From Saccharolobus solfataricus P2 (lineage in GTDB: Archaea; Thermoproteota; Thermoprotei_A; Sulfolobales; Sulfolobaceae), in assembly GCF_000007005.1 (NCBI RefSeq), contig NC_002754.1: 64,000 nucleotides of DNA. One strand, written 5' to 3'. Under the pieces are notes generated by a model. It saw only the letters and a program-made list of their open reading frames with translations. It was not told the DNA's origin and made no database searches. Position numbers and translations under genes: made by a program. Positions 1 to 64,000 of the stretch are shown here, one piece after another. Within the stretch, counting starts at the first letter, position 1; each line of letters starts with the position of its first letter.

Positions 1-143
1 AGAGATAGTAACGCTATTGATATTCCAAAGGATGATAACGATAGAGAAGTTAATCTATCATAATATGACGCTATTGATATTCCAGCGATCCCCATAAGCA
101 TTGTAAAGGAAATTGGTTGTCCAAAAATATCATCTAGCGACAT
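1..143 (-). CDS. Small hydrophobic/membrane protein, 5' part (runs off window start)
   Basis: Manual translation from ATG at 143: MSLDDIFGQPISFTMLMGIAGISIASYYDRLTSLSLSSFGISIALLS..., open to the window edge; AT-rich TATA-like stretch upstream. Confidence 0.5.
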   Translation of the reverse strand, partial: MSLDDIFGQPISFTMLMGIAGISIASYYDRLTSLSLSSFGISIALLS

Positions 144-238
144 ATTATTAGATAATAAAAGCTTTATCTTATACTTTGCTTTGTGGATTGCTTCAGAATT
201 GTACAAAAAGTTTATAGATTATTCGTTAAGTATTACCT

Positions 239-608
239 ATGGAAAAGAGTAAGTACAAGAGGGACTGGAGCAAGTACGACGAGAACGTCATAACTAGATA
301 TAAGTTGATGTTCCCCTTCTACGTATTCGAACATTGGTGGGACTTATTAGCAGAGGAGAACAGGAACGCTAGGACAAAGTATAAAGCTCCGAAGGAGTTC
401 AACGAATTCCTAGCCTTCCTCCACATCTTCCTACCTTACAGAGCAATAGAAGGAGTATTAAGAGCCTTAGAACAATTGAAGATCATCCCCACAAGCCTCG
501 ACTACTCAACAATATGGGAGAGAGTGAGGAACATGAACATAACCTTCCCCGAGACAAGTGACGAACTTGAAGTAATTGCAGACGCTACCGGCATTAGCAC
601 AAACACGG
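239..608 (+). pseudogene. IS5-family transposase, N-terminal half
   Basis: ORF 239..625 (KRDWSKY...LDYSTIW...IADATG); broken at 608 by the insertion. Confidence 0.85.
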
Positions 609-1821
609 GACGTTGTCCGATTTGAGCAAAATTAAAAATCATTATAATTACAGCATTTCAGATTATACTATTCTTCATTATATTCAAGTATAAAAAATAA
701 TATAATATGTATTAATAAGGGAAAATACAGATAATTGTACAATTTTGCAATAAAATTTGCCATAACAACAAGTAAACACGTAAACGAACCTCGTTTAATT
801 AACGAGTACCTTCGTCCTAATCCTCGTCGAAAGAATTTCGAGATCACGATAGAAGTTAAGGAAGAATACCTCTATAACCACTCCCCTTAAAGTTGTAGAC
901 GAAGCCTTACCTTCCCTAATCTCAACACCACTACCCTCAACAGGAAGCCTAGCACTACCAACACCCTTAACTAAGACGTCCTCCCTAAAAATCCAAGCCC
1001 TATCAGCCATTAACTTAACGTTATCAAATGAAAAGGCTAGATCACTCAAATTGGCCAATCCAACCTTGAAGTCCCTAACGAAATTAGTCCTCCTTTCCAC
1101 AAGATTACAGACCTTAAACCCGAAGTAGGACTTACCGTGCTTCCTACCCCAACTACCCTTATACTTCCTAAAGGCCGTGAAGTTCTTGAGCTTGGAAGTA
1201 GTATAACCCATGAGGAGAAAAACGTCATTGAACCCCATCTCCTTAAGGTCAAGTGAGATCTTCTCAAGACCGTTTTGAAGACTCCTCTTTCCGGGGTAGG
1301 CCTCACGGAAGAATGTGTCAATTATGTGGTAGTCCTCGAACCTATCGTTTTTTCTCTCCCAACTTCAAGTTCAAAGCCCTTTTCCCTATACTCGCTGATC
1401 GCCTTGTCCAAAGCCTTGTTTAACTCATCCATCAGTGTTGTTCTCATCGTCTCGCCCTCTTGAATAACTGTTTGTTGGAGTTTCTTGTAGAAGAAGAATA
1501 CTGTGCTCTTTGGTGGAACTTTCCCGCCCAAGAAGTCCATAAAACTCTTACTGTCCCTAATTTCTCCCTCCAAGTTATTCCAAGAGATGTCGAAAACGAA
1601 CTTGATTAGGAGGACTTTGAGGAGTGAGATGACGTCCCACTTGGGCTTCTTGGAGTAAAGGGACTTAAGCTTACTCCTAAACGTTTCCCAAGGGAAGGAT
1701 TTATCCACCTTGAGTAAGAGGTCCTTTTCAGTTGAAATTGCCTTTACCGTAATATTATCTCATCCTAATTTCTTATTAATATTACTCATGAATTGCCATT
1801 TTAATCAACTTGGATAACGTC
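609..1821 (-). mobile_element. ISC1212-like IS5-family element with frameshifted transposase
   Basis: 1213 bp; imperfect TIRs GACGTTGTCCGATTTG / CAACTTGGATAACGTC; 4-bp TSD ACGG (605-608, 1822-1825); transposase split into 1322..1708 and 795..1238; the start codon is ACG here but ATG in the copy at 35960. Confidence 0.85.
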
Positions 1822-1825
1822 ACGG

Positions 1826-2310
1826 GAGGACAATATATTGTTGCCAAGTGGGGTAAGACTAGGGATTCAAAATTCCTCAAGATCGAGATAGTAATGGACA
1901 ATAACGAATTCAACGTGGTAAACGCTGAGGTCACTAGCAACGAGGTTGAAAGTGTAAAAACAGTTAAGGATCTTCAAGATAAGGGAAAGAAGGTCAAGAA
2001 GTTTTATGGAGATAAGGCATATGACGCCAATGAGGTTTACAAGACCGGAGTTGAGGTTGTAGTTCCTCCCAAGAAGAACGCTTCTACTAAACGCCATCTT
2101 GCTAGACGTAAGGCTGTGCGTGAGTTTAGGAAGTTGGGTTATGATCGTTGGAGGGAGGAGAAGGGTTATGGTGTTAGGTGGCGGGTCGAGTCCTTGTTCT
2201 CTGCGGTGAAGCGTACTTTTGGGGAATCGGTTAGACAAGTTTTGCTGGAGTTGAGGCTAAGCTCAAGTTCTGGGCTTACGCGTGGATGGTTAACTTGGCG
2301 AATTCTGTAG
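1826..2310 (+). pseudogene. IS5-family transposase, C-terminal DDE half
   Basis: FYGDKAYD and WRVESLFSAVKR motifs in ORF 1810..2310. Confidence 0.85.
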
Positions 2311-2479
2311 TCGGTAGGGCTCTGGGTATTAGGGTGTAAGCTTGAGAAGAACGTTGAAATAAATATTAATTACTGAAAAATTAGTGTTATACAATATCGT
2401 TTTAATGAGACAAATTGAACGAATCAACAAAGTACTATATATAGAAAAATTAATAATCCATTATTAAAATTAATTATCT

Positions 2480-3973
2480 ATGCAGTCTACTAACCTTCTA
2501 GATGTTGCGACTAACGTTGCCACTCTAATGTTTAGAGCTAACCCTAATGCTAACTTCGTTAGATATCAGTCTCCATCTTTCCAAACTAGTATTTATAGTA
2601 TTTATTTAATGATGAAATTAGGCGATTTCAAATCAAATTTCATCAGTTTTTTCTCTAAATATTTTAGCCAAAATATTATTCTTACTATATGGAACTTAGT
2701 TAATAATTATGCATTGGATGATATAATTAGAATAATATTATATTCTATATTTATTTATACTAATTTACAAAATATTCCCAATACCTATATTCAGAAAATC
2801 AATAATTTCAGTAGTTTTCTATACTTTGCTCCAAAGTCTACAATTAGTGTAACTGAATTCCATGGCGGACTATCAAAATCTAGTAATTATTATTTTCTAA
2901 TTGATGGTAATAATTTACAACATCTTATGGCTTTTGCTGTACCAGGATCAGTACAAAAAATAGGTTTTAAGAATCCTGAGGTACTCTATAATGTCTATAT
3001 CAATGATATTTACGATAAATGTGTAGTCGAGTTCTCTTCATCTAATTCTGGTCCGTTTTCTAATATTGAAGTGTTTCCTGCAATAGATTTAGTACTTCCT
3101 TTCGATTTAAGAAGAGCCTCACGTAAACCTATAACTTATCTTAATAATTTCAATTTTAAATGGATAACTACGAACGAAATGAGTTTCTTGAGAAAACAGT
3201 GGACTCAAGTTTACATGCAAATGATAAATTCAATCAAATCAATCAGTTCTACTCTCAGCTCGTTATTAAAGTATCCTCCAATTTTTCCTAGCCTTTTAAA
3301 TATACAGATGGCAGGAATAAATTTCCCGTTATCATTTCTTATTCCTTACAATATTAACGCAAGACAGAAATCGTTAGAAGGATTAATGAAGGAGATTCAT
3401 CAAATTTGGATTATGTTACAGATAATAACTTACCTTAAAAATCAAGCTAGATTAAAACTATTGAATCTTGATTTTTCCCAGAGCTCCAGCAATCCAATAG
3501 CAATCTTTAGCTGTAATGGTCAAGATTGTTCGTTATGGTATGAGTTCGATATGAATCCACATACTATGTGTAGAGGGCTGCTGTGGAATTTAAATAGTGG
3601 TCCTTCTTGGTTGGAAAACTTTTATCAAAGAGTAACTAAATGTATTAATAGTAGTACAGTAACTTCTATCCCATTAAGGCCAGACATAGTAATATTGAGA
3701 GGAGCTAAGAACTGTCAAGATATATTATCAAATGGGCTAAGCGTAGAGATAGTAATAGAATGCAAAAATCAACAATATAAGTTCTGGAGTAATAATATAA
3801 AAACTCAGATTTTGCCATATAAATGTATTTTCAACCCTAATAAAATGATCCTAGCTTCAATGGAACAGATTCCAAACATAATCAAAACACAATTAAGTAA
3901 TAATGGTGTAATAGCAATAGATTTAGTTGAACCAAATAATAATGGAATAACACAATTGTTAAAATATATTTAG
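2480..3973 (+). CDS. Hypothetical 497-aa protein with C-terminal PD-(D/E)xK nuclease-like motif
   Basis: Long uninterrupted ORF in very AT-rich DNA; LRPDIVI...IVIECKN near the C-terminus. Confidence 0.8.
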   Translation: MQSTNLLDVATNVATLMFRANPNANFVRYQSPSFQTSIYSIYLMMKLGDFKSNFISFFSKYFSQNIILTIWNLVNNYALDDIIRIILYSIFIYTNLQNIPNTYIQKINNFSSFLYFAPKSTISVTEFHGGLSKSSNYYFLIDGNNLQHLMAFAVPGSVQKIGFKNPEVLYNVYINDIYDKCVVEFSSSNSGPFSNIEVFPAIDLVLPFDLRRASRKPITYLNNFNFKWITTNEMSFLRKQWTQVYMQMINSIKSISSTLSSLLKYPPIFPSLLNIQMAGINFPLSFLIPYNINARQKSLEGLMKEIHQIWIMLQIITYLKNQARLKLLNLDFSQSSSNPIAIFSCNGQDCSLWYEFDMNPHTMCRGLLWNLNSGPSWLENFYQRVTKCINSSTVTSIPLRPDIVILRGAKNCQDILSNGLSVEIVIECKNQQYKFWSNNIKTQILPYKCIFNPNKMILASMEQIPNIIKTQLSNNGVIAIDLVEPNNNGITQLLKYI

Positions 3974-4130
3974 CTATACTTTAAATTTTTGATTATTTTA
4001 TACTATTAAGACGTAAAATTCCTATTCTCTTTTTAACCAAATATTTATATTAAATCTCATATATCAGATTTTAACTAGAATATATTAGTATTTTCTACAA
4101 AATCCTTATCACTTAATGAATGAAAAGAAT

Positions 4131-5569
4131 CAGTTGTGTTTCACCAATTTTACTAGAAATGATGTAATTTCTATGGTAGGGGAAAATATCGAGTTATGGT
4201 TGTGAAAATCGGCTTATTTCAACATGATTATCAAAAAATTTTTAGATTAAACGAGAAGCATGGTTAAAAAGGAGTTTGTATATAGAGGGTAATATCATCT
4301 GTTTAGTATTATCAAGCGGGGAGGGGAGGTCTAGGGAGGAGGTGAACAGGAAAGGGTTAAAGCGAGGGACTCCATGACTCCGTTATGCAAGTTTATGAAA
4401 CGGGATTCAAAACGGAGTTGAAGTCCCTCGCTAGTTATTTCATCGTCAATAATCTTAACGTTATCTCCCAAGAGTTGGACACGAGGATCGCGGACGCAGC
4501 TCCGTTCCTGTTGACAGAGAACAGGGGAAAGGAGTACTTGAAGGTCGTTAGGGAAGGAGAGAAGGTGATGAGTCAAGGGGAGAGGAGCTTCAAGTTCTAC
4601 CCTCACGTGAAAGTTGAGGGAGAGACTACAATCGTTGCAGTGGACGAGACCGCGATAACCGTGGGGGAGAAGGAGTCGAGGAAGGTGGAAGGATTTCAAC
4701 TCTATAACGGGAAGAGGAAGGGAGTTAAGTTGAGGTCCGTGGACTTGGTGTTCCCCTTGAGGTTGTCCCTCCTCGAGGAGATAGCTGACTTGAGAAGCGA
4801 TACTCCCTCCCAGTTCCTGATGAGGGCCGTGAGCGAAGTTGCTCAGCACCTCAAGATAGACTACGTTGTTGCTGACGCGGGTTTCCTGAACTTGAAGGTA
4901 ATCAAGGAGATGCCCGTGAAGACCGTGGTAGGAGGTAAGACCAACCTGAAGGGCTTCAAGGAACTCTCCAACGTCCCTCTAACCGAGAAGAAATGCGAGG
5001 TAAATGACAGGGTTTACGTTGCGTATAGGGTCCTGAAGTACAATGACCTTTACTACTATGAAGTGATATACGTCAAGGAGAAACCCAGGCACTTCATCTT
5101 CGTTACCAACTTCAATGGAGATCCCTACAAGCTAGCTGAGCTCTACAGGTTGAGATGGCAGAGCGAAGAGGGCTTCAAGGTCAGGAAGGCCAGGATAAGG
5201 TACGTGAGGAAGTTAACCAACAAGATCTTCCTCTACCTCTATTACACTGTCCTAGATTCAGTGTGGAACCTCGTGAATTACCTCCTCTTCAACTTCAAGT
5301 CCACGAAAAGGAAGCCTCTCTCCTTCAACTCCTTCGTCAGGCTTCTCTAACTTCCTCGGCGTGCAGAGGACACTCTGCACGCCGTTCTAACCACGTGATA
5401 AAAATTCAGATTATCTCCCTTTAATCTGAATCTACACGTTATGTTTATTGCAAATAATGTTAATATGCTATATTTCACTATAATATCACTATCTTTCTCT
5501 ATATCAATTCCCTTTTGAAAGAATTAACACAATATCTTTCAAGTGAGATAATTTGGTGAAACACAACTG
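4131..5569 (+). mobile_element. ISC1439-like (ISH3 family) element, complete
   Basis: Exactly 1439 bp; TIRs CAGTTGTGTTTCACCAA / TTGGTGAAACACAACTG; 9-bp TSD GAAAAGAAT (4122-4130, 5570-5578). Confidence 0.92.
4385..5350 (+). CDS. ISH3-family DDE transposase
   Basis: 321 aa; VAVDET, VADAGF and YRLRWQSEEGFK motifs; paralogue of 62217..63182. Confidence 0.9.
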   Translation: MQVYETGFKTELKSLASYFIVNNLNVISQELDTRIADAAPFLLTENRGKEYLKVVREGEKVMSQGERSFKFYPHVKVEGETTIVAVDETAITVGEKESRKVEGFQLYNGKRKGVKLRSVDLVFPLRLSLLEEIADLRSDTPSQFLMRAVSEVAQHLKIDYVVADAGFLNLKVIKEMPVKTVVGGKTNLKGFKELSNVPLTEKKCEVNDRVYVAYRVLKYNDLYYYEVIYVKEKPRHFIFVTNFNGDPYKLAELYRLRWQSEEGFKVRKARIRYVRKLTNKIFLYLYYTVLDSVWNLVNYLLFNFKSTKRKPLSFNSFVRLL

Positions 5570-6256
5570 GAAAAGAATATACTAAAACTTCTCAAAATTA
5601 GTAGAGTAACTTAACTTCTCCCAATAAAAATAAAGAGATCAAAATATGATTAAATGTAGTAAAGTACTAAAACACATTAAAAATTTTACTAGAATCTTTC
5701 TTACCACAAGATGGTTATAGTTAGTTCTTTATGGGTATATTTTATTAATTAATCTACTACAAGGCTTCTATTTGCACTTCGTCATGTAAGATACATTTTA
5801 TAGAGAAATTATAATTTAAACTGTATAATTAGATTTTTAATATTAAAGAGAAACATTTTTAAGTTTTCTAGATTATGTATTAAAATATGGGATTGTTGAA
5901 TTTAGTAGTTAATGTAGCCCTTGGAGTTACAGAAGTTGTAAGTGACGGAGACCTTAATAAGGCAATCTCTTTTGTGCACCTTATATACTCAACTGCAAGT
6001 GCATCATACTAGGTGTCGTAAGGTAAAGCGGTAGATACTTTAGTAAGTTCGGCTGGTGTTGTCAGCTCATAATATCATTTACTTAAGTGATTGAATTGGA
6101 TTTAGTTAACACATTACCTTTAGTAAATCCAGACGACACTTATGTTATACTTTCAGAGACTTTAAAGGACAAGACTTTCTCCCTAACATACGGAAAGGCC
6201 TTTGTGTAACTTTAGAAATGTTGTTGCCCTTTAGACTATAAACAAGATAACTCTTT

Positions 6257-6752
6257 TAGCATTTATAGGAAAATCCTGACAGCTCAAGAGGCCCATAAAA
6301 ACTTTTTAAAATTAGAGCCTTTAATTTTGGTATGACCAAAGAGTCTGCGAGGAGGAGTACTATAAGGCATTGGAAAAGGCAGTTAACGAGGTCATACTAT
6401 CCATGACTGGAACGAGGAAGGACGTTGCCAAGAGGCTCGTCTTGGGAGTGGTTGTGGGAAGAAATGCTACCGAGATAGCTCAGGAGGCCGAGATGGACTA
6501 CGAGACCGTGCTGAATAACTTGGACAAGGCAGCTCAAGCCAAACTAATCGAGGTCGTGAAGAAGTTAGTCGGGGATCATCCTGTCCTTCTCATAATAGAC
6601 GACACCCACGACCACAAGCTCTACGCTAGAGCCATGCCGGTCTCCAGAAACGGGGCACAGATCTTCTACTGCAGGGCGCACAAGAGGTTCGAACCCGCGA
6701 TCCAACTCCTTGTGATTGGCGTCAAGGATCTGGTGAACAACCAGATCTACGT
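6257..6752 (+). mobile_element. ISC1217-like element, 5' fragment
   Basis: End TAGCATTTATAGGAAA identical to the SM2 terminus at 16871; transposase fragment 6332..6752 with early frameshift and IIDDTHD motif; truncated by the next element. Confidence 0.75.
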
Positions 6753-7080
6753 CAGTATGGGAATCTCATTTTTTGCGTAAAAAACGAGATGAATGAAATA
6801 CAGAAAAAGTTGAGAGGATGAGAATTTCTGTAGAAAAGTTTGTATATACGAGGGCGAACCTGAATGTATGAAGCATGAGAATACAACTAAACCGGCGAAG
6901 TTCAACCGGGACTTCGCCAGGTCTGCCCTCAAGATAATTTACTCGGTCCTCACTAAAATACTTTTCCCTGAGGAACTCCTCAGTGCCTTGCTTAAGGCGA
7001 GTGGGAGCTACTTGAGCAGGTTGGGAAAAGATGGGAGAAGAGCGTTGAGAAAGTTGAACGTTAGTATTTCCGGAAGGTTC

Positions 7081-7608
7081 TTAGACTTCAATTTTATCTA
7101 ATCCTAGGTATGTTATTGCATTAAGATTAAATCTATACTTATTTTCTTCAAAGAACTGTTTAATACAGTTTTTAACGTCTTCTATCGTATAGAATATTTT
7201 ATTGCTCATGTAGTTCTTGAGGGACTTGAAGACCGCCTCAGCCATATTAAGCTCAGGCGAGTAAGGAGGAGTAAACACGGGATGAATACCCTTCCTGCGA
7301 CAAACCTCAAGCGTACCCTTAGTCTTGTGAGGAGAGTAATTATCCATGACCATGTAAACCCTACCACTACCCACACGCCTCTTAAAGTACCTCAAGAAAT
7401 ACTTAACGGATTCAGAGTTAGGCCTTTTAGCAAGAGAAACCACTACTTCGCCGGTCCAAGCGTTTATAGCTAGAATAACATAGATTGAGGAAAAACCTAT
7501 ATTGACGCGCATTACGGGCTTACTGCCAACCTTAGCTAGAACCTTCTTAATTGACGTGCTAATTACTGTCCTACACTCGTCTAGAAAGAACAGTGCCTTT
7601 CTTTCCAA
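7081..7608 (-). CDS. IS630 transposase orfB (DDE domain)
   Basis: FFLDE, VMDN, PPYSPELNMAE motifs. Confidence 0.85.
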   Translation of the reverse strand: MERKALFFLDECRTVISTSIKKVLAKVGSKPVMRVNIGFSSIYVILAINAWTGEVVVSLAKRPNSESVKYFLRYFKRRVGSGRVYMVMDNYSPHKTKGTLEVCRRKGIHPVFTPPYSPELNMAEAVFKSLKNYMSNKIFYTIEDVKNCIKQFFEENKYRFNLNAITYLGLDKIEV

Positions 7609-7613
7609 TTTCT

Positions 7614-8066
7614 TTATTTTTTTTTAAAATCTTCCCACTTGTCCTTTTCTGCTTGGATGTTGGTAGGTCTGGGTTTTACTAGGTTGTATCCTAGTTCGTG
7701 GACTAGTTCGTATAGTCTGGATTTCTTGTATTCTATTCCTTGTTCTTGTAGTGCTATCTTGAGTGTTTTCATTGTCCAATATTCTTGTTGTATTCCGTAT
7801 TTTTGGGGCTTATCTTCCAGAATTTGTTTTATCTTTTCCTCTTCTACTTTTCTGGGTCTTCCTGATCTGGGCTTGTCCTTTAGTCCATCAAGACCTTCTT
7901 TCTTGTACTTGCCAATCCATAATTTTATCGTGGAATAGCCCTTGTTAAGCATTTTCGAAACTTCTTTCTCCGATTTACCGTCAACTACGTGCAGCTTCAC
8001 TGCAAGAATCCTCTCCTTAATTCTCGCGTTCTTCTCTTCCTTATAAGCTTGAACCAAATCTTGCAT
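7614..8066 (-). CDS. IS630 transposase orfA (HTH)
   Basis: HTH segment plus RSGRPRK and WT motif; ends at A9-TAA. Confidence 0.85.
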   Translation of the reverse strand: MQDLVQAYKEEKNARIKERILAVKLHVVDGKSEKEVSKMLNKGYSTIKLWIGKYKKEGLDGLKDKPRSGRPRKVEEEKIKQILEDKPQKYGIQQEYWTMKTLKIALQEQGIEYKKSRLYELVHELGYNLVKPRPTNIQAEKDKWEDFKKK

Positions 8067-8672
8067 AGTTCAATCTGGTAATACTAATCTATAAACTTTT
8101 CGGAAACACTAGTGGTTCAAGTTAAGGACGTGAGGGATGCGTTGAGGAAGATGGGGAGGATGACGTTAAGGGGAGTTAGGGACAGGAGGGTAGCAGTGGA
8201 CTTCCATGCCATACCTCAATACCACGCTAACAAGAGTTTCTTGAGTAGGATAAAGCCAACTAAGGGGATGTCGTGGGGACTGGTTCAAGCCGCGATCTTC
8301 CTCCTGGGGAGGACGAGGAGCTTCCTGGACGTGAGAGTGTCCGGAATGTAAAAAATTGAATTTTTATTGACAAGAATAAATTTGTTTTTAGCATTATCTT
8401 GGATTAAATTGGAGTAACACTTAAGTTATGGGAGTAGAGGGTAGTACCATGGCAAGAACATTAAGACACATACCAAACCTGATGTACTACCCTCTTCCCC
8501 CAATAGAGGATATGCCGTGGAGGGAAAAATGGTTAACGGAGATCAAGCCCGTGCTGGACGCCATGGATTTGGAGAGGGTTCTTGGCGAGGGCGCGCTGGT
8601 TTACCTGAAGTTGTTAATCGTCATGGTGCTCTACTCCTGCTCCTATAGGGACGCGGTGAAAATGGTCAACGT

Positions 8673-8751
8673 TAGTGCTTTCAGAAAGTTTATAGCTTTA
8701 GGCAAAGGATATACCACTAGATCATAGTCTAAGAACTTTTCCAAAATACTA
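8673..8751 (+). mobile_element. SM1-type MITE (79 bp, ISC1048-like ends)
   Basis: Ends TAGTGCTTTCAGAAAGTTTATAG / AAGAACTTTTCCAAAATACTA resemble ISC1048 ends; GT duplicated; removal restores ...VN-VNVV... of the host transposase. Confidence 0.88.
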
Positions 8752-9332
8752 GTGAACGTGGTCGTGGCCTGGTTCGTGGGGAGGAAGGTGGGGAAGAGCA
8801 CGCTGCACGACTTCGTGGGCAGGTTGTACGGGGTGAGGAAGAAGTTGTTGGAGATTTCCTTCAAGCTTGAGGAGAAGTGCCTACCCAGTTACCTCCCTGC
8901 GAGCGCGCATCTCGTGGACTTCATGGCGTGGCTAGTGGACTCCTTCCTACTGGACTTACCTCCTGGGAAGAGGAGCGTGGAGACCTTTCGGGAGAAGGCG
9001 GAGCTGGAGAGGAGGGAAGGTAACCTGGAGAGGGCCAGGAAGCTGCTCTCCCTGGGGAGAACCAAGAGGAGGTTCGAGGGAAGGTGGACCAAGAAGAGAG
9101 GGGTCTCGCACTACGGGCTTAAGGCCGTGGCCGTGATCTCCGTCTCCCTCTTCGTGAGGTCCATCACGTTGAAGCCGGCCAACTTCTCGGACAAGAGGTT
9201 CAAGTCACCGCTCAAGGGGATTAAGATCGCGGACAGGGGATTCTCTCCCTCCCCGACACAGCTCATAGCGCGAGAGAAGCCCTTCATTACCCTGAGAGCC
9301 CACGTGGAGTTCTTCGGCACCTACCTGAACGC

Positions 9333-10381
9333 TAGTGTTTCCGAAAAGTTTATAGATTAGTATTACCAGATTGAACTATGCAAGATTTGGTTCAAGCTTA
9401 TAAGGAAGAGAAGAACGCGAGAATTAAGGAGAGGATTCTTGCGGTGAAGCTGCACGTAGTTGATGGTAAATCGGAGAAAGAAGTTTCGAAAATGCTTAAC
9501 AAGGGCTATTCCACGATAAAATTGTGGATTGGCAAGTACAAGAAAGAAGGTCTTGATGGACTAAAGGACAAGCCCAGATCAGGAAGACCCAGAAAAGTAG
9601 AAGAGGAAAAGATAAAACAAATTCTGGAAGATAAGCCCCAAAAATACGGAATACAACAAGAGTACTGGACAATGAAAACACTCAAGATAGCACTACAAGA
9701 ACAAGGAATAGAATACAAGAAATCCAGACTATACGAACTAGTCCACGAACTAGGATACAACCTAGTAAAACCCAGACCTACCAACATCCAAGCAGAAAAG
9801 GACAAGTGGGAAGATTTTAAAAAAAATAAAGAAATTGGAAAGAAAGGCACTATTCTTTCTAGACGAGTGTAGGACAGTAATTAGCACGTCAATTAAGAAG
9901 GTTCTAGCTAAGGTTGGCAGTAAGCCCGTAATGCGCGTCAATATAGGTTTTTCCTCAATCTATGTTATTCTAGCTATAAACGCTTGGACCGGCGAAGTAG
10001 TGGTTTCTCTTGCTAAAAGGCCTAACTCTGAATCCGTTAAGTATTTCTTGAGGTACTTTAAGAGGCGTGTGGGTAGTGGTAGGGTTTACATGGTCATGGA
10101 TAATTACTCTCCTCACAAGACTAAGGGTACGCTTGAGGTTTGTCGCAGGAAGGGTATTCATCCCGTGTTTACTCCTCCTTACTCGCCTGAGCTTAATATG
10201 GCTGAGGCGGTCTTCAAGTCCCTCAAGAACTACATGAGCAATAAAATATTCTATACGATAGAAGACGTTAAAAACTGTATTAAACAGTTCTTTGAAGAAA
10301 ATAAGTATAGATTTAATCTTAATGCAATAACATACCTAGGATTAGATAAAATTGAAGTCTAAGAACTTTCCGGAAATACTA
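9333..10381 (+). mobile_element. ISC1048-like IS630 element, copy 2
   Basis: 1049 bp; GC duplicated; removal restores YLN-AFW; orfA 9378..9872, orfB 9835..10362; A8 tract. Confidence 0.9.
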
Positions 10382-10692
10382 GCGTTCTGGAGGCCCTACG
10401 GGACCACGACCTGGAGGAACGACGTCTTCCTTCACGTCCTGGGAGTGATCTACAACATCAAGATGTTCCTCGCGATCCAACGGAGGACTCCTCCAGGACG
10501 TAGAGCCGTTCAGCTCTGAGACGCGCCTCCTCGCGATCAGACAACGCTATGCGCGATAGGTAAATCCTCTCGTCTTGATATTTTTCCATTATAAAGTTTT
10601 TCTCGGTGATCCAGGTCCTATCCTTCTGGCAATATTAATATTTATCATTCTGTTTATCTATTCGTTCAGATAATTACATTCCGGACACTCTC

Positions 10693-11144
10693 ACGTAAGT
10701 TCTCTTTCCTTTCTTGTACTTGAAGCCTAACTTCTTGAGGACTGGGCTTAAACTCCTCGGGTTGTACTTTATCCCAAATTCCTTGTCAAGTATATACGCT
10801 ATGAGCTTCAAGGTCCAGAAATCGTAGTTCAAGCCGAAATCTCTTGGGCTCTTTTCTAAGATTCGGACGAGCTTTTCCTCGTCCTTCAGTTTCGTGGGTC
10901 CCTTCCTCGGCTTAGCGCTCAGGTCACCTTTCCTCAACCACTTGTACACGGTAAAGATGGAGACGTCATACTTCTTGGCAACGTCCTTTATACTCATCCC
11001 GTTCCTCACATCTTTTACAGCGTTAATCCTCCTCTCTTCCTCTTGTTTCTTGTTGAGCCTTATACCGTGCATTCTGGATTTCGGCATAACAATTTAGTAT
11101 TACTCATGAAATATAAATCTTGCTCTTTAAAGTCTGACGAAGTA
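10693..11144 (-). mobile_element. ISC1078-like IS630 element, 5' fragment (orfA)
   Basis: ORF 10674..11087 HTH protein with FWTLKLIA; its last residues RVSGM come from the ISC1234 TIR; left end approximate. Confidence 0.7.
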
Positions 11145-11188
11145 TAAGCACATTATCATTGGATCTTTATACGGGAAATTAGAATTTT

Positions 11189-12730
11189 TTACTCATTAGG
11201 TGTGTAATATCCTCCACCGCCCGGAGTTTCTATGATTATCTCATCACCTTTATTTAAAATCGTTGAGAACTTACTGGGCATCTCCTCCTTCCTACCATCA
11301 GCCCTTATTATCGTAACCTTTGCAGGCTTACCGTTTCCACCACCTTTCAAACCCCAAGGTGCAACCCTAAACCTCTCCGCTATGATTGATAACCTAGTCT
11401 TTTCCAGAACCCTAAATGCCCTAATTATACCATCACCTCCCTTGTACTTACCAACTCCGCCACTATTCTCCCTTATTCTATATATGGTGAACATTATTGG
11501 ATAATACCTCTCAGCAATCTCAATTGGAGTATTTAAAGTATTAGTCATATTAACTTGAACAGCTGAGACGCCATCCTTATTTGGCCTTGCCCCAGTGCCT
11601 CCGCCTATAGTCTCATAATAGGCCCAATACTTACCCTTATACATACCACCCATCATTACGTTCATCATAGTACCCGAACCAGCGGCTGGAACGCTGATGA
11701 GGTGAGATAAGGCCTTGAAGGTAACATCGGCAATCCTCTGTGAAGTCTCTACATTCCCACCTCCAACTGCAGCCGGCTTATTGGGATTAACTATAGTACC
11801 CTTAGGTGCATCAACCTTAATTAGACTATAAAAGCCCTCATTTGTAGGTATATCCTTCCCTATTAATGACCTTATGACAAAGCTAACAGCTGAGAACGTA
11901 ACTCCATATACTGCGTTTAAAGGTCCCTCCATCTGGGTATCAGTTCCAGCGAAATTAGCGTAAACGCCATTCTCATCAACCTTTACCTTTAGCCTTATTT
12001 TCTTTAATTCATCACCTATTTCTAAATAATCCTCATCTTCACCAATACCATTACCCCATTTTGAAATTTCGGATAACGCCAACTTCTTTCCGTACTCCAT
12101 AGAGGTCTTCCACGCGTTAAGGACGTTATCGTAACCGTACTTATCAAACATCTGCTTAATCCTAGCTATACCATTAAGGTTTGCTGAAATCTGTGCATTC
12201 AAATCACCTATTGATACTTCGGGTACCTTGAAGTTATGCTTAATTATATTAATAATCTCATTGTTTATTTCTCCTTTCCTCATCAACCTCACTGGGGGTA
12301 TTACGAAGCCCTCTTCGTAGATTGTAGTTGCATATGGATTTAGACTACCTGGCATCGGCCCACCCACATCAACCTGATGTGCCTTATTTACAACATATCC
12401 CATTAGATTGCCATTATAGTAAACCGGGGCTAGAACCATTACGTCATTTAGGTGAGTACCGGATGTGTAAGGATCATTTAAAACAATCATGTCCCCCTCT
12501 TCTAGTTCTTCTATCTGGTTCAGCGTGTTTTTAACCCCAATGCTAAAAGAACCTAGGTGAACAGGTATGTGTTCAGCTTGGGCTATAATATTACCCTCAG
12601 CGTCTGTTATTGCACAGCTATGATCCATCCTCTCCCTAATATTCGGTGACATAGCTGACCTCTTTAGCATGACGCCCATTTCCTCTGCAATGAACTCAGA
12701 GGCTTTGTAAATTATTTCCCAACTTGTCAT
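11189..12730 (-). CDS. hyuB: Hydantoinase B / 5-oxoprolinase subunit B
   Basis: [42 protein letters not shown] motifs. Confidence 0.92.
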
Positions 12731-14679
12731 TCTCTCACCAATACTATTGAATCATCTATAATTGCATTCCAACCATCCTTTATAACTGTAGTCGAACTAT
12801 ATTCCTCAATTATTGCTGGCCCCCCTATTCTAAAACCTTTAGGCAACTTCTCCCTAACATAGACATCTACATTTACCCAATCGTCGTCAATTACTACCTT
12901 TCTAACTTCTCTTGGCTTATCATAATTTCCAAAAGCTACCTTTATTTTAGGTAGTGGTCTCTTCTTGATAGCGAAAACTCTTATTGTAACAACCTCTATC
13001 TCCCTATCTTTCATCACGAAACCATAAGTGGCTAGGTGTTTCTCCTCAAATACTTTCCTAATCTCATTAACGTTATTTACCGGAATTGTTAACTCCCATC
13101 CTTGCCCCTCATACCTCACATCTGCAAGTCTCAAGAAGTAATCGACGTTTCCCTTTAACTTCTCGTATAGCTCCTTTTCCAATTGTTCAAATTCACTCCC
13201 TAAGTCTTTAGGATATGATTTCCTAACTTCAAAACGCCAATCAGCAAGTAATAGTCCTAATGCACTGAATAAGCCTGGATGAGGTGGTATTATAACCTTA
13301 CCTATTCCTACCTCCTCAGCCAAGTATACTGCGTGTTGTGGACCAGCACCTCCAAAGGCTATTAAGGAGAAGTTCGATGGATCTAATCCCCTCTCCACCG
13401 TGACTAATCTTATTGCCCTAGCCATCTCCAGATTTACCAATCCTAAGGCGTTCTTACTTACCTCATATGGATCACCCAACTTACTCATCCCCCTTATTGC
13501 GCTCTCTTTATCTAACTTTAGATTACCACCAATAAGCTCTGTCCCCAATCTTCCTAAAATCAAGTTTGCATCAGCTATGGTAGGCCTATTTCCTCCCTTT
13601 CCGTAGGAAATCGGCCCGGGATCTGCACCGGCACTTATAGGCCCGACTTTTAAGGCATTAGCCTCGTCCCTCCATATTATTGTACCTCCACCAGCAGACA
13701 CCTCTGCTAAATCAACAAATGGGAACCTTACTGGATACCCACTACCCTTAACTATCCTTCCGTAATGTACTTCTCCTCCAACTTCATACTCAGTGGTCAT
13801 TTCAAAATTACCATTAATTATAACACCTGCCTTAGCGGTGGTACCTCCCATATCGAAGCTTATTAAACTCTCATTAGGCAAAAAGCTAGCTGAAGCTATT
13901 ACACCAGCTGCTGGCCCGGATTCAATTAACTGTACCGGCTTCTCAGATGCTTCTTTAATATCTACCAATCCTCCAGAACTTGACATAATGTAGAAGTTCT
14001 CGGTTGGTAAAGAGACTTGTAACCTCTCAAGGTACGCAGATACTATTGGCATTAGCACTGCGTTAACTACTGCAGTGGAAGTCCTTTCGTATTCTCTAGG
14101 TTCTGGTGCTATTTTTGAGGAGATTGAGATGTATTTGAAATACTTCTTTAACACGTTTTCAGTAATTAGTTCATTTTTTGGATTCAAGTAAGAGTGCAGA
14201 TAACTTACAGCAATTGATATTACATTTTCGTCTAAAAGCTTTTTAGCAACCCTCTCTATCTCATCTTGATCTACCTCCTTTATCATATTTCCTTCAGCGT
14301 TGATCCTCTCGTCAATCTCAAATCTCAAACTTCTAAGTACCAGCTGTCTTGGCTTTTCAAAATATAAATCATAAAGTCTAGGCCTATTCTGCCTACCTAT
14401 TTCGATAATATCCCTAAATCCCTTCGTAACGAGTAAGGCTGTTTTTGGAATTGTTAAGTTCTCCTGCCCTAACAACGTATTCGTCGCTAGGGTCGTGGCG
14501 TGAGCTATCTCACTTACGTTGCAGTTTAAAGTGCTTATTACATCCTTAATGACTTGTCCAGGGTCCTTAGGGTTAGTTAGGATTTTTATTGTCTTAATTT
14601 CCCCATCGCTGGCTAGGACTATGAAATCAGTGAACGTCCCGCCTATATCTATTGCCACTTTACACTCCATATTCATCAA
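12727..14679 (-). CDS. hyuA: Hydantoinase A / 5-oxoprolinase subunit A (ATP-binding)
   Basis: [38 protein letters not shown] motifs; 4-bp overlap with hyuB. Confidence 0.92.
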
Positions 14680-15011
14680 CCCTTTGTTCTGGGTACAAAT
14701 GGTTTATCCTCAAAAACTACTTCCCCGTTTATTAATCTAGCTCTTATTAGTTTGCAATTAGGTGTACGAGGTGTTTTGGATTTCGGTGGTTCTATAAGTT
14801 CACCCGTTATGAGTGAGAAGACTGCATTATAGAATGGACAAACTATATTATCCAAGTTAATTTTATATCCTTCAGCGGTTATTGGTCTTTGCTTATGTGG
14901 GCACCCAGCGAGGTAAGTGTACTCTTTTCCATCTTTTTCGTAAATCATTATTGGATAGCCATTGATTTCGATTACCTTTAACATGATATAAAAAAATATA
15001 TACGTTTTCAT
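14676..15011 (-). CDS. Rieske-ferredoxin-like small protein (second His replaced by Tyr)
   Basis: CPHK...[14 protein letters not shown]; 4-bp overlap with hyuA; true start may be a downstream Met. Confidence 0.7.
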
Positions 15012-15353
15012 TTAAAAGATCAGCACTTAAAGGACTCGTCACAGCTCAGCTTGGGGAGTTCTCTTCACTAAACGATATTATTAGACTGACTTTTAAGAGT
15101 TAACCGTAAAAATGGTTGGTGGACTTGTTGAATTTTAATAAAGAGTTAAGAGGTATCAATGACATAAATTGAACATCTTTACATTAATTGAAAGGAAGAT
15201 AATATAGTAGTTTAGTGTAAAATTCATTCAACAGATAGCTAAGCACTGTAAAAAAGAATTATCAAATGTACCTTATTGCAGAAAAATATGAATAAATGAT
15301 TAACTTGATAATGCTTATAGTAATATAATAAAAAAGATATATTTACTTATGCC

Positions 15354-16670
15354 TTAATATTCCTGCTTCAGTATTTCTTCTCCTTCATAAATTCTTCCTT
15401 TAGTCTCTTTAAGAAGTAATGCAAGTATCAGAACTACTATACCAGTGAGTATTGTAAAGTAAACCGGAGAGAATATGTTACTAGTTGCACTAACTAAATA
15501 GGTCAAGATAAATGGTGTAAGACCTCCTATAAATCCAACTCCTACCTGATACGAAAATGATATCGCTGTATATCTAACCATCGGTGGAAACGATTCAACA
15601 AGAAATGCAGGCGTTATTGCACCTGCAAAGTAGTATATTAATAGTCCACCAAGAAATATAGCACCGATTACTGCTGATTCATTACCTTGAAGTAATAGAT
15701 AATAGTAAGGATACGCCAGTCCTATTCCCATTATGGAATTTATTATTATTTGCGTCCTTCTTCCTATAATGTCGGACAGATATCCAAAAAATATTGAGGC
15801 AAAGATGCCTATTGCCGATACTAAAAATATAGCAAAGTCTATTGTTTGAAGAGAGACATGAGGCATATTAAAGCGTTGGGCAATAGTTGTAGCGTAACCT
15901 ACAGAATATGCGAAATTTGTATAATACCAAGCCCCATTAATGATTCCCACTATAAATAAGTTTGCGAGTATTAACTTCCAGTATTTTCTAAACGCTTCAG
16001 AGATTGGATTTTTCAATATTTTTCGATCTTCCCTCAACTTCCTAAATACTGGTGAATCTTCTATTCTTAGCCTTATTAGTAATCCCACTATTGCAATGAG
16101 TAGTCCAGAATAGAACAATATTCTCCATCCAAAGTTATCGAAGCCAGTTTGCCCCATTATTATAATTATAACAAATATTATACCAGTCGCTAGCAAGTTG
16201 GCAATAGATACTGTAGCTTGAAGAATACCTGAATATAACCCCCTCCGACCTGGATTTACGTATTCAGATGTTAATGAAAACGCACCACCCCACTCTCCGC
16301 CTAAGGCCACACCAGTAAGGAACCTTAGTATGGCGAGCAAGATTGGCGCTAATAGACCTATTTGATAATATGTTGGTAAGAGTCCAACAAAAAATACGCT
16401 AAGTCCAGTAAGTAAAATCGTAAAGACTAATGAATACTTTCTTCCTACTTTGTCTCCTAAATATCCAAATACTATACCACCTAATGGTCTACCTAAAAAC
16501 CCTATAAAGAAGGTTAAATAGAAGGCTAACAGTGAAGCTATTGGATTAGATGACGGAAAGAATAATTTTGAAACAACAGTCGCCACGAATGTATAAATAA
16601 AGAAATCATACCATTCTAGTGCCATTCCGAAACTTGAGGCGATTATAGCCTTAGTTTTCTCTGAGACCAT
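15354..16670 (-). CDS. MFS transporter (metabolite:H+ symporter type)
   Basis: LEWYDF, GRPLGGIVFGYLGDKVGRK, GGEWGGA, IEDSPVF; about 12 hydrophobic segments. Confidence 0.92.
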   Translation of the reverse strand: MVSEKTKAIIASSFGMALEWYDFFIYTFVATVVSKLFFPSSNPIASLLAFYLTFFIGFLGRPLGGIVFGYLGDKVGRKYSLVFTILLTGLSVFFVGLLPTYYQIGLLAPILLAILRFLTGVALGGEWGGAFSLTSEYVNPGRRGLYSGILQATVSIANLLATGIIFVIIIIMGQTGFDNFGWRILFYSGLLIAIVGLLIRLRIEDSPVFRKLREDRKILKNPISEAFRKYWKLILANLFIVGIINGAWYYTNFAYSVGYATTIAQRFNMPHVSLQTIDFAIFLVSAIGIFASIFFGYLSDIIGRRTQIIINSIMGIGLAYPYYYLLLQGNESAVIGAIFLGGLLIYYFAGAITPAFLVESFPPMVRYTAISFSYQVGVGFIGGLTPFILTYLVSATSNIFSPVYFTILTGIVVLILALLLKETKGRIYEGEEILKQEY

Positions 16671-16870
16671 TTTACCACAATTATAAGTAGCACCTCAATA
16701 TATATATATTTAAAAGGGATAGAGTACATATCTAGCACAACATACTTATGTGAACTACTCCGCTCTCACCGGTAGACGCAAAGTCACTCCTTAAAAATAA
16801 ATCTATAGTATTACCAAGCGTTTTTGTCTACTTCAATTAAATAATCCTCTATGCTGGATACATTATTAGA

Positions 16871-17054
16871 TAGCATTTATAGGAAAATCGTTACACTTTT
16901 ACGTTACGTTAAAAATATATAATAAATCTTTCCTGGTTAGATGAAAAATGTTTATTGATAAGCTATAATATTAAGAAGTACAATGAAAGATATTTATAAA
17001 TACATGGATAAATATTTTGACTTTTTATGATAAGGGAATTTCCTAAAACTACTA
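16871..17054 (+). mobile_element. SM2-type MITE copy 1 (184 bp)
   Basis: Ends TAGCATTTATAGGAAA / TTTCCTAAAACTACTA; flanks ATTAGA / ATCAGA; near-identical to the reverse complement of 19714-19897. Confidence 0.85.
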
Positions 17055-17084
17055 ATCAGAAATCAAAGAATAAAAAAGTCTGAA

Positions 17085-17620
17085 ATCCTCTCCCTTCGCG
17101 TTTGAACAAAGGGAAAAGGGAATAGTGAAACATTACCAACAAGAAGACTAACGTGCTAAACGGAAACTTAGTTGAACCAGCGAACAAGAGAAAGGACTTA
17201 GCATTCCTATAGGAAGTCTCTATAGGATTCCTTACCTTATCGTAAAGCCTAATCCTTGGGTAGATCGGGGTTTATAGCCTTAGTGATGTACTCAACTTTC
17301 GTCATCTTCTCCTTACCTTGAACGATAAATTTGAACTTGCTTATTCATGCTGCGCTTCTTGCAATTAGTAATGTATTTTCCGTCAAATTTCTCGTAGATT
17401 TTAACATCACCAACTGGTACTGAAAACGTATTTGAACACTGATGTTCTGTACCACTTGGTTGTGGTCCAGTCTATTGGTTTCTTTCACTCCCATTAGTGT
17501 TTCCAGTGCTATTTGTTTCACATGTTCCAAGAGTTTTTCTATAACTTCCCCTTTCTATAGGTAGTTTCTCTCTGTTCGTGGCGATATACGTTACTGTTTC
17601 CAGAAATTTGTTATACTTTA
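17085..17620 (-). pseudogene. Degenerate ISH3-family (ISC1225/ISC1200-like) transposase
   Basis: Broken frames give EVIEKLLEHVKQIALETL and KVRNPIETSYRNAKSFLLFAGSTKF; boundaries approximate. Confidence 0.65.
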
Positions 17621-18188
17621 TAATTCATTAATAAGTTTCTTATAAATAGTGATAACAAGGAATCAATTAATCAAGTTGATAAGCTTTATGTATTCATTAA
17701 GGCCAATACAATGGAATTATTTTCAATAATATTTTATAAAATAATACTAGACTATAGACTTACTGGAAGTAGTAGTTTTTGTCTTGTTTTCTATTGGTCA
17801 ATAAGGTTGAGACGAGCACTTTGGCTACTTTTTCTTTGTAGTTTATCATAGAAGCTAATTTATGTCCTATTTGATAAATGCTGTTTTGATGAGGAAAACT
17901 TTGTATTATCATCTCGGTTTCACACGCAGTAATATGGTTTTCCTCACCTTAAATCTTTTTTCAATTTATCAACTTCATCGCAGTGTAATTAGTTCCGTTA
18001 TCTTCTAAAATCTAATATTAAATGAGTAATGTTATTTTTGTAAGGTGTTTTGAATCCACCGTCACAGAGGGGGACTTTCACTCCTTAAGCCCCATGAAGT
18101 TAACTATTATTAATCTTCAATTTCTTATCCTTATATACCCCCTTTATCTGTTGAGTATCATTGCGACTTAATTTTCCTTTTAAGTTTT

Positions 18189-18917
18189 TTAAGTTATTTC
18201 GAATAAGTGTCCTAGCTCTCTTACTTTAATATTAAGGTTTATTTTATATAGCGTTTCCCATAATGTAGCACTATTGCTACTTATTACTGGCTTCTTAGTT
18301 TCCTTTTCTAATCTAGAGAGAATCTCGAATGTTCTAAGGTTTGTGCAAGAGATAAAGACACCGTCATAGTCCCCTTTAACGTTTCTTAATACGTTAACTG
18401 CGAAATTATATACTTCTTCAGGTGTTACTTGACCTATTTTAATATTTTCACGTATTCCCATCCCTGCGCTCTTAACTATTTCAAAACCGTTCTTAGAGAA
18501 GAACTCTATCTCCTTTTTGTTAACCTCTTCTATGTAAGGCGTAAGTAGAACTAATCTTTTAATGTCTAGTCTCCTCAATGCATTTATTACAGATCCAGAG
18601 GTGGCTGTAGCAGGGACTTTCGCAATTTTCTCGATTCTTTGAATTATTTCCTCATGATGTTTAGGTCCTTTAAATAAGCTACCAGTGGTACATGCATAAG
18701 AAATAATTTGGGGCAAGATCGTTGATAATTCACTAGCAGCCCTTTCCGTTTCCCTTTCCATTTCTGCTAAATCCTCTATCGTAACATTTCTCAACTTTAT
18801 CCTTGAAAAATGTGGGGTAATTCTATACTCCTTAATTTGATTAAATACATTACTAAATTCATATTCTACAGTAGTATTAGAAGAAGGAATTATTACTCCT
18901 ACTTTTATCCATTCCAT
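18189..18917 (-). CDS. Maleate cis-trans isomerase / Asp-Glu racemase family protein
   Basis: GVIIPSSNTTVE, YACTTG and FISCTNL (catalytic Cys pair), PVISSNSA. Confidence 0.88.
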   Translation of the reverse strand: MEWIKVGVIIPSSNTTVEYEFSNVFNQIKEYRITPHFSRIKLRNVTIEDLAEMERETERAASELSTILPQIISYACTTGSLFKGPKHHEEIIQRIEKIAKVPATATSGSVINALRRLDIKRLVLLTPYIEEVNKKEIEFFSKNGFEIVKSAGMGIRENIKIGQVTPEEVYNFAVNVLRNVKGDYDGVFISCTNLRTFEILSRLEKETKKPVISSNSATLWETLYKINLNIKVRELGHLFEIT

Positions 18918-18975
18918 ATTAGTCTCTAAATTTGGTGTAATATAAACTTTTTACCTCGGGACTAATAATTTTCGT

Positions 18976-19683
18976 ATGAATTGGAAGATCTTAGTTAATG
19001 GAGTGCCAATCTATACTAGTTTGGGTTTCGTAGGCTTTTGTAATATCGTATTGATGGACATTGACGATAAATATTTGATTTATGACCCGGGGCACTTTGG
19101 AAATAGGGAAGTCTTGTTAAAAGCATTAAAGGACAGTGGATTATCCCCATTAGACATTGATGGGGTTATACTATCACATATGCACTATGATCATTCTCTT
19201 AACTCACTATTATTTCCGAACGCCAAAGTTTACACTACTAGGGAGGAGGTTGAATACACAAAAAACACTCCAGATAATTATTCAGTTACTTACCTACCAG
19301 ATCTTTTAAGGGAGAGAATAGTTCTAGTAAAGAATAATGAACAACTAGATGGTCTGAAGTTTATTCTATTGCCTGGTCATACAGGTGGAAGTTTGGGTGT
19401 AATGTATAAGGACACCATTTTCGTTGGAGATGCCATTAAATACATTATTGACGCAAAAAATGGTGAAACGTCATTTGCGTATTACGATATTACAGAAGCT
19501 AATAAGAGCATTAGAAAAGTATTAAAACTTGCCAATAAAGTAGTACCTGGTCATGATGCTCCATTTACTATAGTAAGAGATTCCAATAAGATAGAGATCA
19601 TTCCAGATTCGGATCTGATTAACAAGGAATTTACCGTATACACCAGAAGTGACGAACCTAAAATACTCATTAGAAGAGTCTAA
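18976..19683 (+). CDS. Metallo-beta-lactamase-fold hydrolase
   Basis: SHMHYDH, PGHT, GDA, PGHD motifs. Confidence 0.88.
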   Translation: MNWKILVNGVPIYTSLGFVGFCNIVLMDIDDKYLIYDPGHFGNREVLLKALKDSGLSPLDIDGVILSHMHYDHSLNSLLFPNAKVYTTREEVEYTKNTPDNYSVTYLPDLLRERIVLVKNNEQLDGLKFILLPGHTGGSLGVMYKDTIFVGDAIKYIIDAKNGETSFAYYDITEANKSIRKVLKLANKVVPGHDAPFTIVRDSNKIEIIPDSDLINKEFTVYTRSDEPKILIRRV

Positions 19684-19713
19684 TTCAGTTAAAACTTTTA
19701 CAGCAAAATCGAG

Positions 19714-19897
19714 TAGTAGTTTTAGGAAATTCCCTTATCATAAAAAGTCAAAATATTTATCCATGTATTTATAAATATCTTTCATTGTACTTCTTAATAT
19801 TATAGCTTATCAATAAGCATTTCTCATCTAACCAGGAAAGATTTATTATATATTTTTAATGTAACGTAAAAGTGTAACGATTTTCCTATAAATGCTA
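19714..19897 (-). mobile_element. SM2-type MITE copy 2 (184 bp)
   Basis: Perfect 6-bp TSD ATCGAG (19708-19713, 19898-19903); inverted relative to copy 1. Confidence 0.88.
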
Positions 19898-20212
19898 ATC
19901 GAGTTATAGAAGTTCATGAATAATATTTATTGTTAAGGAGCGATTCGGGTTTGCTTTACGATTTCAATTTATTTCTATAGAATCCTTTAGAATAATTGAT
20001 TCTACATTTCAAAGACTAATAAGGGACAAGCGTGAAGGAATATCGTGTTAATAGTACCAATAGAACAAACCATTATGCTCTCCCTAATATACTTCTTAAA
20101 GACGCATTATAAAACATATGTACACAATAATTTCTTCATTTAATTACCCTTAATCAGATGAGATATTACCATTTGTAAAGGAAACTTGAATATTCTTTAA
20201 AATATAAACACA

Positions 20213-21079
20213 CTAACTTGATTTGTAAATCTTTATTGGATTTTCTAATCTACCTATCTTCTCGACTTCAGCTACCATTAGTGCGCTTTCAATTGGCTTT
20301 AGGTTAAACTCAGAAGCGTCAGAAACGTTAGTATAACCAATGCTTCCAGTAGATATTACACTAAACGGGGGAATTGTAACTATTTTTGATAGCTCTGATA
20401 GTATTTCCTCTATAGAGAATATAAATTCACTTGAATACCCATCTTGTACTAATTCACCATTGTAATAACTTCTCATCCTTAAGGAGTTAACATCGCCTAT
20501 CTCTTCCTCGGTGACAATATAAGGTCCTATTGGAGCAAAGGTATCCCTAACCTTATTCCTAAAATGAGTACCCCTCATTAATAGCTTCTTAACATTACCA
20601 TCTGTAGGATCTCTTCGCATAGCGTAATACGAGTCTTCCTTTAGACCGGGAGGATAAGTTATATCATTAAATACCGTATATCCTAGGATATATTTCTTAA
20701 CATCGCTTCTGCTCACGTCTTTCATTTTGAATCTGGTTATAACTCCAATTTCCACCTCGGGTCTTATGGCATCCGGGGGAGATATAATAGGCTGTCTATG
20801 AGCTATTGCCACAGTGGGGAGTTTTATGAAAAATTTCGGACTTTTCACCATTTCCTTAGCTTCATTTTTGTCATTAACCCCGACCATTTTAGGCGAATTC
20901 ACTAATGTGCATATTATTGCTGACGGCTGTATCGGAATATCCACATTTATTTCGTCTAATCTATAGGAATTTCCTCTTTCCTCCTCCTTACCAATTTCAG
21001 AAATCTCATATACATAGTTTCCTTCAACTACGCCTATCTTCCTAAGGTTACCAACGTAAAATGAAACATATCTAACCAT
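20213..21079 (-). CDS. Fumarylacetoacetate hydrolase family protein
   Basis: [21 protein letters not shown][10 protein letters not shown], ISTGS motifs. Confidence 0.88.
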
Positions 21080-21184
21080 AGTATAGTCTAATTCTAGTAG
21101 AGGTAGATATGTGTTTAATCAAACTAGTTTTATCGCACTAGTTTTAGGAAAAACTATTAAGCAGTAAACCATAATTTTCTACCA

Positions 21185-23239
21185 ATGATAAGAGAAGATC
21201 TTCCGAAAATAACTGGAAAAGGAACGTACATTGATGATATTGACCCTAGGAACACGGTTTATCTAGGCATAATTAGGTCACCCATAGCTAGAGGTATTAT
21301 AAAGAGCATATCAAGACCAGAAAAAGCTCTGCTTACTCTAACGTGGGAAGACGTTAAGATTTACATGCCAGTAAGAGTAGATCCAGAGACACTAAAGCAA
21401 TCTAACATAGTGAAAATGCCTATTCTAGCTGATGGTAAAGTAAATTTCGTTGGACAACCAGTCTTAGCTTATGTCGTAGAGGACAGATACGCGATTGAGG
21501 ACATTGCGGACGAGATGTCAATAGAGTACGAGGAACTTAAGCCAATTATTGACGTGGAAAAAGCTATGAACAGTGACGATGAGATACATTCCGGGGCTAA
21601 AAGAAATATCTCAGTGAATAAACTACTAGAAGGGGGAGAGCTATCTGCTAAGAAAAGAGCAGAAGTTGTAGTAAGCAGGAAGATAAATCAAGCTAGAATA
21701 ATTTCAAATCCTATGGAGCCTAAGGGGATTATAGCACATTGGGATGGAGAGTATTTAAATATATATGGCTCTTTTCAATCCTCTTTTAGAATAAAGAACG
21801 ATTTAAGGGAGACCTTAAACCTATCCCCGGAGAAAATTAGGGTGTATTCTCCCCAAAACGTTGGAGGGGGATTTGGAAATAAGGTACCAGCTCACCCCGA
21901 GTATGTGATAGCTTCTATTGCGTCAATGAAATTAGGTAGACCAGTAAAATGGATAGAGACTAGATATGAGCACTTAAAAAATCCCACAGTTGGGAGAGGA
22001 GTTCTATCTGATGTGAAAATGTATGCCACTAAGCAAGGTGAAATACTAGGAATAGAGGGTTATGTGGCTGTAGATTTAGGCGCATATAATTACACATTAA
22101 ATCCTACAACCCCAGCATTCATAGCTCAACTGCTTACTGGACCTTATAAAATGAGGTTTGCGTCAATCAGAGCCTATGGAATATTCACAAACTTGCCTCC
22201 CACTGGCCCTTATAGGGGTGCTGGTAGACCAGAGGCTGCTTTAATTCATGAGACTTTGGTTGAGGATTTGGCTGAGGAGTTGGGTGTGGATTCTGTTGAG
22301 ATTAGGAGGAGGAATTTGATTAGTGATAATGGTTACGTTACTCCTTTGGGTGTTAGGATTGATCCTGCTGGTTATAATGAGGTGTTGAATGAGGCTGAGA
22401 AGTATTATAGGAAGGCTAAGGAGGTTTATAAGGACAAGGGAGTTTCAATAGTGGTATTTACAGATATTATAAGGCTATCTCCAGGGGAAGGAGCGAGAGT
22501 AAGAATAGAGAACGGGAAAATTAAGATCTTTGTGGGAACAGGACCTCATGGTCAAGCTCATGGTGATACGTTTTCGAAGCTAGCTTCAGAGACATTGGGA
22601 ATTCCTCAAGATTTAATCGAAGTAGTTGCCAACACAACTGATGGAGTAAAAGAAGGAATAGGGAGTTTCGGTTCTAGAAGTGCAACTGTAGGAGGTTCAG
22701 CAGTTATCGAAGCTTGTAGGCAGTTATTAAGCAAAGTTAATATGCCTATAGATAAAGCGCTGAAGGAGATGAATGGTATGGAGGCGGAAATATTCTATAA
22801 ATCAGATGATATATTTTCACCTGGTTCTCATGTTGCAGTTGTTGACGTAGATAGAGATACTGGATTCGTTAAGGTTCTTGAGTACTATGCCGTAGATGAC
22901 GTGGGCAGAATCCTAATAAAGGAAGAAGTAGAAGGTCAAATTATTGGTGGAGTATTACAAGGTGTTTCGCAAGTATTATGGGAACATGCACCCTATGATG
23001 AAAATGGAAATCCGCTATTCTCGTCAATTGCAGACTGTGGAGTTCCGACTGCTGTTGAAGCGAGTTATAAGGTTTATGTTAGTGAGGTTGAATATCCATC
23101 TGCAACTTCAGCTAAAAGCAGAGGAGTAGGAGAAGCGGGAACAACTGGTGGATTACCTGCCGTATTCTTGGCCCTAGAGAAAATTACACATAGAAAGTTT
23201 AATAAAACTCCAATATATCCTTGGGATATTACAAGATAG
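21185..23239 (+). CDS. cutA: Xanthine dehydrogenase/aldehyde oxidoreductase family molybdopterin-binding subunit
   Basis: TGKGTYIDD, GGGFGNK, YRGAGRPE, PHGQAH, FGSRS, GVGEAG motifs; no FAD or 2Fe-2S subunit genes adjacent. Confidence 0.88.
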   Translation: MIREDLPKITGKGTYIDDIDPRNTVYLGIIRSPIARGIIKSISRPEKALLTLTWEDVKIYMPVRVDPETLKQSNIVKMPILADGKVNFVGQPVLAYVVEDRYAIEDIADEMSIEYEELKPIIDVEKAMNSDDEIHSGAKRNISVNKLLEGGELSAKKRAEVVVSRKINQARIISNPMEPKGIIAHWDGEYLNIYGSFQSSFRIKNDLRETLNLSPEKIRVYSPQNVGGGFGNKVPAHPEYVIASIASMKLGRPVKWIETRYEHLKNPTVGRGVLSDVKMYATKQGEILGIEGYVAVDLGAYNYTLNPTTPAFIAQLLTGPYKMRFASIRAYGIFTNLPPTGPYRGAGRPEAALIHETLVEDLAEELGVDSVEIRRRNLISDNGYVTPLGVRIDPAGYNEVLNEAEKYYRKAKEVYKDKGVSIVVFTDIIRLSPGEGARVRIENGKIKIFVGTGPHGQAHGDTFSKLASETLGIPQDLIEVVANTTDGVKEGIGSFGSRSATVGGSAVIEACRQLLSKVNMPIDKALKEMNGMEAEIFYKSDDIFSPGSHVAVVDVDRDTGFVKVLEYYAVDDVGRILIKEEVEGQIIGGVLQGVSQVLWEHAPYDENGNPLFSSIADCGVPTAVEASYKVYVSEVEYPSATSAKSRGVGEAGTTGGLPAVFLALEKITHRKFNKTPIYPWDITR

Positions 23240-23439
23240 CGAAATGTTGATTTTTTGTCTTATTAAATTTTATATTTTCGGATCAAGGATTAGACTACTT
23301 CCCTATTGAGAGTTGGTTTCCTTAAAAATACCTATGTTAGGAAAAATTGAAAAAGGAGGGAGTTTTATTATCATTACTATTAATTCATTATATCATCAGA
23401 TAATACCATTTATTTGATTCTCTTATGAATGCACTTAAA

Positions 23440-23494
23440 AGTGCTTGACACCTTTCCGGCCTTTAGGCAGTTCATAGGTTTATGGTTTACCGCC
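23440..23494 (-). mobile_element. Distal part of a putative IS200/IS605 (tnpB) right-end remnant, split by the IS607
   Basis: Rejoined with 25405-25500 reads (minus) ...GGAGCGGGGTGGATGAGAACACCCACTAGCTG...ATGAGGGTGAAGGCGGTAAACCATAAACCTATGAAC, recalled as typical of archaeal IS605/IS1341 tnpB 3' ends. Confidence 0.55.
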
Positions 23495-23555
23495 GTTGCC
23501 AACAGTTTCCGATAAACCGTAAAGTTTATATTATTTTGACACAAACTCTTATACA

Positions 23556-24140
23556 ATGCTAAGACCTAAGGAAGCATGCCAAAGACTAGGAATATCCTAT
23601 GCAACACTTAGAGAATACGTTAAGAAAGGATACATAAAACCAGTTATACTACAGAGCGGAAAATGGAGATTCAGAGAAGAAGACATAGAGAGGCTAATGG
23701 GAATTATTAGAAAAAGAAAAGTAATACTTTACGCTAGAGTATCATCAAACACACAAAAAGACGATCTAGCAAACCAAGTAAAATATCTAGAGGAACAGGT
23801 CAAGGAGTACGACCTCGTAATTACTGACATTGGTTCCGGGTTAAACATGAAGAGAAAGGGGTTCTTGAAGTTGTTGAGAATGATACTGAACAACGAAGTA
23901 TCACGCGTAATAACAGCTTACCCAGACAGACTTGTTAGATTCGGTTTCGAAATCCTAGAGGAAGTGTGCAAAGCACACAACTGTGAAATAGTAGTACTAA
24001 ACCAAGAGGACAAGACACCAGAAGAAGAATTGGTCGAAGACTTAGCCACAATACTAGTCTCATTCAGTGGAAAACTACACGGAATGAGGAGTCAAAAATA
24101 CGAAAAGGTGAAGAAATGTGCTGAAGAACTTAAGAATTAG
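23556..24140 (+). CDS. tnpA: IS607 serine recombinase TnpA
   Basis: N-terminal HTH (LRPKEACQRLGIS), YARVSS catalytic Ser, DIGSGLN, YPDRLVRFG, ELVEDL. Confidence 0.93.
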   Translation: MLRPKEACQRLGISYATLREYVKKGYIKPVILQSGKWRFREEDIERLMGIIRKRKVILYARVSSNTQKDDLANQVKYLEEQVKEYDLVITDIGSGLNMKRKGFLKLLRMILNNEVSRVITAYPDRLVRFGFEILEEVCKAHNCEIVVLNQEDKTPEEELVEDLATILVSFSGKLHGMRSQKYEKVKKCAEELKN

Positions 24141-25392
24141 AAAATTTGAACCGGAAGAGGAATACGTGTACTTCACGTACTCCATCAAGAACGACAAGAG
24201 GGAGAAGAGCAAAGAGCTAATTAGGGAATACACAACACTACTACAGAAAGCAATCGACTACTTGTGGAATTTAACGAAAATACAAGTAAGAAAAAAGAAC
24301 GGTAATTACAAGATAACACTACCGAAGAAGAGGGAGGTGTATAAACCACTTAGGGAAGAGTTGGAGAAGATCAACCACCTTGCATCACACTACGTCGATA
24401 AGGCAATTAATGACGCATTCTCGATCTTGAAGTCGTGGAGGAAAAGGGCCATAAAGGGGAGAGCTTCGATTGAAAAACCAAGGGTGAAGAAGGCTTACGT
24501 TAGGATAAAGACGACTCTGAGGAAGGTTGTTGGGGAAAGCGTTAGAATAACGGTAAGACCTCATGAGTACATCACCTTCTCGTGGAGTAAGTCATGGTTC
24601 TCAAGAAGGGTTAGGGAGTTGGAACTTGGTGAACCTATAATTAAGGAGGAGAAAGTGTATTTGCCATTTCGTTACAAGTTACCCTGGGCAACACCAGTGG
24701 ATTTCTTGGCCATTGACTCCAACCTTTATACTCTAGATGCTTATGATGGTGAGAAATTCGTTACAATCTCACTAAAGCAGTTGTACTCCCTTAAGTACTC
24801 TATGGAGGTGAAGAGGGCTAAGGTGCAATCATTTGCATCAAAGCACACGAAGAGGGGGAGAGAGTTGATGAGGAAGTATTCGCATAGGGAGAGGAATCGC
24901 GTTCTAGATTTTGTTCACAAGTTTGTTAACACTTTGTTGGACTTGTACCCCATGACGTTTTTCGCTGTGGAAAAGCTTAACAAAGAGAGTATGTTTAAGG
25001 ATGCTAATGACTCTCTTTCGAGGAAGATTTCTAGGACTGTTTGGGGGAGTATACACAGAGTGTTGAAGTACAAGGCTCCGCTTTACGGTTCTTTCGTTAA
25101 GGAAGTGAACCCACGCTTTACATCTAGGTCTTGCCCCAGATGTGGGTTTGTATCCCGAAAGGTTGGTAAGACCTTTGAGTGTGAGAGGTGTGGGTTCAAG
25201 TTGGATAGGCAATTGAATGCTTCACTGAATATTTATCTCAAGATGTGCGGATTCCCTCACATCCGTGAAATAGCGCGGGTGTGGGTTGGGGTTATTCCGC
25301 TAATGGGGCGGAGAGGGATGAACGGGTTTCCCCGTGACTTTGGTGAAGCCCAAGGGCTGAGGATTGATATTGAATATCATGAAATCCCATGA
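24118..25392 (+). CDS. tnpB: TnpB RNA-guided endonuclease family protein
   Basis: RuvC-I AID, RuvC-II AVEKL, Zn finger CPRCG...CERCG, RuvC-III region DRQLNASLNI. Confidence 0.92.
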   Translation: MLKNLRIRKFEPEEEYVYFTYSIKNDKREKSKELIREYTTLLQKAIDYLWNLTKIQVRKKNGNYKITLPKKREVYKPLREELEKINHLASHYVDKAINDAFSILKSWRKRAIKGRASIEKPRVKKAYVRIKTTLRKVVGESVRITVRPHEYITFSWSKSWFSRRVRELELGEPIIKEEKVYLPFRYKLPWATPVDFLAIDSNLYTLDAYDGEKFVTISLKQLYSLKYSMEVKRAKVQSFASKHTKRGRELMRKYSHRERNRVLDFVHKFVNTLLDLYPMTFFAVEKLNKESMFKDANDSLSRKISRTVWGSIHRVLKYKAPLYGSFVKEVNPRFTSRSCPRCGFVSRKVGKTFECERCGFKLDRQLNASLNIYLKMCGFPHIREIARVWVGVIPLMGRRGMNGFPRDFGEAQGLRIDIEYHEIP

Positions 25393-25424
25393 AGCCCAAA
25401 CCCCTTCACCCTCATAACCTAACA
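25250..25424 (+). ncRNA. Putative TnpB omegaRNA/reRNA (tnpB 3' end, right end and about 20-nt guide)
   Basis: Position expected for TnpB guide RNAs; GC-rich segment preserved separately at 32758-32860; 5' boundary is a guess. Confidence 0.5.
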
Positions 25425-25500
25425 GCTAGTGGGTGTTCTCATCCACCCCGCTCCATTCATCCAGTAGTAGACCGCGGGTTGGTCTTCAGCGGGTGATTCA
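25405..25500 (-). mobile_element. Proximal part of the putative IS200/IS605 right-end remnant
   Basis: GC-rich island in AT-rich DNA with GTGG...CCAC stem; joins 23440-23494 at CC. Confidence 0.55.
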
Positions 25501-25717
25501 AGTCTCCTTTGCGAATTGTAATTTGTAAATAATGTGGTTGTAAAAATGTTAACATTGATAATTATGTACCTCTACTAGTTAGTCGTCTTCATCTAGTTAA
25601 ATTCGTAGTAATCTTTAAAATAAAGTGGATTCACACTAGATAACTGAATCGCCCGGAAACTTGAATCGCCCAAGTCTCTTAAGTCAGATTTAAATTATTA
25701 TAAGAGCAATTTAACAT

Positions 25718-26443
25718 GTGAGCTTAGAAGAAGAAATTAAAAAAGTACTACTTAATAATCCATCGATATTAGTGGATGTCCTAACTGCTAAACCAGAGAT
25801 AGTTTATCAAGTTTTGGCTAGGCTAACACCATGGCAAAGCCTGGCTACAAAGCAAGATGTCGAAAGACTAGACAAAGAAATAGAAGAGGTCAAGAAAACA
25901 ATGGCTACAAAGCAAGATGTCGAAAGACTAGACAAAGAAATAGAAGAGGTCAAGAAAACAATGGCTACAAAGCAAGATGTCGAAAGACTAGACAAAGAAA
26001 TAGAAGAGGTCAAGAAAACAATGGCTACAAAAGAGGACTTAAAGAGGTTAGAAACTATTATTACTGGTCTTGGGGCTAGATGGGGAATTTTGAATGAGGA
26101 TTCATTTAGGCAAGGGATTAGTGAGATTTTGAGTAATAGTGGTTGGAAAATCTCTAGAGAGGTCCTTTATGATAGGGATGGATATGTTTATGATGAACCA
26201 TCTGATGTTGAATATGATATTGTAGTTAAAGACAGTAGTGTCATACTGGTTGAGATCACTTCCTCTATAAGGAGAGGGGATTTACCAACAATAAAGAAGA
26301 AGAAGGAGTTCTACGAAAAAGTCAAGAATATTAAGGTTAACTTAGTTTACGTTATAACACCCTTTATTCATGACAGATACCCAGAAAGAATCAAGGCAAT
26401 GGCTAAGGATATGGGGATAGAAATAATATACCCCTCAAGTTGA
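25718..26443 (+). CDS. Coiled-coil repeat protein with C-terminal PD-(D/E)xK domain (DUF3782/DUF1626-like)
   Basis: ATKQDVERLDKEIEEVKKTM x3; GARWG, EYDIVV...LVEITSS. Confidence 0.85.
   Translation: MSLEEEIKKVLLNNPSILVDVLTAKPEIVYQVLARLTPWQSLATKQDVERLDKEIEEVKKTMATKQDVERLDKEIEEVKKTMATKQDVERLDKEIEEVKKTMATKEDLKRLETIITGLGARWGILNEDSFRQGISEILSNSGWKISREVLYDRDGYVYDEPSDVEYDIVVKDSSVILVEITSSIRRGDLPTIKKKKEFYEKVKNIKVNLVYVITPFIHDRYPERIKAMAKDMGIEIIYPSS
25842..26031 (+). repeat. Perfect 60-bp tandem repeat, 3 copies plus 10 bp
   Basis: TGGCTACAAAGCAAGATGTCGAAAGACTAGACAAAGAAATAGAAGAGGTCAAGAAAACAA at 25842, 25902, 25962. Confidence 0.97.
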
Positions 26444-26455
26444 TTACTGACTTCC

Positions 26456-26541
26456 TTATATAAAACATATATTAGTCAGATCTGCGTAATACAGATCTGA
26501 CCGGAGTGGAGGCCGTTTACTTCCTTGGGCTTAGAGTTCGA
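26456..26541 (-). mobile_element. IS110-family non-coding end fragment
   Basis: Near-identical to 34661-34750, including hairpin GTCAGATCTG-N7-CAGATCTGAC; cut at 26542 by a GAGAGTG... TIR-like sequence related to the ISC1234 TIR; IS110 assignment from recall. Confidence 0.6.
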
Positions 26542-26932
26542 GAGAGTGTTCCAGACTCAAATAACTGAATAGCGATAATAGGAGAGAAATGCAATATTAT
26601 AGAAAGTAAGAAGTGAAATACAATTAAATCTTTCAATACAACGAAAGATTAATTTTATATTATAGTAGAAAATATTCAAATGTAGAGAAAAACAGAATTT
26701 CCAACAGGGAGTGTTCTCATGCAGTCATCTTATTCGATATCATATAGTAAAATTAAATCAGGCTAGAAATTTTCACAATTAATCGTTTCGATCGAGATGC
26801 AGCCAATGAATTAAAACGTGAAAACAGCCTCTGAAAAAGCTTATGTGCGAGGGCGTTCAGTAATAAATCTTTCGGTCAAATTTTGAGCATAGTATCAGCT
26901 ACTATTGCCACGCGGACTCTTTCAATCCACGT

Positions 26933-27982
26933 TAGTATTTCCGGAAAGTTCTTAGACTTCAATTTTATCTAATCCTAGGTATGTTATTGCATTAAGATTA
27001 AATCTATACTTATTTTCTTCAAAGAACTGTTTAATACAGTTTTTAACGTCTTCTATCGTATAGAATATTTTATTGCTCATGTAGTTCTTGAGGGACTTGA
27101 AGACCGCCTCAGCCATATTAAGCTCAGGCGAGTAAGGAGGAGTAAACACGGGATGAATACCCTTCCTGCGACAAACCTCAAGCGTACCCTTAGTCTTGTG
27201 AGGAGAGTAATTATCCATGACCATGTAAACCCTACCACTACCCACACGCCTCTTAAAGTACCTCAAGAAATACTTAACGGATTCAGAGTTAGGCCTTTTA
27301 GCAAGAGAAACCACTACTTCGCCGGTCCAAGCGTTTATAGCTAGAATAACATAGATTGAGGAAAAACCTATATTGACGCGCATTACGGGCTTACTGCCAA
27401 CCTTAGCTAGAACCTTCTTAATTGACGTGCTAATTACTGTCCTACACTCGTCTAGAAAGAACAGTGCCTTTCTTTCCAATTTCTTTATTTTTTTTTAAAA
27501 TCTTCCCACTTGTCCTTTTCTGCTTGGATGTTGGTGGGTCTGGGTTTTACTAGGTTGTATCCTAGTTCGTGGACTAGTTCGTATAGTCTGGATTTCTTGT
27601 ATTCTATTCCTTGTTCTTGTAGTGCTATCTTGAGTGTTTTCATTGTCCAATATTCTTGTTGTATTCCGTATTTTTGGGGCTTATCTTCCAGAATTTGTTT
27701 TATCTTTTCCTCTTCTACTTTTCTGGGTCTTCCTGATCTGGGCTTGTCCTTTAGTCCATCAAGACCTTCTTTCTTGTACTTGCCAATCCACAATTTTATC
27801 GTGGAATAGCCCTTGTTAAGCATTTTCGAAACTTCTTTCTCCGATTTACCATCAACTACGTGCAGCTTCACTGCAAGAATCCTCTCCTTAATTCTCGCGT
27901 TCTTCTCTTCCTTATAAGCTTGAACCAAATCTTGCATAGTTCAATCTGGTAATACTAATCTATAAACTTTTCGGAAACACTA
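26933..27982 (-). mobile_element. ISC1048-like IS630 element, copy 3
   Basis: 1050 bp; GT on both sides; orfA 27485..27937, orfB 26952..27479; A9 tract. Confidence 0.9.
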
Positions 27983-27996
27983 GTGATAGGGGAGGG

Positions 27997-29070
27997 TCAC
28001 TTCACCTCATAAGGTTTATTATTATACCAAACACTCCACACTATCCTAGCCAACTTCCCAGCTAAGGCAGTGTACAGTTTCCTACCCTTCAGTTTATCCT
28101 TGTGGGTTTCGTAGAACTTAAGGAGAGTTGGGTTACGCGAATATTGAGTCTCGGCAAGGAAATAAAACAAGCTACGCAAATACTTGTTACCCCTCTTGGA
28201 GATACCCTTTCTAACCTCAATCCTACCACTCCTCTCAACCACCGGGTCTAAACCGCAATAAGCAACGAAGGATTCAGGTCTTGGGAAGCGCTTAATATCA
28301 CCCACAATCCCAATTATAATCCCAGCTGCCAGTTTCCCTATTCCGGGAATCGTGAGTAACACGTGGTCTTGAGGCACATTACCCTCTATCATTTTCCTCA
28401 CCTCCTTCAACTCTTCTCGCGTTTGAAGTAGTGTTCTCGCTAGGACTTGAATCTCACGTAGTACTGTACCAGTGTATTCCAGTTGATACAGTTTTACGTC
28501 AGAGAAGTCTCCCTTAGAGAACTTCTCCAATCTCTCCTCGCTCAACTTCTCCTCGTCGCTCACGAGGAAGAGAGCTCTCCTTAACCTGTTCTCTTGTTTC
28601 GTTTGCACATCCTTCATGAAGAGGTAGAGTGATACTAACTCTTTTAAGGGGTTGTTAACGTATTCTCTAGCCTTATTTACCATGTTTTCAAGTTTTTCTG
28701 CGTCGTAAAAATCTGTTTTCTTTCCCCTTACGTCCTTTTCTTTCCATAGCAAGGTAGGACTGACTAGTAGGACTTTCACTCCTCTTTCTTTGAAGTATTG
28801 GCAAGGTCTTGTTGAGTATACTCCTGTGGGTTCTATTACGATGATGTTTGGCTTCATGGTTAGTATTTCTTCGTAGCCCTTCTCGTTGTTTGTGAATTTC
28901 CTCACCCTCCCCTTACTTGTTACCAAGTGTTCTTTTGATACGTCTATTCCAATTACCCCTACCCTTGTGTCACACCTATATTCGTGAATATTTTCACAAT
29001 GTTCAGTCCGACTGTAGGGGCTCGTCACGCCCTCGCCCGAAGACTTTGCTTCAATTCCCATCTCGACCAT
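27997..29070 (-). CDS. IS110-family (ISC1190-like) DEDD recombinase/transposase
   Basis: GIDVSK, IEPTG, KKTDFYDA (DEDD); LLTIPGIG, GLDPVVERSG, ISKRGNKYLR; element spans about 27983-29100, 3' non-coding end cut off 14 bp after the stop. Confidence 0.9.
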   Translation of the reverse strand: MVEMGIEAKSSGEGVTSPYSRTEHCENIHEYRCDTRVGVIGIDVSKEHLVTSKGRVRKFTNNEKGYEEILTMKPNIIVIEPTGVYSTRPCQYFKERGVKVLLVSPTLLWKEKDVRGKKTDFYDAEKLENMVNKAREYVNNPLKELVSLYLFMKDVQTKQENRLRRALFLVSDEEKLSEERLEKFSKGDFSDVKLYQLEYTGTVLREIQVLARTLLQTREELKEVRKMIEGNVPQDHVLLTIPGIGKLAAGIIIGIVGDIKRFPRPESFVAYCGLDPVVERSGRIEVRKGISKRGNKYLRSLFYFLAETQYSRNPTLLKFYETHKDKLKGRKLYTALAGKLARIVWSVWYNNKPYEVK

Positions 29071-29151
29071 ATTTCCCCAGCTGAGGAGTATTACTCTCCC
29101 CAGCTAATTAACCTATATATAGGTTACGAGATTTTTGTGAGGGTTACCAAT

Positions 29152-30084
29152 ATGGACCTTGTAACCCTCGCACAATTAATACTTATGATTCTAAGAAATT
29201 TAAATCTTAAGCCGAGAAAGTACGAGCTAAAGGATATTGCATTAGCAGCCTACTCCTTGGGAGTTCAAATCACGAAAACAGGAATCCCACCATCAACCCT
29301 ATACTACTACTTGAGGAAAGTAGGGATAAGGAGAAGAAGAGAAAGCAGACCAACATGCCCATCATGTAACTCTAACAGAGTAGTGAAGAACGGCTCATCT
29401 AGAGGGAAAGCAAAATACAAGTGTAAGGCGTGTGGAAGGACGTTTTACGACGCGTTAAAGCACAGAATGGATAGGGAACAGAGGGAGAGAATCTTAAAGG
29501 AGTACTTGAACAGGATGAGCATGAGGGCAATATCAAGAGTTGAAGGTAAACCATTGACTACTGTTTACAGCCTAGTGAGGAGGGTTGGGATAAGGGCCTT
29601 TACGAATCTAACGATCTTGAAGGGTGAGCTCAAGAATTTCACAGCTAAGTTTACAGTGTTTGACGAGTTCTGGACTTATTTCCGTGTTAGGCATGGGGTG
29701 ATGAGGGAGGATTTGTGGATTTGGACTGCTCTTGCTGATGGTGTGCCTTTCTATGAGTTTGGGGATAGGAGTTATGGGACTTTTCGTTTGGGTTGGTTAC
29801 CTAGGAGTGAGGTAAACTATACTGACTACTATTGTGTTTATCAAGTTCTCGATAATCGTGTAGCGGGTAAGAAGTATACTTATCTTGTGGAGAGTCATAA
29901 TTCTTGGTGTAGGTTAGTGAGGCTGGCTAGGGATACTAAAGCTGTTACTAGGAGTGGGAGGATGGCGGAGTACAGTTTGGCCTTGTTGAATGTAATGTAT
30001 CCTCACGTATTCTCAAGGGAGAGAACTCCCTTAAATGAGGCTTACTTGAAGGGAGTACAGTATATTAGAGAAAACTTGATATAA
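29152..30084 (+). CDS. IS1-family transposase (Zn ribbon, HTH, DDE)
   Basis: CPSC...YKCKACGRTF, FDEFWTY, VESHNS; start set at MDLVTL because upstream in-frame DNA is IS110 sequence; may be degenerate. Confidence 0.75.
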   Translation: MDLVTLAQLILMILRNLNLKPRKYELKDIALAAYSLGVQITKTGIPPSTLYYYLRKVGIRRRRESRPTCPSCNSNRVVKNGSSRGKAKYKCKACGRTFYDALKHRMDREQRERILKEYLNRMSMRAISRVEGKPLTTVYSLVRRVGIRAFTNLTILKGELKNFTAKFTVFDEFWTYFRVRHGVMREDLWIWTALADGVPFYEFGDRSYGTFRLGWLPRSEVNYTDYYCVYQVLDNRVAGKKYTYLVESHNSWCRLVRLARDTKAVTRSGRMAEYSLALLNVMYPHVFSRERTPLNEAYLKGVQYIRENLI

Positions 30085-30131
30085 TTTTACTATATGATAT
30101 CGAATAAGATGACTGCATGAGAACACTCCCC

Positions 30132-30470
30132 TTTGTCCACATCGTTTCTTCCTCAAAAACGGTTTTCCGAAGCTTCTTATAGAAGAACTCTTGAGAGGAA
30201 CCTTTCCGCCAAGGAACTTCATGAACTTCTCACTGTCCCTTATCTCTCAAGTTGTTCCAAGTCGTAGACGAGCTTGATTAGGAGGGTTTTGAAGGGAAGG
30301 ATAACATCCCACTTAGGTCAAGTAGAGGGACTCCAACTTGTTTCTAAATTCCTCCCAAGGGAAGACCTTATCGGCTTTGAGTAACAAATCTTTTTCAGTT
30401 GAAATTGCCTTTACCATAATATTATCTCGTCCCAATTTCTTATTAATATACAATTTAGGTAAGTAATACC
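30132..30470 (-). pseudogene. Degenerate ISC1212-related transposase 5' fragment
   Basis: MVKAISTEKDLLLKADKVFPW and MKFLGGKVP pieces homologous to 35960 and 1708. Confidence 0.7.
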
Positions 30471-30578
30471 TCCTAGCTTCTTGTGAAAAACTCAGCAAGA
30501 CCACAAAGTATCTATACTGTCAACGTTTAGTAGCATATTATAACATAAGATTTTTAGTCTAATAATAAAGAATAGCAT

Positions 30579-30983
30579 GTGCTAAAGCTTTCCGATTATT
30601 ACGAGAAGTTAAGGAAGTTTAACTGGGCTTCATACGACGTTTACTATGCAATATTATTTGGTTCGTTGGCTAAAAAGGGAGAGGGAAATGATTTGGATAT
30701 TGCTGTTGAATTTAAGAGGAAGAGTTTAGAGGCATATTCTAAATTATATTCGGACTTAGTTGACTACCTAGGAATTGAAGAAGTTGACTTAGCCATTATT
30801 ACTGATGAAACTGATTGCTTCTTTATCCACGAAGTTTTCAATAATTCTCTGATCCTGCATTTAGAGGATTATATAAGGATGCATAGAAGAGTCATAATAT
30901 GTGAAGACTTTTTAATTGACGTAAAGAAGTTGAATACTATTGAAAACTCAGCAAGAGCGTTGTTGAGAAAATGGAACTTATAA
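30579..30983 (+). CDS. Minimal nucleotidyltransferase (MNT antitoxin)
   Basis: LFGSLAKKGEGNDLDIAV (GS-x10-DxD), VDLA; overlaps the HEPN gene. Confidence 0.85.
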   Translation: MLKLSDYYEKLRKFNWASYDVYYAILFGSLAKKGEGNDLDIAVEFKRKSLEAYSKLYSDLVDYLGIEEVDLAIITDETDCFFIHEVFNNSLILHLEDYIRMHRRVIICEDFLIDVKKLNTIENSARALLRKWNL

Positions 30984-31376
30984 ATAAATTTCTATTTGTT
31001 ATTGAAGATATTACAAGAAAATTAGATGAGTTCGTTAATGAAGGATACAATCTTAACTCCTTAAGAGATCAAATGACTTCACTTGTTGCAAATCCAGATA
31101 CAATCTTTCCTCGACTTCTGCCAAGTCATTCTTTCGATGTTAGGGATTTCTTGTAAAGGATATAAGGACTGTGTGAGAAGGCTTAAGGAAAATGAGCTCA
31201 TTGGTGAAGATGAGGAGAAATTCCTTATTGCTGTTGTTGGATTTAGGAATATAATTGTTCATGAGTATAGTGATATAGATCTTAGCATAGTTGAAGAAAT
31301 TTTGAAGGAGAGAAAATATAGAAAAATACTACAAATTTCTCTTAAAATAAAACAGAAGATTTCCGAAGTACACTAA
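30971..31376 (+). pseudogene. HEPN/DUF86 toxin, frameshifted near 31080
   Basis: N-terminal part in ORF 30971..31156; C-terminal part with FRNIIVHEY (R-x4-H) in ORF 31083..31376. Confidence 0.8.
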
Positions 31377-31812
31377 AAATTATCTATAATATAGTAAGTT
31401 TAATATTAATTATATGTAATTGAATTCTAAGTAAAAGAGAACGATTTATTAAAAAGCTATAGGTTAGGATACTCTTTAATAGTTTTTAACATAATGTGGT
31501 AGGAGAGAATTTCACGTCATTTTTTTGAGCAAGATTAGAATTATGAAGAAAGAAGCCTATCAAGAAACAGAATTACTTCCACCTTACTGACGACATTATA
31601 ACAACAAATATGTAATTTTAACGTAGTTTAAATATTTTTATCAATTTCACTACCTTTTCTAAACATCTTTCAACGAACCTCAATAGTCCCTCAACGGTGT
31701 TGAAGTTAAGGGACTCCAATATTCCTTAACCGAGTTAGCAAACGAAGAGAAGAGCACTATATCTAAACACATTAGATTTTTAATTACATATGGGCATTCA
31801 TTATATGAGAGA

Positions 31813-32394
31813 ATGTTAGTATACGTTTTTTGGCATCAGAGGGCTAAAGAATTTCCAGCTAAGGAATATGAGGGTTCGCTGTTGAACTTTCATGACTACT
31901 TTAATAAAAAAGCTAAGGTTGAGGGTTATCTAGGATCCCTTGTAGTAAAGGTAGATCATGTACCTTGGATTGAAGGAGAAGTTTATGAAGATTGGTATTT
32001 CATGGAGTCCTCCAAAACATTGGACTTACTTAATAATATAATAATAGAATCAAATGATATAAAAACAGTTCATGATTCTATTGCAAAGATGGCTAGAAAT
32101 GGTAAGGGTGGATTATATAGACTCCTAAACGGCGAGCCGTCATCTCCGTCTTATAGATATGGTTATTGGATATCTAAACCAATCGGTATGAGGTATGAGG
32201 ACTTCTATACTGAGATTAAACCTTTTTCGCAAAATTTATGGAGAAGGCAATTAGCCATGGGTCCCCTTAGCGAATTCTGTATATTTTCAAATGAATATTT
32301 TAAAGTTTCAGCAAAATATTCTCCAATTTATCAGCAAAGAATTTTATTATACTCTAATGACAAAGAAAAAACAAACCTCGCCCCTTCTCGCTAG
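31813..32394 (+). CDS. Hypothetical protein
   Basis: 193-aa ORF with normal codon style and upstream AT-rich promoter-like DNA. Confidence 0.7.
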   Translation: MLVYVFWHQRAKEFPAKEYEGSLLNFHDYFNKKAKVEGYLGSLVVKVDHVPWIEGEVYEDWYFMESSKTLDLLNNIIIESNDIKTVHDSIAKMARNGKGGLYRLLNGEPSSPSYRYGYWISKPIGMRYEDFYTEIKPFSQNLWRRQLAMGPLSEFCIFSNEYFKVSAKYSPIYQQRILLYSNDKEKTNLAPSR

Positions 32395-32757
32395 ATCTAA
32401 AATCATATTATTAAAAATAATAGTTTTCCGTTAGTAACTAATTATCGCATATTATATGGTTATTTTACTTAATTATATCAAAATTTATAGAAAATCTCAA
32501 TGTTATAGTAATATTTTTTATAATTATTATCATAAAAAGTCTAAAATTTGTGAAACACCACTGGTTATTGGGTATGACATATATTAAAAATAACATTAAA
32601 TTCAGAGAAAGCTCATTTTATTTATATTATTAGATACATAAAATTGTATTTTGTGTTATCCATGATAAGTGTAATGGAATAAATTCTCGTATATTTAAAA
32701 ATATAATATAATAATCTCAGCTGACTTAATATTTTTAGAAAGATTTTAAGTCAACCG

Positions 32758-32860
32758 AATGGGGCGGAGAAGGATGAACGGAGCAGTCCGTGACTTTGGT
32801 GAAGCCCAAGGGCTGAGGATTGATATTAAATATCATGAAATCCTATGAAGCTTAAACCCC
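32758..32860 (+). repeat. Orphan copy of the IS607 tnpB 3' end/right end (omegaRNA region)
   Basis: 92/103 nt identical to 25302-25404 by manual alignment; no tnpB or tnpA upstream. Confidence 0.85.
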
Positions 32861-32864
32861 TAAA

Positions 32865-33365
32865 CTAAATTGGTATACCTCCCTGATACTTGCCACTATA
32901 GATTCTTTCAGTTCTCTGATCTAATTCTAAAAATATTAAATGATGAGTGCTAATTCCCTTAGCTAAAGAAGAATTATAGACAGAAGTTATAGCTAAGTAA
33001 ATCTTTCCCTTATATCCGGCATCAATAACAGTAGGAGGAGCCAGAAAACCATTCCTAGCCATAGTACTTTTTAAGGTTATTAACACCGCTAAGTTCTCTG
33101 GCATGTTAAACTCCTCACATGATTCGAATAGGTAAGTCTTAAGGGGCGATAGATCAGCTACCTCTTTAAAGGGTATTTCCCTAATTTTAGCCTTTATAGC
33201 AGGTAATTGTGCACCTTCCTCAACTACATAATATTTATCTCCACATATTCTCAAATCATACCCATTTTCTCTGACGTTTTCCTCAACGTAGTTTATTATC
33301 ACTTTACCTAATAATTTTTTAATTGACTGATGAGAGAGAATCATTTCAGAGAATAGGTTTGACAT
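32865..33365 (-). CDS. dcd: dCTP deaminase / dUTPase family protein
   Basis: [33 protein letters not shown] motifs. Confidence 0.88.
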
Positions 33366-33420
33366 GAAACTTATAAGGAAATTGCCTCCAAAAATTCCGT
33401 GGAATACCCATATTTTTACA

Positions 33421-34587
33421 TTATAGTTTTATATCCTTAAGCTTTGGATGTAGTAACCAAGAAATCAAAACGAGGGACATTCCAACAATACCAACTATTA
33501 TATAATATACTACGTTAATAGTTATTAGATATTGACCGAGAAGTATTAAGAATATCTCAACTGAACTCGTAACTAAAACATCTAATCCCAATACACTCCC
33601 CAAGAACTCATCACCAACGCTTTGTTTTATTGTAGCCATTACGTAATTCTCAACAATTCCGCTTCCAAATCCATAAAGCAATACAGATATTAGTAAAACA
33701 TATGGCGACGGATATAATAATACTAAATAGAATAAGAAACCACTTAGTATATAAGTGGAGACTATCTTAATGGGATCTTTGATTCTGGTCATTACAAAAC
33801 TGGCAATTACTAATATGCCATATAATACTGTTTGGCTTAAACTATATATTTCCTCAGTGCCGTGATACACTATAATTAGTAGCGGTAATAGGTAGTTTAT
33901 GGAGTAAGTCAGACCATCAGTAACTGAATATAATAATATTATCCCTCTAATTCTTTCGTCCTTCCTAAAGAAGTCTATTGCAGTACTTAATTTAACTCTC
34001 TTGCTACCACCGCCTATATTAAACCCTTTTAATAGTGCCAACCCAATAAGTCCTAATATACCAGCAAGGAATAGGTCATAGGCGCTAATCAATTGATATA
34101 TTAAATACCAAACAGCGCCAGATGCTACTCTGGAAGCCATTGAGATAATTCTTATGTAAAATATTGCCTTAGCCCTTACTTGTTCTGGAACCACAGCGTA
34201 ATAGGCAACGTAGCCAACATTATTTGATAACTCCACAATTATTGTCCTAATGTAGTAAATTCCAAATATCAATGGTATAGAGTGATAGATGAAAGCAAAA
34301 GTTAAAGGAAAAAGTAATATTCCGGAAATTCCCCTAGTTATGTAAAATAGTTTAGCCCTATCATATTTATCGGATATGTAACCCATAAGGTACGATACGA
34401 AGACTCTCACTAACGGTCTGGCTATCACTCCTAATCCAAATAGAGTTATCTCTTGCCGAAATAGGAGAATGAAGAACCAATACGTAGTTAATTCGTTTTG
34501 TATAAAGGAAAATCCCGCAAAGACACTAAAAATAGTAAACTTTGTAAACTGTTTGTAGTGAAAAGGGGATGACACAAGAACATACAT
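33421..34587 (-). CDS. MFS transporter
   Basis: Multiple TM segments; GYISDKYDR motif-A variant. Confidence 0.85.
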
Positions 34588-34660
34588 AAAAATATATTAA
34601 TAAATATTAGTAAGATAAAGAAGCATAATTAGCAAGTTAGTTTATCTTGTTCTGACCTCC

Positions 34661-34816
34661 TTTATATAAAACATATTAGTCAGATCTGCGTAATACAGAT
34701 CTGACTGGGGGTTGAGGCCGTTGACTCCTTTGGGCTTAGAGCTCGACGGTGAGCTTGACCTCCTCCAATTCAGACCGAAAGTTGGGCTTGAAGCCCGAAT
34801 AAGGGTGAGTACACAT
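34661..34816 (-). mobile_element. IS110-family non-coding end (candidate bridge/seek RNA region), truncated by ISC1212
   Basis: Homologous to 26456-26541; hairpins GTCAGATCTG/CAGATCTGAC and GGGCTT-GA-AGCCC; IS110 assignment from recall. Confidence 0.6.
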
Positions 34817-36031
34817 GACGTTGTCCGATTTGAGCAAAATTAAAAACCATTATAATTACAGCATTTCATATTATACTATTCTTCATTATATTTAAGTATA
34901 AAGAATAATATAATATGTATTAATAAGGGAAAATACAGATAATTGTACAGTTTTGCAATAAAATTTACCATAACAACAAGTAAACACGTAAACGAACCTC
35001 GTTAATTAACGAGTACCTTCGTCCTAATCCTCGTCGAAAGAATTTCGAGATCACGATAGAAGTTAAGGAAGAATACCTCCATAACCACTCCCCTTAAGGT
35101 TGTAGACGAAGCCTTACCTTCCCTAATCTTAACACCACTACCCTCAACCGGAAGTCTAGCACTACCAACATCCTTAACTAAGACGTCCTCCCTAAAAATC
35201 CAAGCCCTATCGGCCATTAACTTAACGTTTATCAAATGAAAAGGCTAGATCACTCAAATTGGCCAATCCAACCTTGAAGTCCCTAACGAAATTAGTCCTC
35301 CTTTCCACAGATTACAGACCTTTAAACCCGAAGTAGGACTTACCGTGCTTCCTACCCAAACTACCCTTATACTTCCTAAAGGCTGTGAAAGTTCTTGAGC
35401 TTGGAAGTAGTATAACCCATGAGGAGAAAAACGTCATTGAACCCCATCTCCTTAAGGTCAAGTGAGATCTTCTCAAGACCGTTTTGAAGACTCCTCTTTC
35501 CGGGGTAGGCCTCACGGAAGAATATGTCAATTATGTGGTAGTACTCGAACCTATCGTTTTTTTCTCTCCCAACTTCAAGTTCAAAGCCCTTTTCCCTATA
35601 CTCGCTGATCACCTTGTCCAAAGCCTTGTTTAACTCATCCATTAGTGTTGTTCTCATTGTCTCGCCCTCTTGAATAACTGTTTGTTGAAGTTTCTTGTAG
35701 AAGAAGAATACTGTGCTCTTTGGTGGAACTTTCCCGCCCAAGAAGTCCATAAACCTCTTACTGTCCCTAATTTCTCCCTCCAAGTTATTCCAAGAGATGT
35801 CGAAAACGAACTTGATTAGGAGGACTTTGAGGAGTGAGATGACGTTCCACTTGGGCTTCTTGGAGTAAAGAGACTTAAGCTTACTCCTAAACGTTTCCCA
35901 AGGGAAGGATTTATCCACCTTGAGTAAGAGGTCCTTTTCAGTTGAAATTGCCTTTACCATAATATTATCTCATTCTAATTTCTTATTAATATTACTCATG
36001 AATTGCCATTTTAATCAACTTGGATAACGTC
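34817..36031 (-). mobile_element. ISC1212-like element, copy 2, frameshifted
   Basis: 1215 bp; same TIRs as 609-1821; flanks ACAT / ACGT differ; ORF pieces 35376..35960 and 35002..35235. Confidence 0.87.
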
Positions 36032-36356
36032 ACGTAGTTATCATGAGGGGATTGCGAGTAAGTACTTTAGAATAGGGTAGTTTACTTGCATGATGGTTTA
36101 TCAGTTTGCAATGCCTTTGATTGGTTTAATGTTGGGCACAAGAGGGTCACGTTAGGCGATTACACTGAACAAGGGTTTAGGAAATTAAAGCATAGAGTCT
36201 CTTCAATGGACTTCGCTTGTAATTCCAATAAGTTAATGAGTTGGCTCTCGACCTTCTTCTTAATCTACAACCTCCTTTACATTCAAGTGTATTTAGTGGA
36301 TAAGGGAGTGATGATAAATGCAAACATTTCAACTACATGAAATTGTTGTCCACACT
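36032..36356 (+). mobile_element. IS6-family (ISC774-like) 3' remnant
   Basis: HDG...EQGFRKLKHRVSSMD in ORF 36086..36340; ends AAATTGTTGTCCACAC, a TIR-like sequence. Confidence 0.6.
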
Positions 36357-36462
36357 CAGAAATGATGGGCGATTCATGTTTCCTTTACGAATTCAATTTG
36401 TTTCTCTAAAAATAGATAAGAATAATTGATTCTACATTTAGGGTAATGCTAATAATTTGAAG

Positions 36463-37857
36463 TATAGTCTTTTTCATATTAGGCACCACATGCTCCGCCT
36501 CTAACAAAGTGACCGTAGCAGATCGGGATTCTCTGCCACCGTAGGAGTTGCAAAGGGGACTAGAAGGGATTATCAAACTTAGTGAGGAGATGCTGGGTTG
36601 AACGAGTAGCGTCCTAAGCACATCCATTTTCCAGCATCTCCCCAAAACATATTAGACAAAAAAAGAATTATTAAAGATAAATGGGTGTGCTTAGGACACT
36701 AAAAAGGAGGATCAGAAAGCTGATCGAAAAGAAGCCCAAGAACCTAAACGAAACCAAATCAAGAGGAATATTACTATACTTGGAAGGAATGAACACTAGA
36801 AAAATAGCCAAGATACTACAAGTACACTTGAGCACAGTTTACAGACGGATCAACCAATTCGAGAAAGAAGGAGAGAAATGCCTATTCTACAAGGAGAGAA
36901 AAGGAAGAAACAAGAAGATGGACGAAAAGGAGATAAAAGTAGAAGAACTTCAAGAAACCATATGGGAAGCAAAGGCTTATATAGAGGAGAAGTTTCACGT
37001 TAAATTAAGCTACGTAACAGCTTGGAGAATAGCTAGGAAAAGATTGAAAATCCCCTACATATAACAAGAAGAGGCCCTTTAACGCAGATAACATCTTGAG
37101 GGAGAGGTTAAAGGGTGTTATTAAGAAGGGTGTTAAGGTGTTTTTCACGGATGAGTCAGGTATTCATCACGATCCTTCCAAGGTTAGGAGATTGGGGTTG
37201 TATAATGTTCCCGTTGATTATCCCAGTAGGAAGCTTAATGTTCTCGCTTCTATTCCCTTGTTTGACGGTGTTCCTTGTTTCATGTCCACCTATTCCAATG
37301 TTAATTTCAAGATCTTTGCTGAGTTTCTTCGCTTGTTTAGGAATTCCGGTCCTATCGTGTTGATCCTTGATAGTGCTAAGTTTCACAAGAATGCTTATGT
37401 TTTCTCCGTTGCTTCTCAGCTCGGCATTACCTTGCTTTTCTTACCTCCGTATTCTCCGGATTTGAATCCGATTGAGTTTGGAGGGACTTGGTTCGTGGGT
37501 TAATACTTATTATAATCTTGAATACACTCTTGATTCGATGGAGGAGGAGTTCTATTATTTGTTTTTGACGCATGATTATACAAGCTATTGGGTTAATAAG
37601 TTTCGTGACGTGCTCGAGAAACTGGAGGAAGAGGTTAGTATGAAACAATTTTTATCGATTCTCCTTTATTATTTATTCTCAAATTCTATCAAGTTTAATT
37701 CATTAACTATTCAGACTTATTCGAGTGTTCTTCTATATTTTGTATTGGGAAATATTAATTTCTCCTTCGCATCTCCTACGGTGGCAGAGAATCCCGATCT
37801 GCTACGGTCACTTTGTTAGAGGCGGAGCATGTAGTGCCTATTAAGAAAAAGACTATA
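36463..37857 (+). mobile_element. ISC1395-like IS630 element with about 87-bp TIRs, degenerate transposase
   Basis: 1395 bp including the flanking TAs; TIRs 36465-36551 / 37769-37855; orfA 36681..37064, orfB 37096..37503 (FTDES, ILDSA, LPPYSPDLNPIE). Confidence 0.82.
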
Positions 37858-37906
37858 TTTAGATTTTTGACTACCTAAGAAGTAAGATGAAAAGTATTAT
37901 ATGTAT

Positions 37907-38938
37907 TCAAATTTTTAAATTTTTATTATAAAAATTTACTTTATTTATCGTGTAATAGACTTTAGCAAGGGCTATGCGTTTTAAAAGTTTGGCGAAATTT
38001 CCTCTAACTGGTAATCCCATAAACACTCCCATAAAGTTGTTATCGATATCTACTATATCTCCTAAAGGCATTGGCTTAAATTTTTCATCTCTACCTTCAA
38101 TTGCATTTAGTATTGCGTGGACACCAGATTGCATGGAAATTTCTGCGTTCGAAGGGTAAAATGTGGACGCACATACACCAGCTCCATAAACGTCCTTGTA
38201 ATCCACAGAAGATAGATCCTCGTTAACGTTAATCTTTCCATCTTTTAAACTGAGTTTAAGATTTGTTAAAAAATTCGAGCCCTTGATTCCACCTGCATAA
38301 AATATGTGGTCTCCAGAAAACTCTCCTTTACTTGTTATAACAGTTTTACCTCTTATTTCTTCTACGGATGCGTCTAGAATTACTTCAACCCCTAATTCGG
38401 CTAGAATGTTTTCGGCCTTTAAGGAGATCTGGGGAGGCATATGAGGTAATATCCTAGCTCCTCTATTTATCAATATGACTCTTTCTTTCCCTTTTCTTTT
38501 AATTTTGCTCACCAATTCTATCGTACTTCCTACAACTTCGACTCCCAGATCTCCTCCTCCTATTACTATTAAAGTCCTAGCTTTTTCAATTTCATTATGC
38601 ATTTTAATTGCGTCTTCAAAGCTCTCTAGTTTCATAACATGCTCGTTCGCACCTTTTATTTTAGATAGGTCTTGGGAATATCCTAGGGAAATAATTAATT
38701 TATCATAACTAATTTCTCCTTTATTTGTAATTATCTTCTTTTCATTAAATTTTATATTTACAACTTCTGCTACTATGTCAGGTTTTCTATAAACTAGAGC
38801 GCTTTCTCCATCTGCTAAGGTATGTACAATTTTTGGTGTCATTAAAAAATATTCGCTTCTATCTATTAAAATTGCATTAGGATATTTACTTTTAGCTGCG
38901 ATACCAGCAAATCCTCCGCCAACTATTACAACTCTCAC
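37907..38938 (-). CDS. FAD-dependent pyridine nucleotide-disulfide oxidoreductase (NDH-2/SQR-like)
   Basis: IVGGGFAG, YDKLIISLG, IGGGDLGVE. Confidence 0.85.
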   Translation of the reverse strand: MRVVIVGGGFAGIAAKSKYPNAILIDRSEYFLMTPKIVHTLADGESALVYRKPDIVAEVVNIKFNEKKIITNKGEISYDKLIISLGYSQDLSKIKGANEHVMKLESFEDAIKMHNEIEKARTLIVIGGGDLGVEVVGSTIELVSKIKRKGKERVILINRGARILPHMPPQISLKAENILAELGVEVILDASVEEIRGKTVITSKGEFSGDHIFYAGGIKGSNFLTNLKLSLKDGKINVNEDLSSVDYKDVYGAGVCASTFYPSNAEISMQSGVHAILNAIEGRDEKFKPMPLGDIVDIDNNFMGVFMGLPVRGNFAKLLKRIALAKVYYTINKVNFYNKNLKI

Positions 38939-38944
38939 TACTTA

Positions 38945-40603
<1,659 letters not shown>

Positions 40604-41413
40604 ACCTTATCTTATTATAATATAGCTAAAAATCTTATATTTATAACCTAGAAAATGAGAATGATAATCAATAAACTAAATTTTTCATAATATAAAGTAA
40701 ATTTATAGGAAAATATTATAAATTAGAATTTTCCTTTATGTTATAGCTATTTTATACCATTTTTCCTACTTTAGGGAAACTTATTAATTGATTATAGGTA
40801 CAATCTTGGATCTGAATAACGTTGATTACATAGAATTTATATACGTTCTCAAGATAGAAGGAAAAAGTGCATAATGACGTTGTCGCATTATATAACTTAA
40901 AGAAAAAGAAAAGGGGTTATGATAGGAGCCTCCATACCGTTGGGCTCGAAGGTTAATAAAAGGCGGCAGTTTTATATGAGATTTTAACGCATTTTAAAGA
41001 TTTCCATAAGGCCCACTATTTCTACTAAACATTTTTCAATGAATCTTAACATTTACTCTACACTGATAGTTTTAAGGGATAAATATATTTCCATAACCGC
41101 ATTAACTAACTAAAAGGAGAGCCTAACCTTAAAGTTATGAACACTACATTAGCCCTGTTTACCAGCTGAGTTGTCTGTACTTTCATATCTTTTCATTGGG
41201 GGGTCTAGAGAATTTAAATATTTTCTCCATGATAACGGTTTTCTAGTATTACCAAGGGAAAATATGATAACTGTTGTAAAAACTTCACTAAAATAGTAGT
41301 TTCCGTGCCCTTGATAAAGAGACAATCTATTTCCTCTACTAGCGGATTACAACAGTATTCTCTGCTTTGTTTACCTTAGTAATTACGTAAGGCATAAATA
41401 ATTAAATCTAACC

Positions 41414-41995
41414 TCATTTACTCCAAACAAAGAACGAAAATCCGTTCTCCTCTCCATACCAATCTAATTTGAATTTATCTCCTAAATCCTTCTTTATTTT
41501 ACCCCTAAATACTAAAGTATCGATAACTACAAACTTGCCTTTCTCTTTTAACACTCTATGAACCTCATCACTTATCTTAGTCCTACCGTCTTTACCAATA
41601 TTTGATAAAAACATTACACTATACACAAAATCAAAATAAGTATCTTGGTATGATAAAGTGAATTGATCCGTAAACTCCCCTAACGCTATCTTAGCTTTAT
41701 CAATCTCAATATTCTTAATTAAATCATCTCTAGAGACCTTTTTCCAGTCGTCTACTGCATGAAATTCTGCTTCACTTATTAACTTTGATAAGATTACAGT
41801 AATAAGACCATTTCCACAACCTAAATCTAAAATCCTTTTTCCATCTCTTATTAATGGATATAATCTCCTTGCAAGGTAAATCATTTCGTCAATGGATATC
41901 CCCATCCTCATTAGTGGCTTATATCTACTGTCAACGTTCTCTATTCTAATTCCAATCCTCGTGAGTTCTGGATGGGTATTCTCAAACATGCTCAT
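41414..41995 (-). CDS. Class I SAM-dependent methyltransferase
   Basis: ILDLGCGNG, FDFVYS, LKEKGKFVVID. Confidence 0.87.
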   Translation of the reverse strand: MSMFENTHPELTRIGIRIENVDSRYKPLMRMGISIDEMIYLARRLYPLIRDGKRILDLGCGNGLITVILSKLISEAEFHAVDDWKKVSRDDLIKNIEIDKAKIALGEFTDQFTLSYQDTYFDFVYSVMFLSNIGKDGRTKISDEVHRVLKEKGKFVVIDTLVFRGKIKKDLGDKFKLDWYGEENGFSFFVWSK

Positions 41996-42081
41996 TAGAT
42001 AACTTCTCTCTGCATATAAAATAAAGATGACTACTAATGATTTAGGAAAAATTTTTTAGACACACGTTAGTATTATCATTA

Positions 42082-42855
42082 ATGAATAGAAGAAACTTAA
42101 TTACAGCAATAATAGGAATTATTGTAATAGCTACTGGGATCATTGTATACGCTAATCATTTTATAGCTTCTGCTCAACCAATTCCTGCTGGAAAGTTCGT
42201 AAAGATAAGCAATATCGACTTAGCCCCAAAGGGTAAAGTGATAATAGTAGAGCAATCCTGGTATGGCTGTCCAGTAGGTGCTGCGGCTTCTTGGGCAATA
42301 TATGACGTTTTGCAACATTATGGTAATTTAAGCTACGAATTACATTACTCTGACCCGGATCACAATCCCGCTAACATTCCGGGACTAATATTCACCGGTT
42401 TCAATAGCACTTCAGTAGTTGAATTTTACGTAGCGTATGTCTATAACGAATATCTAAACGCTTCATATAACGGTACATTAATTCCTCAAAACGAGTTAAT
42501 ATCGGTTGGCGAACAAATTTTAGAGGAGGAAATTGCAAAAATGGGTTTATCACCACAAGTAGCTCAGTATATTATCCAGTATGAGACGGAAGTGGCAATA
42601 CAACAATATGGAGAGCCTTCAGCACTTTATGTTAAACCTCCTCACCTAAATTTTGCAATACTAATCTCTGGTCCAAATGGTACTTATATTGTGACTACGC
42701 CAATAGTTAATCCCACAATTCTTGAAGGATATACACCAAGTTATGTTCTGAATAATTTAGATCAGTTTCCACAAATAGTTCAAGCAGCTCAAATGATACA
42801 AAACACCATACTGGAAGCTGCGGGACCATTGGCTGGAGAATGTCCAACAATTTAA
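42082..42855 (+). CDS. DUF929-like membrane-anchored exported protein
   Basis: N-terminal TM anchor; WYGCPVGAAASW motif; C-terminal Cys. Confidence 0.75.
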   Translation: MNRRNLITAIIGIIVIATGIIVYANHFIASAQPIPAGKFVKISNIDLAPKGKVIIVEQSWYGCPVGAAASWAIYDVLQHYGNLSYELHYSDPDHNPANIPGLIFTGFNSTSVVEFYVAYVYNEYLNASYNGTLIPQNELISVGEQILEEEIAKMGLSPQVAQYIIQYETEVAIQQYGEPSALYVKPPHLNFAILISGPNGTYIVTTPIVNPTILEGYTPSYVLNNLDQFPQIVQAAQMIQNTILEAAGPLAGECPTI

Positions 42856-42911
42856 AAAAGAACTTTTTTAATATTTAAATAAGAAACTTGATTTAGTAAC
42901 TATTTTTCCCC

Positions 42912-43121
42912 TTAAATTTCCTTTCTAAGCGTAAGTATACTATTTAATATTCTTCTAGCCTCTGTTTGCTCTTCAATCGGCATTTTATCTATGTTTTCAA
43001 TTACGTAATCTATTAATTCTTCTACTCTATCACAAGCTTCACAATCTACACATTTTTTACATTCCTCCGAAAGGGATAAGATTTGAGAATATATTTTCTT
43101 CAACTCAACAACTTTCATCAA
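42912..43121 (-). CDS. Small Cys-cluster protein
   Basis: 69 aa with CKKCVDCEAC. Confidence 0.65.
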   Translation of the reverse strand: MMKVVELKKIYSQILSLSEECKKCVDCEACDRVEELIDYVIENIDKMPIEEQTEARRILNSILTLRKEI

Positions 43122-43180
43122 ATATAAAATATTCTCTTGGTAGTAAATAAACTTTTAATTTCTCTTAAGGAGTTTGTTGT

Positions 43181-44980
43181 TTGATGGATTATGCATTGTT
43201 GAGCTTAATGTTACTTTTCACCTTACTACTTGCGTTCATCTTAACTAGGCTAAAGGTCTCGCCAGTTATTGCTTATCTTTTAGGTGGGTTAATATCTTTC
43301 AATTATTTTCATTTTGACTTTAACTCTTCATATTTTGAAATATTAAACTTTCTAGCCCTAAACTTGTTGGCATTCGAGATTGGTACCTCTTTCGATATTT
43401 CTAGAGCTAAGGAGTTGTTTAGGAGGGCAATGGGAATTGCGTTGACTGAGTTAATACTTATAGTGTTAATTTCTTACTTCATTGGACTCTATTTACTACA
43501 CCTAGACCTATTTGCTTCATTATTCCTTGTAATGGCATCTATAGATACTAGCACTTCCATTTTGTACAAGATAATTGGGAATAAAGTGGATAAGAACGAT
43601 AGGGACTTATTAGTGGCAGTAGCTTCAGTTGAAGATATTGAAGTTTTCTTCTTATATTCTATTGCCATAGCGCTTAACGGTTCCTTTAACGTTTTTAGAA
43701 TATCGTTTGTAATCCTAGAAGTTTTCATAGCTTCACTGATAATTTACGCTTTTGCGAAGTATTTTCTCACCGGATTGTCAATATTCAAGTTTACGAGTTT
43801 TGAAGATGAGAGTATATTGATATTAGTACCAATAGTTTTAGTATTTGTATTTGAATATATTTCACAAGTTACTCAAGTCCCAGCTACTTTGACAATGATT
43901 TTAGCTGGTATAGCTTTTTCATCAATAAGTGGTAGTGAGAAAGTATTAAGGTATACTGGACCCATAAGGGAATTTTCCTTGATATTCTTTTTCCTTTCAG
44001 TAGGGAGTTATTTAAAAATAACTGCGGGTATATCTACATTTGTTTTAATATCCTTCATAATTCTTGCAATAAAGTACTTTTCATTCAGCACTGCATCTTG
44101 GGTTTCCGGGACTACTTTAGTCAAGGCGTTTACTAATGGCTTATACATGTTGCCTTTAAGTGAATTTGGAATAATAGTTTCATTGCAAGCACTACAACAA
44201 GGCATAGACATTGCCATAGTCTATTACATTTCAGTAGTGGTTGTATTGGTATCGTCAATAATAGCCTCAATTTTAGCAGTTAGGGTGAACGTTCTTCAAA
44301 GAGTTATTGGAATAGTTTACTCCCGTTCATACTTTTTAAGACAACTAGATTCCACAATAATATGGCTCAATAAGACACTTAGTACAAATCTTTCTCCAAT
44401 ATTAAGGTCTGTATTGTTTAGGGGATTTGTAAAGATGTTCTTATATTTAATCCTGCCTTATGTATTATTTCCTATCATAAACAGTATTGTTAAGAGTATA
44501 ATTGATCCCATCAACAATTTAATTTTACAGTATTTGCTTTACTCTGGAGAGATAGTTATTGCCCTCTTTCTCTTATATTTATTCCTATTAGAAGGATCTC
44601 GACTATATTCTATTATCAATAATGAAATATTAGTTAGGATAGTCAGAGTAAGAAGCAGGCTATTTAAAGAGTTTTGGTTTGGACTAACCTCATTCTCTTC
44701 AACATTTTATACCATAATACTCACTATTATCTATATTATTTTTGAGATAATTCCTCTATTATACAACTTTCCAATAAGACTAGTTTTCGTCCCTCTCTTA
44801 ATAAGCTTATATTTCATTTACAGATATAGAGCCCCTCCCATAACGTATACGCGTATAGATAATAAGGAGGCAGATAAAATAGTAAAGCTAAGTGTGAAAG
44901 TTATCAAGAAAATGAGAAAAAGGAGGAGCAAGAGGAGTATAATATCAACAACAAAAACAGTAAGGAGAGAATGGTCTTAG
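43181..44980 (+). CDS. Cation:proton antiporter (CPA2/Kef-like)
   Basis: Many TM helices; AFEIG, TSTSI, EDI, FFLSVG, LSEFG motifs. Confidence 0.85.
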   Translation: MMDYALLSLMLLFTLLLAFILTRLKVSPVIAYLLGGLISFNYFHFDFNSSYFEILNFLALNLLAFEIGTSFDISRAKELFRRAMGIALTELILIVLISYFIGLYLLHLDLFASLFLVMASIDTSTSILYKIIGNKVDKNDRDLLVAVASVEDIEVFFLYSIAIALNGSFNVFRISFVILEVFIASLIIYAFAKYFLTGLSIFKFTSFEDESILILVPIVLVFVFEYISQVTQVPATLTMILAGIAFSSISGSEKVLRYTGPIREFSLIFFFLSVGSYLKITAGISTFVLISFIILAIKYFSFSTASWVSGTTLVKAFTNGLYMLPLSEFGIIVSLQALQQGIDIAIVYYISVVVVLVSSIIASILAVRVNVLQRVIGIVYSRSYFLRQLDSTIIWLNKTLSTNLSPILRSVLFRGFVKMFLYLILPYVLFPIINSIVKSIIDPINNLILQYLLYSGEIVIALFLLYLFLLEGSRLYSIINNEILVRIVRVRSRLFKEFWFGLTSFSSTFYTIILTIIYIIFEIIPLLYNFPIRLVFVPLLISLYFIYRYRAPPITYTRIDNKEADKIVKLSVKVIKKMRKRRSKRSIISTTKTVRREWS

Positions 44981-45058
44981 AATTCTCATGATATTTTCAC
45001 AACTATTATATGATAATGAGTAATTAATGTTGAAGATTATCGCCGTGCAAATTAGCCT

Positions 45059-45817
45059 CTATTTAGTCACTTTTCGCAATGTATTAAATTCTACTAAACC
45101 ACTATGCAATCTATGTAGCGAACTTGATAAATGCTTTAAGAATATTACCGTAAGAATTGGAAGAGATACATAAGCTATAAATACTGCCTGCCACCCCACA
45201 GTTGTCAAGAATATGAGATTGCTTACTTCTACAGATTCAGCTAATAAGACTGGTATTGACACACAACAAGATGCTCCAGCTATTATACCAATTAATGGAA
45301 TGAAGACTAAATATTTCAATTTTTTATTTAAAGAGATAATTGTGATTAAACTAGAGGTTACTAAGATAGCAATATAGAGACCCATCGATATACTATATAG
45401 AGAAAGATCAATAACAATATTGGGTGGGATAAAGGCAGTTATAGTCGGGTTAAAAATTAAGGATAAACCCAAATTCGTTATACTGGGTGAAATACCAAAG
45501 GGTGTATTAAATAAGGAGACGAATGCAGTTTGAGGATTGGATATCGTAGGTTTATAAATATAAGTTAATAGTTCAACTATGGCTACACTATAAACTAAGT
45601 AATGGGTTATTAAATAAGAGAAGAAAATCCCCCATTTGGTACCTTTTCTTTTATATGATCCCATAACCTGAAGTTCTGCTCTGAATACGGTATTGAAGAG
45701 TAGATATGTTAAAAATATCCAAAAGGTGACAATTGGGATTAACTCATTTAATGGAAACATGTAAGCCAATGCTAAGCTCATGACAATTGGGATTGTGGAA
45801 AGAAAATATAACTTCAT
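45059..45817 (-). CDS. Membrane protein with SCC motif
   Basis: Several TM segments; GASCCVSIP. Confidence 0.75.
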   Translation of the reverse strand: MKLYFLSTIPIVMSLALAYMFPLNELIPIVTFWIFLTYLLFNTVFRAELQVMGSYKRKGTKWGIFFSYLITHYLVYSVAIVELLTYIYKPTISNPQTAFVSLFNTPFGISPSITNLGLSLIFNPTITAFIPPNIVIDLSLYSISMGLYIAILVTSSLITIISLNKKLKYLVFIPLIGIIAGASCCVSIPVLLAESVEVSNLIFLTTVGWQAVFIAYVSLPILTVIFLKHLSSSLHRLHSGLVEFNTLRKVTK

Positions 45818-45846
45818 AAATAAAAATAACTACGAAGGGATTAAAA

Positions 45847-46287
45847 TTATTTTATCAAACTCAACAATTGACTTATGGACGGCATTGAGGTGGAAGTTGT
45901 TGCTACGTAGCTGATATAATATACCTTTCCTCCATTAAGGATATAAAGGGATTCTGAAAGTCCATGAGAGTAATATGATATTAAATAGTTCTCATATTGC
46001 TCCACTTGCCCTAATGAGTTTGCGTAAAAGAAGCTCTGCGCTTGCGTAACGGAAGGGAAGGAGTACTGGGTTATAACTAGGACATTACCTTGAGAATCTA
46101 TTAGTATTTCGGTTACTGTGTTATTCCCAGAGTAATAATTTTGAACGCTCCAACTTCCCCCAAGTTCCCTACTTACTGCACTGGTTGATATAAAGGGATT
46201 CACTACTGTAAGGACTCCAGATGATAATACCACCAATGCAGCAATTACCATTACTACTATTGGTACTACAATTTTACCTTTTTTCAT
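45847..46287 (-). CDS. Hypothetical membrane-anchored protein
   Basis: N-terminal hydrophobic anchor, Ser/Thr/Tyr-rich body. Confidence 0.7.
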   Translation of the reverse strand: MKKGKIVVPIVVMVIAALVVLSSGVLTVVNPFISTSAVSRELGGSWSVQNYYSGNNTVTEILIDSQGNVLVITQYSFPSVTQAQSFFYANSLGQVEQYENYLISYYSHGLSESLYILNGGKVYYISYVATTSTSMPSISQLLSLIK

Positions 46288-46483
46288 AACTCTCTCCTTA
46301 TAGTATACTATCTAAAAACTATTTAATAAGCTTTTCTTCTTACTCATAAAAATTAGTATAACTTCCATAATTATTAATATTTACTGATTTTGATATAGCA
46401 TAAATGGAGTGGACCTAACTTGATAATTCATATTTATTAAAATAATTATATTAAATAGAAATAAAAAAGAGATTAACTTTAGT

Positions 46484-46930
46484 TTACTCTTGATAGTATA
46501 ATTTATAAACAAGGTAGATAATTGACGCGAAAAGTAACAAATCCGCAGAGGCCAGTGTTGCGGTTATAAATTGATAGGTTGACATCATAAACATCTCATA
46601 GGTTACTATAATTGCGAATAATAAATCCAAAATTAGTGCCATATAGTAATAGTTTATTACGTTTACTTTCCTTCTAATAGTTTGAACTTCCGATGGAGCT
46701 CTAAATTTAACTGATAAGAACACTATACTCCCCATGAATACTGCAAAAACTCCGCCAGCTGCTATGTAGGTTACGCTCCATAATGTTTCCACGTATGTTG
46801 TTATTGGACTTTGTGTAAGATATGATAGATTTCCGAAATCCCCTACCCATAGAAAGAAAAAGAAGAATGCTAATATGGTAACTATCCACAGAGCGTAGTC
46901 CTTAGAAGTCATCCTCCTATTAGTAGCCAT
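46484..46930 (-). CDS. soxI: SoxM supercomplex membrane subunit
   Basis: Hydrophobic, directly downstream of soxH (2-bp spacing); symbol assigned by position. Confidence 0.7.
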   Translation of the reverse strand: MATNRRMTSKDYALWIVTILAFFFFFLWVGDFGNLSYLTQSPITTYVETLWSVTYIAAGGVFAVFMGSIVFLSVKFRAPSEVQTIRRKVNVINYYYMALILDLLFAIIVTYEMFMMSTYQFITATLASADLLLFASIIYLVYKLYYQE

Positions 46931-46931
46931 A

Positions 46932-47372
46932 CTAACTCACCACTACTAAGGTTCCTTTCATTAAGTAATGACCAGGACCACAAAATTCGGCACACCATAT
47001 ATCATATACTCCAGGCTTGTTAACCACTATGTAGAAATCGTATACATACCCTGGTATTGCTTCGAACTTGAACCCTAACTGTGGTATATAGAATGCGTGA
47101 ATTACATCCTTAGATGTGATTTCAAGTAAATAGGTCTGATTAGCCTTTAATACCAGTTGATCAGTAGTGGTAGTACCATTGGGGTATATGAATTCCCAAG
47201 CGTATTGCATAGCTACTACCTTAATTGGAATAGCGTCTTGTCTTTGAGTAGTCGATAGATAGGCTCCGGTGTTTATTGAGTTTAGATAAATATCTGAAAA
47301 AACTCCTAAAACCGTTAAGATGACAATTGCAAATACGATGGTTGATAGTTCAAATATTCTTGCTTTTTCCAA
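46932..47372 (-). CDS. soxH: Heme-copper oxidase subunit II (CuA)
   Basis: QYAWEF, DVIHAF, CAEFCGPGHYLM CuA motif. Confidence 0.92.
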   Translation of the reverse strand: MEKARIFELSTIVFAIVILTVLGVFSDIYLNSINTGAYLSTTQRQDAIPIKVVAMQYAWEFIYPNGTTTTDQLVLKANQTYLLEITSKDVIHAFYIPQLGFKFEAIPGYVYDFYIVVNKPGVYDIWCAEFCGPGHYLMKGTLVVVS

Positions 47373-48882
47373 TTCCCATCACCACATTTATAAAAATTGA
47401 AATTGAGAACAAAACTAATGAAAAACCTAAATATTGACCTATTAAAAACTGGTTAATTATAGGATTGTTTGAGAGTATAAATACCTCGTATAGAGAGTAT
47501 ATTAGCCCACTTAATACCAATCCATTAATTAATAGTACTAATAGCCCACTTAATATCCTCCTCTCCTTATACTCAATTACAACTCCACCATCAGTTAACG
47601 GAGAACTTTGCCACTTAGCTAAAACTCTAGGCTGAGCAACATACCTTAATAACGGCCAAATTACTGCGAAACATACTAGAAATATTACACCATCTACCTC
47701 CGTACCTATCGGTCCAATATCCCTTCCCGGTGTTAAAGCCGCCCAAACACTATTAACTATAAAGCTTACTATGAAACCAGTTCCTATTGCAATTGATGCT
47801 GGCCTTAATGCTGGATGCGGAGCCTTATGCCTAAATACATATTCCTCTATAAATGGGAATAATACAGTAACTACAACCCAGCCTAAGAATATGAGAGAGG
47901 CATTAGTTGGACTTACGGATTTATAGAAGAAGTAAATGAAAAGGAAGTACCAGTCAGGGACTGGTGGAGTTTGCGCTGCTTCCACAGGGTTAAATGCAGG
48001 CATTATATATTTAGGAGTACCGCCAATAATAACAATATTAAATGGTATTGCTCCAGCTATTAGAAATATTGCACCAAAAGTTAGTAGAAAGATCATTATT
48101 ACCATTCCTATGGACCTCATTAAGGGTTGCAACTCCCATTTGGGATCGGACTTCAACTTATCTTGATACTCATCTATTAACTCCGGATCTCCAGGTTTAA
48201 CTTGAGATACTGGTGGAGTTATACCGTGTTTTTCGAAAATATACAGATGTAATCCTATAAGTGCTAGTATTAACCCACCAACTATCCAGTGAAATACGAA
48301 AAATCTCTGTACTAATGGATCCACACCAGACATTATACCAGGCTGATCGGGATTTACTACAGTGAATAGTGAGATTAGATAACCTAAGTTAAACGGCATG
48401 TATGAGAATAAATTTAGTCCAGTAGTTGTTGCAACCCATGAAATCAAGTTGTAAGGTAACGAATATCCTAAATAGGCTTCAGTTAACGTTAATCCTGCTA
48501 AACCAGCTCCGACTATCCACATTATTTCTCTTGGTTGTCTATACGCTCCTACAAAGAAGTTTCTGGTCATATGAACTAGGAGTAAAAATACCATAGCGTA
48601 GGCTCCCCAACTATGAAGGCTAAACAGAAAGGCCCCATATGGAACTTTGCTTATTAGATAAGTAGTTGAAGTGTAGGGGTCGCTTGGCGTATAATAAAGC
48701 GCAACTAGGGCACCAGTTATTACTTCAAGTATGAACGCAGATAATACCAGCCCTCCAAGCCAATAATCTATGGAGTAAGCATATCTAGGTGCTGGTCTTA
48801 GAGTATGGCCATAAATCCCTAATCTATCATCTAACCATTTCATAAACCTATCGAACAAACCATTACTTTGCTCATCTGCCAC
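47350..48882 (-). CDS. soxG: Cytochrome b (a587-type) of the SoxM supercomplex
   Basis: YWLGGL, SLHSWGA, GYSLPY, FFVFHW, PDWYFL; start set at GTG 48882 (MADEQ) just after the soxF stop. Confidence 0.88.
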   Translation of the reverse strand: MADEQSNGLFDRFMKWLDDRLGIYGHTLRPAPRYAYSIDYWLGGLVLSAFILEVITGALVALYYTPSDPYTSTTYLISKVPYGAFLFSLHSWGAYAMVFLLLVHMTRNFFVGAYRQPREIMWIVGAGLAGLTLTEAYLGYSLPYNLISWVATTTGLNLFSYMPFNLGYLISLFTVVNPDQPGIMSGVDPLVQRFFVFHWIVGGLILALIGLHLYIFEKHGITPPVSQVKPGDPELIDEYQDKLKSDPKWELQPLMRSIGMVIMIFLLTFGAIFLIAGAIPFNIVIIGGTPKYIMPAFNPVEAAQTPPVPDWYFLFIYFFYKSVSPTNASLIFLGWVVVTVLFPFIEEYVFRHKAPHPALRPASIAIGTGFIVSFIVNSVWAALTPGRDIGPIGTEVDGVIFLVCFAVIWPLLRYVAQPRVLAKWQSSPLTDGGVVIEYKERRILSGLLVLLINGLVLSGLIYSLYEVFILSNNPIINQFLIGQYLGFSLVLFSISIFINVVMGIGKSKNI

Positions 48883-48883
48883 G

Positions 48884-49642
48884 CTAACCACCCTTACTAC
48901 AAGACGGATTTGAGGGTACACTGTAACTATATCTAGGATCGTAAAGCAGGTTATCAGCTGGAGTAGTTCTGGGTATTGATGCACTGAAATATGGAGCATT
49001 AGTACCTATTGCGTATATGTCTCCAGTATTTTGGTCATATTCTAAGAAAATTATAGGAAGAGGTCTTGGGGCAGGTCCCCCAACTACTACGCCACCCTTC
49101 ATTAAGGAGTAAAGAGAGCCATGGCATGGGCAATGAAGGACTGAATTTGTCACATCTAAACCCGGATTATTCTCAGAGGTCACTAAAACTTGTGCAGGGA
49201 GTTGGCAACCTAGATGTACGCAAACGTCAGAGAATGCGTATATAGAGTTATTTGGACCTACACCTTGTATGGTTTTAATTTGCCCTATTGGGCCTGCATA
49301 TTGTCCGTAATATGGATTTGGTATTTCTGGAACCGGTTGACCCAATAGTGCTTGTAAGTCCACTAGGAAACAAGGTTCATTAGTTAGTGGATAAGCGAAA
49401 AAGTAGACTGGACACCCTGAACTTTGCGCTTGTTGCTGGATATCCTTAATATTAGCTATCCTATATTTAGGAAACCCAGATAATCCATCAGTGTTATTTG
49501 CGACTAAATACTGCTTTGACATGGTGCCTATTTCATTGTAGAAGTACCCTACGTAATCTGCTAATGGTTTTATTAAGGGTGCTATTGCAACTGCAGCTCC
49601 TACCACTAAATATAGTCTCAAAAATGTCCTTCTGTTCATCAT
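48884..49642 (-). CDS. soxF: Rieske iron-sulfur protein
   Basis: Tat signal RRTFLR; CVHLGC and CPCHGS; GPAPRPL. Confidence 0.92.
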   Translation of the reverse strand: MMNRRTFLRLYLVVGAAVAIAPLIKPLADYVGYFYNEIGTMSKQYLVANNTDGLSGFPKYRIANIKDIQQQAQSSGCPVYFFAYPLTNEPCFLVDLQALLGQPVPEIPNPYYGQYAGPIGQIKTIQGVGPNNSIYAFSDVCVHLGCQLPAQVLVTSENNPGLDVTNSVLHCPCHGSLYSLMKGGVVVGGPAPRPLPIIFLEYDQNTGDIYAIGTNAPYFSASIPRTTPADNLLYDPRYSYSVPSNPSCSKGG

Positions 49643-49782
49643 TCTACTATATCTTAATAAGATATTTAAGTTTTATCTTATAACATTATTAACTTATGTT
49701 TACATTCTTTAATATAGAAGATGATTATGATACTCTACATAAGGTTATAAATTTATAAATCAAAGTTGCATTAATTTAGCAT

Positions 49783-50376
49783 ATGAAAGCACAGTCCTCT
49801 CTTCTGCCCGTAATCGTTGGAGTACTAGTTGCAATAGTAGCGGTGGGAGTTTCAGTTTACGCTTACTATGAATATCAAGTACTCTCAGCACCCACTTCTA
49901 CAGCTACCAGTACTTCCACTTCCACCTCAAGTCAAATACCATTAAAATATGATTCCACGAATAAGACAGTATTTTTAATAATTTCTGTTCTAACTACCGG
50001 ACCAACTTTTAATTTTAATGGTACTAGCAATGGGCAATTGAAAATTTATATTCCTGCGGGATGGTCAGTTTACGTGAAATTTGTGAATGAACAATCACTA
50101 CCCCACAACTTAATTCTTTTACAAAACACTACTGCGACTCCAAGTAATCCTGATGTTGGACAGTTTGGTAAAATACTATATATAGTTGGCGCTACCACTA
50201 GCAATTATCAAACTAGTGGAATTTCAAGCGGTCAATCAGATAGTGGACTATGGGGACCGTTAAGCGCTGGAACTTACATGTTAGTTTGTGGTATCTTAGG
50301 ACATGCACAAAGCGGAATGTGGGCAGTAGTAATTGTTTCATCGAACGTGACTACTCCTTATACCACAACTAGTTAA
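49783..50376 (+). CDS. soxE: Sulfocyanin blue copper protein
   Basis: TM anchor, Ser/Thr linker, FNFNGT, PHN, CGILGHAQSGM. Confidence 0.92.
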   Translation: MKAQSSLLPVIVGVLVAIVAVGVSVYAYYEYQVLSAPTSTATSTSTSTSSQIPLKYDSTNKTVFLIISVLTTGPTFNFNGTSNGQLKIYIPAGWSVYVKFVNEQSLPHNLILLQNTTATPSNPDVGQFGKILYIVGATTSNYQTSGISSGQSDSGLWGPLSAGTYMLVCGILGHAQSGMWAVVIVSSNVTTPYTTTS

Positions 50377-50492
50377 GCAGATTAAAGATAAGAACCATAT
50401 ATTTTTTATTTAATCATTTAAGTAACCCTAAATTCATTAGGTTTACTGGCTTTTAATAGAAAGATTTAAAAAATAAAATTTTAACACTTAAT

Positions 50493-52865
50493 ATGATGAA
50501 CATAAAAAGAGTTTTAAAAGTAGCGTTATTCACAACAAGTGCAAGCGATATTGGACAAATGTATATAACGCTAGGTATAATTGCACTATTGGCTGGGGCA
50601 GTAAATGCAGCGCTAATAAGATATCAGCTAACTTACCAAAGTTTAAGTGCGGTAGACTATTATAATGCAGTATCATTGCATGGCATCTTCATGATATTCT
50701 TCATGGTAATGCCCATTTCGGTAGGTTTCGCAAACTATCTAATACCTAGGATGATAGGAGCTCATGATTTATATTGGCCTAGAATTAATTCCTTTTCCTT
50801 TTGGATTTTAGTTCCATCTGTCTTCCTAGGACTTATAGCTCCTTGGTTTGGACCCGTTAATACTGGTTGGTACATGTACGCACCACTATCTGTAGAGACT
50901 TCAGTAAATTATGGACTTGGTACCACATTGGTTGAAATAGCTCTTATACTGTCTGGTATTTCATCTACATTAACTGGAGTAAACTTCCTAATGACTATAA
51001 TAAAATTAAAGAAAATACCATACTTTAAAATGTCCCTATTTACATGGTCTTTCTTCGCCACATCAATCTTACTAGTGGTCGCAATGCCACCATTAACTGC
51101 GGGACTAGTTTTCGCTTATTTAGAAAGATTATGGAATTTGCCATTCTTTGATGCGTCGTTAGGTGGATCTCCAGTACTATGGCAAAACCTGTTCTGGTTC
51201 TTTGGACATCCAGAAGTCTACATATTAATTTTACCCGCAATGGGTCTAGTTGGTGAAATTCTACCCCGAATGGTGGGTAGGCAGATTTACGGTTACAAGG
51301 CATTAGCATTATCGTCAATGGCCATAGCATTTCTAAGTGTACTAGGAGTATGGATGCATCACATGTTCACAGCTATTGACAATACGGTAGCCCAAATAGT
51401 ATCATCGGCTACCACGATGGCAATTGCAGTGCCCTCTGGAGTGAAGGTATTTAACTGGACTGCGACCTTATATGGAGGTGAGATAAGATATAAGGCACCC
51501 ACGATTTTAGTAATATCCTTTATAGCCATATTCTTGGTTGGAGGAATTACTGGAGTATTCTTTCCGTTAGTACCGCTAGATTACGCATTCAATGGTACCT
51601 ATTTAGTGGTAGGACATTTCCATTACATGGTGTTTGCAATACTCTTTGCGTTATTAGCTGGTTTGATTTATTACTTCCCGTACTTTACTGGTAAGTGGTA
51701 TCACGATGATATAGTGAAAAGCGGAACTATAATGATAGTGGCTGGTGCATTTCTAATAGCTACTGGCATGATTATTGATGGAGTCCTAGGAATGCCCAGA
51801 AGATATGCTTCAGTTCCTTCACCAATTTACATACCATTCCAAGATATGATTGATGTCGGAGGAGTGTTAATGGGAATAGGCCTACTAATGGCTTTTGGTG
51901 ATTTGTTGTACTCATGGATAAAGGGAAAGGCTGTAGAAACTGTAGATCCCTGGAACGCTATACAGATAGGTCAACCAGATTTCTATATAAAACCGGTTAA
52001 ACTACCGTTAAGTTTTGGTAAATCATTGGATGGTAGTTTTGATGAAGAATATCATGGAGTGAGCTTTCCATATTACAGCATACTTGGAATAATGCTTTCA
52101 TTTGTGCCCCTAGGTTTCATGTTTGGGTTCATTAACTTAATGCCAGTAGGTATATTATTCCTACTAGCGTTTATGGGTGTTGGCGTGTATTGGGCATATG
52201 ATCAGTGGTTTAAACAAATACCTCCACCAATGCAACTTGATGGAGGTTCACCAGTTTCCGCTGGTAGTGTAAATAATGGATTAGCATTAACACCGTCACT
52301 AGGAACTATTATAATGAGAGATGCGAGGTCGGCGGTTTTATGGTTCATATTAGCTGAGATATGTCTTTTCGGATCCTTTATAGGAGGGTATATGTTTGTA
52401 GCTAGCCCTATTACTAATCCCATAGCATATGCTAATGTACCACCATTAAAAGTTGAATATTTCCCACTACCGGTAATAATGACAATTATATTACTTTCAA
52501 GCTCGATACCAGCACATTTAGCATATGAGGAGTTCAAGAAAGGGAATATGAAAATGTTCAAGGCATTAGGTATACTAACTGCGGTTATGGGATTCACATT
52601 CCTAATGGGACAAGTTTACGAGTTTACGCATGTCATACAATTTACTCCACAACAATCAGCATTTACTGCGTTCTTCTTTAGTACGGTAAGTCTACACGGA
52701 TTTCACGTGATTATGGGACTGGTAGTGTGGGCGTTCGTACTATTAAGGGCTTATAAGGGAGTGACACCTTATGGAGGTTCAGTTGCTGCAACGTATTATT
52801 GGCACTTCGTAGACGCCATATGGGTTGTAGTTTTCAGTACGTTCTATCTCCATCTCTTCGTATAA
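50493..52865 (+). CDS. soxM: Heme-copper oxidase fused subunit I+III
   Basis: [24 protein letters not shown]; subunit III HGFHV and YWHFVD. Confidence 0.95.
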
Positions 52866-52874
52866 GGTGAAAAA

Positions 52875-53477
52875 GTGAATAATTATTTTTTTATAACTAT
52901 TCTAATGTTCTGTATCTTTCTTATTGCGATATCCGTTAATCCATTTACGGAAGAGTACATGTTCGTTAATCCAATACCTTATATGTTAGCCCATTATTCA
53001 CTTTTTGGAGCGGGTATTCTTATCTCATATTATCTCGTTAAGAGAAAAATTGTAGACAAACATATAGGATTTCCAGTCGGAGCTTCAATTGCTTTCCTAT
53101 GGCACTACCCATTTTTCTTTAATTTAGGTGCTGAAATCCTATCAGTAAGATTGATAGAGGAGATTACTTTATTGGTTGGGGGTCTAATTATAGGTTCCTC
53201 TCTTAAGGAACTTAATAGAAGCTTTAAGGTACTTCTTTTAGCTTTATGGATGATAGGCGATAGTTTACTTTCTTTAATATTAATGATAAGCCCATCGCTT
53301 TATACTACTCTATATGCCCCTAAGGAATTAGAGTATCTAGGTATAATCATGTTCCTTATGATGAACTTAATTGCAGTCTACATACTGCTAAACTACATAA
53401 ATAATTTGTTAAGAGATGAGGAGAATGTTGTTAATAAAGACTATGAAAGAAATTCCTATCCCAAGAATGATCACTAA
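52875..53477 (+). CDS. CtaG/DUF1404-like oxidase assembly membrane protein
   Basis: YMLAH, FLWHYP, LWMIGD; directly after soxM. Confidence 0.7.
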   Translation: MNNYFFITILMFCIFLIAISVNPFTEEYMFVNPIPYMLAHYSLFGAGILISYYLVKRKIVDKHIGFPVGASIAFLWHYPFFFNLGAEILSVRLIEEITLLVGGLIIGSSLKELNRSFKVLLLALWMIGDSLLSLILMISPSLYTTLYAPKELEYLGIIMFLMMNLIAVYILLNYINNLLRDEENVVNKDYERNSYPKNDH

Positions 53478-53690
53478 ATCTAGTTTAGTATACTTATAGA
53501 GAAGATAGATTAGACCTAATATTCCTATTTTAATGAGAAGAAATATTGCAATAAAGACTGGAAATGGTAATGAGGAGTATAATGCGTTTATTAATGGGTT
53601 GCTCTCTACAAGACCCCTAGATAATCCCAGTGCTGTAGTTATAACGTCAAGCATCAAAAGAGTTGTTAACGGAACTAAAAGTGTTTTCAT
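53409..53690 (-). CDS. Small membrane protein (DUF5658-like)
   Basis: LDVITT...ESNPL motif, three hydrophobic segments. Confidence 0.7.
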   Translation of the reverse strand: MKTLLVPLTTLLMLDVITTALGLSRGLVESNPLINALYSSLPFPVFIAIFLLIKIGILGLIYLLYKYTKLDLVIILGIGISFIVFINNILLIS

Positions 53691-53812
53691 AAGATAATAT
53701 TTTAACTTTTACTTAAAAAGACGATATATAAATTTATATGCACTTGTGTGCAATTGTGTGCAATCGTATTTTGAGAAATTATTTTTAATAAGGGGGAGTA
53801 TGATATTATATT

Positions 53813-54220
53813 ATGAGCTTAGAGGATCAAGTGCTAAAGTTCCTTACTGACATCTCGAGAAAGGAGGAGGAAATCGAATACTTAATAGTTAATATGTTTA
53901 AACCCCAACTTGAGAGTAAAGGAGTTAACCTAGCTAGTATAAAGAGGGAGTTTTTAGTAGATGATAAAGGTATTTTAAGAATAGGGTACGTATTACCCAT
54001 TATGTATTATGATCAAGGGGAAGAGATTTATTTGTTTTTGGCTAAAAATTACGCAGACTACTCCACTTTAGAACAACTGTTAATTAGAGAAAAGATTCTA
54101 GAAAATAAATTCTCTAAGAAAGTAAGAAGTTTTCTGATAGCGTTCGCAATCCCCAAAAAGTATTACGATATGGCCTTAAAATTGGGTATAGAGGTGATAA
54201 GTGAAAAAATTTTAGGTTAG
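53813..54220 (+). CDS. Hypothetical protein, possibly degenerate restriction-endonuclease-like fold
   Basis: 135-aa ORF with GGGAG upstream; C-terminus LGIEVIS resembles the end of 25718..26443. Confidence 0.65.
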   Translation: MSLEDQVLKFLTDISRKEEEIEYLIVNMFKPQLESKGVNLASIKREFLVDDKGILRIGYVLPIMYYDQGEEIYLFLAKNYADYSTLEQLLIREKILENKFSKKVRSFLIAFAIPKKYYDMALKLGIEVISEKILG

Positions 54221-55179
54221 ATAGAATTCAAATATCTTGCTAACTGAGATAAATATTCCTTAAATATTTGAAAGTCATTTATCCTGTTTTCAATCCTAAT
54301 TTTGAATGCCTCGTTATAGATATCATATAGTTGAGGATTCCCAACCCTATATGCTACAGATCTTATTACGTTATCTTGATCTTCTTTGGATAGAGTAGGC
54401 ATTCCCAATTTGTTACCAACTGCTGTAATCAAGTAAAAGATGGCTTCCCAATAATATCTCATAGCCTCAGATAAGTTGCCCTGAGTTTCATAATAACTTG
54501 CTGTATTCCAGCTCTGATTGTACCTAGCTAAATAGTCAGCATAAGTTTGCAGTTGAACTATGTTTTGCTGTTTAGGAGCTACCGGGGCTCTCACTTTAAT
54601 GTAATTTTCAGCTCTCCTTTGTAAGAATTCGTAAAGGAAGTATAGGAATACAAACGCGGGTATCGAATATAGCCATAATATGTAAGGGTTACTTACGTAA
54701 AACTCCCCAGATTCCACTAAAGCTGCCAAAAATAGTTCTATTGGAACCATTATAAGGGTTAACAATCCTCTTATCCACTCCCTAGGTCTAATTATGATGT
54801 ATAACCCACTAGAGGCAGCTATGGCATAGGAGGGTAGTTCAAGCCACGAGTGTGGTAAGGTCATTAAACCTAACGCAGATAAAATTCCAGGGACGTTAAG
54901 ACTTGCTGAGAACGCACTCAAAACAGCTCCCGTAGAATATATACTTATTGCCAATATGATCATTCCCACAGCAGGTATGAAGTCTAGTAACCCAACTCTC
55001 ACGTTATTAGCAAATATCATTAATACCTTACCAAAATAAGACTGATTCAACACTTGATTTTCCGTACTATTGAATTGTGAAACTAGAATTGGATTATTCT
55101 GAGGTATGGCAGAAGCTATTAGAAATAATACTACCTCAAATACGAAAACTATCAAGATAAGCTTTGTTAAAACTCTCAT
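54217..55179 (-). CDS. SpoIIM-family membrane protein with soluble C-terminal helical domain
   Basis: IFANN, LPHSWLELPSY, AALVES; C-terminal YYWEAIFYLITAV. Confidence 0.8.
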   Translation of the reverse strand: MRVLTKLILIVFVFEVVLFLIASAIPQNNPILVSQFNSTENQVLNQSYFGKVLMIFANNVRVGLLDFIPAVGMIILAISIYSTGAVLSAFSASLNVPGILSALGLMTLPHSWLELPSYAIAASSGLYIIIRPREWIRGLLTLIMVPIELFLAALVESGEFYVSNPYILWLYSIPAFVFLYFLYEFLQRRAENYIKVRAPVAPKQQNIVQLQTYADYLARYNQSWNTASYYETQGNLSEAMRYYWEAIFYLITAVGNKLGMPTLSKEDQDNVIRSVAYRVGNPQLYDIYNEAFKIRIENRINDFQIFKEYLSQLARYLNSI

Positions 55180-55224
55180 TAAGGTTAATTATGATCTTGA
55201 TATTTAAATTACTTTTCCTAAGAG

Positions 55225-56325
55225 TTATCTTTCTACAATTCTTTTAATATTCTCATGAAATGGCGGATATATTATTCCCTTTTCAGTTATTATCCCAGCA
55301 ATATATTTAGGTGGAGTAACATCAAATACAGGATTATATACATTTACGTTTTCTGGAGCTATTGGTATTCCCCTAATTGTCCTAACTTCATTAGGATCCC
55401 TCTCCTCGATCTTAATTTCGTTAACGTTGCTCTTTAAATCGAAACTTGAAGTCGGGGCTAATGCGTAAAACGGTATCCCTAATTCGTGAGCTATGACAGC
55501 TTCCTTATATGTTCCTATTTTATTGAAAACATGCCCATCTCTTAATATCCTATCAGCCCCAACCATGACGCTATTAACCATTCCTCGATACATTACCAAA
55601 CCAACTGCAGTGTCGGTAATCAATGTGACTTTTATTCCTTCCTCCATTAATTCGTAAACGGTTAACCTACTACCTTGTAACCAAGGTCTAGTCTCTGGAG
55701 CGATAACTGAGACGTTCATCCCTAAGGCTTTAGCCAATTTCACTGGAGACAATGCAGTCCCCAACCCAGTACCAGTCGCCAAACCACCAGCATTACACTG
55801 CGTCAGTACTGTATCACTGTCGTTTAATTTCTCTAAACCGTAAAGTCCCATTTGTATTTCAGCGTCATATTCCTCATCAAAAATCCTCTTAGCCTCAACT
55901 TTCATAAGGTCTATTAGCTCATTTATGGTCTTAGCGTTACCGTTTTCCACTGCATTTTTAGCTAAAGTTAACATTCTTGAAGTCGCCCAAACCAAATTAA
56001 CAGCTGTAGGTCTAGCTGAATCCAATATGGCTTTAGCCCTAGTCAATTCTCTAATAGCCTCATCTAATGTCTTTACATTCTTGTTACTAGTTAACGCCAA
56101 TACCATTCCGTACCCGGCAGTAATTCCTATTGCTGGAGCACCTCTAACTTGCATGTTCTTTATGGCTAATGCTGTACTATCAACGTCCTTTAAATCTACG
56201 TAGACCTTTTGGAATGGTAATAACGATTGATCCAGGATTGTCAAAGTATTATTTTCGTCCTTCCAAATTATAGGTAGTAACTTTGGTTTATAAACCTCTT
56301 TAACTTCCTTAACTGTTAGCTTCAT
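55225..56325 (-). CDS. mtnA: Methylthioribose-1-phosphate isomerase (eIF-2B alpha-like family)
   Basis: [59 protein letters not shown]. Confidence 0.9.
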
Positions 56326-56377
56326 ATGATATAATGAAAAAAGGAAGATTTAAAGCTTAGGGAAGGAAGATGGGTAC

Positions 56378-57340
56378 ATGAACTTAACTATTATTGAATT
56401 TGAGAGTAACGTTTTGAGAGATAATCCCTTAAATGATCCGTATAAGAGAAGAGTGGGAATAATTTACCCTAAAGACTATGAGGGGAGACCAATATTGATT
56501 TACCTTAGCGGTTACCTCTCTTCTTCACTAACCCAAATTAATTATAACCCATTGGGAGAGGACATGGTGAGTAAGGTTGAGAGATTGAGTAACGAGGGGA
56601 AAATGAAAGGTTCAGTAATAGTTCTTCCAGATATGTTCACTAAGGTTGGTGGAAATCAGTACATAAATTCCTCAGCAGTTGGAATGTATGAGGACTTTCT
56701 GGTAAAGGAATTAATACCATTCTTAAAGGATAAGTTCAAGAGCGATAAGATAGGAATATTTGGACACTCCTCAGGAGGATATGGTGCACTTATATTAGGA
56801 ATGAAATACCCTAATACTATTAAGGCCATAGCTGACCACGCTGGTGACGCATATTTCGAGTACGTCTACTTACCTACATTTCCTAGGGCAATTGAGCAGT
56901 TAAGGAGATTTAAGACTCCAGAGGAATGGTTAGAAAATTATTGGAAGAAGGAAAATAAACAGCATAGGGAAGATTTAAATACGTTGAACGTGGTCGGCAT
57001 GTCAGCATTTTATTCTCCAAATAATGAAAAAATTGAGTTGCCCTTCGATCTGGAAACTGGGGAAATATTGGAAGATGTTTGGAAGAAATGGTTAGAGAAA
57101 GACCCAGTGAGAATGGTTGACAAATACGCTGATAATTTGAAAATGCTTAAGTTCATATTTATAGATGTAGGCAAAAAGGACGAGTTCAATATACAGTATG
57201 GGAGTAGGACTTTACACAAGAAATTGCAAAAATATGGGATAAATCACTATTACGAGGAGTTTAATGATGGCCATCTCCACACTAACTATAGATATGATAT
57301 ATCATTAAGCCTTCTTGAAAAGAAACTAACGTCGGAATAG
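56378..57340 (+). CDS. Alpha/beta hydrolase (esterase)
   Basis: GHSSGG nucleophile elbow; DVGKKDEF; GH near C-terminus. Confidence 0.87.
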
Positions 57341-57736
57341 CCTTTCTTTAATCGCCAAAAAGCTAGAATATGTAACTTCCCACTTGCTTACTGAATGAAA
57401 ACTATATGTATATATACTATCACCGATATTTCCTACTAACATTCTAACATTAGCTTTCTTTAAAATGGAATAAGATGGATAGCAGAGAGATCCATGAGCA
57501 GCGATTACCATTTCGGCTCTTAACCTTACACATTCTTTAGCTACTAACGGTCTTTTAGTGGAAGAGTTTAACGCTGGATTCTCCTCCTTATATAGAATCT
57601 CCTTATTTTTATCGGTAAATAATACTATGAATTTCCCTCTAGAGAATAAGTCTAATCTGTTTGAATCATCTACAACAGTACATATTATCATAAGAATTTT
57701 AATAACTTGTATAATAAAAAGTTTAATCCTAACCAT
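57326..57736 (-). CDS. Hypothetical protein (NifX-like fold possible)
   Basis: EENPA...AEMVIAAHG...LKKANVRM pattern. Confidence 0.6.
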
Positions 57737-57875
57737 GCTTAGTTGATCTGTTGAATATTTTCCACTAAGTCACTATTATCTATCTTTCAACTAACCTCAA
57801 GATGTACAACTTATGTTTATGATGTTTTTTAACTTTTTGTGAAAATTCAACGAGTCCACAAAGCTTCCTAATCGT

Positions 57876-58787
57876 TCATATAATCTTGTAATATTTTGCC
57901 ATTTCCTTAAACGTCTCAATCCTTACATCCTCTGGAATGTAATTTAATTCCCTTTCGGCCTTCTTGTAGGAATATACTAACTCCCGTGAAAGGACATCAT
58001 AGGCCATTTTTAGCATCTCGTGTGAAGATTTGAAAGGCTCTATGAGCTTTACGCTAAATGGGAGCCATGACCTTATTTCCCTATTTATGGCTTTTACTGC
58101 ATCAGAGAAAAGACTTGTCAAGTTAGCGGGTTCCTTATCAGTAATGTAAAAATAATCGCTCCTCTTATATTTGCAAGCTAATTCTATTGCCTTGGAAGTA
58201 TTTCTGGTTGAGACTACGCTAAACATATTATCATTTTTTAGACCAATACCATGAGAAACTAACCACATGAAAGCCCTCCACATAAGGATTCTACTATAGG
58301 GGCCATAAACTATTGGAAACCTAAGTATTACATAATTGGGGAATTTAGATATGTTCCTTTCCCCTTCAAGCTTCGTAATTCCATGAAGCGTATTTGGCTT
58401 TAAACCTTCCCCATGAGGACTCTCTTCAGCTATAGGTCTCTCTTTACTTTCGATATTTTCAGACACTCCTATACTGCTTATATATACGAACTTACCGGAA
58501 TTAACTTGAAAGAACTTCCTTCCTATTTCAGTAGGGAATTGTACTTGTAAGTATTCAAATTCTCTAGGATCCTTAGTCCACATTGCGCCTATGAAGTAAA
58601 CTAAACAATCAATGTCTTTCAAATAATTATCATAAGAGAAAACTATATTTGCACCAATGTTTTGTAAGGCTTTTGTGTAATCGTTCATGCTCCTAGCGTA
58701 AACTAGTACATCATGTCCCTTACTTATGGCATATCTTACGAAATTGCTACCAACGAATCCCGTACCGCCAAATGTTAAGATTTTCAT
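57876..58787 (-). CDS. NAD-dependent epimerase/dehydratase (extended SDR)
   Basis: GGTGFVG, YISS, HGITKLEGE, RFPIVYGP. Confidence 0.87.
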   Translation of the reverse strand: MKILTFGGTGFVGSNFVRYAISKGHDVLVYARSMNDYTKALQNIGANIVFSYDNYLKDIDCLVYFIGAMWTKDPREFEYLQVQFPTEIGRKFFQVNSGKFVYISSIGVSENIESKERPIAEESPHGEGLKPNTLHGITKLEGERNISKFPNYVILRFPIVYGPYSRILMWRAFMWLVSHGIGLKNDNMFSVVSTRNTSKAIELACKYKRSDYFYITDKEPANLTSLFSDAVKAINREIRSWLPFSVKLIEPFKSSHEMLKMAYDVLSRELVYSYKKAERELNYIPEDVRIETFKEMAKYYKII

Positions 58788-58867
58788 ATTAACATTTTTG
58801 CAAAAAAGTATAAAAAGATGTCATTTAGCACTTTTGCTTAAAAAGTATCCTAATAAACTAACATGTT

Positions 58868-59080
58868 GTGAACTATTCAAAATTTTGGGCAAGGTTTAAG
58901 GAATGGGCTTTGACCACAAACGATGAAGTTATCTTACCTCATAAGCTGAGAAAGATAGTTGAAATAATCAAACGAAATCCCGATATAACCTTAGTTAGAC
59001 TTGCGGGATATTTAGATACTGATGCTCTATACTTAGCTAGATATTTACGTAACAGCTATAAGAATATCGTAGAAACCTAA
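58868..59080 (+). CDS. Small HTH-like protein
   Basis: 70 aa; NPDITLVRLAGYL helix pattern. Confidence 0.6.
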   Translation: MNYSKFWARFKEWALTTNDEVILPHKLRKIVEIIKRNPDITLVRLAGYLDTDALYLARYLRNSYKNIVET

Positions 59081-59125
59081 TCTATAAGCTTAACATTTTT
59101 TTATTCTGTTATCGATTTCAACTAT

Positions 59126-60088
59126 ATGAAGGAGATAAAAGAGATAGAACCTTGGGGAGTTAATATTCCCTTTATATTCTTGGCAATGATATACTGGGCT
59201 TTGGGTTCACTATCACTACCCCTTAACTTGCCATTTCATCCCTATTTTATGCTGTTGGGAGCTTACGCATTATACTTTGGCATGATACAGAGACTGTTCT
59301 TTCCAGCAAAAAATTACTTAGCGTTACATATAGCATCTTTAATTCTCTTGGCTATTCCAATACAGTATTTTCAAATTATTGCATCAGTTGTCCTAACTAT
59401 TACTGAAGTCTGGGCACTAAAAGATCTGAAAATGTATGGTTATAATACTAAAAAGTTACCTATCAATGCTCTAGTACTATCGTCACCATTCTCGTCCATA
59501 ATTGCGTGGGTATTTTACCCAAACTACTGGCTTCTTATCACTCCTTTACTTTTGTATATATTAGGAGTAAACGTGGGAGTATTTTCCGTTAACTTGAGAA
59601 CCAAACCAGTATTCGGACTGCATCAGTTACCCATATTCCTAATTATAATATTGTCGTACTTTTTCCCCATACTATTTCCCTTTATCGGAGTAGTTTACTT
59701 CCTTACAATATATAGAAAGACGTTTACTTTTAAGAGCATTACTGGGATTTCATCTTTACTGTCTCTAATAGTAATTCCCTTGTTGTCGCTCTATTTTGGA
59801 GATTTCGTTCACGCTTTTACCTTAGGTATAATGTCGAACTTATTCTTCTCCTGCATTACCTACTCTACAAGTAGATATAATTACAATAAGGTTGTAATTT
59901 CTATACTACTCTCAGATTTAGCTTATATACTGCGATTCTTTTACTTCGAAATTTCAGGGATTTTTTGGATTGTTGCAGTAATTTATTTCCTCTATTTAAT
60001 TAAAGATAATTTCTATTTGACTTCCATAAAACTAGGACTATCAATGAGATTTATAAGAATGCAGAAAGAAAATCGTGGGTCTCCTTAG
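59126..60088 (+). CDS. Polytopic membrane protein of unknown function
   Basis: About 10 hydrophobic segments with conserved-looking His (FHPYFM, VHAFTLG). Confidence 0.75.
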   Translation: MKEIKEIEPWGVNIPFIFLAMIYWALGSLSLPLNLPFHPYFMLLGAYALYFGMIQRLFFPAKNYLALHIASLILLAIPIQYFQIIASVVLTITEVWALKDLKMYGYNTKKLPINALVLSSPFSSIIAWVFYPNYWLLITPLLLYILGVNVGVFSVNLRTKPVFGLHQLPIFLIIILSYFFPILFPFIGVVYFLTIYRKTFTFKSITGISSLLSLIVIPLLSLYFGDFVHAFTLGIMSNLFFSCITYSTSRYNYNKVVISILLSDLAYILRFFYFEISGIFWIVAVIYFLYLIKDNFYLTSIKLGLSMRFIRMQKENRGSP

Positions 60089-61280
60089 CTACGTTTGCCC
60101 ATGAGGAGTGCAATTCTAAAAACTTCTTCACCTTCTCATCTTCATGCTCACTCTCGTATTCTTCATCTTTCATCCTTAGTATACTGTTTGCAGTACTTGC
60201 CATTTCCTTTATATCATACTCTCTCACTGTTCTAACTGGTTTTAAACTGGAAAACACAAATCTTATTGCAGGTATATCATATGCTACAACCGAAGTACCT
60301 AAAGCTAAGGTATCTAAAACCACTAGAGAAAAACCATCTTGATGGGAAGGATAAATTAAAACTTTAGCCTTGGCCACTGTATTGTATACCTCTTCTATTG
60401 GCCTATAACCTTTATATTCAATTTTAGGATGCGACATTAGAATCGACCTATCGTTCTCATTAAAAATTTTTCCAAATACAACTATTTTACTATCTAATAA
60501 ATCAGCGATCTTAGGCAATTCCTTAATCCCCTTCTGTGGGACTAATCTAGCGAAGAAAACCGCATAGTCTTCTTTACCTCTAGTCCTCCTATACTTATAA
60601 ATAATATCCTTATTGAAAGCATTACCAACCTCATAAACCTTTAATCTCACACTATGTGCAATCTCTTCAATTCCAGATAGATAAAACGGTGCCTTAGATA
60701 CACCAGCTATTCCCCTTAATATTCCATCATTTATTGAACGTAAAAATGCCCTTTTATCGAATTTGTAGAACATCCACATTAAGGTGTCATATGCTAATCC
60801 TTTGATTCCTAGAAATTTCCTATACCCCCTTCCGAAAGAATTTCTGAATGGCTCATCATGTAAAAGTTTAACTAATGGTTTATTCAATCTTTTTGCAATA
60901 TGGTATGATAATCTTAAGGTAATTGAGTCTTCGTGCATGTCGTAAATGACGTCCGGTTTAATATCCTTTAGTTCATCAATATATTTTCTATCCTCCCCCA
61001 AATTATTCCATCTTAAGTAAACGGTATGAGATCTTATGAAATAAGGTAATGTACCAACTTCTTCAGCTTCTTTAGTTTCATACACAGAATGATGAACACT
61101 AATATGTGCATTCTCTAAATCCTTTAACACTTCATAGTTCCTTCTCACAAGAAATGACGGAACGTATAAGAATACCTCGTCCCCCATCTTTACTAACTCT
61201 TTTAAAACATTTATTATATGAACCGATACTCCAGATGGGTTAAAAACGTTACCAATTGCCAGTACTCTCATCTTTCTCAC
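60051..61280 (-). CDS. Glycosyltransferase family 4 (GT-B)
   Basis: SGVSVH, FARLVPQKG, YPSHQDGFSLVVLDTLALG. Confidence 0.88.
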   Translation of the reverse strand: MRKMRVLAIGNVFNPSGVSVHIINVLKELVKMGDEVFLYVPSFLVRRNYEVLKDLENAHISVHHSVYETKEAEEVGTLPYFIRSHTVYLRWNNLGEDRKYIDELKDIKPDVIYDMHEDSITLRLSYHIAKRLNKPLVKLLHDEPFRNSFGRGYRKFLGIKGLAYDTLMWMFYKFDKRAFLRSINDGILRGIAGVSKAPFYLSGIEEIAHSVRLKVYEVGNAFNKDIIYKYRRTRGKEDYAVFFARLVPQKGIKELPKIADLLDSKIVVFGKIFNENDRSILMSHPKIEYKGYRPIEEVYNTVAKAKVLIYPSHQDGFSLVVLDTLALGTSVVAYDIPAIRFVFSSLKPVRTVREYDIKEMASTANSILRMKDEEYESEHEDEKVKKFLELHSSWANVAKETHDFLSAFL

Positions 61281-61467
61281 TTTAGTTTAACACTATGACT
61301 ATTCTTAGTTTAAAGTGAGAAATTAATGATTTTCTTAACTATTAACTTCCTTCTTGCCCTTAGAAGCTTTCTGCTTATATCTTGTGGTCATATTATAATG
61401 AATTTCATACCGTATTCTGTCGCGAGTAGCAATAAGTTATATTATTAAAGTTATTAAAGGAGTAAAC

Positions 61468-61986
61468 GTGGATCCATTTATCCTATCGTTATTACTAGGT
61501 CTTTCGCATGGAATTGAACCTGATCATGTAGCGACTGCAAGACTTTTAAAGAGCCGATGGAAGATTGTACAATTTGCCCTATCTCATTCAGCTGGGTTCG
61601 TTATAATAGCAATACCACTTGTAATTCTAATAGGTGATAATAAATTCTTAGAGATAATCTCAAATATAATAGGTATTATATTTTCAATTCTACTTCTAAT
61701 TCAAGCAATATTTGATAAGGAAATTGATATAGGGGCAAACAAGGCTGGGTTATTACAAGGAGCTTTCGTCATAACTCCAACCAAGGTGTTGGTTATAGTT
61801 ATCGCTTCCACTGCTTATAGTATACTCTACTCTATAGAGGTAATTTCAGTATTTATAATAGCATCTGCAGTTTCAATTATATCTCTCTCACTATTAAATT
61901 TCGTACCGAAGAGAGTATATAAAATAGTAGATGTAGGAATAGCTCTATTAACTATGACTTACTTAATCTTTCTTCTCATTAATTGA
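61468..61986 (+). CDS. Nickel/cobalt transporter-like (HupE/UreH/NiCoT-type) membrane protein
   Basis: GLSHGIEPDH motif, SHSAG, multiple TM segments. Confidence 0.75.
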   Translation: MDPFILSLLLGLSHGIEPDHVATARLLKSRWKIVQFALSHSAGFVIIAIPLVILIGDNKFLEIISNIIGIIFSILLLIQAIFDKEIDIGANKAGLLQGAFVITPTKVLVIVIASTAYSILYSIEVISVFIIASAVSIISLSLLNFVPKRVYKIVDVGIALLTMTYLIFLLIN

Positions 61987-61997
61987 TAGTTCTTTCC

Positions 61998-63436
61998 CAG
62001 TGGTGTTTCACCAAATTATTTCATTTGAAAGATATAATATTAGTCCTTTCAAAAAGAGATTGATATAGAGAAAAACAATAAAATTATTATGAAACATAAC
62101 ATGTTAAAATAATTTGCAAAAAATATAGCGTACAATTCTAATAATAAGAGGAGAATTCTGAATTTTTCTCACGTGGTGAAAACGACGTGCATAGTCTCCT
62201 CTGAACACCGAGAAAGTTAGAGAAGCTTGACGAATGAATCGAAGGACAAAACCTTCTTACACGTGGACTTGAAGTTAAAGAGAAGATGATTCACTAGATT
62301 CCACGCAGAATCCAGAACCGTGTAATAGAGGAACAAGAAGATCTTATTACTCAACTTCCTAACATACCTTATCCTTGCCTTCCTAACCTTAAAACCCTCC
62401 TCAACTTGCCACCTCAACCTATAGAGTTCAGCCAGTTCATAGGGATCTCCCTCGAAGTTCGTTACGAACATGAAGTGCCTCGGCTTCCCCTTAACGTAAA
62501 CCACATCGTAATAATAAAGCCCTTCAAATTCCAAGACCCTATACGCAACGTAAACCTTGTCCTTAACCTCATATCTCTTCTCAACTAATGGAACGTTAGA
62601 TAGTTCCTTGAATCCCTTCAAGTTCGACTTTCCTCTCACAATGGTCTTCACGGGCATTTCCTTGATGACCCCTAGGTTCAAGAATCCGGCGTCAGCTACA
62701 ACGTAATCTATTTCCATGTATTGGCTTACTTCCCTCACGCTCCTGAGTAGGAACTGTGATGGACTGTCGCTTCTCAAATCTGCTACCTCCACTAGGAGGG
62801 GTAACCTTAAGGGATATACGAGGTCCAAGGATCTCATCTTTACTCCTTTTCTCTTCCAGTTGTAGAGTAGAAAGCCCTCTGCTTTTTCTTGTTCCTTTTC
62901 TCCCACGGTTAATCCGGTCTCATCTACAGCGACTACGTTGATCTCTCCCTTTACTTCTCTGTAGATTGGGTAGAACTTGAAGGTTCTCTGACCTTTACTA
63001 ATTACTTTCTCGCCTCGTCTTACTACCTTCAAGTAGTATTTTCCTCTGTTTCCGGTTAGCAAGGATGGTGCTGCTTTCACTATTTCCGGGTCTAGATCTT
63101 GAGAGATAACGTTAATATTGTTTGTTGCTAAAGTTATAGCGAGGGACTTCAGCTCCGTTTTGGGTAATATCATGGTTTGCATAACGGAGTTATGGAGTCC
63201 CTCGCTTTAACCTTTTCTTGTTCATCTCGTCCTTCCACCTACTTTCCTCTATTGATAATACTAGACAAATGGTATTACTCTTTATATATAAACTCGTTTT
63301 CTGTTAGTTTCTTCAACAAATATGAAAATTTTTTGCTTCTTGTGTTGAAATAAGCCGATTTTTCTAACTCCGCTCTGATATTTTTCTCTTCCATAGAAAT
63401 TGTATCATTTTGAGTAAAATTGGTGAAACACCACTG
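61998..63436 (-). mobile_element. ISC1439-like element, complete
   Basis: Exactly 1439 bp; TIRs CAGTGGTGTTTCACCAA / TTGGTGAAACACCACTG; 9-bp TSD GTTCTTTCC (61989-61997, 63437-63445). Confidence 0.93.
62217..63182 (-). CDS. ISH3-family DDE transposase
   Basis: VAVDET, VADAGF, YRLRWQVEEGFK. Confidence 0.92.
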   Translation of the reverse strand: MQTMILPKTELKSLAITLATNNINVISQDLDPEIVKAAPSLLTGNRGKYYLKVVRRGEKVISKGQRTFKFYPIYREVKGEINVVAVDETGLTVGEKEQEKAEGFLLYNWKRKGVKMRSLDLVYPLRLPLLVEVADLRSDSPSQFLLRSVREVSQYMEIDYVVADAGFLNLGVIKEMPVKTIVRGKSNLKGFKELSNVPLVEKRYEVKDKVYVAYRVLEFEGLYYYDVVYVKGKPRHFMFVTNFEGDPYELAELYRLRWQVEEGFKVRKARIRYVRKLSNKIFLFLYYTVLDSAWNLVNHLLFNFKSTCKKVLSFDSFVKLL

Positions 63437-63707
63437 GTTCTTTCCTAACTTCATAAATTATATTAGCTAATTCTAATTCCATCTTTCTCATATTTCTAAG
63501 CTGTTCAAGAATTTTTCTTCCTTTTTCTGTTAACTTATACTCGCCATTGTCGTCTTGAATAAGCCCCTCTTCTGCAAGCATTGATATATATTTTTTTGCT
63601 AGCGAGGCGCTAAGATTAACATTTTTCATAATACTAGATATCCTATTAATTTTACTATCTATCGCCTCCAAGATATCACTTATTATATCATCCCTAGTCC
63701 TTCTCAT
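63405..63707 (-). CDS. Winged-helix transcriptional regulator; C-terminus supplied by the IS end
   Basis: RRTRDDIISDIL, NLS, YKLTEKG; last residues PVVFHQFYSK lie inside ISC1439. Confidence 0.85.
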   Translation of the reverse strand: MRRTRDDIISDILEAIDSKINRISSIMKNVNLSASLAKKYISMLAEEGLIQDDNGEYKLTEKGRKILEQLRNMRKMELELANIIYEVRKEPVVFHQFYSK

Positions 63708-63924
63708 ACATATACTATAACTGTTCGATCATATATATTTTTTATCGTTTGGTATCCCATTAATAAACGATGAGAAACTATGTCGTAAGAACTAGCTGAA
63801 TAGCTGAAACTTTTTCAAATGTAACGTAAAGTTCACACGCGTTCACTGATAATTTTCTGAGGAAGGTTTCGGATCTAATAGGATTTTTAAACGATATATA
63901 ATATTAATCCTTTGTTTCTTAGAC

Positions 63925-64000
63925 TTAATAGAAGCCATTTACCTTCACATAATCCTCAACCCATTCATAAATATTGGAGAAATGGAACTTCTTATGTTTC
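63925..64000 (-). CDS. 3' end of a gene entering from beyond the window
   Basis: Open frame ...KHKKFHFSNIYEWVEDYVKVNGFY* ending at 63925. Confidence 0.45.
   Translation of the reverse strand, partial: KHKKFHFSNIYEWVEDYVKVNGFY

Follow-up and report, generated by a model that had tools for sequence, protein, structure and literature searches.

A nested insertion of ISC1904 in the remains of an IS200/IS605-type element of Saccharolobus solfataricus P2

The stretch of Saccharolobus solfataricus P2 DNA analysed here (64,000 nucleotides of contig NC_002754.1, referred to as the window) carries a complete copy of the IS607-family element ISC1904, situated within a short GC-rich island that is itself the dead relic of an IS200/IS605-type element. 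We consider it probable (about 0.8) that this is an ordinary nested insertion, and that the overlap between the predicted guide of ISC1904 and the right ends of another transposon family is incidental. The value of the locus is descriptive, as a nested insertion of a well-known element and a clear illustration of how an archaeal IS607 element is organised; the analysis adds a covariation-backed model of the ISC1904 right-end RNA and a survey that yields a predicted target or TAM motif, GCC, in which position -3 would separate self from non-self.

The ISC1904 copy and its two genes

The element occupies positions 23495-25404 on the plus strand, 1910 bp when a single CC is counted, as defined by comparison of boundaries, by ORF and domain content and by NCBIfam. 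Its right end (...AAACCCC|) is the point where similarity stops in an orphan copy located at 32756-32860 of the window, and the same point is given by 58 independent right flanks from metagenomes; the left end (GCC|GT(T/A)G...) is set by 41 independent left flanks. A single CC, the core dinucleotide, is common to both junctions. The element lacks terminal inverted repeats, it has not duplicated its target, and once rejoined the site runs colinear with relatives.

The first gene, tnpA (23556-24140, plus strand), encodes a serine transposase with a MerR-type helix-turn-helix at the N-terminus and a resolvase-type catalytic domain at the C-terminus (Pfam PF00239, PF12728 and PF13411; NCBIfam equivalog NF033518, 218 bits against a cut-off of 110), of which residues 54-194 are 100% identical to PDB 3ILX, described as 'First ORF in transposon ISC1904'. 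It is followed directly by tnpB (24118-25392, plus strand), the start of which overlaps the end of tnpA at 24140. The 424 aa product matches Pfam PF01385 (OrfB_IS605) and PF07282 (TNB) as well as NCBIfam NF040570 (123 bits against a cut-off of 100), and is alignable to ISDra2 TnpB (8EXA/8H1J) across RuvC-II, RuvC-III and the zinc finger. Its motifs are AIDSN (D200), AVEKL (E285), LDRQLNAS (D363) and CPRC/CERC, where E285, D363 and the CxxC pairs are placed by the ISDra2 TnpB alignment and D200 by the AIDSN motif only. Judged from these motifs, the protein is a putative and apparently intact RNA-guided endonuclease with a D-E-D triad and a zinc finger.

Both in its proteins and in its architecture the element is already known. 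ISC1904 has been documented from the same strain (Boocock & Rice 2013, PMC4058570); its TnpA catalytic domain matches that of the window copy at 100% identity, and the two are alike in having two ORFs, a length of ~1.9 kb and the same crossover dinucleotide, and in lacking inverted repeats and target duplication. The segment 23495-25404 is a copy of that element with nothing essential different. S. solfataricus has ~11 ISC1904 copies.

The same insertion is found by exact-protein look-ups in LT549890.1 and CP050869.1, and exact-sequence look-ups of both proteins give no second identical copy of TnpA or TnpB. IS607 elements excise as a dsDNA circle and leave a scarless donor joint (bioRxiv 10.1101/2023.11.20.567912; PMC4058570). 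No empty site is evident here, as exact look-ups of both neighbouring-gene proteins return only strains with the ISC1904 insertion, and the 22-mer of the empty-site junction has 0 matches in the contigs of 185,579 representative genomes.

The GC-rich island

An earlier note on this DNA had claimed that removal of the element, leaving one CC, gives one continuous GC-rich segment, and had suggested that this segment resembles on the minus strand the right end of archaeal IS605/IS1341 elements. The coordinates are exact and the resemblance is real. Rejoined, positions 23444-23494 and 25405 to ~25512 form an island of ~160 nt with 52% GC, non-coding in all frames, in a spacer of 28% GC. On the minus strand it is the 3' end of an ISC1476/ISSis2-type IS200/IS605 tnpB, decayed and truncated on its 5' side; elements of this type are present in Sulfolobales, examples being those of pHVE14, pMGB1, SMV1 and the chromosome of S. 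islandicus. Blastn with the rejoined flank gives 78-84% DNA identity over the last ~120 nt of these elements (E 1e-17 to 1e-29), tblastn gives a match at E 6e-15, a search of a 7.3-Gb plasmid database one at E 5e-20, and the peptide motif QP.VY.W.NGAGW...VM..KAVNHKPMN is shared at the C-terminus. The likeness lies far beyond chance, and family right ends can be aligned colinearly straight over the junction, with no gap (...GTGAA|GGCGGTAAACC...).

The terminal part of the relic (23444-23494, minus strand), which aligns with the family right ends, retains traces of '...AVNHKPMN...' together with a degraded terminal motif ending near 23444. The family motif reads ...CCCTCGCCCTTTAGGGCGGGGAGGAGGTCAG, whereas the island has the decayed version CTGCCTAAAGGCCGGAAAGGTGTCAAG with a ~19-nt gap, corresponding to a deletion in the terminal hairpin region. 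The upstream part (25405-25512, minus strand), assigned by its homology to ISC1476/ISSis2-type tnpB, keeps traces of 'LK.QPAVYYWMNGAGWMRTPTSC*VMRVK', in which the reading frame is shifted and also broken by an in-frame stop, and similarity to the family starts at ~25500-25512. In the intact family this region would encode the omegaRNA, as had been supposed, and the insertion splits the island at the base of a conserved long-range helix.

Unlike the elements to which it is related, the island has ~160 nt left, with a stop codon, a frameshift and a deletion. Because of these lesions, together with the lack of an upstream tnpB, tnpA or left end at the island (the DNA upstream on the minus strand is AT-rich and non-coding), we judge it to be a dead relic, a single orphan and not a member element. 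The window contains no tnpB besides that of ISC1904. Rfam returns nothing for the island in a scan of the full window, in a scan of the region with a permissive threshold or in scans of each island half cut at the junction, and a tRNA scan finds none. Derivation of the island from ISC1904 itself was rejected, as BLAST against the element's own right end gave only 7-mers. The equation of the ISC1476/ISSis2-type family with SisTnpB1 (TAM TTTAA) was also dropped, as the left-end alignment has no shared TTTAA directly upstream.

A different reading of the island is that it is a self-standing orphan small-RNA gene, made from an IS605-type right end, so that the insertion of ISC1904 would have inactivated an RNA domesticated for regulation or as a guide. 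The relic begins about where the conserved structured region of the family begins and reaches the element terminus, the minus strand has AT-rich, box-A-like sequence immediately before it, and a circular ncRNA 'within ISC1476' has been reported in P2. There is also a precedent in S. solfataricus, where RNA-257 1-4 are lone intergenic orphan fragments of the distal end of a TnpB element (Maertens et al. 2013, PMC3674436), and such orphan ISC1904 ends are transcribed and regulatory (PMC3674436). These orphans derive from ISC1904, however, whereas the island comes from another family and is interrupted. With ~19 nt of the terminal hairpin lost, several pairs broken relative to the family fold, and no homologous orphan in any other genome searched, we regard a small-RNA gene as quite improbable. 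The orphan ISC1904 right end at 32756-32860 is of a kind comparable to the RNA-257 orphans.

As for the nested arrangement, an older ISC1476/ISSis2-type element was formerly present here on the minus strand, of which only the last ~160 nt survive in mutated form, and ISC1904 would later have entered this relic by means of its serine TnpA, requiring little beyond GCC in the target. Crossover would have taken place at CC without duplication; the boundaries and the motif are observed directly, and the chemistry is that of the IS607 literature. The 568-nt spacer has six GCC sites, of which four fall in the 159-nt island, and since the GC-rich island holds most of the GCC sites of this AT-rich, gene-free spacer, chance is enough to explain landing in the relic.

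Target motif, right-end RNA and predicted guide

The target motif GCC lies at 23492-23494 (plus strand). In the 41 independent left flanks G is present at -3 in 41/41, C at -2 in 41/41 and C at -1 in 40/41, the last two bases being the CC crossover dinucleotide that is also found at the right end, and the right flanks of the surveyed insertions are otherwise unconstrained. We therefore take GCC as the predicted target of ISC1904 TnpA and/or the candidate TAM of its TnpB. Self and non-self would be distinguished at -3, where the target has G and the element's own ..CCCC end has C.

A parallel is provided by the Clostridium botulinum IS607 'IStron' (Zedaveinyte et al., bioRxiv 10.1101/2023.11.20.567912), in which the TAM is the target motif of TnpA_S. 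That element has a GG core, and its TGGG TAM differs from the TCGG right end only at -3, a difference that spares the element from self-cutting; the guide of its TnpB is the flank adjoining the right end, and the donor joint, which is cleaved, is the natural target (bioRxiv 10.1101/2023.11.20.567912). The window copy is similar in having a serine transposase with a core dinucleotide and a GCC left flank opposed to a CCCC right end. It is dissimilar in its CC core and the GCC/CCCC pair, in its archaeal host and in having no group I intron.

The predicted omegaRNA scaffold of ISC1904 (25249-25404, plus strand), defined by RNAalifold covariation, is ~156 nt long, overlaps the 3' end of tnpB and stops exactly at the element boundary. 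Folding of 42 homologous right ends with RNAalifold gives 56 pairs, five with compensatory double changes; the closing helix is GGGTTT/AAACCC, and conservation ceases at ...AAACCCC. By the position rule for TnpB and IS607, the guide template is TTCACCCTCATAACCTAACA, the 20 nt with which the right flank opens (25405-25424, plus strand); it occurs once in the window and is antisense to the relic codons '...C*VMRVK'. This placement of the guide at the right flank, together with its 5' context, agrees with the earlier note and fits the rule shown experimentally for the Clostridium IS607 (bioRxiv 10.1101/2023.11.20.567912).

We infer that a transcript of ISC1904 reading through this covarying scaffold and past the right end would give TTCACCCTCATAACCTAACA as guide. 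The probable task of such a guide is that TnpB would cut the scarless empty site (..CCGCC + TTCACC..) once TnpA has excised the element, and that recombination with a sister copy would then restore ISC1904, as published experiments on other IS607 and IS605 elements suggest.

In the window copy the closing helix of the scaffold has two of its six pairs disrupted, and position -5 of the site, which is A or T in 38/41 sites, is C; because of both departures its activity is putative. They would also be expected if the copy were a fixed, inactive fossil whose guide is without consequence, as would the presence of the exact TnpA and TnpB sequences at one locus only, with the insertion common to the 3 genome records carrying it, and the published RNA-seq in which the 3' end of another ISC1904 orfB has no excess of reads. 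Both ORFs are nevertheless full length with their catalytic motifs kept, and the ends of the element are intact, so that we think a fossil rather unlikely.

The guide and the right ends of the ISC1476/ISSis2-type family

The earlier note had gone on to argue that the insertion programs ISC1904 TnpB against every similar intact right end in the genome. If so, the insertion would re-arm the nuclease against the ISC1476/ISSis2-type family, with conflict between families, or homing by break repair, as the outcome. This would be a natural case of the guide RNA of one transposon aimed at another family, and possibly a stepping stone from selfish homing to defence.

Some features of the guide accord with such a view. 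It reads antisense to a conserved part of the tnpB 3' end of the family, and the TAM-side 10 nt, GTTTACCGCC, recur unchanged in each of the 15 Sulfolobales copies sampled. The P0096/P0121 lineage matches guide positions 1-10 perfectly and 16/20 overall, with mismatches only at 11, 15, 17 and 19, and is spreading at present, with an identical TnpB in 5 Sulfolobaceae genomes. A thermophilic Sulfolobus TnpB of another family tolerates mismatches beyond position 10.

The claim of programming against every intact right end is not supported, however. The target at the insertion is a truncated, mutated orphan, and the 22-mer spanning the TAM side and the guide has 0 exact matches in the 185,579 representative genomes (GTDB species representatives). 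All 16 of the family right ends sampled have 4-7 mismatches to the 20-nt guide, and in the copies associated with S. solfataricus (pMGB1 and SMV1) the number is 7, with positions 5-7 all mismatched. Protein searches name no intact ISC1476/ISSis2-type member on the S. solfataricus chromosome, in sequences clustered at 90% identity, which could hide one. Homing into such ends is likewise without support, and no recurrence is seen: 0/57 of the other independent right-flank sites, and none of their left flanks where recovered, lie in an ISC1476-type end. The homology arms would be just ~50 and ~108 nt at ~80% identity. Conflict or homing as the meaning of the insertion is accordingly very unlikely.

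A narrower form of the idea is that the guide still recognises incoming family elements of the P0121 lineage, providing accidental RNA-guided immunity or a route for homing, the insertion having hit the best-conserved part of the family right ends. The TAM side would be invariant in such elements because it both codes for protein and forms one side of an RNA helix. We hold this to be equally far-fetched as an account of the locus. Because the TAM side is invariant and one lineage matches positions 1-10, we retain as a caveat to the nested, incidental insertion that the ISC1904 guide may recognise ISC1476/ISSis2-type ends weakly.

Two further candidates were rejected. The viral contig L104 has an exact 19-nt match to TAM and guide, situated inside an unrelated ORF and with no flanking similarity, and ~2 such matches are expected by chance. 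Among the surveyed insertions, L022 was considered as a second insertion in a TnpB end, but the terminus of the convergent TnpB element is 262 nt away. The pairs L030/L036 and L026/L093 share their left flanks and not their right flanks, and a repeated target element was suspected, but no TnpB or Rfam similarity bears this out. Orphan and MITE-like ISC1904 right ends are frequent in hot-spring Sulfolobales.

Identity, boundaries and target motif of the IS607-family element

The element interrupting the GC-rich flank (23495-25404, +) lies on the Saccharolobus solfataricus chromosome (LT549890.1 near 2.73 Mb; present likewise in CP050869.1) and has two genes. The tnpA gene (23556-24140, +) encodes a MerR-type HTH and a resolvase-type catalytic domain (NCBIfam 'IS607 family transposase', 218 bits against a cut-off of 110). 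The product of tnpB (24118-25392, +) combines an OrfB_IS605 with a TNB domain and scores 123 bits (cut-off 100) for the NCBIfam model 'RNA-guided endonuclease TnpB family protein'. Over residues 54-194 TnpA shows 100% identity with PDB 3ILX, entitled 'First ORF in transposon ISC1904', so this element is ISC1904 itself. Its TnpB looks intact, as an alignment to ISDra2 TnpB covers RuvC-II, RuvC-III and the zinc finger, and the motifs AIDSN (D200), AVEKL (E285) and LDRQLNAS (D363) are present together with two CxxC pairs.

A metagenome scan with this TnpB yielded 80 related loci, onto which the ends of the element in the window were mapped. Every mapped copy starts with GT(T/A)G and ends with AAACCCC, similarity stops exactly at both terminal motifs, and an orphaned piece elsewhere in the window, corresponding to the terminal ~105 nt, has the same final base. 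Among 41 independent left flanks there is G at -3 and C at -2 in all 41, C at -1 in 40 and A or T at -5 in 38, whereas 58 independent right flanks are unconstrained except for a T/A preference at +1. The GCC-ending left flanks and AAACCCC right ends therefore identify CC as the crossover dinucleotide common to both junctions, as the earlier note had read from the single copy; at -3 the G is contributed by the target, as against C in the element's own right end (CCCC).

A consensus structure of 42 distinct ISC1904-type right ends contains 56 pairs, five of them with compensatory double changes (for example columns 231:242, AU in 25 sequences and UA in 17, and columns 225:249, AU in 15 and GC in 13). 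As a closing helix is predicted between GGGTTT (near 25249) and the terminal AAACCC, the right end is predicted to define a scaffold of ~156 nt, which runs across the tnpB stop codon and terminates at the element boundary, as an omegaRNA should. The copy in the window is atypical in having C at -5 and in lacking two of the six pairs of the closing helix. This predicted layout parallels that of the experimentally dissected Clostridium IS607, in which the core is GG, TGGG serves as both target and TAM, and the right end reads TCGG; self and non-self are told apart there by position -3, and the scarless donor joint is what its TnpB naturally targets (bioRxiv 10.1101/2023.11.20.567912). From this likeness we infer that the ISC1904 guide is TTCACCCTCATAACCTAACA (25405-25424) and its TAM (W)NGCC.

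The interrupted flank

Removal of ISC1904 joins 23444-23494 to 25405-~25512 and restores an island of ~160 nt with 52% GC, situated in a spacer of 568 nt whose remainder is 28% GC. The island contains no open reading frame, and neither the whole nor the halves cut at the junction match an Rfam family. A 20-mer from it has one match in 185,579 representative genomes; this lies in a Methanomethylicota MAG, where the 3' end of the gene for a 370-aa TnpB is hit. The minus-strand frame of the island, QPAVYYWMNGAGWMRTPTSC*VMRVKAVNHKPMNCLKAG, aligns with the C-terminus of that family, QP(A/V)VYRWTNGAGW..PTSYEVM(K/R)(M/V)KAVNHKPMNRPKGTLAL*. The family is large and highly conserved, with 70-90% protein identity across Sulfolobales, Thermoproteales, Desulfurococcales and Methanomethylicota; its members are annotated as 'ISC1476 family transposase' or 'ISSis2 family', and in Sulfolobales a Y1 TnpA usually adjoins the tnpB. 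The island is 78-84% identical in DNA to the last ~120 nt of family genes (E 1e-17 to 1e-29), and in a 7.3-Gb database it finds the 3' ends of annotated TnpB genes on pMGB1, pHVE14 and virus SMV1 (E 5e-20). These matches confirm the proposed likeness of the rejoined flank to an IS605-type tnpB right end, and with it the observation that ISC1904 sits within the right-end region of another TnpB element. Since the alignment crosses the junction gap-free (GTGAA|GGCGGTAAACC), the insertion was precise.

What survives is only the last ~160 nt, with similarity beginning at ~25500-25512; the minus-strand DNA upstream is AT-rich and non-coding, and the relic has no tnpB body, tnpA or left end. It carries an in-frame stop, a frameshift and a gap of ~19 nt in the terminal hairpin motif, and appears to reach the true element terminus near 23444 with a decayed form of the terminal motif (family end GGAGGAGGTCAG, island end GGAAAGGTGTCAAG). 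Seven right ends of the family, a number that gives weak covariation support, have in their consensus fold a 12-bp long-range helix, GTGGTCTACCGC / GGCGGTAAACCAC, intact in all seven. In this predicted fold ISC1904 is inserted exactly at the base of the 3' arm of the helix, and a 1.9-kb insertion mid-scaffold would abolish any RNA that the relic encoded.

Guide match to the other TnpB family

The earlier note had proposed that the insertion programs the ISC1904 TnpB against similar intact right ends, resulting in conflict between the families or in homing. The guide is unique in the window, and a 22-mer combining 9 nt from the TAM side with 13 nt of guide is absent from all 185,579 representative genomes. 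The 10 nt of the TAM side (GTTTACCGCC) are identical in 15 of 15 sampled Sulfolobales family right ends, being doubly constrained by the K-A-V-N-H codons and the RNA helix; in a sixteenth copy, from a MAG, ACC replaces GCC. Across these 16 ends the 20-nt guide meets four to seven mismatches: four in the P0096/P0121 TnpB lineage (positions 11, 15, 17, 19) and in S. islandicus chromosomal copies (5, 12, 17, 19), six in pHVE14 (5, 6, 12, 14, 17, 19) and seven in pMGB1, SMV1, S. shibatae and the MAG (5, 6, 7, 12, 15, 17, 19). Among the proteins listed by searches, one of them made with the C-terminal tail only, none was an intact family member encoded on the S. solfataricus chromosome. One might be concealed by the clustering at 90% identity, and published work refers to an ISC1476 in the P2 chromosome.

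Nor does the position recur, as blastn and tblastn found no ISC1476-type end at the other 57 independent right-flank sites, or in left flanks where these were recovered. The locus L022 was considered as a second insertion near a convergent TnpB end and rejected, as 262 nt separate the junction from the end of this single nearby TnpB. GCC plus guide is also matched exactly over 19 nt in a 1.4-kb viral contig (L104, 340-358), a hit that was likewise set aside; it lies inside an unrelated ORF without flanking similarity, and chance alone should produce about two of its kind in a collection of that size. As TnpA needs GCC and four of the six GCC sites in the gene-free spacer fall within the island, landing there can be put down to chance. 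Copy number, guide match, recurrence and host content thus lend no support to inter-family conflict or homing. The feature is an already known element in an ordinary nested position, and its mechanism appears to be the standard IS607 TnpA/TnpB retention system.

Five genomes from different Sulfolobaceae (L099-L103; S. tengchongensis, Metallosphaera sp. and others) encode the P0121 TnpB (434 aa, ISC1476/ISSis2-type) with 100% identity, and this identity implies very recent horizontal spread of a lineage that would therefore be spreading now. That lineage matches the guide perfectly over positions 1-10, and a Sulfolobus TnpB of another family loses activity with block mismatches in 1-10 and tolerates mismatches in 11-20. 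Weak cross-recognition of an incoming P0121-type element by the ISC1904 guide is therefore conceivable, although we consider it very improbable.

Related elements and neighbouring genes

The orphan at 32756-32860 (+) is 89% identical to the last ~105 nt of ISC1904, with the same AAACCCC end; it is without left end or ORFs, and has an AT-rich, box-A-like sequence 15-35 nt upstream. It is of the same kind as the transcribed, regulatory RNA-257 1-4 orphans of S. solfataricus (PMC3674436), and in current terms would be an orphan omegaRNA scaffold with its own putative guide, TAAACTAAATTGG. Hot-spring metagenomes contain MITE-like ISC1904 derivatives (L080-L085, L087, L091 and L093, 250-267 bp; L078/L079, 320 bp; L053, 276 bp; L071, 677 bp), in which ~40 nt of left end are joined to ~120-150 nt of right end containing the RNA scaffold. 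GCC stands to the left of every one of them, and they occupy no fewer than eight independent sites; they would be protein-less guide-RNA carriers that full-length copies could mobilise and use.

Two ISC1904-type copies (L030 678-877 and L036 660-859) have a common 200-nt, very GC-rich, structured left flank and unrelated right flanks, a pattern repeated in L026 and L093. Searches for an Rfam family or for likeness to TnpB gave nothing in these common left flanks, which recombination between IS copies or a repeated element could explain. On pMGB1 (L095, NC_021914.1) two TnpB elements stand in tandem (632-1957 and 2145-3570), their TnpBs belonging to different families (~42% identical, judged via the TnpB of L022, which shares 78% identity with the second pMGB1 TnpB). 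Both end in the same 37-nt terminal motif, GGGAACCCTCGCCCTT(T/C)AGGGCGGGGAGGAGGTCAG, which suggests that they share one Y1 transposase recognition hairpin.

The gene beside the relic (25718-26443, +) encodes DUF3782 and a PD-(D/E)XK nuclease domain, and within it a 20-residue unit (ATKQDVERLDKEIEEVKKTM) occurs three times in perfect tandem. IS elements are plentiful in the window, comprising two copies of an IS630-type element with an HTH ORF and a DDE_3 ORF (7081-8066 and 26952-27937, -), an IS110-type transposase (27997-29070, -), a DUF772 transposase fragment (35376-35960) and a DDE_Tnp_1 transposase (62217-63182).
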